Shown here piece after piece: positions 1-32,000 of a stretch of DNA of 32,000 bases (its first letter is position 1; each line of letters starts with the position of its first letter). The position numbers and the translations under genes were made by a program. The notes under the pieces are model-generated. The model saw only the letters and a program-made list of their open reading frames with translations. It was not told the origin of the DNA and did no database searches. The stretch is from Pyrofollis japonicus (lineage in GTDB: Archaea > Thermoproteota > Thermoprotei_A > Sulfolobales > Pyrodictiaceae): positions 765,126 through 797,125 of the forward strand of contig NZ_AP028634.1 in NCBI RefSeq assembly GCF_033097485.1. The letters run 5' to 3'.

Positions 1-201
1 CAGGACGGCTATTGCTGTAAGCATTATTCCTACGAGGTACGCGTATGAGAAAACCGATAGAGACACAACAGAGAAGGCATTAGAGGCACCAGGCACCGTG
101 CTATAGATGTAGCGGCAAGAGACTATGTATAGCGGCATAAATAGTAATAAGAGCAGGTGGACTTGCGTAGGCTTAACCCCCTGGCTAGCTGCTTGAACCA
201 T
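1..201 (-). CDS. N-terminal part of a hydrophobic (membrane) protein; gene runs off the left window edge
   Basis: Hand translation of the minus strand from ATG 201-199 gives MVQAASQGVKPTQVHLLLLLFMPLYIVSCRYIYSTVPGASNAFSVVSLSVFSYAYLVGIMLTAIAVL. It stays open to base 1. The start overlaps the TAA stop of the upstream MFS ORF (TAATG). It is absent from the ORF track because it is open-ended. Confidence 0.35.
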   Translation of the reverse strand, partial: MVQAASQGVKPTQVHLLLLLFMPLYIVSCRYIYSTVPGASNAFSVVSLSVFSYAYLVGIMLTAIAVL

Positions 202-1067
202 TATTGTTTTCCTCTTCCCTGCTCTATTCTCTCAGCGAAGTAGAGCGCATATATTCCTGCCCCTACGAGGAGAACTACTGCAAGCCCGTAGAGCGATAAT
301 GAGCCTAGCTCATCATATATGAGGCCGCCGAGTATTGGTGGTGCTGCGCCAGCTATGCTTCTAACAGCGTTTGCACTCGCATAGGCTTCTCCGAGGCTTT
401 CACCACGGGCTAGTACTGCTATTGTCCGGTTATAGGAGGGGACCCATGCGGCTATGCTCAGCCCTACCAGCGCTAGGCCTACGAGTGGGAATATCCAGGG
501 CTTCATTAAGTATATGAAAGCAAGGGCTAAGGCTCCAAGAAACTCGGAGACCGCAATGACGAGGAAACCTATGCGGTCCGCCAGTTTTCCCCAGACCATG
601 CTCGTGGCACTCATGGTGGCTGACTGAGCGGTGTAGAACAGCCCTATCATGTCTTCGCGGTACCCGGCGTCCTTTAGCTGGCCGCTGAGGAGCGGGAACC
701 AGAGGCTCCATGCGACCCTATCAAATATGAGGAAGAGGTAGAATCTCCTAAGCTCAGGGTATGGCCGCAAGAGGCGTTGGTACGCTTTACTGATCCTTGA
801 ATACATGTTGTTGCAACTCTCTTTCCCCGGCTCAACAGAGTATATGTGAAATAACACCGCTCCTAGGAGGGCCACAACGGCTAAGACGCCGAAGGCTAGC
901 TGATAACTTGTCTTGACCACAAGGAGGCCGGAGATATATGGTCCAAGTATACGCGAGGCAGCAAAAGCAGAAGTGGTTATTGATACATAGTAGCCCAGCC
1001 TTTGACGAGGAACACTCTTCGCCATCAGCGTTGAGCGCGAGGGTTGGCCGAAGAGGAAGCCAAGCAT
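201..1067 (-). CDS. MFS-type transporter, main body. The N-terminal TM segment is detached by a frameshift (see 1115-1258).
   Basis: 288-aa ORF made of repeated hydrophobic helices with short basic loops, typical of the major facilitator superfamily. The reading frame stays open upstream of the nominal Met (…VALLILDLPASIPVLILSYTLF-MLGF…). Confidence 0.75.
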   Translation of the reverse strand: MLGFLFGQPSRSTLMAKSVPRQRLGYYVSITTSAFAASRILGPYISGLLVVKTSYQLAFGVLAVVALLGAVLFHIYSVEPGKESCNNMYSRISKAYQRLLRPYPELRRFYLFLIFDRVAWSLWFPLLSGQLKDAGYREDMIGLFYTAQSATMSATSMVWGKLADRIGFLVIAVSEFLGALALAFIYLMKPWIFPLVGLALVGLSIAAWVPSYNRTIAVLARGESLGEAYASANAVRSIAGAAPPILGGLIYDELGSLSLYGLAVVLLVGAGIYALYFAERIEQGRGKQ

Positions 1068-1114
1068 GAACAGGGTATAGGATAGAATGAGTACAGGTAT
1101 CGAGGCCGGCAGGT

Positions 1115-1258
1115 CTAGGATGAGGAGTGCAACCTGTATCCGATAGTCCTCATATATGCTGCAAAGAGGGCTTGATAACCGCTAACGCTGAAGCCCCGAG
1201 ACAAGCTGAAAAGCGTTAGTGCACGCACGTTTCGAGATACTTCCCTCTCGATGCCCAT
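1115..1258 (-). pseudogene. Detached 47-codon N-terminus of the MFS transporter, in a different frame (frameshift fragment)
   Basis: Hand translation from ATG 1258-1256 gives MGIEREVSRNVRALTLFSLSRGFSVSGYQALFAAYMRTIGYRLHSSS, ending at a stop at 1117-1115. This looks like an MFS TM1 / loop-motif region. The downstream MFS frame is already open across the same bases, so a 1-nt shift near 1128-1137 would join the two. Confidence 0.6.
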
Positions 1259-1420
1259 TCTCCCCGCAACAAGTGCTTCCAGGAACAAGTTAGCTATTAA
1301 AGAGAGAAGGAACTATGCTCAGACATAAATTCGTGACTTAGTTTACATAGCTAACATGTAGGTAGTGCTTTTCGCTACCCCAGCTGCAGGAACTCATTTT
1401 TAGCGCCTAGACAGTGTTAA

Positions 1421-2029
1421 TTGGAGTCTGGGCGATTTACCGAGTTGTTTAGGATTGGGAAGCGCGGAAACGAGCACAAGCCCTCCCAGAAGGAGGTTGA
1501 GAAAACTCTTAGTGAGCTACTGGGAGACCTATACAGCTATGTAGAGCGTTATGCTAAAAAGAAAAACATGAGGATCGTTGATGCGCTAAGAGAGCTCGTA
1601 AATAAGGGGTATCGCTACCATGAGCTTGAGGAAATGTATGGAGATCCTTCGAGGCATAGGGAGATCTGGGATAAGCGATGGTACTATTTTCGCGTAGAAG
1701 CCGCCTATCTTAATTGTAGGCTCCGCTTAAGAGACGTCATTAACGATCTACGTGCATTGGCTCTTTCCTTTTCGAGTACCGTGTCAGAGCTGGAGACTAT
1801 GTACAGACGCTGCGCTCTTACCAACGAGAACGCTAAGGCGCATCTTGATAGGCTTAGAGACCTGGTAAATTACTACATGGATACCTACATACACTCCTAC
1901 CGGAAATACGAGGATACCGGTTCACATGATAGCGATGAGCCAAGCGAGAGAGAAGTTATTGAGAGCGTTGAAAAAATCCTTGAGGAGTATAGGAAAAGAA
2001 TGCGTAGCGGCGAGGCCAAAAAAGCCTAG
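1421..2029 (+). CDS. Hypothetical protein, predicted helical, with an acidic C-terminus
   Basis: 202-aa ORF with a TTG start and no family motif that I recognise. The AT-rich element TCATTTTTAGC lies about 25 nt upstream, consistent with an archaeal TATA box. Confidence 0.5.
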   Translation: MESGRFTELFRIGKRGNEHKPSQKEVEKTLSELLGDLYSYVERYAKKKNMRIVDALRELVNKGYRYHELEEMYGDPSRHREIWDKRWYYFRVEAAYLNCRLRLRDVINDLRALALSFSSTVSELETMYRRCALTNENAKAHLDRLRDLVNYYMDTYIHSYRKYEDTGSHDSDEPSEREVIESVEKILEEYRKRMRSGEAKKA

Positions 2030-2051
2030 ATGCCGTGGCTGTGCAAGACGT

Positions 2052-3779
2052 TTAGCTTGTTGTCTTGTAAATCGTGTAGTATGGTAACAACATCGTTGGC
2101 CCTACTTTTACCCCTTCAACGTTCTTCTGAGTCACTATGAAGAGCTTGCCTTGTAGGAGCGGTATTATCGGTACGTCCTCCGCCAGTATTTCCTGTACTT
2201 TCTCGTAGAGCTTTGCCCTAGCCTGCTGATCGGTTAGCTGGACAGCCTCGTCGAGGAGCTTGTCTACTTCTGGGTTGCTATAGCCGCTGCCAGTCCACTT
2301 GTTGGCCTCACTGTGGAGGAATGGCGTTAGGAAGTCATCTGGGTCTATGTAGTCTGGGTACCATCCTAGGAGTGCGAGCATCATCTGGCCCTTGCGTAGC
2401 TGGTCTACGTATGTTGCCCACTCGCTGCTCTTGATCTCCACGGTTATCATGCCGGTTGCTTCGAGCTGCTGCTTGATGAGCTGTGCTAGGTCGGCCTCTG
2501 TGTCACCGTAGTGTGTTGGCGTATACCATAGTTCTAGTTTGAGCTTGTGGTCCTTGCTGTAGCCTGCTTGCTGGAGGAGCTTCTTCGCTAGCTCTATGTT
2601 GCCGTCGCCGTACTTTTCGAGGAATACGTCTTTGTGGCTCCAGAGCCCTTTCGGCACTAGGCTGTAGAGGGGCTCCATCGTGCCCATGAACACTATTTGT
2701 GCTAGCTGCTTCCTGTTAATTGCTGCCGCAATTGCTTGTCTTACCAGCTTGTTATTCGTTGGCTCCATCTTGACGTTGACGACTATGTATCTTATAAAGG
2801 TACCAGGTATCTCTATTACGTTGAACTTGCCGCTTTGCTTTAGCTCCTGGTAGTCATTGGGGCGGAGCGTTCTCCACGCGATATCGATTTCTCCATTCTC
2901 TAGTGCCAGCCTAAGCGTTGTAGCATCCTTGTAGAACCTTATGATCACTTTCTGCGTCTTCGGCTTCTCTCCATAGTAGTACGGGTTCGCCTCCAATACG
3001 AGGTACTCGTCGCGCTTGAACTCCTTTATACAGTAGGGGCCTGCGCCACCCCAGGTAGCGTCGCTCACTATCTTGTCGTTAGGATACTTGGGGCTCACAA
3101 CTGCGTAGGGCGGGGTGGCCAGCAGTGCTAGGAAGAAGCCAGTTGGATGCTTGAGGTCGAACTCAACCGTGTAATCATCGAGCGCTTTAACGTCTTTTAC
3201 GAAGCTCGTTACTAGCCACGAGGGGTCACCCTTTATCGTCATAACCCTCTTGATGCTCCTGACTACGTCCTTGGCTGTCACGGGTGTACCGTCGCAGAAC
3301 TTAACGTCCTTCCTCAGATGGAATATCCATACTGTTCCGTTGTTCTTTACTTCCCATTTCTCGGCTATTGCTGGAACTATTTGGTCTGTTCCAGGCTTGT
3401 ACTTGACCAGCGTGTCCATAGTGTTCGTTAGTACCTCCCACGTGAAGAAGTCGTAGGCGTTAGCGGGGTCAAGGTCTGTCACCTTGTCTGTTGTACCTAT
3501 TATTATCGTTGATGCTTTTGCAGGAGCAGTTGTGGTGGCTGGTGGAGGCGTTGAAGTCTGAGGTGTCGTTGTTGTTGCGGGAGGCTTGCTCGTCGTTGTA
3601 GCCACCTCTTGTGGAGTTGATGTTGCTGGCTGCGTGGTTTGGGGCTGCGTTGTCGTCGCGGGTGTGGTGGTTGTCTTACCTCCGCCCTTTGAAGCATAAT
3701 ATGCTGCAACACCGATTATGATGAGGATAACTATTACCGTCGCGGTTATCAAGCCTGTACGAGACGCCATGGGCTTCAC
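2052..3779 (-). CDS. ABC transporter substrate-binding protein, family 5 (peptide/oligopeptide/nickel type), membrane-anchored
   Basis: 575 aa with an N-terminal TM anchor (LITATVIVILIIIGVAAYY) followed by a ~52-aa Thr/Pro-rich linker. The rest is a typical SBP_bac_5 body (IIIGTTDKVTDLDPANAY…, …LLGWYPDYIDPDDFL…). It is divergent from the permease and ATPase genes. Confidence 0.9.
   Translation of the reverse strand: MKPMASRTGLITATVIVILIIIGVAAYYASKGGGKTTTTPATTTQPQTTQPATSTPQEVATTTSKPPATTTTPQTSTPPPATTTAPAKASTIIIGTTDKVTDLDPANAYDFFTWEVLTNTMDTLVKYKPGTDQIVPAIAEKWEVKNNGTVWIFHLRKDVKFCDGTPVTAKDVVRSIKRVMTIKGDPSWLVTSFVKDVKALDDYTVEFDLKHPTGFFLALLATPPYAVVSPKYPNDKIVSDATWGGAGPYCIKEFKRDEYLVLEANPYYYGEKPKTQKVIIRFYKDATTLRLALENGEIDIAWRTLRPNDYQELKQSGKFNVIEIPGTFIRYIVVNVKMEPTNNKLVRQAIAAAINRKQLAQIVFMGTMEPLYSLVPKGLWSHKDVFLEKYGDGNIELAKKLLQQAGYSKDHKLKLELWYTPTHYGDTEADLAQLIKQQLEATGMITVEIKSSEWATYVDQLRKGQMMLALLGWYPDYIDPDDFLTPFLHSEANKWTGSGYSNPEVDKLLDEAVQLTDQQARAKLYEKVQEILAEDVPIIPLLQGKLFIVTQKNVEGVKVGPTMLLPYYTIYKTTS
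3519..3674 (-). repeat. Low-complexity Thr/Pro-rich linker-coding tract inside the binding-protein gene
   Basis: Encodes TTTTPATTTQPQTTQPATSTPQEVATTTSKPPATTTTPQTSTPPPATTTAPA. The plus strand shows reiterated ggtggt/gttgtt/ggctg units. Confidence 0.8.
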
Positions 3780-3934
3780 CTTCCCGGGTTAATTCCATCC
3801 TTGTTCTCGTATGGTGGGACAGTAATGGTGCTGGTATTAATATTTTGTTAGAGATGTTGATAGCTGGTTGGCTGAGCGTGGGCTCTATTTATCCCTGGAG
3901 GAGACTCCCGGTGCAATAGGGGTTGTGAAGAAGG

Positions 3935-4945
3935 ATGGGGCTTGCGCGCTATGTCGCTGTAAGGGCTGCTTTAATTATTCCGAGCGTTCTCATCCTGTAC
4001 ACTGTGGCGTTTATCATTCTCCGCATACTGCCGGGGAACCCTATACTCGCCGTCCTTGGCACTAAGAATATTCCACCGGAACAGCTAGCTGCCTTAGAGA
4101 AGCAACTTGGGCTGGATAAGCCCCTTTACGTCCAGTACTTTGATTATTTGTGGAGAGCGCTTCACGGGGACTTTGGTCAAAGCCTAATTGTGCGCGGCCG
4201 CCCGATTGCCGCTGACCTCGCCGATCGCTTGCCAGCAACTATTGAGCTCGCTGTCGCGGGGCTGCTGGTAAGCCTGGTGCTAGGCCTCGCCACGGGCCTT
4301 GTGGCCGGGCTGCGCAGGGACACTAAGATAGACGTAGCTATGAGGGTTTACGGTGCCCTGACGTACACTCTCTTCATCCCGTGGCTTGGATTGTTGTTCC
4401 AGCTCGTCTTTGCTGTCTGGCTTCACTGGCTCCCCGTTAGCGGCAGGATTGATCCACAGGTAGAGGTCAAGACCATAACTGGGCTCTATGTCCTTGACTC
4501 GTTGCTGACCGGTAACTGGGCTGCTCTCAAGAGCGCCCTCGCTCACATAGTATTGCCGGCGCTGACCCTGGGCATAGTGCTTAGCGGGCCCTATACTAGG
4601 CTTCTCCGCAACAACCTCGCCGTAGTACTTGACTCCAACTTTATTCTCGCATACCGGGCACACGGTGTAAGGGAGAGGAGGATAACATGGCATGCTTTTA
4701 GAAACGCGATTATACCTGTTGTAACCTATGCTGGGCTCCAGTTCGCGCTCCTGCTCGGAGGAGCAGTGCTTACCGAGACAACGTTTGATTGGCCAGGCAT
4801 AGGCACATATCTTGTCGACAAGATACAGTACCGCGACTACCCAGCGATACAGGCCGTTATACTTGTATTTGCCCTCATAGTTGGCCTAATAAGCCTCATA
4901 GTGGACATTATCTATGCGTACATTGATCCACGCATAAGGTATTAA
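3935..4945 (+). CDS. Peptide ABC transporter permease (DppB/OppB-like)
   Basis: 336 aa and polytopic. It carries the BPD-transporter EAA-like loop (ILAYRAHGVRERRITWHAFRNA) and a C-terminal DPRIRY, characteristic of DppB/OppB. Confidence 0.9.
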   Translation: MGLARYVAVRAALIIPSVLILYTVAFIILRILPGNPILAVLGTKNIPPEQLAALEKQLGLDKPLYVQYFDYLWRALHGDFGQSLIVRGRPIAADLADRLPATIELAVAGLLVSLVLGLATGLVAGLRRDTKIDVAMRVYGALTYTLFIPWLGLLFQLVFAVWLHWLPVSGRIDPQVEVKTITGLYVLDSLLTGNWAALKSALAHIVLPALTLGIVLSGPYTRLLRNNLAVVLDSNFILAYRAHGVRERRITWHAFRNAIIPVVTYAGLQFALLLGGAVLTETTFDWPGIGTYLVDKIQYRDYPAIQAVILVFALIVGLISLIVDIIYAYIDPRIRY

Positions 4946-4956
4946 TGCTGAGGTGA

Positions 4957-5835
4957 GTGTTTATGGTTGAGGCAATAACTATTATCCGTGAACGCTTCCT
5001 CGGCTCCGCTACGAGCCTCCTGGGAGAGCTGCCGCCGGTTGCCAGGAAGCTGGCCATAGCTGGATTCATAATAGTGCTCGCGATAGTAGTAATGGCTGTC
5101 TTTGCGCCCTTCATCGCCCCCTATGATCCGACCAAAATGGTTGATACTCCTCTCCAGCCGCCGAGCACTAAGCATCTCTTGGGCACCGATAAGCTTGGGC
5201 GCGACGTGTTTTCAAGAATAGTGTATGGCGGGAGAATAGTTCTCTGGGTAGTCGCGCTGGCCATAGCGATAAGCGCCTCGATTGGGATCCCCCTGGGACT
5301 GCTTAGCGGCTACTACGGTGGAAGAACCGATAGGGCTCTCAGCATGGTAATGGACGCTATCTATGCGTTCCCGAGCCTTATACTCGCTATCGCTCTTGCA
5401 GCAGTACTTGGCCCGAGCCCTGTCAACGCAGCAATAGCTATCTCGGTCGTCTACATACCAACTTATTTCAGGATGATAAGGGGGCAAGTACTGCAGGTCA
5501 AGGCAACGCCGTTCATAGAGAGCGCTAGGGCGCTTGGCCTCCCCTCGTCAAGGATAATGATGAAGCACATCCTGCCACACCTATTGCCGACAATAATGGT
5601 CGTGTTCAGCCTTAGCGCGGCTGACGCCGTGTTAACTGAGGCGGCGCTGAGCTTCCTCGGGCTAGCAGTGAAGCCTCCTACACCGGACTGGGGCTTCGAC
5701 CTCTACAACGCTAAGGCCTTCATAAGGAGTGCGCCCTGGCTCATAATGGGGCCGGGCATAATGATAACCTTGCTCGCCCTAGGCCTTGCCCTCATAGGTG
5801 AGGGCCTCGGAGAAAAGATAAGGAAAACAATGTAG
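4957..5835 (+). CDS. Peptide ABC transporter permease (DppC/OppC-like)
   Basis: 292 aa. It has the HLLGTDKLGRDVFSRIVYG N-terminal motif and the EAA loop FIESARALGLPSSRIMMKHILPH. Confidence 0.9.
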   Translation: MFMVEAITIIRERFLGSATSLLGELPPVARKLAIAGFIIVLAIVVMAVFAPFIAPYDPTKMVDTPLQPPSTKHLLGTDKLGRDVFSRIVYGGRIVLWVVALAIAISASIGIPLGLLSGYYGGRTDRALSMVMDAIYAFPSLILAIALAAVLGPSPVNAAIAISVVYIPTYFRMIRGQVLQVKATPFIESARALGLPSSRIMMKHILPHLLPTIMVVFSLSAADAVLTEAALSFLGLAVKPPTPDWGFDLYNAKAFIRSAPWLIMGPGIMITLLALGLALIGEGLGEKIRKTM

Positions 5836-5853
5836 CCCGGGAGATGGGTCACC

Positions 5854-6825
5854 ATGGCCGAGAAGGTCTTGGAGGTAAGAGACCTAGTCGTCCACTACTA
5901 TACGTTGAGGGGGATTGTCCGGGCAGTTGAGGACGCGTTCCTCGACGCCGATAAGGGCGAGCTACTAGCCCTTGTGGGCGAGAGCGGCTCTGGCAAGTCA
6001 ACCCTCGGCTACGCGTTGCTGAAACTCGTGCCCCCGCCCGGCAAGATAGTGAGGGGCTCGGTGCTCATAGATGGTGTTGACGTTGTCAGGCTCAGCGGCG
6101 AGGAGCTTCGGAAGGCAAGGGGGGAGCTCGTCTCAATAGTATTCCAAGACCCTTTTACAACCCTTGACCCTGTACGGACTATCGGGGACCAGCTAACAGA
6201 GGTCATGACAGAGCACGGTGTAAGCGAGGAAGAAGCACGAGCAAAGGTGGGTGAGCTTCTCGAGAGCGTTGGGCTCCCACGTGAGCTTGCGAGGCGCTAT
6301 CCCCACCAGCTGAGCGGTGGGCAGAGGCAGCGCGTCGCGATTGCGGCAGCGATAGCGCTCAACCCAAGGGTATTGGTAGCCGACGAGCCGACGACAGCGC
6401 TCGATGTTATCGTGCAGAAGCAGATAATGGATCTCCTCGACGATATTAGGAGGAAAACCGGCATGACGATAATCCTCATTACGCACGATATAGCCCTTGC
6501 GGCGGAAAGGGCGGATAGAATAGCAATAATGTATGCTGGCAAAATAGTAGAGGTAGGTCCCAAGGAGGATGTCTTGAAGAACCCTCTCCACCCATACACG
6601 AGGGCACTAATAGCATCGGTTCCCGACATTGATAGCGATAAATGGCCCGAACCCATACCCGGGAATCCGCCAGATCTCCGCAAGCCTCCCCCGGGATGCC
6701 GTTTTTCACCTAGATGCACCAAAGCTATGCAGATTTGTAGAGAGAAGGAGCCTCCGTTGACCCGTATAGGCAGCCGCTTGGTCTCGTGCTGGCTTTACGC
6801 AGAAGAGGGTGCCGGAAATGCCTAG
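5854..6825 (+). CDS. Peptide ABC transporter ATP-binding protein (DppD/OppD-like)
   Basis: Walker A GESGSGKST, signature LSGGQRQR and Walker B LVADEPTTALD. The C-terminal oligopeptide-ABC extension is present (HPYTRALIASVP…CRFSPRC). Confidence 0.92.
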   Translation: MAEKVLEVRDLVVHYYTLRGIVRAVEDAFLDADKGELLALVGESGSGKSTLGYALLKLVPPPGKIVRGSVLIDGVDVVRLSGEELRKARGELVSIVFQDPFTTLDPVRTIGDQLTEVMTEHGVSEEEARAKVGELLESVGLPRELARRYPHQLSGGQRQRVAIAAAIALNPRVLVADEPTTALDVIVQKQIMDLLDDIRRKTGMTIILITHDIALAAERADRIAIMYAGKIVEVGPKEDVLKNPLHPYTRALIASVPDIDSDKWPEPIPGNPPDLRKPPPGCRFSPRCTKAMQICREKEPPLTRIGSRLVSCWLYAEEGAGNA

Positions 6826-7792
6826 GCGCGAACTAGTTGTCGGAGAGAAACTCAAGAAGTACTTCGTCCACGGCGGCGTATTCGGCAAGAAAATAGTGAG
6901 GGCTGTTGACGGCGTCGACATAACCGTGTATCGTGGAGAAACACTTGCGCTCGTAGGCGAGAGCGGCTGCGGCAAATCAACCCTCGGTAGGCTGCTCCTC
7001 CGGCTCTACGAGCCGACAAGCGGCAAGATAGTGTTCGACGGCGTCGATATAACCCATATGCCGGAGAAGCGGCTCAGACCCCTACGGAAGAGAATGCAGC
7101 TCATACCCCAAGACCCCTACGCCAGCTTCAACCCCCTGAAGAGGATAGGAGAGCAGCTCGAAGAACCACTCCTCGTCCACAAAATAGCCCCGCCAAGCGA
7201 GGCGAGGAGACGCGTCCTCGAAGGACTCGAAGAAGTAGGCCTAGTACCAGCCGAGGACTTCTACCGGAGATACCCCTACCAGCTCAGCGGCGGCCAGCTC
7301 CAAAGAGCAGCAATAGTCAGAGCAATGCTGCTAGAACCAGACTTCATAGTAGCCGATGAGCCGACATCCAGCCTCGACGTCTCGGTGAGAGCAGGGATAC
7401 TCCGACTACTAAAGGACTTCAAGGACAAGCTAGGAGGCTCAATGCTCTTCATAACACACGACCTAGCCACAGCCAAGCTGATAGCCGACCGCATAGCAGT
7501 AATGTACCTCGGAAAAATAGTCGAACTAGGCCCAGCAGACAAGGTGCTCACAAAGCCACTACACCCCTACACAGCCGCACTACTAACAGCAATACCGAGA
7601 ATATCGCGGAGAAAACCACCAATACAAGTCGAACTCAAAGGAGACGTACCAGACCCCTCAAGAATACCAAAAGGATGCAGACTACACCCCAGATGCCCCT
7701 TTGCATCAGAAGAATGTAAGCAAAGGGAGCCCGAACTAAGCGAGAAGGCACCTGGTCACTACGTGGCCTGCCATCATCCCCTAAGCGCTTAA
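6809..7792 (+). CDS. Peptide ABC transporter ATP-binding protein (DppF/OppF-like)
   Basis: Walker A GESGCGKST, signature LSGGQLQR, Walker B IVADEPTSSLD, and a C-terminal HPYTAALL…CRLHPRCP. It overlaps the previous gene by 17 nt. Confidence 0.92.
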   Translation: MPEMPRRELVVGEKLKKYFVHGGVFGKKIVRAVDGVDITVYRGETLALVGESGCGKSTLGRLLLRLYEPTSGKIVFDGVDITHMPEKRLRPLRKRMQLIPQDPYASFNPLKRIGEQLEEPLLVHKIAPPSEARRRVLEGLEEVGLVPAEDFYRRYPYQLSGGQLQRAAIVRAMLLEPDFIVADEPTSSLDVSVRAGILRLLKDFKDKLGGSMLFITHDLATAKLIADRIAVMYLGKIVELGPADKVLTKPLHPYTAALLTAIPRISRRKPPIQVELKGDVPDPSRIPKGCRLHPRCPFASEECKQREPELSEKAPGHYVACHHPLSA

Positions 7793-7903
7793 AAGACTCA
7801 CTTACTTTAATAGGTTACGAAAGACGCCATTTACGCATCATTACAGAGAATACTAACACAAGCAACATAGAATTTTCTCGCCTACCATAATGGATGAACA
7901 GTT

Positions 7904-8944
7904 ATGTTGCAGACGATAAGCCGTTGTATCGCTAAGTACATAGCATGCAAAGACCTTCGTACCGAGGCAGAGGAAATAGCAAAAGAGTGCAAAATCTCAA
8001 CAAAAACTTATTGGGCCATAATAAGCAGGTTACGAAGCAATCCTTACAAATACTGGCCACAACACATACGCGATATCCGCCCACTAGGACTCGCTACAAT
8101 TATTGTTCGAGGCAAGAAACACTTACCCGAAGTGAAAGATGTTGAAGACCTTAAACGGACCAATGTTCCTCTATACCGCTACATGCATTCCTACAGAGAA
8201 ACCTTCGACGGAGCAACTATTTACAGTTATTTTGCTCCACAAAACCTCATAGATGACTTTATGGATGTACTTGAACAGCTTGGAGACGTAGACTACGGCT
8301 ACACCATACCGGTTAGGCCACAATGTGACAATACTGGCAACAGGCAAGATGCAACACTATTTGTGCCAAGCCTACCAAGTAGAATTTCAAGAATGCTTGC
8401 CCTACTAATCTACGCCTTACTAGACCTATCGCCCTTAGCACGCCTCAGCGAACTCTTAGATATAGCTCCGGTCCTGCGCGAAAGGCTAAGTATTACGAAC
8501 ACTCGTTATAGGCTTCACATGGGTAAAGTAGTGAAAACATACATGAGGCTAAGCGAGAGCCGCCTTCTAGGACGTGTTCTACTCCTACTGCTTGCCTTAA
8601 AAACAGAAAGACCAATACCAATGTATATCGAAGTAAAGCGAGAATGTAGCCAACACCTCTATGAAGTAGCGGCTGAAACTTGGTCTGCGCCAAGCATATT
8701 CATCGGGAAGAATGTAGCAGCAACAGTAATGGTCCTGCCGGACGAATTAAGCCAGAAAGTAAAAGATAGGCTAAAAGAGTGCATAACACACGCAAATATA
8801 GTAACAAGGGGATTCGGCACAACACTACCCATAGAAATGTACGATCCCTGCAAAAGAGAGTGGAAGTTACAAGAACAACCTCTCCTAAAGAACATAGCTG
8901 TATTCCTAAAAAGAAAAGATAGTGGGAGATTATGTCAACTCTAG
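7904..8944 (+). CDS. Hypothetical protein with two HTH-like segments (possible DNA-binding protein), low-GC gene
   Basis: 346 aa. The N-terminal segment RTEAEEIAKECKISTKTYWAIISRL and an internal LSPLARLSELLDIAPVLRERL resemble helix-turn-helix units. I recognise no other family motif. The composition is lower in GC than the flanking operons. Confidence 0.45.
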   Translation: MLQTISRCIAKYIACKDLRTEAEEIAKECKISTKTYWAIISRLRSNPYKYWPQHIRDIRPLGLATIIVRGKKHLPEVKDVEDLKRTNVPLYRYMHSYRETFDGATIYSYFAPQNLIDDFMDVLEQLGDVDYGYTIPVRPQCDNTGNRQDATLFVPSLPSRISRMLALLIYALLDLSPLARLSELLDIAPVLRERLSITNTRYRLHMGKVVKTYMRLSESRLLGRVLLLLLALKTERPIPMYIEVKRECSQHLYEVAAETWSAPSIFIGKNVAATVMVLPDELSQKVKDRLKECITHANIVTRGFGTTLPIEMYDPCKREWKLQEQPLLKNIAVFLKRKDSGRLCQL

Positions 8945-10950
8945 CCTCTATATACAATAAAGTATGTTATGAATATCGGATACCAGGAATATTGCTCTTC
9001 GTTGCTAGTAAAGTAGAGATTTTCTGACGGATACCCTAGATGAGGCGTCATTTTGACTAGATCGAAGTCCCCTCCGCCATAGGGCTCAAGACTGGAGACC
9101 TTGAGCTTTACAATAATGGCTGTCTCGCCGTAATTCGTATATGCATAACTAATCAAATTACCGCTGATAGCAGCCAAAGTTGAAGCAAGTCCTCCCTCCT
9201 CGCCGACTACCGCAGATATTACCCACTTCAATGGCATCTGTAATACTCCTATTACTGCTCCCGCAATGCTTGTTCTATAAGAGTATACCTTATTTGTATC
9301 TATCACCTCTAGGATGCTGTCACTAGGTTGTAGATGAAAGCTTTTCCAGACATAATTAGACCTTGTAGCTCCAACTAACTCATAGTATTTATCCATGTAT
9401 GCTTGATATTCAGACGATCCCGTCTTTACTCTTATTCCTCTTAGAGAATCCCAGTCTACACTAACTCCTTGCAACGGAGTAAAAGCAACAATTGGTTCGA
9501 CGACCCAGTATTCATGAGAAATACCCTGGTAATCTGGCACGTTCTTTTTTGTCACATAGTAGTCTATAAACACGCCATCTCCGCTACTATAAATGTACAA
9601 ATTCTTTGTTATTATGAACCCGACGTATCCTTGGTCTAGATAATGTAGCGACAGATCAGTTAATCCAAGTCCGCTTGTCACAGCTTTTCTTTCCTCTCCT
9701 ATGAATATTGTATTTACAATAGATAATCCGTTCTTGTAGTAACGGCCCTCGTTCGCAGATATCGCAAGTTGAAATTGCAGGTTATTTGATGTACATCCGG
9801 ATTGGCATACTCCTGCTAGCCTGAGGAGAGGTGCGTCCTCTATGCTCTTTAAGTAAATGCTTGCATCTTGCCAAGTAGGGTAATGATTAGGCTCAAAGTA
9901 TATTCCTATGTTTTTAGCTATTTTTGTCCAGAATGCTTGAAGCGTTAGTAGCCCTGCTAGTCGTGGTTCTTGATCCCATAGAGGATCATACCATTCTCTT
10001 AGTGCATTGTATATTGCGCTATCGAGAGGGCATGTTGACGGTATGTATACTCTTGTTGAGAATTTTTCTGCGAATTCGTGATACATTAGCTTCTTTTCTG
10101 TATCGCTTAGTCCTCCCTGTAGGTGTTGCATGTAGCTGCTTGGTGGTTGGGCGTTATATAGGTCGGGTATTGTTATGAAGTCGCCATCTGTTAGCTGAAG
10201 ACCGTATTGCTTATAGTTCTTTATTGTTACTACTTCGCATCCACTTGGTAGTCGTGTACCCGTGACCGCTGCTCTCGTTCTCTGAGTCGTTTTGTTCTTC
10301 AAGAGTGGCTCTTGATAATATTTTTCCACTATGCTTGCATAGAGCTGGGTAACATTAACCAGCGCGAACTGCTTTGCCGGAATAATTACCGTTCCGGCAT
10401 GAAGTACTAGGTAGGGATCCTTTTCAACCGCCTTGAGGGGGTTCTTGTACTTTGCCAACGCTATGTCGTAACTTCCTACTATTGCTGAACCTAGGTAGTG
10501 GTTGCCTTTATTATCGTAGAGCATTAGGAGGACTGTTATCGCAGATGCCTCTTCCTTAAATATCTTTAACATTGTGGGATTCTTTGCAGAGGCTATGTTC
10601 TTCTTAGAACTTTTTACCAATTCATAAGTATTTATCTGCGCCTTTATTTCGACCTGGCCAGGCTTTATCTCTACAATTTTTGCTATCGGTTTTGCTCCGG
10701 GAGCAGTAGCTATTATCTCTGCAAATCCATAGAGTTTTCCTGCGCCCGGTATGGTGGGCAGTTTGGCTACAATGCTTACTGTATAGCTTTGACCCCAGAG
10801 TCTCGGAGCTGCAATATACGAGGCACTGCCTGCAATGATGAATACGACTAGGAAAGCTGCTAATGTGTGCTGAGCTATGAGTCTCACCATTTTCTCAACC
10901 ATTCTTCTGAGTATATGCGTCAATGCAATAGACCCGACTCTATAACACAT
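8941..10950 (-). CDS. Large secreted or membrane-anchored protein of unknown function (orphan)
   Basis: 669-aa ORF that is too long to be a chance ORF. It has an N-terminal signal/anchor MVRLIAQHTLAAFLVVFIIAGSASYIAAP. The likelier starts are ATG 10902 or 10890 rather than 10950, which sits almost on the AT-rich promoter-like tract CTATTATAATTTTA. A sample line (9001-9060) is ~42% GC. Confidence 0.6.
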   Translation of the reverse strand: MCYRVGSIALTHILRRMVEKMVRLIAQHTLAAFLVVFIIAGSASYIAAPRLWGQSYTVSIVAKLPTIPGAGKLYGFAEIIATAPGAKPIAKIVEIKPGQVEIKAQINTYELVKSSKKNIASAKNPTMLKIFKEEASAITVLLMLYDNKGNHYLGSAIVGSYDIALAKYKNPLKAVEKDPYLVLHAGTVIIPAKQFALVNVTQLYASIVEKYYQEPLLKNKTTQRTRAAVTGTRLPSGCEVVTIKNYKQYGLQLTDGDFITIPDLYNAQPPSSYMQHLQGGLSDTEKKLMYHEFAEKFSTRVYIPSTCPLDSAIYNALREWYDPLWDQEPRLAGLLTLQAFWTKIAKNIGIYFEPNHYPTWQDASIYLKSIEDAPLLRLAGVCQSGCTSNNLQFQLAISANEGRYYKNGLSIVNTIFIGEERKAVTSGLGLTDLSLHYLDQGYVGFIITKNLYIYSSGDGVFIDYYVTKKNVPDYQGISHEYWVVEPIVAFTPLQGVSVDWDSLRGIRVKTGSSEYQAYMDKYYELVGATRSNYVWKSFHLQPSDSILEVIDTNKVYSYRTSIAGAVIGVLQMPLKWVISAVVGEEGGLASTLAAISGNLISYAYTNYGETAIIVKLKVSSLEPYGGGDFDLVKMTPHLGYPSENLYFTSNEEQYSWYPIFITYFIVYRG

Positions 10951-11293
10951 ATAGAGTAAAATTATAATAGTCCTACCTCTAAGGGTTTGATAATTAGCTT
11001 TTTCTTAAGAAGTTTCTTGGCTTCAAAAGTGTTCATAGAATTAGAAGCGCTAAGTAGTGGGCTATTTCACTAATTTTCTCACATTTCTTTATTTTAGCGT
11101 TACAAAAACTCGGAATCTAGCACTAGATCGTGATATTAGTAAGAGGGTAACGGTGACGTGTAATGGTACTTTGAATTTTCATTAACGGTTGTAGAGAATG
11201 CTGTCTAGGGTTATTAGATTTGTAAAGTGCTATAACTGCATAAATAAATTTATATTGTGGTCTGGTTTGGAGAGGCTAGAAGGGTTCCACGGC

Positions 11294-11737
11294 TTGCTGA
11301 GTAGAGACCGCGAGCTGGAGACAAGGCTGGATCAGAAGGACTACAAGTTGTTGGAGCTGCTTAGGCAGAATGCTAGGGAGTCTTATGCTGCTCTTGCCGC
11401 GCAGTTGGGGATCTCCGAGTCTGCTGTGCGCAAGCGGATAATGAAGCTGAAGAAGCTTGGCGTGATAAGGAGGTTTACTATCGACTATGACGTGCCAGGC
11501 GAGGTGGTTGCGCTCATACTCGTAAAGACGCAGCCACCGGTACAGACACCAGATGTTTCCCGGAAGATTCTCCAGAACCGTATGGTTGAGAAGGTGTACG
11601 AGGTCACGGGGGAGTACGATATATTGGTTATTGCAAGGGCGAGGTCGTCGCAGGACATAAACAGCATAATAGACTACATAAGGTCTATCGAGGGGGTACA
11701 GAGCACCTATACTATGATAGTGCTGCGCTCATACTAG
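11294..11737 (+). CDS. Lrp/AsnC-family transcriptional regulator
   Basis: HTH region LDQKDYKLLELLRQNARESYAALAAQLGISESAVRKRIMKLKKLGVIRRF followed by a RAM/ACT-like C-terminal domain. The track ORF starts at 11198, but its first ~30 codons run through an AT-rich promoter-like tract (11239-11256). In-frame TTG codons at 11267 or 11294 give a family-typical length. Confidence 0.85.
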   Translation: MLSRDRELETRLDQKDYKLLELLRQNARESYAALAAQLGISESAVRKRIMKLKKLGVIRRFTIDYDVPGEVVALILVKTQPPVQTPDVSRKILQNRMVEKVYEVTGEYDILVIARARSSQDINSIIDYIRSIEGVQSTYTMIVLRSY

Positions 11738-12847
11738 GCATTTCTCGACATAGAGCTCTACCAGTAGCTTCGCCACGGTTTCCACGTCGTTCTTTGTAAC
11801 TGCTCCCATTACTCCTATTCTCAGCATCTTCTCCCGGTACTCGCTCATCCCTGTTGCAACTATGTAGCCGTTTTCTGCCAAATACTTCTTCGCGTCCAGC
11901 GCCGACATGCACTTGGGGACGAGGAAAGCAGCTACTGTCGCGCTCCGGTAATCGCTGCGCAGAACGAAGGCCTCGTAGCCCCTCCTAGTCAGCTCGTCGT
12001 ACAGTATGTTTGCCTTGGCGCGGTGTTCTCTCCGTATATTCTCAACGCCTTTCTCCCTTACCAGGAGGAGGGCCTCCCTCAGCCCATACATAACCGTTAT
12101 CGGTGCCGTGAATGGCGTCTCTCCCCGGTCCTTTAGGAACCAGTGGTAGCGGGCGAGATCTATCGCTGGTGGGACGTCTATGCTGCTCTGTCCCCTCTTC
12201 TCGAGCACCTCGACAGCTTCGCGGCTGACCATTACTATTGCTGCGCCTGGGGGGGCTGCCAAGGCCTTATGGGTGGCCGTGGCCACGGCGTATACGTTGC
12301 GGAGACGTATATCCTCGACAGGGAACCCTGAGACAGAGTCGACAAGGGTTTTCACGCCATATCGCTCAGCTAGCCTTGCCAGCCTCTCGACGTCGCGGAA
12401 GGCGAGCCCAGTACTAGTCTCATTGTGAACCACTAGTAGGTAGTCGTAGTTTTCCTCCTCGAGGCGCCCTAAGACCTCTTCTACAAGGGGCCCCCTACGG
12501 GGATCCACGTAGGCCCTATGAACGCATGCTCCCCGCGCTTCCGCGGAATATGCTAGGCGTTTCCCGAATTCGCCCCCGACGAGCGCCAATACCTTGCTAC
12601 GGGGCTCAATGAGGCTCCAAACCATGGCGTCTACTGCCGTGGTCCCGGTTCCCGGAAGCACGTAGGCTTCTTCCGCCGATGCGAGCGAGGATAACTCTTC
12701 AACTATTTCTCTCAGTAGTTGTCTGAACTCCTGGCTCCGGTGACTGATAATTGGCTTGGCTAGCGCGCTGAGTACTCTCTCGTGGAGCTCTATGGGGCCT
12801 GGGGTCATGAGCTTGGCCATCGCTTTCCACCCCTCTTGCTGGTACAC
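11729..12847 (-). CDS. Class-V PLP aminotransferase (serine-pyruvate/alanine-glyoxylate/phosphoserine aminotransferase type)
   Basis: 372 aa. N-terminal LMTPGPIELHERV, PLP-lysine context ATHKALAAPPGAAIV, and overall class-V layout. It lies immediately downstream of the dehydrogenase gene. Confidence 0.85.
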   Translation of the reverse strand: MYQQEGWKAMAKLMTPGPIELHERVLSALAKPIISHRSQEFRQLLREIVEELSSLASAEEAYVLPGTGTTAVDAMVWSLIEPRSKVLALVGGEFGKRLAYSAEARGACVHRAYVDPRRGPLVEEVLGRLEEENYDYLLVVHNETSTGLAFRDVERLARLAERYGVKTLVDSVSGFPVEDIRLRNVYAVATATHKALAAPPGAAIVMVSREAVEVLEKRGQSSIDVPPAIDLARYHWFLKDRGETPFTAPITVMYGLREALLLVREKGVENIRREHRAKANILYDELTRRGYEAFVLRSDYRSATVAAFLVPKCMSALDAKKYLAENGYIVATGMSEYREKMLRIGVMGAVTKNDVETVAKLLVELYVEKCLV

Positions 12848-12854
12848 ATGGCTC

Positions 12855-13853
12855 CTAGCAGTTGAGGCCCATTTCTTCTAGCTGGTCGCACACCGGCTTG
12901 ATCGCCTCCTCTGCCTCTGGGCAGCAGATTCCGAGCCTCCTTGTTATCGCTGCTAGGGAGAGTATTGCTACGCGGTACTGTGCCTCCTCCGTGGAGGCGC
13001 CTATGTGTGGGGTCACTATTACTCTTGGGTGTTCGAGGAGCTTCTTCTCCGCTGGGGTGGCTGGGGGCTCGTGCTCTAGTACGTCGAGGCCGGCAGCGTA
13101 GACCTTGCCCTCTTCTAGTGCTCGGAGAAGTGCCTCGGCGTCGACGACTGCCCCCCTGGACGTGTTTATGAATATTGTTCTCGGCTTCATGCACTCGAAT
13201 AGCTTGTCGCTGAACAAGTGGTAGGTTTGCTTCGTTAGCGGCACGTGGACTGAGACCACGTCGGCTGATCGGAGCGCCTCGCAGAGGTCGTATACCGGCT
13301 CCACGCCTAGGCTCCTAGCACTCCTCTCGATATCTATGACGTCGTACGCTTTTACTCTCATGCCGAGCGCCTTGGCCATTGCCGCTACTCTTCTACCGAT
13401 GCGGCCAAACCCTACCACCAACAGCGTTTTCCCGTAGAGTTCTAGGCCGCGTTCCTTGAGCCACACACCGTTCCTGGCACGGTAGTTTAGCCACGCTATG
13501 CTCCTCGCGGCTGCAATCATTAGGCCTAATACTAGCTCCGCCACGCTCTGCGTTGAAGCCGTAGGGGTATTCACAACCTCCACCTCATACCTCTTAGCAG
13601 CCTCAAGGTCAATGTTGTCCAAGCCGACACCGGCACGCACTATTAGCCTTAGCCGCCCCTTCCTACCAGCAGCAATGATCTCACCATCAACCCTTGTACG
13701 GCTCCTCACAACGAGCACGTCGTAGCCTGGTACAAGCCTCAGCAGCTCATCCCTCGTGGCGCCGAGCCTCTCGTCTACCCGTATACCGCACCGCTTTGCC
13801 AGTTCGTGGAAGACCTTGTGCAAGTGATCCGTCACGAGGATTCGGACATCCAT
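12855..13853 (-). CDS. serA: D-isomer-specific 2-hydroxyacid dehydrogenase (D-3-phosphoglycerate dehydrogenase or glyoxylate/hydroxypyruvate reductase type, no ACT domain)
   Basis: NAD-binding motif VVGFGRIGRRVA and catalytic-region motifs NTSRGAVVD and TPHIGAST. ATG 13853 (MDVRILVTD…) fits the family N-terminus. The track ORF begins at GTG 13865, which would overlap the upstream gene by 8 nt. Confidence 0.85.
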   Translation of the reverse strand: MDVRILVTDHLHKVFHELAKRCGIRVDERLGATRDELLRLVPGYDVLVVRSRTRVDGEIIAAGRKGRLRLIVRAGVGLDNIDLEAAKRYEVEVVNTPTASTQSVAELVLGLMIAAARSIAWLNYRARNGVWLKERGLELYGKTLLVVGFGRIGRRVAAMAKALGMRVKAYDVIDIERSARSLGVEPVYDLCEALRSADVVSVHVPLTKQTYHLFSDKLFECMKPRTIFINTSRGAVVDAEALLRALEEGKVYAAGLDVLEHEPPATPAEKKLLEHPRVIVTPHIGASTEEAQYRVAILSLAAITRRLGICCPEAEEAIKPVCDQLEEMGLNC

Positions 13854-13857
13854 GTCC

Positions 13858-14544
13858 CTAGGCACCCCGCATACACCTATAACCAGCAGCTACGACTGCG
13901 TCATCGAGATTTGCTCCGAGAAGCCTAGCTATCGGCGGACATTTAGCGCGAAGGGCTACAATCGTCTTGTCTGGGACAATGCTGCAGAACTCGCCGAGGG
14001 CCTCGTAATTGGCTATGCCCTTTGAAACGACGGCGTCAGCGTCGACAAGCAGGTACGCAACCCTATTAGCCACGTACCCGGTAGCTGGCGCTGGATAGGC
14101 TGACCCAGTACCGATAACCCTTATGTTACGAGTACTCATTCTCAGACGGCGACCGATCTCTACAAGCAACTTGTTCACATCGTCTACGGTGACGTCTAGC
14201 TCATAGGGCTGGCTGCGAGCAACCAAAACCACTTCTTTTCCTTCCTGCGCTAGCCGGAGAGCAACGAGTATATCCACAACCGCTTCTCCTGCGTTGTCTA
14301 GCAGGTAGGCTACGAGCCCAGCTCTTCCCAGAATACGCTCAACGCGTTCCCTATCGTTGATTCTGACATAGCCTTCGAGAACTAGGCCTTTCTCCTCGCG
14401 CCCAGGAAGCCATATGTCAACACTGTTGGCGAGCGCCGCCAGTCCGACCACGTCTGCGAGTCTTTTCTCGCCGAGAATCTTCGCCGCAACCGCGTCTACT
14501 TGCTCCAGTGCCCTCATGTTAAGCCGGGTCTTCATAGTCTTCAA
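13858..14544 (-). CDS. DUF89/ARMT1-like metal-dependent phosphatase family protein. The conserved N-terminus continues upstream to about 14724 with no in-frame start codon.
   Basis: Family motifs LLDNAGEAVVDILVA and SKGIANYEAL are present. The frame stays open for 60 more codons upstream (…DVCLQCLFGSREKLGLAREEV…DGLDP), which look like the family N-terminus. No ATG, GTG or TTG occurs in frame between the stop at 14727-14725 and TTG 14544. Confidence 0.8.
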   Translation of the reverse strand: MKTMKTRLNMRALEQVDAVAAKILGEKRLADVVGLAALANSVDIWLPGREEKGLVLEGYVRINDRERVERILGRAGLVAYLLDNAGEAVVDILVALRLAQEGKEVVLVARSQPYELDVTVDDVNKLLVEIGRRLRMSTRNIRVIGTGSAYPAPATGYVANRVAYLLVDADAVVSKGIANYEALGEFCSIVPDKTIVALRAKCPPIARLLGANLDDAVVAAGYRCMRGA

Positions 14545-15087
14545 TGGGTCTAGTCCGTCACGGTATAGGAGGCGGAAGGACTCGACGAATACGCGGGTAC
14601 GAGAACCCTTGTAGCGATCGAGTACTTGTTTTACTTCCTCCCGCGCTAGGCCAAGCTTTTCTCGGCTCCCGAAGAGGCATTGGAGACAAACATCTCTATC
14701 TAATAGCCATCCGAATCCAAGCGGTCACCCCTCCGCGCGCCCAGACTCTAACCAGTAGTCGTCGGGAAACAACTAGCCCCACGTACAAGGCTTTAAAAAC
14801 ATTGCCCCCATGCACCAAGCGAATACTGTGAGATTTTACGTATCTCCTAACGATTAGCTGTATACTCGGTATTGTAGATTATAAGAACCGCTACAAGAAG
14901 AAGCAATATTCTGGATAACAATGCATGCAATGCAATTATTTAAATGAGCATAATACTGAAAACAGAGCTAGATTCACTTGAAGAGTGTTATGACAAGCGA
15001 AGATCCACACTCTCCGTATTTTCGTATTGACTCGCTCAAGTTTCCTAAGATGAAGAGAAGTATACAGACTAAAGACTAAAGTAATAA

Positions 15088-15099
15088 GCCCGAGGCTTA
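15088..15099 (+). repeat. Left copy of the 12-bp direct repeat GCCCGAGGCTTA (inside the hairpin TAAGCC-CGA-GGCTTA)
   Basis: Exact 12-mer, repeated at 16927-16938. The two copies bracket the two-gene AT-rich cassette. Confidence 0.4.
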
Positions 15100-15251
15100 A
15101 AACGCAATTCACTATCTAAGTCTTTCTTTTCGTAAACAAGATATACTTATTTACTGCACTATATATGAAATTACAACACCAATTGTATTTCGCATTATTA
15201 TTGAATTAGATTTAAAATATGTACATACCATAATAATATTTAAAACAAACT

Positions 15252-15261
15252 AACATAAATA
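15252..15261 (+). promoter_or_regulatory. Putative TATA/BRE-like element AACATAAATA upstream of the nuclease-like gene
   Basis: The AT-rich box is centred about 27 nt upstream of GTG 15284. The identical 10-mer recurs at 17006-17015 upstream of the 252-aa orphan. Confidence 0.35.
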
Positions 15262-15283
15262 CATTCAAAGCTGGAGACACAGA

Positions 15284-16033
15284 GTGCCTCTGCCTATCGA
15301 CCTTTATTGCACCAACCCCATAATTTATAAGAACGCACACATAATGACTAAAAATAAACGTATCTGGGGACGTATTGAGTTTCGTGCTCAGTTATCTATA
15401 AGTTTTAACCACCTAGTTAACCAGGTTCTTGCTAATATCAGCAGGAGGAGACATGTGAGAAGTATAGATATTTATTCAAATATACTTGAAAAGATAAATT
15501 TCGACTATACTGAAAAATTTATACCTGGCTTAAGGGAAGCCTTCCCCTTTTACCACATAGGATATAGGCCTTATACGCCCTGGCATAGCCAAAACACTAA
15601 TATAAAAACCGCAACCGGCATAAGATATCCTCTCATTCAAAAATACTTTTCAGGAGACATATCCGGCAATATTGGTGAAAGCTTATTCGTCTACATAACA
15701 ACAATGATCTATGGAGCATCAAGAATAATCCACCTTAGACCGGAAAAAGCTATTATGTTAACACCAGACTTTGTAGTACTTGACCCTACAGACATAGTGA
15801 GACTAAGCCCATTACTATGCAATAATTCACCAACTATATCAAATTACTCAAAACTATTTGTTGAGTGCAAGACTTCAGCGAGCGGCCAAAATGATCGCAA
15901 TAAAATAGCCAAAGGTCTCGCGCAATTACTTACTACAATAGACTACGGCGACTTAGGAATACTATTTCTAGTACAGAGGGACCAACCAAATCAGTTACTG
16001 TCCGCTACTTCAATACCGTTAATAAGGAGGTGA
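15284..16033 (+). CDS. PD-(D/E)xK (restriction-endonuclease-like fold) nuclease-domain protein with an unknown N-terminal domain
   Basis: 249 aa. The ordered motifs are E132 (GNIGESLF), D162 (TPDFVVLD), E194-x-K196 (LFVECKTS) and Q214 (KGLAQLL). The start is GTG 15284, with an alternative ATG at 15344. A sample line is 35% GC. Confidence 0.65.
   Translation: MPLPIDLYCTNPIIYKNAHIMTKNKRIWGRIEFRAQLSISFNHLVNQVLANISRRRHVRSIDIYSNILEKINFDYTEKFIPGLREAFPFYHIGYRPYTPWHSQNTNIKTATGIRYPLIQKYFSGDISGNIGESLFVYITTMIYGASRIIHLRPEKAIMLTPDFVVLDPTDIVRLSPLLCNNSPTISNYSKLFVECKTSASGQNDRNKIAKGLAQLLTTIDYGDLGILFLVQRDQPNQLLSATSIPLIRR
16026..16033 (+). promoter_or_regulatory. Shine-Dalgarno GGAGGTGA for the partner gene, embedded in the last codons of the nuclease-like gene
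   Basis: The 8-nt sequence is complementary to the conserved archaeal 16S 3' end (…GAUCACCUCC). It sits 7 nt before ATG 16041 and contains the upstream TGA stop. Confidence 0.6.
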
Positions 16034-16040
16034 ATAATGT

Positions 16041-16715
16041 ATGAATTCTGAAAGATTCGAATCAGAAAGAAAAGAAGTATATGAGAAACTCACAGTAGAA
16101 GCGGCAGAAAGACTTCTAGAGATATATAATGCTTTATGGATATATGATTTTGACAAGGTGCTTGAGATAGCAGATTACGCTCTCAAAAGCATAGATAAAG
16201 AATTGCAAAAAACTGGTTTAACAAGTAAAACCTTAGTAGAAAAGGCCCGAAGTTTGAAACAAAAAGTGAAAAAAGAGGCACCAGGCCATGAGATTACAGT
16301 CCTAGCGCCAATTATTGTAAGGCTTACTAGGATCCGTGACCAGGCAACGCAAATACAACAAGCACAAAGAATAGGGATAATAAAACCGCCGAAACGCCTC
16401 AGGTATTGCAGACTTCTCAGTACTGGTGAAATATATCTAGCCCGCTGCCTATTACCAGGCTCATTAAAAATAGAGGACCAAAGTACTATTAAAACCGTTT
16501 TTATGCAACTAAATCCTTTGGACCTAGAAGTATATACCATAGGTGCAAGCATGGAAGCAAGAATCTGGCTTCAAAACATGATAATAGACGTCACACTAAT
16601 AGAAAACAAGCTTGAAATAAGGGTGCTGGCTTCGCCTAAAGCCAGGGAAAACGCAGAAATAATAGAGAGCATAATAGACAAAATATTCTCAAATCTTAAT
16701 AATGTAATGGTGTAA
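16041..16715 (+). CDS. Hypothetical protein: Lys/Glu-rich helical N-half and beta-rich C-half; partner of the nuclease-like gene
   Basis: 224-aa ORF starting 7 nt after the previous stop, with a strong SD. It shares the very low GC of the upstream gene. I recognise no family motif. Confidence 0.6.
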   Translation: MNSERFESERKEVYEKLTVEAAERLLEIYNALWIYDFDKVLEIADYALKSIDKELQKTGLTSKTLVEKARSLKQKVKKEAPGHEITVLAPIIVRLTRIRDQATQIQQAQRIGIIKPPKRLRYCRLLSTGEIYLARCLLPGSLKIEDQSTIKTVFMQLNPLDLEVYTIGASMEARIWLQNMIIDVTLIENKLEIRVLASPKARENAEIIESIIDKIFSNLNNVMV

Positions 16716-16753
16716 ATATGAGAGTAGATTAATTCAAAATAACGCGTTGATTA

Positions 16754-16773
16754 AAATAACCTTAAATAACCTT
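16754..16773 (+). repeat. Perfect tandem duplication AAATAACCTT x2 just downstream of the cassette
   Basis: aaataacctt|aaataacctt read directly. The related AAAATAAC also occurs at 16735-16742, and the palindrome AACGCGTT at 16741-16748. Confidence 0.5.
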
Positions 16774-16926
16774 TAGAAATTCAAAGACGTACTCTTATTG
16801 CTCTTTTCGGCTGCACCGTACCTTTTGATCCTGGTTAGGGCCATACTAGTTAACAATACGTATGACATAGCCAGAATAGTCTACATTTTGTACAACACTT
16901 CGATAAAGCAGCTAAAGCACCTAGAG

Positions 16927-16938
16927 GCCCGAGGCTTA
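16927..16938 (+). repeat. Right copy of the 12-bp direct repeat GCCCGAGGCTTA
   Basis: Exact match to 15088-15099 on the same strand, located in the intergenic DNA after the cassette. Confidence 0.4.
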
Positions 16939-17005
16939 CCCAAGAACTACAAAGTAGGCTTTAAAGAATAATGTTACAGCCACATTAAATGTCTGTACGC
17001 AATAA

Positions 17006-17015
17006 AACATAAATA
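17006..17015 (+). promoter_or_regulatory. Putative TATA/BRE-like element AACATAAATA upstream of the 252-aa orphan
   Basis: Identical 10-mer to 15252-15261. It lies about 40-60 nt upstream of the candidate starts GTG 17054 and ATG 17072. Confidence 0.3.
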
Positions 17016-17053
17016 GCTTTTGTATACACACTCTAGTAATCGGTGCCTGAGCT

Positions 17054-17812
17054 GTGCCACAACCCCATCAAATGAGAGTCATAGGTGGTAAAGTCAAGGG
17101 TGTTGTTGCCTCTGGGCCCGTGCTGAACGGATTAACGAGGTGGATAGGTCGTCTAGCGGTTAACGCAATCGCACGTGATGCTCTAACAGCACTACTAGAA
17201 TTAGAAAATGGGAACAAGAATGGCTTAGCACAGTCCCTAAAGGCTCTCGAAAGCATTATTAGAAGCGACTCGGCTATTACTATTGCCTCAAACTGGCTCC
17301 GGAGACTAGCCAACGAGTTAGGGATAGGTTACCGTGATGCGATTAACCTAGCACATGCTATATACTCCACAGATGCTGCAGGCGACGACCTAATATTCGT
17401 AATAAAGCCATCCCAGGACTTAATTGACTCAGAGAGGTTAGAGGAGTCGATAAGGAGTGGTGCCCTCGAGCTAAGAGAGCTAAGGAGACTAGGCGTCTAC
17501 ACAGCATGCCCAAGCCGCGGCACGCTCCCCGTCATGGCCGGCGTGGACGCGACGGCCCAAAATACGCCTAGTCAACTACTACGCCTCGCAAGCAGGCTTG
17601 GAAGACGTACAAGGCAGAAGGGTCTCTTCGGAACCGATAAGGCGTATATCAGGGTTACCAGGCTGGAAGGCCATTGCGACCCCACGCTCATAACAATACC
17701 GAAGAAAGTCATTGTGCTAATATACGGCGACTGGCTAAACGGCCTCGCAACAATAATTAAGGCAATAATGGGTGGGAAGGCGAAGTACATGGTATTCTAC
17801 GACTTCACCTAA
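17054..17812 (+). CDS. Hypothetical protein (orphan) with host-like GC, embedded in the AT-rich segment
   Basis: 252-aa ORF with a GTG start and an alternative ATG at 17072 (MRVIGGKVKG…). I recognise no Walker, HTH or catalytic motifs. The ORF length and codon composition support coding. Confidence 0.5.
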   Translation: MPQPHQMRVIGGKVKGVVASGPVLNGLTRWIGRLAVNAIARDALTALLELENGNKNGLAQSLKALESIIRSDSAITIASNWLRRLANELGIGYRDAINLAHAIYSTDAAGDDLIFVIKPSQDLIDSERLEESIRSGALELRELRRLGVYTACPSRGTLPVMAGVDATAQNTPSQLLRLASRLGRRTRQKGLFGTDKAYIRVTRLEGHCDPTLITIPKKVIVLIYGDWLNGLATIIKAIMGGKAKYMVFYDFT

Positions 17813-19187
17813 CCAAGCTTGAAAGCAGGTGATCCCGCATTCAAACAGTTCTGAACCTCTTTTTTAATAATATATTTTTAAATAGTTACATAATTGATAA
17901 AATTATTAATAAGCAAATTAACTTAATTATTCTTATTATCCTTTATATCCTCATAGTAATAGTTTTATGCCCTATACTGATGTACCTTGGAAAACATTTT
18001 GAAGTAGAGAGTGTCAAAGTGTTCGGCGTCTGTAACATTTCCTTCCTTCCTCCAGCCTCATTTAGAGGAACAAGAAGGGGCCATTACTATAGCTCATATA
18101 GGGCTCAAAAAGTATCTGGTCCGAGCAATTATATACCTTCATTTAGACATTCATATCGTGGAGCTAGGCACAACATGCAGAGAATCCGGTGGCCCCATCA
18201 CCGTCTGTATTCCCATTATATAACTCTTAAGAAGCATAGAAGAAAGAGCTTGAAAAAAGTCAGACAAAAAGTTAGACATTATATTCGTAGTACTGTTAAA
18301 CGCGTTAGCCGAGAAGAAGATAACGCTTCTTAGACAGCATTAGCAGAACAGAACATTATTGAAATATCCTATTAACATAGTTAGTATAGAGCAGACCATA
18401 TTCTCTCGCCGCAGGGCTATGAAGAGGTCAACAGCTATTATTCTGTGGCAACCAAGAGTCTTTGCAGCAAGAACGTACATAGGGTCAATTATTCTCCTTG
18501 GGCTCTAGCAACATTCTCCTACATAACTTATCTATCTCAGAGCTAAGTCTATCTAGATTTATCCCTTATCCTCTACGCCTATTCCCTCAATAAGCGTCTC
18601 AACGGTCCCTTAGGGTCTCCTCCTTCTAGCCCTCGAGCCAGTGCACGCTGCTTATCACGCAGCTATGCTTAGAGTAACATTCTCTAAGGAAACCTCCTAG
18701 TCTTAGAGTCTTCTAGGGCTTATACCACTGTGCTCATGTTAAGGTAAAGCAGCAGCTTCCCTTGTTGCGCTATCATATAGCATCTAACTCTAAGGAGCCC
18801 TAGATTATCCTTTAAATCCATTGCCTAATTGCGTAGACTACATGAAAGGAAAAGGACTAGATAATGAAAAAGGCATGCAACGCCTAGTAACACACCATTA
18901 TACTCAGCCACACTGAATGGACTATACTATTACCATTGACCATATTCTTAAACCGAATCATCTATATCATGGTATTTGAACGTAACTCATTAAAAAGATA
19001 AGATTCCTATACCTCAGGTACTAGCAATTCAGGCTTGATTCAACTGATGAATCTAAGAGCTTACATAATACGCATTCCTATTCCTTACTACTATGGGCTC
19101 CATTGAACCTTCACGCAGCTTAACTAATTGAGTTCCTAACAATACTCCACTGTTAAAATATCACTATACTTAATCCGATTTTAGTTT

Positions 19188-19931
19188 TCATTGCGCTGGA
19201 CAAAGAGCCATTGCAAGCAAAATAGACAACACTATCAGTGTTGACGCAGCTGCTGAGGGCAGGCTAAGAATAGGCGTTACCGGGTCATCCTGGCTGATCG
19301 CGTAGAAGACAAGCACGTCGAACAAACCCATTACACCGAGTATGAAGGCTAGGAGGAGTGCGTCACCCTTCTCTATTACTTCCCCGGCAAATACTAGCTT
19401 CTGTGGGAGCACTATGGCCGCTACAACTGCGAGGCCGAGGCTTAGTATGCTTAGTAGTAGGCTTGCTAAGAGGTAGCGACTTCGACGAGAAACTATCCTT
19501 GTCTCATCAACTGGTCCTTTACCGGCTCTCTGCTCTAGAAGATCCTTCATCTCGGCTGCTCCGTAGCCGAAGAGCAGCCTCTTCCCATCAATCGTCTCGA
19601 CCAGGAGGAGGTTATGGGGCTTATCAGCATAGATGAATACTTCACCGATGTTTTTGAAGCGGAAGCGCCCAGAGTAGAAGTATCTCGGTACAGCTATGCC
19701 AGCAATCCGCATGCCCTTACCAGGGTTCTCGACTATCCTTACCTCTTTTATAGAGCCCAGTGGTATCTCGATTCTCCCGCAGCGCCCAAGCTTGACGAGA
19801 AACAAGTCATCTCTTATCTCGAAGCTCGCCTTACAGAGCCTTCGCGCGAGAAATAGCAGTACTATTATCCCGATAGAGAGGCCAGCGATCCCCGTATAGA
19901 AGAGTAGGTCGCTGAGCAGACAAGAAGGCAA
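19188..19931 (-). CDS. Polytopic membrane protein with a possible bacterial-PH-like (bPH/YdbT-type) soluble domain
   Basis: 247 aa with a TTG start. An N-terminal TM is followed by a ~110-aa beta-rich segment (FEIRDDLFLVKLGR…IEIPLGSIKEVRIV…LLLVETIDGKRLLFG) resembling bPH domains, and then by three TM helices. Confidence 0.55.
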   Translation of the reverse strand: MPSCLLSDLLFYTGIAGLSIGIIVLLFLARRLCKASFEIRDDLFLVKLGRCGRIEIPLGSIKEVRIVENPGKGMRIAGIAVPRYFYSGRFRFKNIGEVFIYADKPHNLLLVETIDGKRLLFGYGAAEMKDLLEQRAGKGPVDETRIVSRRSRYLLASLLLSILSLGLAVVAAIVLPQKLVFAGEVIEKGDALLLAFILGVMGLFDVLVFYAISQDDPVTPILSLPSAAASTLIVLSILLAMALCPAQ

Positions 19932-20067
19932 AATGAACTACACCTCCTACCTTGCCACCATTTACTTGGATAAAGGCGTCTTGCTTAAGAAGCGCATTGC
20001 CGCTTAACCAATAGGCTTGGAAAGAAGTTCTAATGCCTAGGCCTTCTCCCTCTAAAGCCGGGTATGT

Positions 20068-20811
20068 GTGTTGCGTGTAGCATTTCTCGGCACTGGTGGG
20101 GCGGGTGCGCCTCCGGGCCGCGCAGAGAACTCGATACTTGTCGAGGACAAAGATACGCGGATGCTGCTAGACTGTGGACCCGGCTGCGGGCAGAGGCTCT
20201 ACGAGGCAGGGTTCAGCGTAAGAGACCTTGACTACGTGTATATTTCTCATCTGCATCTAGACCACTGGTCTGGCTTGTTCGAACTAACAGTCTATGCCTC
20301 CGTGGAGGGTGTTTCACCGCCTGCAATCATTGTTGCCGTGCCTCTTCTCGAAGACTTCGAGAACACTGTTATAGGGCTTCTTCCCCGCTCGGTTCGCGAG
20401 AAGCTACGAGTAGTGCCGATAAGGCCTGGAGAGGCTACGAGCCTGGGCTCGTTTAATATAACCCCAATAGAGTCTTCTCACAGCATACCATGCTACGGCG
20501 TACTCGTAGAGAATCGTGCTGCTAGACTGCTCTACACCTCTGATACACGTGTTACTGAACAGTACCGCCGCCTCGCGGGAACAGTATCGATGCTCGTAAC
20601 CGAGGCCACCATGCCGACTGGGATGGAGAGTATTGCCGAGGCCACTGGGCATCAGACAGTGAGCCAGGCACTAGGATACCGCGAGTACATGAGCAATGAC
20701 TCGCTGCTAGCACTTGTCCATATAACTCTTTCAAGCATAGAGGAACTGGGGAAAATACGTGCACGCGGCACCATAGTGCCTAGCGACTTGTCCACTGTAT
20801 CGCTCTGGTAG
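20068..20811 (+). CDS. Metallo-beta-lactamase-fold hydrolase (RNase Z/ElaC-like short form)
   Basis: N-terminal FLGTGGAG, a DCGPG motif and the HLHLDHWSG (HxHxDH) zinc motif, with later His/Asp residues. GTG start. Confidence 0.8.
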   Translation: MLRVAFLGTGGAGAPPGRAENSILVEDKDTRMLLDCGPGCGQRLYEAGFSVRDLDYVYISHLHLDHWSGLFELTVYASVEGVSPPAIIVAVPLLEDFENTVIGLLPRSVREKLRVVPIRPGEATSLGSFNITPIESSHSIPCYGVLVENRAARLLYTSDTRVTEQYRRLAGTVSMLVTEATMPTGMESIAEATGHQTVSQALGYREYMSNDSLLALVHITLSSIEELGKIRARGTIVPSDLSTVSLW

Positions 20812-20890
20812 GCGTCGCACTCTCTCCGGGATTACACAAGACCTTATTCACGGTGATACCTATCTACATAGGTAGAGACGGGGAACGGGA

Positions 20891-21841
20891 GTGAAGCTAG
20901 CAGACCTGAGGCTTCTCCTCGGCTACGAGGTCTGGAGCTTCATAGGCCTCACGCGCATAGCTGCTCCAGGCGGCGGCGTAGAGCCAGCGCTCGTCTATCG
21001 GGGCCGCGTCTACCCGTTATCGGCATGGGGGTTCAATGACGTTAAAGAGGTCATGTTAGAGTACCCGCCAGAGGACATAGAGCACCTGGCTAGAATGGTG
21101 AGTAGCAGCGATAAGGGGTTGCCGCTCGGAGGTGTAAGGTTTCTCGCCCCGATAGAGAGGCCGTCGAAGATAATAGCTGTTGGGCTAAACTATCGCGCCC
21201 ATGCAGCAGAGACGGGAAGAAATCCTCCACCGGTTCCAGACCTATTCGTGAAGACCGTGAATACTGTGATCGGGCCAGGTGACCCAATAATACTGCATGA
21301 CCCCGGGCTACGTGTCGATGCTGAGGCCGAGCTGGCGGTCGTTATAGGGCTGCCGGGCAGGAGCCTCGAGCCGGAAGAGGTTATAGAGAACATATGGGGG
21401 TACATGGCGTTCAACGATGTCTCGGCGAGGTATGAGCAGCACCTTGTAGGCGCCTCCCAGTGGTGGAGGGGAAAAAGCAGGGACACCTATGCCCCAATGG
21501 GGCCAGTCATAGTGCCGCGCACGCTCATCAGCCCGTGGAAAGGCGTAGACGTCATCCTACGGGTATCTGGCGAGGAACTGCAGCATGGGAACACTAGCGA
21601 CATGATACACGACGTGAAAATGCTCGTCTCCTATGCTAGTCGAGGCACATTCCTAGAACCCGGCGACATAATCGCGACAGGAACGCCTCCAGGAGTAGGC
21701 TTCGCTAGAAACCCTCCCAGGCACCTACAGCCAGGCGACATAGTTGAAGTATGTATAGGGAAGATAGGCTGTATAGTCAACCCTGTCGTCCCCGAGAAGC
21801 CAATTAGGGAAAGCAAAGAAGAGCGGGATAAAAGCGTCTAA
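20891..21841 (+). CDS. Fumarylacetoacetate hydrolase (FAH) family protein (2-keto-4-pentenoate hydratase / oxaloacetate decarboxylase type)
   Basis: KIIAVGLNYRAHAAE, EAELAVVIG, FNDVSARY and GDIIATGTPPGVG are characteristic FAH-family motifs. Confidence 0.85.
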   Translation: MKLADLRLLLGYEVWSFIGLTRIAAPGGGVEPALVYRGRVYPLSAWGFNDVKEVMLEYPPEDIEHLARMVSSSDKGLPLGGVRFLAPIERPSKIIAVGLNYRAHAAETGRNPPPVPDLFVKTVNTVIGPGDPIILHDPGLRVDAEAELAVVIGLPGRSLEPEEVIENIWGYMAFNDVSARYEQHLVGASQWWRGKSRDTYAPMGPVIVPRTLISPWKGVDVILRVSGEELQHGNTSDMIHDVKMLVSYASRGTFLEPGDIIATGTPPGVGFARNPPRHLQPGDIVEVCIGKIGCIVNPVVPEKPIRESKEERDKSV

Positions 21842-21849
21842 AAAGCTCC

Positions 21850-22236
21850 GTGGGGATAATGATGGGGTTGGTGCTTGCCATCGCTATAGGCACTATTATA
21901 GCTTTCGTATCAACTCCTCTTCCGCTAGGCATATTCCTCGGCTATCTTATTGCTGGGTTTCTCGCAGGCTACCTGGCTGGCCAGGGGCCGCTGAAGGGTG
22001 CATTGGCTGGATTTGTTTCGTCATTGATTGCGCTCGTAGCCTGGTCACTTATCGCGATTAGCGCTGGCGCTGCCCTGCTTGGCTGGCTTGGCGCACTACT
22101 GGGATGGGCGCTGTCAGCAATGCTTTTCGTAATAGGTGGATGCGGTATCTGTGTGGCTGTTATAGGTGGTGCGTTAGGAGGAGCTATTTCTGCACGAAAA
22201 CACCGTGCTACAAGAAGAGTCCTGGAGCAGTCTTAG
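21850..22236 (+). CDS. Small Gly/Ala-rich integral membrane protein
   Basis: 128 aa with four hydrophobic helices and a basic C-terminal tail. It starts 8 nt after the FAH gene. Confidence 0.55.
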   Translation: MGIMMGLVLAIAIGTIIAFVSTPLPLGIFLGYLIAGFLAGYLAGQGPLKGALAGFVSSLIALVAWSLIAISAGAALLGWLGALLGWALSAMLFVIGGCGICVAVIGGALGGAISARKHRATRRVLEQS

Positions 22237-22659
22237 AACGATTTCAAATACCGCATTGATGCTAGTAATCTCTCTGTGCTCGCTCCTATACCATAGCTCG
22301 GCTGCTCCGCTTCTTCGGAGAAAGACCGCGCATCCACCCTGTTTCCTCACATCTTCTATGTGTTCTTTGAAGCCCTCTACAATGACTACGTCGTTTTCCG
22401 ATACCAAGCATATTGCTTCTTCGAGGCCTAGTCTTCGGGGCTCAACCACCATGTACTCGGCTGGGCCTACTGCGACTACTCGCTGGGCACCTGCCGCTAG
22501 GTATCGCCCCGTGTCCTTTACCCGGTAGTCTACACCGTGGTGTACGTGCTTTACTACGCCTACGCTGAGCCCTCTGGATGTAAGCGCTTTGACTAGTTTC
22601 TCTCCGAGAAGCGTTTTTCCGACGTCGCGTCCCTCGCCAGCGATTAGGAGAAGTTGCAT
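22174..22659 (-). CDS. mobB: MobB-like molybdopterin-guanine dinucleotide biosynthesis adapter protein
   Basis: MQLLLIAGEGRDVGKT (degenerate P-loop), GVVKHVHHG and VKDTGRYLAAGA match MobB. ATG 22659 gives the family-typical N-terminus, whereas the track ORF starts at 22710. The 3' end overlaps the convergent membrane-protein gene by 63 nt. Confidence 0.75.
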   Translation of the reverse strand: MQLLLIAGEGRDVGKTLLGEKLVKALTSRGLSVGVVKHVHHGVDYRVKDTGRYLAAGAQRVVAVGPAEYMVVEPRRLGLEEAICLVSENDVVIVEGFKEHIEDVRKQGGCAVFLRRSGAAELWYRSEHREITSINAVFEIVLRLLQDSSCSTVFSCRNSSS

Positions 22660-22800
22660 ACTCGTCCCGTGGCAGCTACGTTGCCTCTGCCCAGGTATAA
22701 TAGTTGCCACCTAGTCTTTTGCTATGCGATACTCGTTGCCGTCTTCTACGGGTAAAGACTTAGTTCCTCCGGCCGTGGGGAAGCATGGCTGTGGGCGCTC

Positions 22801-23976
22801 TTGATGGAATCGATGAGAAGGTGCAGAGAGCAGGTCTTTGGGGAGAAGAGATGCGAAGACGTTATTGAGGAGCTGGGGACTCTGATCTCCCGTGATCCTA
22901 GGCCGTGCAGTGTCGCTGGCACTATGGTTGCTGAGCCCTTTGACGTTGCTGCGGAAGCGTATAGGATGTTCATGCATGTTAACTATAACGACCCTGCTTC
23001 CTTCAATTCAGTACATGTTGTCAAGGAGCGCCTAGAGGCGCTGATCTCCGAGCTTCTTGGGCGGAGAATAAGGCTGCTCTATACTTACGGGGGCTCCGAG
23101 TCCACTCTCAGCGCGCTCTACGCGTTCAGGGAAACATATGGAGTCAAGGGTATAATTGCATCAAGGGCTGCACATGCGAGTGTGTTTAAGGCTTGCAGGA
23201 TACTGGGCCTGCGATGCCACATGGCTGGCGTGAACCCTGACCTAACTATCAGCGTGGATGATGTTGAGGAGCTCGTGGAGAGCCTGCCATACCGGGTAGC
23301 CCTGGTAGCCACACTAGGCCTTACAGACAACGGCGCCTTGGACCCCATTGAGGAGCTGAACCAGATAGCGGAGGCCAACGACATACCTATTTATATTGAT
23401 GCCGTGTTTGGCGGCTTCCACTTATTGGCCAAGGGGGAGACGCGGCTCCTTACCCTTGGCTCTGTCAAGGCGTTTTCCCTGGACCCGCACAAGCTCTATG
23501 CCCCGCCTGGCTCCGGCCTCCTCGTAGTCCTAGACAATGATCTCATGAACGCGCTTAGATTTGATGCACCATATATGCCTATGGGTTCACAGGAAGGACT
23601 CCTCTGGACCCGCAACGCTGCCGGGCTTGCAGCAACCTATGCGGGGCTAAGGCTTCTCGGGAGAGAAGGACTCAAACGCTTAACCACAACGCTCATGATG
23701 TTGGCCGAGGAGCTTAAAGTGGGGCTCGAGGAAGCAGGGGTAGTCGTCTATTCCAAGCCCTGGACTCCGCTCGTTGCATTCAATGTTGGAAGGGCTTGGA
23801 AAAGAGTTCTCAGCCTCCTGGGATCCAGAGGGATAATACTGTATCCATCAAGGCTGCCTGGAACTCTAAGATATATAGTCAAGTGGTGCCATAGCCGAGG
23901 GTTCGTCAAGACAGTAATCGAGGCGGTTAGAGAGTCACTTAAGCCCGTGAAAAATAGTGCTCGGGAGAAAGGATAG
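22801..23976 (+). CDS. Group-II PLP-dependent amino-acid decarboxylase (archaeal tyrosine/aspartate decarboxylase MfnA-like)
   Basis: PLP-lysine motif SLDPHKLYAPPGSGLLV, GGSESTLSALYA, and the N-terminal region TMVAEPFDVAAEAYRMFMHVNYNDP typical of the family. The start is TTG 22801 or ATG 22804. Confidence 0.85.
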   Translation: MMESMRRCREQVFGEKRCEDVIEELGTLISRDPRPCSVAGTMVAEPFDVAAEAYRMFMHVNYNDPASFNSVHVVKERLEALISELLGRRIRLLYTYGGSESTLSALYAFRETYGVKGIIASRAAHASVFKACRILGLRCHMAGVNPDLTISVDDVEELVESLPYRVALVATLGLTDNGALDPIEELNQIAEANDIPIYIDAVFGGFHLLAKGETRLLTLGSVKAFSLDPHKLYAPPGSGLLVVLDNDLMNALRFDAPYMPMGSQEGLLWTRNAAGLAATYAGLRLLGREGLKRLTTTLMMLAEELKVGLEEAGVVVYSKPWTPLVAFNVGRAWKRVLSLLGSRGIILYPSRLPGTLRYIVKWCHSRGFVKTVIEAVRESLKPVKNSAREKG

Positions 23977-24021
23977 GTAGGCGAGCACTACTTTTTACCA
24001 TTGGCTGCGCTCTCGTCACGG

Positions 24022-24864
24022 TTAAGGCTTTATCGAGGTCCCTGTCTCCTCGCTCAAAGCTTTTGTAACGGGGTCTTCTACGTTCCCAGGAGCTATGACA
24101 GCCTTTCCCACGCCCTTGGCGACCGCCTCGGCTGCCATCAATATCTTCCTGTTCATACCGTAGCCCGTCTTTGCAGCATACTCCTCGGCAAGGCTTAGCG
24201 GTATTGTGGGCACTACCTTGCCGTCTATGATCACGCCCTCTACGTCCGATAATAGGACGAGTGCTTCGGCTTGGATAGCTGTAGCTATACTTGATGCTGC
24301 TTGGTCTCCGTCAACGTTTAGGAGCTCGCCCTCTGTTCCCAGCGCGATCGGCGACACAACAACGGTATTAGTTATTGATAAGAGTTTCTCTATGCACTCC
24401 TTGTTAACAGAGACTATTTTGCCCGTATAGCCGCCTGGTATTACTTGTTTCCTGCCACGCTCATTGATTATTACTATCCTCTTCTTCCTCTGCGCCACCA
24501 TTATTCCGCAATCCGCCCCGGTGACACCTATTGCTCTCACCTTGTCGCTGTTGAGCTCAGCTACTATCTCCTTGTTAAGCTTCCCAGCCATAACCATGAC
24601 GTATACCTCTAGCTCCTCGGGGCCCGTGTACCTGCTCCTAATACCGCTCGGAGAAACAACGAAGCGCGGCTCAACACCCATTCTCTTAGAATACTCTGTG
24701 ACAACGTCGCCTCCTCCGTGAACAAATATTACTGGTTTACCATTATCGCTTAGCTCAACTATGTTTCTGAGTATCTTTATCCTCGTTTCCGGGTTCGCTA
24801 CAAGTCTTCCACCAGCCTTCACGACTATGGGCCTCTGTACAGACATGCGAGCCACCCTGGCCAC
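24022..24864 (-). CDS. lysZ: [LysW]-aminoadipate / acetylglutamate kinase (amino-acid kinase family)
   Basis: IVVKAGGR N-terminal motif, VHGGG, and the overall ArgB/LysZ pattern. It is adjacent to lysY and divergent from lysW-X-J-K. Confidence 0.9.
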   Translation of the reverse strand: MARVARMSVQRPIVVKAGGRLVANPETRIKILRNIVELSDNGKPVIFVHGGGDVVTEYSKRMGVEPRFVVSPSGIRSRYTGPEELEVYVMVMAGKLNKEIVAELNSDKVRAIGVTGADCGIMVAQRKKRIVIINERGRKQVIPGGYTGKIVSVNKECIEKLLSITNTVVVSPIALGTEGELLNVDGDQAASSIATAIQAEALVLLSDVEGVIIDGKVVPTIPLSLAEEYAAKTGYGMNRKILMAAEAVAKGVGKAVIAPGNVEDPVTKALSEETGTSIKP

Positions 24865-24885
24865 TGATCTGCTACTGCGCCTCTG

Positions 24886-25932
24886 CTAGGGGTGCAGTGG
24901 GGGCGTGCTGAGCCCAGCTTCTTCAGGGAATCCCCTTGATACGTTGAAGGCCTGGACGGCTTGGCCAGCAGCTCCTCTTACAAGGTTATCTATTGCCGCG
25001 AACCCTGTCACCCTGCGAAGCCTCCTTTCTACAGCGTACCCTACGTCGGCGAAGTTGCTTCCCTGGACAAACTTCGGGCTAATTGTCCCTTGGCGCCCTA
25101 CGGGAACTATGCGTACAAACTTGGAGCCACGATAGGTTTCTGCATATGCTTTGGCGACATCGGTCTCCGATACCCCTTCACGTAGCCATGCATAAGCTGA
25201 TGCCAGGACGCCGCGGATGGAGGGGACAGCATGGGGGACAAGCGACACTTTTATCCTCGTACCGGCTAGTCGGCTTAGCTCCTGCTCCGCTTCCGCTGCG
25301 TGGCGGTGACCGCTCACCGAGTACGGATGTATTGAGCCCTCCCTCTCCGGGTGGTGCGAGGACCTGCTGGGCTTGGAGCCCCTCTCGCTGCTCCCCGCCT
25401 TAACATCGACAACTATCCTGGTGTCCTCAATGAGGTCATGCTTTACCAGGGGTGCCGATGCGAGTATGGCTGCTGTGGCGTTGCAGCCCGGTGACGCTAT
25501 TAGCTTGGCGCCTTTTAGTTCGTCGCGGTGGAGCTCTGGTAGGCCGTAGACTGCTTTCTCTAGGAGCTCGGGGTAGGGATGCTCAAAGCCGTACCATAGC
25601 TTATAGGCTTCCGGATCCTTGAGCCGGTAATCGGCGCTCAGGTCAACTACTTGTACGCCGGACTCGTAGAGCCGTGCCGTGGTCTCTAGGCCGACACCGT
25701 GGGGGAGTGCGGAGAAGACGACGTCGGCTTCGAGGGCCTTATCTATGCTCATTTTCTCGAAGCGTAATCCCTGGTAGAAGCCTCGGAGATTTGGGTGCGC
25801 GAAATAAATGGGAGCGCCAGCATATTCTCTGCTAGTCACGTAGAATACCTCTACATGTGGGTGGGCCGCGAGTATTCTGAGCAGTTCTCCGCCAGTATAT
25901 CCCGAACCACCAAGTATTGCTGCGCGGAGCAA
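24886..25932 (-). CDS. lysY: [LysW]-aminoadipyl-phosphate / N-acetyl-gamma-glutamyl-phosphate reductase
   Basis: Rossmann motif AAILGGSGYTGGELLRIL and the catalytic Cys motif ASPGCNATA. TTG 25932 (MLRAAILGG…) gives the family-typical ~348 aa. The track ORF extends to ATG 26058 through 42 non-conserved codons. Confidence 0.88.
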   Translation of the reverse strand: MLRAAILGGSGYTGGELLRILAAHPHVEVFYVTSREYAGAPIYFAHPNLRGFYQGLRFEKMSIDKALEADVVFSALPHGVGLETTARLYESGVQVVDLSADYRLKDPEAYKLWYGFEHPYPELLEKAVYGLPELHRDELKGAKLIASPGCNATAAILASAPLVKHDLIEDTRIVVDVKAGSSERGSKPSRSSHHPEREGSIHPYSVSGHRHAAEAEQELSRLAGTRIKVSLVPHAVPSIRGVLASAYAWLREGVSETDVAKAYAETYRGSKFVRIVPVGRQGTISPKFVQGSNFADVGYAVERRLRRVTGFAAIDNLVRGAAGQAVQAFNVSRGFPEEAGLSTPPLHP

Positions 25933-26052
25933 ACCCGTAACAACCCCATTGCCGGGAGCCGCGTGCGGAGCAATACTATGTAGTCTCTGCTCCGTCCAGC
26001 TTCGCAAGCCCCGGTACGCGGATTTAATAGGCCAGGGTGGCTGCCGGTTGAG

Positions 26053-26098
26053 ATTCATTGAAACAGCATTAAATGAATCCGCACCAATTCATTGAGAC
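26053..26098. promoter_or_regulatory. Repeat-structured candidate operator in the divergent lysY/lysW control region
   Basis: ATTCATTGAAAC (26053-26064), AATGAAT (26072-26078, inverted) and ATTCATTGAGAC (26087-26098), read directly from the sequence. Confidence 0.4.
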
Positions 26099-26181
26099 AA
26101 GGGGCTTAAATACTGTACTAGCAGAGGTACCTCGGAGTACATGAACCAGTACCCAAAACACGTTCGTGGAGGCTGGTAGGT

Positions 26182-26355
26182 GTGCCAACGCTCAAGTGCC
26201 CCGTATGCGGGAACCCGGTAGAAGTCCCAGACGACGCAATGCCGGGCGAACTCATAGAGCATGACTGTGGAGTTGTGCTAGAGGTTTACCGCGACCAGAA
26301 CGGCAACCTAGCGCTTAGGCCCTTCGAGGGCGTCCAAGAGGACTGGGGAGAATAA
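26182..26355 (+). CDS. lysW: LysW amino-group carrier protein (alpha-aminoadipate/glutamate carrier), 57 aa
   Basis: Hand translation from GTG 26182 gives VPTLKCPVCGNPVEVPDDAMPGELIEHDCGVVLEVYRDQNGNLALRPFEGVQEDWGE*. It has a zinc-ribbon-like CxxC…HxC and the diagnostic C-terminal EDWGE. GGAGG lies 10 nt upstream. It is below the ORF-track size cut-off. Confidence 0.9.
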   Translation: MPTLKCPVCGNPVEVPDDAMPGELIEHDCGVVLEVYRDQNGNLALRPFEGVQEDWGE

Positions 26356-26378
26356 GGCGATAAGAGGGCTGGTCCTGT

Positions 26379-27215
26379 ATGGTGAAAGTGTTTTTCCTCT
26401 ACGATGTACTGCGCCTTGATGAGAAGATGCTCCTAGACCGTTTGCGTGCAAGAGCGCAGGTTGAGCCTCTTCACGTCTCGTCCTCGATTCTCGAGATAGG
26501 CGGCTACGCTGAGGCAGATGTCGCACTTCAGCGCTCGATAAGCTTCTATCGCGCAATGTCGTCAACCGTTGCCGTGGAGTCGTGGGGTATAAGGGTCATT
26601 AATAATAGTCTTGCCCTCGCAATGGCCGAGGATAAGGCGTGGAGCCTCTCAGTCCTATATCAGCACAAGATCCCCGTTCCCCGCACGCTTCTCGCCTACA
26701 GCATTGACTCCGCTGTAGAAGCTGCCCGCAAACTCGGCTTCCCCGTAGTCATGAAGCCCCTTATGGGTAGCTGGGGGCGCCTAGCCGCCCTTGCCTCCGA
26801 CGAGGAGGCTGCGAGGGCTATAGCCGAGCACCGAGAGATGCTTGGAAGCATGTATAAGGTACACTATGTGCAAGAGTACATTGATAAGCCTGGCCGCGAC
26901 ATAAGGGCAATGTGTATCGGCGATGGAGTCCCGGCCGCGATATACCGTGTGAGCAATCACTGGATCACAAACACGGCGCGTGGTGGGAGAGCTGAACCAG
27001 CCAAGGTTGACCCCATACTCGAGGACCTGGTTATTAGGTCGTGTAAGGCGCTAAAGGTCGAGGTCGGCGGCGTGGACGTCGTTGAGGACCCCGAAAGGGG
27101 TTATGTAGTTCTCGAGGTCAACGCGGTCCCCGAGTACAAGAACATCGCAAGGGTTACTGGAGTAGATATTGCAGACGAGATAGCCCGCTACGTCGTCGAG
27201 CAGGCGAAGAGGTAA
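26379..27215 (+). CDS. lysX: LysX, ATP-grasp (RimK-family) ligase that attaches aminoadipate (or glutamate) to LysW
   Basis: 278 aa with the RimK/LysX pattern (FPVVMKPLMGSWGR, VQEYI, GGVDVVE…VLEVNAVPEY). It lies directly downstream of lysW. Confidence 0.9.
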   Translation: MVKVFFLYDVLRLDEKMLLDRLRARAQVEPLHVSSSILEIGGYAEADVALQRSISFYRAMSSTVAVESWGIRVINNSLALAMAEDKAWSLSVLYQHKIPVPRTLLAYSIDSAVEAARKLGFPVVMKPLMGSWGRLAALASDEEAARAIAEHREMLGSMYKVHYVQEYIDKPGRDIRAMCIGDGVPAAIYRVSNHWITNTARGGRAEPAKVDPILEDLVIRSCKALKVEVGGVDVVEDPERGYVVLEVNAVPEYKNIARVTGVDIADEIARYVVEQAKR

Positions 27216-27268
27216 GGCTCGTCAAGCTTGCCCACGCTACGCTTGCCCTTAATCGGTGACCATGAGCC

Positions 27269-28420
27269 TTGGTTCTCGAGCTCTTCCGCTACTACGGGTC
27301 GCGTGGGCTGCGCATAGCTCGCGCAAGCATGCAGTATGTTTGGGACACTAATGGGACAAGGTACCTGGATGCACACACGGGTCATGGCGTTGCTTTCCTC
27401 GGGCACAATAATCCCAGGATTGTCTCTAGGCTTAGGAGGCAGCTTAACGAGCTAACGATATGTAGTCCCTCCTTCGAGTGTAGTGTTCAGCAAGAGGCCG
27501 TGGAGAAGCTCAGCAGAGTCGCGCCGCCCGGAGCCGATACCGTCTTGTTCGCTAATAGTGGAGCGGAGGCCGTGGAGACTGCCCTCAAGATAGCATGGGC
27601 CTATACGGGGAGGAGAAAGGTTGTAGCCTTCAAGGGCTCCTTTCATGGCCGGACGCTGGGCGCGTTGAGCGTCACGTGGAGCCCTAGCTATAGGAAAGGG
27701 TTCCCCGTCCTGGAGGACGTTGAGTTTATCCCTTACAACGCTGAGCCCTATGTGGTTGAGAAGGCTGTTGACGAGAATACTGCAGCTATTATAGTTGAGC
27801 CTGTCCTCGGGGAAGGCGGTGTTGTCCTGGCGGAGAAGGGGTTCTTAGAAGCTGTTAAGAAGGTGGCAAGGGAGAATGGTGCTGTCCTCATAGTGGATGA
27901 GGTCCAGACTGGGTTCGGTAGGACGGGGCGTACGTGGTGCCTAGAGCACTATGGTATTAGGCCTGACATTGTTACTGCTGGCAAGGCTCTTGGTGGAGGT
28001 TTCCCTGTCTCGGCGGTATTTACTAGGAGGGAGCTGGCTGAGAGCCTTCGTGGAGGACGGCATGGGTCAACTTATGCCGGGAATCCTCTTGCCTTAGCGG
28101 CGGTCTCTGCTGCAGTAGACGTTTTGCTTGAAGAAGGTGTTGCTGTGCGTGCAGCTGAGGCTGGGAAGGCGCTGCTTGATGCCCTTGTTGACAGGGTTGG
28201 CGGGAACCGGCTTGTCCGCGATATCCGGGGCAAGGGGCTCATGATTGGCGTCGAGCTCCGTAAGCAGCCCCTTCCCGTCCTCAAGTGTATGCAGGATAGG
28301 TTCCATGTGCTCGCCCTGCGTGCAGGTATTACAGTTGTACGTCTGCTCCCACCATATAGTATAGGTCTTGGGGACGTGGAGGCGATAGTAGGTGCGATTC
28401 GCGGATGCCTTGAGGGCTGA
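27269..28420 (+). CDS. lysJ: Class-III aminotransferase, [LysW]-aminoadipate semialdehyde / acetylornithine aminotransferase
   Basis: Motifs GSFHGRT, DEVQTGFGRTG and TAGKALGGGFP (PLP lysine). TTG start. Confidence 0.9.
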   Translation: MVLELFRYYGSRGLRIARASMQYVWDTNGTRYLDAHTGHGVAFLGHNNPRIVSRLRRQLNELTICSPSFECSVQQEAVEKLSRVAPPGADTVLFANSGAEAVETALKIAWAYTGRRKVVAFKGSFHGRTLGALSVTWSPSYRKGFPVLEDVEFIPYNAEPYVVEKAVDENTAAIIVEPVLGEGGVVLAEKGFLEAVKKVARENGAVLIVDEVQTGFGRTGRTWCLEHYGIRPDIVTAGKALGGGFPVSAVFTRRELAESLRGGRHGSTYAGNPLALAAVSAAVDVLLEEGVAVRAAEAGKALLDALVDRVGGNRLVRDIRGKGLMIGVELRKQPLPVLKCMQDRFHVLALRAGITVVRLLPPYSIGLGDVEAIVGAIRGCLEG

Positions 28421-29480
28421 GGACATCCTAAAGACTCTGTACAGTGTAGTCTCTATTCCTAGCCCCTCTGGGAATGAGGGCAGAGTAGTAAAGGCTTTAA
28501 TCGACATAGCGGAGTCCATGGGGCTCGATGCATGGGTTGACAGGGCTACTAACTTCTACGCAGCACCGCGCAACGCGCCCAGCCAGCCACTCATACTCCT
28601 CGCGAGCCACGTGGATACTGTGAGGGACTGGTTCCCAGCGAGCCTTGAAGACGGCGCAGTAAGGGGTAGGGGTGCTGTTGATGCCAAGGGGCCCCTTGTG
28701 TCAATGATCTACGCTGTCGCAACGCTTGCTAGAATTGATGATTCTTTGCCGGTCTGGGTTGCTGGCTTTGTGGGTGAAGAGGCGGATAGCCCGGGCGCAA
28801 AATACTTCCTCGAAACCGGGCCCCGCAGCATTAGACACATAGTAATAGGCGAACCAACTGGCACGACCAGAATAGCAATAGGGTATAGGGGCTCAGCGAG
28901 GATAGCTGTAGCGTGCAGCGGGAGAGGAGGGCATAGTGCTTCTCCATGGATGGGTGAGTCTGCGCTGCTCAAGGCGGCGAAGATAGTTGAAGAACTGGCT
29001 GCTAGGAAGCCCTCGGTCGCCGAGGTAACCTTTACCCCCACGAGGCTCGTTGCAGGGGAAGGAGACAACGTTGTCCCAATGAAGGCAGAGCTAATTCTAG
29101 ACACACGCATCCCTCCCGGAAAAGACCTGGGCAACGCCCTCGAAGAGCTGCAGCGTATCCTGCCTACGGGCTGCGAAGCCAGAGCCATGGGAGAGTACGT
29201 GCCCCCCGTCAAGGTCTCTCTTAACAAGCCTGTTCCCCGTGCACTCGTAAGAGCGATACTAAGGATCGGGGAGAAGCCGAGACCAGTAGTGAAGGCAGGT
29301 ACAAGCGATATGAACTACCTGGTAAGGATGACAGATAGTATTGCAGCATACGGTCCAGGCGACCCCAGTCTTGCACATACAAGGCTTGAGAGGATAACTG
29401 GCGAGGAATTATTGAAGGCCATCCAAGTATACGTTGAGGCTGTACTGGAGCTTCTAAGGGGGAAGAACACACTGGGATAA
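28392..29480 (+). CDS. lysK: M20-family [LysW]-lysine hydrolase / acetylornithine deacetylase
   Basis: Motifs LLASHVDTV, GRGAVDAKG and GEEADS, plus the dimerisation-domain pattern. The GTG start overlaps the lysJ end by 29 nt. Confidence 0.88.
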   Translation: MRFADALRAEDILKTLYSVVSIPSPSGNEGRVVKALIDIAESMGLDAWVDRATNFYAAPRNAPSQPLILLASHVDTVRDWFPASLEDGAVRGRGAVDAKGPLVSMIYAVATLARIDDSLPVWVAGFVGEEADSPGAKYFLETGPRSIRHIVIGEPTGTTRIAIGYRGSARIAVACSGRGGHSASPWMGESALLKAAKIVEELAARKPSVAEVTFTPTRLVAGEGDNVVPMKAELILDTRIPPGKDLGNALEELQRILPTGCEARAMGEYVPPVKVSLNKPVPRALVRAILRIGEKPRPVVKAGTSDMNYLVRMTDSIAAYGPGDPSLAHTRLERITGEELLKAIQVYVEAVLELLRGKNTLG

Positions 29481-29508
29481 AAACGCTGCAAGAAGACTAA
29501 GAGGCTGA

Positions 29509-30372
29509 TCAAGTGTTTCCTCGTTTATTGCCCCTAGCAACCACGAGCCCAGCCGCTACTAGTAGAATAGACTCCGCGACCAAAGCCCACGCCAGGTAGT
29601 GGAACAGCTTAAACATGTCCGGCAGCCTTACGCTGACTTCGCGTAGAGCTAAGCGCTCCTTTTCCACGAGGTAGAAGGGAAATGACTTACACTTAGCGCT
29701 CGCTATCCAATGTGGCTGACTCCATTCTATATCGTAGAACCCAGTGGTACTGTAGTTGGCTTCCTGGGGCAAAAGCATAGCCTTATCCTCTTCAATCACT
29801 AGTGGGACACTGAGCGTGACCACGGTCTCCGGGAAACCGAACTGGAGTCTAGCAACCTCGGCAGGCCTCGTCAAGGGGTCTAGCACGATATACGAGTCTC
29901 TGAACTCGACATAGATATCGAGTACCGCGCGCTTAAGGCTGGGACACATCGTTTTAATCAAGCCAATTGTATCGTTGTCGAGGCGTAGATCGGGGAGCGT
30001 GCCACTAAACAAGGGGTCCGAGGAAGACAGTACCTCGTAGTATCTATGCTCTAGGGGGCTCTGTACGTAGATGTAGCGCTTTAGGAGGAATCGCTTACAG
30101 TTATGCGGCTCTACGGGGTATACGAAGTAGTCTATTTCAGCTATGTATCCGAATATGCTGTCAAGCTGCGGCGTAGGGCTATCATACTCCTTACTGATTA
30201 CGTGGAAACCATACCCAGTATATACTCCGTCCTCGCAAATATCAGCACTAAATACGACGACACGGCGCACATCGTGAAGAGTCTGCTTGCTAGATACAAG
30301 TAGGGCAAGGACAACATTACTGATACCGATTACTACAAGGAGTATTGCAACCAGGAGCCTAGTTCTAGACAA
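29509..30372 (-). CDS. Hypothetical bitopic protein (N- and C-terminal TM helices, ~220-aa extracytoplasmic domain)
   Basis: 287 aa with a TTG start. TM1 is LLVAILLVVIGISNVVLALLV and the C-terminal TM is LAWALVAESILLVAAGLVVA followed by a basic tail. I recognise no family motif. Confidence 0.5.
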   Translation of the reverse strand: MSRTRLLVAILLVVIGISNVVLALLVSSKQTLHDVRRVVVFSADICEDGVYTGYGFHVISKEYDSPTPQLDSIFGYIAEIDYFVYPVEPHNCKRFLLKRYIYVQSPLEHRYYEVLSSSDPLFSGTLPDLRLDNDTIGLIKTMCPSLKRAVLDIYVEFRDSYIVLDPLTRPAEVARLQFGFPETVVTLSVPLVIEEDKAMLLPQEANYSTTGFYDIEWSQPHWIASAKCKSFPFYLVEKERLALREVSVRLPDMFKLFHYLAWALVAESILLVAAGLVVARGNKRGNT

Positions 30373-30727
30373 TAATGGGCGCCCCCAATGTACTACTATA
30401 TTAGGCCTATTATTTTACCATATTGCTATATTGTCTGCCGAGGCACGAGAGATTATACAAAAACTGCTGCCCGGCATCATCACTGGGAACAGCGTGTTTT
30501 TATCCCCATGATAAAGGATAAGGCTGCCTGGATAGTGCTGAGTCTTTCGAACCCCGCTTACCCTCCTCGAAGAATGAGGGGATGAAGAGGGGCTGAGCAC
30601 TGAGAAGCCGCTAAGAAAAGCCAAGGAAGCCGCACACGCTACGCACATGAGTTATTTGGTCGAAGCATTGTGCTCATTAATCAGTCACTACTATGACTAT
30701 ATGGCTATGTCGTTAGTTGTGTAGCGT

Positions 30728-32000
30728 CTAAGCAGGCTTTGCCCTACCCCACTTCTCTAGGGCTCTTCTCAGCTCAGTGTGTGTCTTCGCGTATTCTTCT
30801 AGCTCTATTCCCTTTATTGTAGCCTCTATGGCTTGTCTAACAGCTGCTGCTCCCGCCCTAGGACCGTCGGGGTGACCGAGGACGCCGCCGCCTACTTGGA
30901 GGACTAGGTCTATGCCTAGGTGCTTTATCACGTCTGGGATGTTTCCGGGGTGCAGGCCGCCGGAGGATACCGGGACTGCTGGCTTTATGTGGTGGAAGTC
31001 TTGAGGTAGGCGGACCTCGTCGCCTTCAAGGGGCTTGAAGGTTTTCTCTCTTAGGACGTTAGCGTTGCTTAACACCTCTATGGTCTTTGCCTCCATTTTT
31101 CCTACTCCTGGTACGCCTATGTGTAGCTGGTCTATGCCTATGATGCGGTAGAGCTTTGCTAGGACGAACATTGATGCGCCGTGGTACGGGTCGCGCGTGA
31201 AGGCTGCGTGGAATGCTCTGTGGCCGTGGATTGCTAGGCCGTATTCCTCGGCGAGGTCGCGGATGTATGTTACTGTGCTCCAACCCGCGATGACGACGTC
31301 AACCATTACGTATGGATTTCCGTAGTCTGCTACGAGTTTAAGCCTCTTCTCCATTTCTCTTACATCGCTGGTTATGTTTGCAAACCAGACTTTCCTCTCA
31401 CCGGTCTCTTTCTCTGCCTTCTCGATAGCCCTCATTATCGCCTTTGCCCGTGCCTCGAAACGGCAAAACTTGGGGCTTGTGAGGTTTTCATCGTCCTTTA
31501 TGTAGTCCATTCCACCAACGAGTATCTCGTACGCTACTCTCTCCGCCTCATCGGGAGAATAACCAACCTTGGGCTTTGGAACCGTGCCGACTATAGGGCG
31601 GTCGTAGACGCGGAATATTTCGCGTACGCCTGGAAGACCCTTGTTCGGGCCCTTAAAGTACTCGAGAAACTTCTTCGGGAAGTAGATGTCCTCGAGTCTT
31701 AGCTTCTTAATCCTTTTCATTCCATAGACGTTGCCCGCCACAGAGGCCATGAAGCCAGCTATGTTTCCTTCCTCGAACAAGTCCACAGGGTATGCTACTC
31801 TCACCAAGTAGCTTCCATCACCGAGGCCGCGTATCTCATAAGCAATGCCCTTGAGTTTCTCGACTCGTTCACGAGAATACCACTCATAGAGTGTTGTCCA
31901 GGTGCCTACACTGCTCTCTGCCGCTATGGCTCCAGCTACATCGGTGGCACTGAAGCCTTCAGAGGGAATAGCGCGATATGTTACTATGATGTGCTCCTCA
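30728..32000 (-). CDS. rbcL: Type III ribulose-1,5-bisphosphate carboxylase/oxygenase large subunit; the 5' end lies beyond the window
   Basis: Motifs GTVPKPKVG, GGMDYIKDDENL (carbamylated-Lys region), IHGHRAFHAAF, SSGGLHPG and GGGVLGHPDG. Hand translation shows the frame stays open from 31807 to 31999 (…AAESSVGTWTTLYEWYS…), so the track Met (a GTG codon) is internal. Confidence 0.95.
   Translation of the reverse strand, partial: EEHIIVTYRAIPSEGFSATDVAGAIAAESSVGTWTTLYEWYSRERVEKLKGIAYEIRGLGDGSYLVRVAYPVDLFEEGNIAGFMASVAGNVYGMKRIKKLRLEDIYFPKKFLEYFKGPNKGLPGVREIFRVYDRPIVGTVPKPKVGYSPDEAERVAYEILVGGMDYIKDDENLTSPKFCRFEARAKAIMRAIEKAEKETGERKVWFANITSDVREMEKRLKLVADYGNPYVMVDVVIAGWSTVTYIRDLAEEYGLAIHGHRAFHAAFTRDPYHGASMFVLAKLYRIIGIDQLHIGVPGVGKMEAKTIEVLSNANVLREKTFKPLEGDEVRLPQDFHHIKPAVPVSSGGLHPGNIPDVIKHLGIDLVLQVGGGVLGHPDGPRAGAAAVRQAIEATIKGIELEEYAKTHTELRRALEKWGRAKPA

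Follow-up and report, generated by a model that had tools for sequence, protein, structure and literature searches.

Two adjacent genes of Pyrofollis japonicus, hereafter ORF1 (PYJP_07800) and ORF2 (PYJP_07810), appear on balance to constitute an autonomous, horizontally mobile two-gene module, for which defence against foreign DNA is the most likely role. The evidence comes from the 32,000-nt stretch of DNA that contains the pair (the window), from related loci in archaea and bacteria, and from predicted structures of the two proteins.

Composition and arrangement of the locus

ORF1 occupies positions 15284..16033 on the plus strand; its GTG start codon is preceded by a GGAG located 6 nt upstream, and its product, a predicted PD-(D/E)xK-type nuclease, has 249 aa. 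The partner gene ORF2 (16041..16715, plus strand) starts with ATG and encodes 224 aa. The stop codon of ORF1 and the ATG of ORF2 are separated by 7 nt, and the Shine-Dalgarno-like motif of ORF2, GGAGGTGA (16026..16033, plus strand), overlaps the TGA stop of ORF1, a placement that indicates, at the level of sequence, translational coupling of the two genes. Both are real genes rather than chance reading frames, since they have homologues and are under purifying selection (dN/dS of 0.07–0.24 for ORF1 and ORF2). The GenBank model of ORF1 (192 aa, beginning at V58) is probably truncated at its N-terminus, because homologues align from residue 3 onward and the N-terminal 60 residues are modelled with a pLDDT of about 90.

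The pair has a GC content of 37.6%, compared with 53.9% for the window minus its two low-GC islands, and its GC3 values (0.32–0.36) are below those of the neighbouring genes (0.52–0.67). The compositionally foreign segment covers approximately 14802–17033 and amounts to a 2.2-kb insert made up of the pair and the non-coding DNA on either side of it. The AT-rich leader (14802..15283, plus strand, ~32% GC), which was delimited by the composition profile and sliding-GC segmentation, is presumed to contain the promoter of the pair; the AT-rich trailer (16716..17033, plus strand) ends where composition segmentation places the end of the low-GC segment. The foreign composition of the DNA was correctly recognized in the original prediction, but the island is narrower than claimed: the gene that follows the pair (17054–17812, 252 aa) has a host-like GC content, is an orphan singleton, and is not counted in the module. 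The ORF coordinates, the intergenic distance, the Shine-Dalgarno-like motif, and both 60-nt GC counts (0.350 at 15601-15660 and 0.550 at 13001-13060) of that prediction were all reproduced exactly.

Housekeeping genes flank the pair in the window as well as at many other loci. In the window, the pair is located within the stretch that runs from an ARMT1-like gene to an MBL-fold gene (13858-20811). A scan of the genes adjoining the pair in the window revealed no methyltransferase, ATPase, helicase, or integrase, as had been stated from the first inspection of the DNA. Furthermore, no other mobile-element gene was seen on the 2.2-kb insert, its flanks show neither convincing repeats, whether direct or inverted, nor att-like sites, no tRNA gene is present within the window, and Rfam gave no match.

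Protein families and predicted folds

The ORF1 family is very rare, with 87 clusters in a set of 1.84 billion representative proteins. Neither ORF1 nor ORF2 has a credible family match in Pfam, NCBIfam, PHROG, or the PDB sequences, and neither matches any HMM of PADLOC-DB v2.0.0 (2023; including the PDC candidates) at E ≤ 1, as the earlier proposal of a novel module requires. All 75 aligned members of the ORF1 family were also scanned singly against Pfam in search of a divergent member bridging to a known family, and the sole nuclease match was VRR_NUC, with a non-significant E-value of 0.078. Profile searches of the PDB sequences with the 16- and 75-sequence ORF1 alignments returned nothing relevant, no profile linking ORF1 to an established nuclease family was found, and a literature search yielded no paper describing the ORF1-ORF2 pair or its motifs. 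By these comparisons, ORF1 founds an unannotated family.

The residues expected of a PD-(D/E)xK core are located at the numbers originally assigned to them (GNIGE132, TPD162F, VE194CK196, and LAQ214L). Their conservation was counted in 66 non-redundant homologues, with denominators referring to the homologues in which a position is present, and E132, D162, E194, and K196 are kept in every such case, as the proposal of a nuclease demands. The first acidic residue of the motif, E132 (64/64), closes the segment K120-x-F-S-G-D-x-S-G-x-I-G-E132 (15641..15679, plus strand), which comprises a loop and the start of helix 1. The "PD" element P161-D162 (15764..15769, plus strand; D162 in 66/66) is at the start of strand 2, and the "(D/E)xK" element E194-C-K196 (15863..15871, plus strand; 65/65 for both E and K) is in strand 3, followed by Q214 of helix 2 (15923..15925, plus strand; 64/64). 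In the 75-member alignment A5, the residues E132, D162, E194, and K196 are invariant or at least 90% conserved. Two further elements are comparably conserved. The columns of the FSGDxSG loop are invariant in 62–64 of the 66 homologues, the rest being truncated there apart from one K120→R replacement, and the strand 1 segment H150-L-R152-P153-E-K155 (15731..15748, plus strand), which is outside the classical motif, retains H150 in 66/66, R152 in 62/66, and K155 in 63/66. The conservation of FSGDxSG and of H150, R152, and K155 is beyond the scope of a simple nuclease model.

The AlphaFold2 model of ORF1 (pLDDT 82.9, pTM 0.84) contains a helix at residues 126–142, strands at 148–151, 163–165, and 191–198, a second helix at 205–218, and a final strand at 224–232. 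The predicted C-terminal half thus has the alpha-beta-beta-beta-alpha-beta order, with the motif residues distributed canonically over helix 1, strands 2 and 3, and helix 2, and this confident model is in line with the nuclease fold that had been proposed; the loop residues 120–124 have a pLDDT below 50. Foldseek searches of two independent libraries with the model gave no significant match (best E-value 0.12), but PD-(D/E)xK enzymes predominate among the top ones, which include BglI, SfsA, HincII, cap-snatching endonucleases, phage exonucleases, Hjc, UL24, YqaJ, and DUF2800. Taken together, the motif, the topology, and these non-significant structural matches lead to the prediction that ORF1 is a nuclease of the PD-(D/E)xK type. 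ORF1 shares with this superfamily (Hjc, BglI, HincII, SfsA, and YqaJ/lambda-exonuclease-like proteins) the Glu of helix 1, the (P)D, the ExK, and the Gln of helix 2, but differs from it by an additional N-terminal beta domain, a helical insertion separating strands 2 and 3, the extra invariant elements FSGDxSG and HxRPxK, a dedicated partner gene, and the absence of a sequence or profile match to any member in Pfam, NCBIfam, or PDB. The N-terminal beta-rich domain (residues 1–78; 15284..15517, plus strand), defined by AlphaFold secondary structure, differs between clades and is weakly conserved (alignments A1 and A5); it is possibly a specificity or oligomerisation domain. The ORF1 proteins are basic, with a median pI of 9.5 across the family.

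ORF2 is predicted to consist of two domains (model mfe678e2eba6e, pLDDT 89.5). The N-terminal four-helix bundle (residues 1–112; 16041..16376, plus strand) is followed by a C-terminal beta-sheet domain (residues 113–224; 16377..16712, plus strand) that weakly resembles PsbP, Mog1, and TM1622. The W33-x-x-D36 turn and R70 are invariant in alignment A4, and no catalytic motif was recognized in ORF2. A Foldseek search against PDB matched ORF2 to PsbP (E = 2.6e-3) and TM1622 (E = 3.3e-3) with probabilities of 0.93–1.00, the TM-score being 0.24 on the query and 0.33–0.38 on the target at ~10% identity. The common feature is a beta sheet with flanking helices, whereas the four-helix bundle has no counterpart in these proteins and ORF2 lacks a Pfam match to them. 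Domains of the Mog1/PsbP type are known for roles in binding or as adaptors, not for catalysis. Matches of ORF2 to CelTOS (E = 0.0046, below the cut-off) and phrog_5375 (E = 0.0053) were dismissed as chance coiled-helix similarities, and the possibility that ORF2 is an acidic DNA mimic was rejected, as the pI within the family ranges from 5.2 to 9.7.

Bacterial loci of the family also carry a second gene. Its direct comparison with the archaeal ORF2 profile by hhalign was non-significant (probability ~2%, E ~0.02), while an HMM iterated over all collected loci recruits the bacterial partners with E-values of 5e-6 to 3e-33. The bacterial partners are thus likely homologous to archaeal ORF2 on sequence grounds, the partner at locus L015 being the weakest link and not firmly proven.

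Conservation of the pair and its genomic neighbourhoods

A gene of the ORF2 family is located directly 3' of ORF1 in 58 of the 60 informative non-redundant loci, and ORF1 is truncated in the two exceptions. Stop and start codons abut or overlap in 38 of the 58 pairs (gap of 0, -1, or -4 nt). The distance matrices of the two families are strongly correlated (r = 0.88; reached by 0 of 2000 Mantel permutations), and the N-terminal domain of ORF1 and the whole of ORF2 are far more variable than the nuclease core. An all-versus-all comparison of neighbours identified no third conserved gene, with DUF6602 recurring at only 2 loci. The pair does not have the make-up of a classical type II R-M system, as ORF1 and ORF2 alone are conserved across loci and no methyltransferase is co-inherited with them.

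Each of the genes is found in disrupted form next to an intact copy of the other, in all cases in metagenomic assemblies. Nonsense mutations in ORF2 accompany intact full-length ORF1 at loci L001/L002, L051, and L043, and frameshifts (L057, L079) or truncations (L083, L019) of ORF2 are found beside a full-length ORF1 in which every motif is preserved. At L001, a single C-to-T change relative to L003 creates the stop codon in ORF2, with ORF1 being 100% identical between the two loci. Conversely, ORF1 is broken and ORF2 is intact in the L047 group, L064, and L011. Neither gene therefore seems to act as an indispensable antidote to the other. Of the two functions offered at the outset for this module, defence-type or toxin-type, the former is favoured and the latter less so, given the several lineages in which a damaged ORF2 stands beside an undamaged ORF1.

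The distribution of the pair is patchy. When 185,579 species-representative genomes were scanned for the near-invariant peptide motif, 3 loci were detected, all in unrelated phyla and none in another genome of Pyrodictiaceae; the contexts also differ between loci, and the pair is accordingly not a syntenic core pair, in keeping with its original description as defence-island cargo. Hosts of the pair include Pyrofollis/Crenarchaeota, Bathyarchaeota, Anaerolineae, and Acidobacteriota. The pair is richer in AT than its flanks at 19 of 21 loci, and genes for integrase, TraG, or Prim-Pol are located near it at some loci. No member of the family was matched in 2.9 million viral contigs (IMG/VR), 50,697 phage genomes (INPHARED), or 72,556 plasmids (PLSDB). 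The pair does not display the near-universal occurrence, vertical inheritance, and native composition that make up the profile of a housekeeping archaeal nuclease, and it has no Pfam match to Hjc or NucS.

Defence genes recur in the neighbourhoods of the pair, an association judged qualitatively and without a background-corrected statistic. A type IIG R-M gene is located 10 nt upstream of the pair at L066 and adjoins the pair at approximately 7 loci. Helicases similar to BrxHI/Lhr or to DrmA/DpdJ are adjacent to the pair at approximately 8 loci, and some copies of the pair are inserted between a type IIG gene and Lhr-like plus DrmA-like helicases. At L025, a DrmA-like helicase, a DUF1998-PLD fusion, and a methyltransferase are located directly upstream; L060 combines pAgo with a complete type I R-M system, and at L081 an HsdS gene overlaps the start of ORF1. 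Genes of AbiE, Shedu, Hma, Mokosh, HEPN/MNT, and PIN-MazE occur near the pair elsewhere, and a DrmC-like PLD protein is also among the neighbours. Methyltransferases, including those of the N6_N4 type near the pair at some loci, are present in a minority of the loci and, where present, are parts of type I or type IIG systems that are self-contained. No R-M gene adjoins the copy in the window, nor many of the other copies. The presence of R-M, DISARM-like, pAgo, Abi, and TA genes around the pair at related loci supports the view, first suggested from the window alone, that it is cargo of defence islands.

Possible functions of the module

In a defensive module, ORF1 would be the effector, acting as a metal-dependent endonuclease of the PD-(D/E)xK type, and ORF2 would be its non-enzymatic partner, held in fixed proportion to ORF1 via translational coupling. 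ORF2 may bind ORF1 and, as a sensor or regulator subunit, license, target, or restrain it. Formation of an ORF1-ORF2 complex, cleavage of DNA by ORF1, and protection against viruses or plasmids are the steps that we infer for such a module. A comparable organization, in which one operon encodes a nuclease effector together with another protein, is located in defence islands, and has spread patchily by horizontal transfer, is known from Hachiman (HamA, a DUF1837 nuclease, with the helicase HamB) and Gabija (GajA with GajB), but ORF2 shows no signature of a helicase, an ATPase, or any other enzyme, and the pair has no match in PADLOC. The pair also resembles PrrC, RloC, and the PDC/HEC candidates defined by guilt-by-embedding, in that many copies are inside or against R-M or DISARM-like operons; it differs from them by having no homology to their models and by the many copies that stand alone.

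A more far-reaching proposal, which we regard as tentative and by itself somewhat doubtful, is that the pair represents a hitherto unrecognized immune system shared by archaea and bacteria, in which a non-enzymatic partner with a four-helix bundle and a Mog1/PsbP-like domain licenses a new nuclease family equipped with a second invariant site. The site formed by FSGDxSG, His150, Arg152, and Lys155 could then serve in sensing or regulation, with a nucleotide or the partner as examples of what it responds to. Such a system might operate alone, which is the arrangement in Pyrofollis, or act as a second-line effector within R-M and DISARM-like loci, analogous to PrrC.

Four other explanations were weighed against the defence role and its proposed mechanism. 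One of them is a mechanistic version of the defence reading itself: ORF1 may be a restriction-like enzyme without a cognate methyltransferase, either of type IV or guarding R-M in the manner of PrrC, that cuts modified or otherwise marked foreign DNA, its target being recognized by ORF2 or by the N-terminal domain of ORF1. The variability of both these parts relative to the nuclease core is consistent with this, as is the frequent direct adjacency of R-M genes in spite of the fact that no methyltransferase partner is conserved. Mrr and McrBC adjoin hsd in the immigration control region of E. coli, and PrrC is embedded in a type Ic R-M locus, so the arrangement has parallels; Mrr-like type IV enzymes in particular share with predicted ORF1 the PD-(D/E)xK core, the lack of a cognate methyltransferase, and frequent proximity to type I R-M. 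Neither protein, however, matches Mrr_cat or a reader of modified bases (SRA, EVE/PUA, YTH), ORF2 is not a GTPase/ATPase of the McrB type, and the copies without any R-M neighbour, that of the window among them, also argue against this version, which we consider unlikely. A toxin-antitoxin or addiction module, with ORF1 as a toxin neutralized by ORF2 or the reverse and with stabilization of the carrier DNA as the outcome, would account for the compact, translationally coupled bicistron, for its mobile and patchy distribution, and for its presence in TA-rich regions with MazE-PIN, HEPN/MNT, and AbiE genes. It is at variance with the repeated breakage of either gene beside the intact other in metagenomic assemblies and with the size of the proteins (~225–250 aa), both of which are large for type II systems; moreover, no antitoxin-type fold (RHH, HTH, AbrB, Phd) was found in the 224-aa ORF2, which is not consistently acidic. 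We regard this function as rather unlikely.

Instead of immunity, the pair might serve the DNA transactions of a mobile element itself in integration, replication, or transfer, for instance as a recombination nuclease or structure-specific resolvase that has an accessory subunit. The E...D...ExK spacing and the weak structural matches recall Hjc-type resolvases and phage recombination exonucleases, and some loci are inside elements with integrase, TraG, HerA, or Prim-Pol; yet no gene of integration, replication, or transfer accompanies the pair consistently, the viral contig, phage, and plasmid collections searched contain no member of the family, and the insert that carries the window copy has no other gene of a mobile element, making this role improbable. 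The least probable of the explanations, to which we give little credence, is that ORF1 is not a nuclease and that the PD-(D/E)xK-like scaffold supports another activity or binding function, such as binding or hydrolysis of a small nucleotide, with the invariant Ser/Gly loop, His150, Arg152, and Lys155 as its possible centre. The strictness with which these residues are conserved equals that of the classical motif outside of which they lie, the structural matches are all non-significant, and confidence in the modelled FSGD loop is low. Against this, the four classical catalytic residues and the Gln of helix 2 show no variation and occupy the correct places in the predicted core, whereas PD-(D/E)xK domains that have been inactivated or repurposed usually lose their catalytic residues. 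Defence by a nuclease and its partner remains the role that we favour for the module.

Among 7,747 archaeal genomes surveyed in 2026, nearly a third had no detected system other than CRISPR and R-M (PMC12988326). Archaeal immunity beyond these two is poorly charted, and hyperthermophiles are especially under-sampled. The cassette described here is a compact candidate, consisting of two proteins of ~230 aa with clear predicted catalytic residues. If validated, it would provide a new nuclease family together with a new type of non-enzymatic partner, and a single module that works by itself as well as inside R-M or DISARM-like loci, with a bearing on the organization of layered defence. Should the pair turn out to have no defensive role, its additional motifs, strictly conserved on a PD-(D/E)xK scaffold, would nevertheless point to a family of enzymes that is as yet uncharacterised.

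Locus structure and base composition

The predicted nuclease gene ORF1 (PYJP_07800; 15284-16033, GTG start, 249 aa) and its partner ORF2 (PYJP_07810; 16041-16715, ATG start, 224 aa) lie on the plus strand of the window, separated by a 7-nt gap. The Shine-Dalgarno motif GGAGGTGA at 16026-16033 encloses the TGA stop codon of ORF1, which bears out the original prediction of two plus-strand ORFs with the ORF2 ribosome-binding signal placed in the end of ORF1. The GenBank model of PYJP_07800 comprises only 192 aa and begins at V58 (GTG at 15455). The true start is most likely the GTG at 15284, because homologues align to ORF1 from residue 3, residues 3-57 are conserved, and the first 60 residues have a pLDDT of ~90 in the AlphaFold2 model; the GenBank annotation is probably truncated at the N-terminus, leaving out 15284-15454.

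The pair has a GC content of 37.6% (GC3 0.32-0.36), and the flanking housekeeping genes, which encode a 2-hydroxyacid dehydrogenase, an ARMT1-like phosphatase, an MBL-fold hydrolase and an FAA hydrolase, have 55-58% (GC3 0.56-0.67). The proposal of AT-rich foreign DNA thus held for the pair, and the underlying hand counts (35.0% at 15601-15660 and 55.0% at 13001-13060) were exact, but the segment of foreign composition is narrow, spanning ~14802-17033 and holding the two genes with their non-coding flanks. A search of the window for the cause of the insertion found no tRNA gene, Rfam element or repeats flanking the insert.

Directly downstream of the pair lies a 252-aa ORF of host-like composition (PYJP_07830; 17054-17812), an orphan singleton that is the sole member of its cluster among ~15 billion proteins and has no homologue beside the pair at any other locus compared. 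A second low-GC island (7840-11260, GC 41-45%) contains two convergent genes of unknown function, PYJP_07740 (7904-8944, plus strand, 346 aa) and a 669-aa gene at 8941-10950 on the minus strand, neither of which matches Pfam or PADLOC; it adjoins an Lrp/AsnC regulator (11198-11737) and is possibly another accessory or foreign insert.

The predicted nuclease and its partner

Scans of Pfam, NCBIfam, PADLOC and PHROGs gave no match for ORF1, and ORF2 likewise lacks a family match, in accordance with the original remark that the N-terminal ~120 aa of ORF1 and the whole of ORF2 resemble nothing recognisable. Profile searches of ORF1 against PDB sequences found nothing. Among 1.84 billion representative proteins, an exhaustive HMM search recovered only 87 ORF1-family clusters, all of them short proteins (277 aa or fewer) with no fusions, and none of the members is named in public sources. 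ORF1 lacks membrane segments, and 40 of 43 family members are basic (median pI 9.5).

The putative catalytic residues E132, D162, E194, K196 and Q214 were found at the positions originally assigned to them, and in 66 non-redundant homologues collected from all loci they are kept wherever the position is present. The same holds for Y90, H150 and the loop F-S-G-D-x-S-G (residues 122-128), and R152, P153 and K155 almost never vary. The AlphaFold2 model, which is confident (pLDDT 82.9, pTM 0.84), consists of a beta-rich N-terminal domain (1-78), a poorly ordered linker and a core formed by helix 126-142, strands 148-151 and 163-165, a short helical insert, strand 191-198, helix 205-218, and strands 224-232 and 239-248. 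This predicted alpha-beta-beta-beta-alpha-beta order is that of PD-(D/E)xK nucleases, with the Glu in helix 1, the Asp at the beginning of strand 2, the ExK in strand 3 and the Gln in helix 2. Conserved residues and modelled topology both support the proposed PD-(D/E)xK core in the C-terminal half, although the searches detected no significant similarity to an established member. A nuclease fold is well supported and highly probable, though not proven, and at the fold level the model suggests that ORF1 would operate as a PD-(D/E)xK nuclease. The most intriguing feature is the invariant FSGDxSG loop together with H150, R152 and K155, which fall outside the classical nuclease motif.

ORF2 is modelled (pLDDT 89.5) as a four-helix bundle (1-112) and, C-terminal to it, a beta-sheet domain that carries two helices; this C-terminal domain weakly resembles PsbP and TM1622 of the Mog1/PsbP-like fold (E ~3e-3, low TM-scores). 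Its invariant residues (W33, D36, I51, R70, L95, Y132 and I215) include no known catalytic motif.

Loci were gathered by exact-protein look-ups and from genome and metagenome collections (85 sequence sources in total). An ORF2-family gene lies directly 3' of ORF1 on the same strand in 58 of the 66 non-redundant ORF1 groups; six of the others end at a contig border, and the two unpaired cases are truncated copies of ORF1. Of the 58 pairs, 38 have an intergenic gap of 0, -1 or -4 nt, and therefore abutting or overlapping stop and start codons replace the Shine-Dalgarno coupling seen in the window. Pairwise distances of the two proteins correlate with r=0.88 across 43 intact pairs, a value that 2000 Mantel permutations never reached. 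Purifying selection acts on both genes (dN/dS 0.07-0.24 where dS is unsaturated), ORF2 evolving faster (mean identity 21% vs 35% for ORF1). ORF2 is thus an obligate partner co-evolving with ORF1, as expected for a single unit, and no conserved third gene accompanies them across loci. Bacterial partners were picked up by iterated HMM searches (E from 5e-6 to 3e-33), while direct profile-to-sequence comparison with archaeal ORF2 remained below significance; they are likely homologous to ORF2, the most distant case being not firmly established.

Distribution and genomic neighbourhoods

Hosts of the pair include Pyrofollis (Crenarchaeota), a Bathyarchaeota MAG, where it adjoins a tyrosine recombinase, and Anaerolineae and Acidobacteriota MAGs, as well as many hydrothermal, hot-spring and sediment metagenome contigs. 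A scan for the near-invariant peptide motif in 185,579 species-representative genomes yielded three loci only, in line with the patchy presence anticipated. Of the 21 loci with sufficient flanking sequence, 19 have a pair that is richer in AT than its flanks.

Neighbourhoods vary by locus, with defence or mobile-element genes repeatedly present. In one archaeal subclade a type IIG restriction-modification (R-M) enzyme (PADLOC E=7e-59) directly adjoins the pair in ~7 loci, in L066 10 nt upstream on the same strand, and a BrxHI/Lhr-like (E=8e-111) or DrmA/DpdJ-like helicase lies just downstream in ~8 loci. Locus L025 (1688-7964) has a DISARM-like set directly upstream, comprising a DrmA/DpdJ-like helicase (805 aa), a single 799-aa MZB/DUF1998-PLD fusion with a DrmC-like nuclease domain, and a PglXI-like/N6_N4 methyltransferase (490 aa). 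The pair is flanked by a prokaryotic Argonaute (pAgo; E=1e-53) and a complete type I R-M operon in L060, and an HsdS gene overlaps the start of ORF1 in the bacterial locus L081. L004 carries two integrases, HerA/DUF87, TraG, a methyltransferase, SLFN_AlbA_2, DUF6602 and MazE; L009 and L011 carry MazE-PIN, HepT/MNT, HEPN/MNT and AAA_21. The other loci contain AbiEi/AbiEii, Shedu, Hma, Mokosh, PbeA, PLD nucleases, integrases and Prim-Pol, intermixed with housekeeping genes and many unknowns. The R-M, DISARM-like, pAgo, Abi and toxin-antitoxin (TA) neighbours agree with the original prediction of defence-island cargo, and the pattern, a qualitative association, is the one expected both for such cargo and for genes nested within larger defence loci.

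Several arrangements were observed in addition. On thermophile metagenome contigs (L066 4248-14669; also L063, L064, L049, L040 and L051), a type IIG-like REase-MTase (~1210 aa) is followed by the pair, a BrxHI/Lhr-like helicase (~994 aa, opposite strand), a DrmA/DpdJ-like helicase (~780 aa) and a 635-aa unknown protein, with an AbiJ_NTD5-DUF4145 gene also embedded in L051/L072; this recurrent locus possibly represents a composite DISARM-, Dpd- or BREX-like system that hosts the pair. The Piwi-domain pAgo of L060 (3955-6285) lies ~1.5 kb from the pair, and a BLAST-detectable, Pfam-negative relative is found at a similar distance in L010 (119-1636), which suggests a recurrent pAgo neighbourhood. 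DUF6602 proteins (L004 12205-12969 and L007 5546-6457; 42% identity, 1.5-3.5 kb from the pair) are the only neighbours common to loci outside the R-M/helicase subclade, in otherwise unrelated contexts. An Acidobacteriota MAG (L016) encodes 614-aa and 622-aa neighbours (7586-9430 and 11520-13388), the former with an N-terminus matching a pAgo-associated REase-like PADLOC model (E=7e-10) and the latter putatively patatin-like, judging by its GGGxRS motif.

Proposed function and alternatives

The evidence best fits a module of two components that uses a nuclease against foreign DNA. ORF1 would be its effector nuclease, and ORF2 would act as a non-enzymatic regulator or sensor present in stoichiometric amount; that the two form a complex is inferred, as are the substrate, the trigger and the protective effect. 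Population-level data argue against a classical TA pair, in which one protein would be the antidote of the other. A single C-to-T change turns a CGA Arg codon of ORF2 into a TGA stop within the conserved YLAR motif in L001 (~1541) and L002 relative to L003, with ORF1 100% identical in the three loci, and nonsense, frameshift or truncation lesions of ORF2 accompany an intact, motif-complete ORF1 in L051, L043, L057, L079, L083 and L019. The reverse case, a broken ORF1 with an intact ORF2, was observed in the L047 group, L064 and L011. Since either gene is damaged alone, neither protein looks like the other's indispensable antidote; the pattern fits an effector harmless without its partner or without a trigger. 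The pair also belongs to no typical TA family, as the prediction that it is not a type II TA system had it.

Likewise, the pair was found to belong to no classical R-M system and no housekeeping nuclease family, both of which had been discounted from the start, and to no PADLOC-catalogued system. In a more specific version of the defence reading, the pair may be a type IV-like restriction enzyme that needs no methyltransferase, or may back up R-M systems as a PrrC-like effector. Less likely is a function in the DNA transactions of a mobile element itself, since genes for integration, replication or transfer show no consistent linkage to the pair and the ORF1 family has zero members in the searched 2.9 million viral contigs, 50,697 phage genomes and 72,556 plasmids.

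A 151-aa stand-alone ORF1 nuclease core, P0012, was also observed on three contigs (L009 8001-8456, L020 429-884 and L021 947-1402). It retains all catalytic residues, lacks the N-terminal domain and has a unique C-terminal tail, with no ORF2 gene or remnant beside it on these contigs; in L009 it is surrounded by MazE-PIN and HepT/MNT TA genes. P0012 may represent a remnant in decay or a minimal variant that still functions.

We found no paper describing the pair in a literature search, and consider it a candidate defence-island nuclease effector with an accessory protein, a kind already known. Many such defence candidates exist; this one is unusually well delimited, occurs in both prokaryotic domains and comes from a hyperthermophile. 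It offers directly testable catalytic residues, and its bacterial orthologues suit standard assays.
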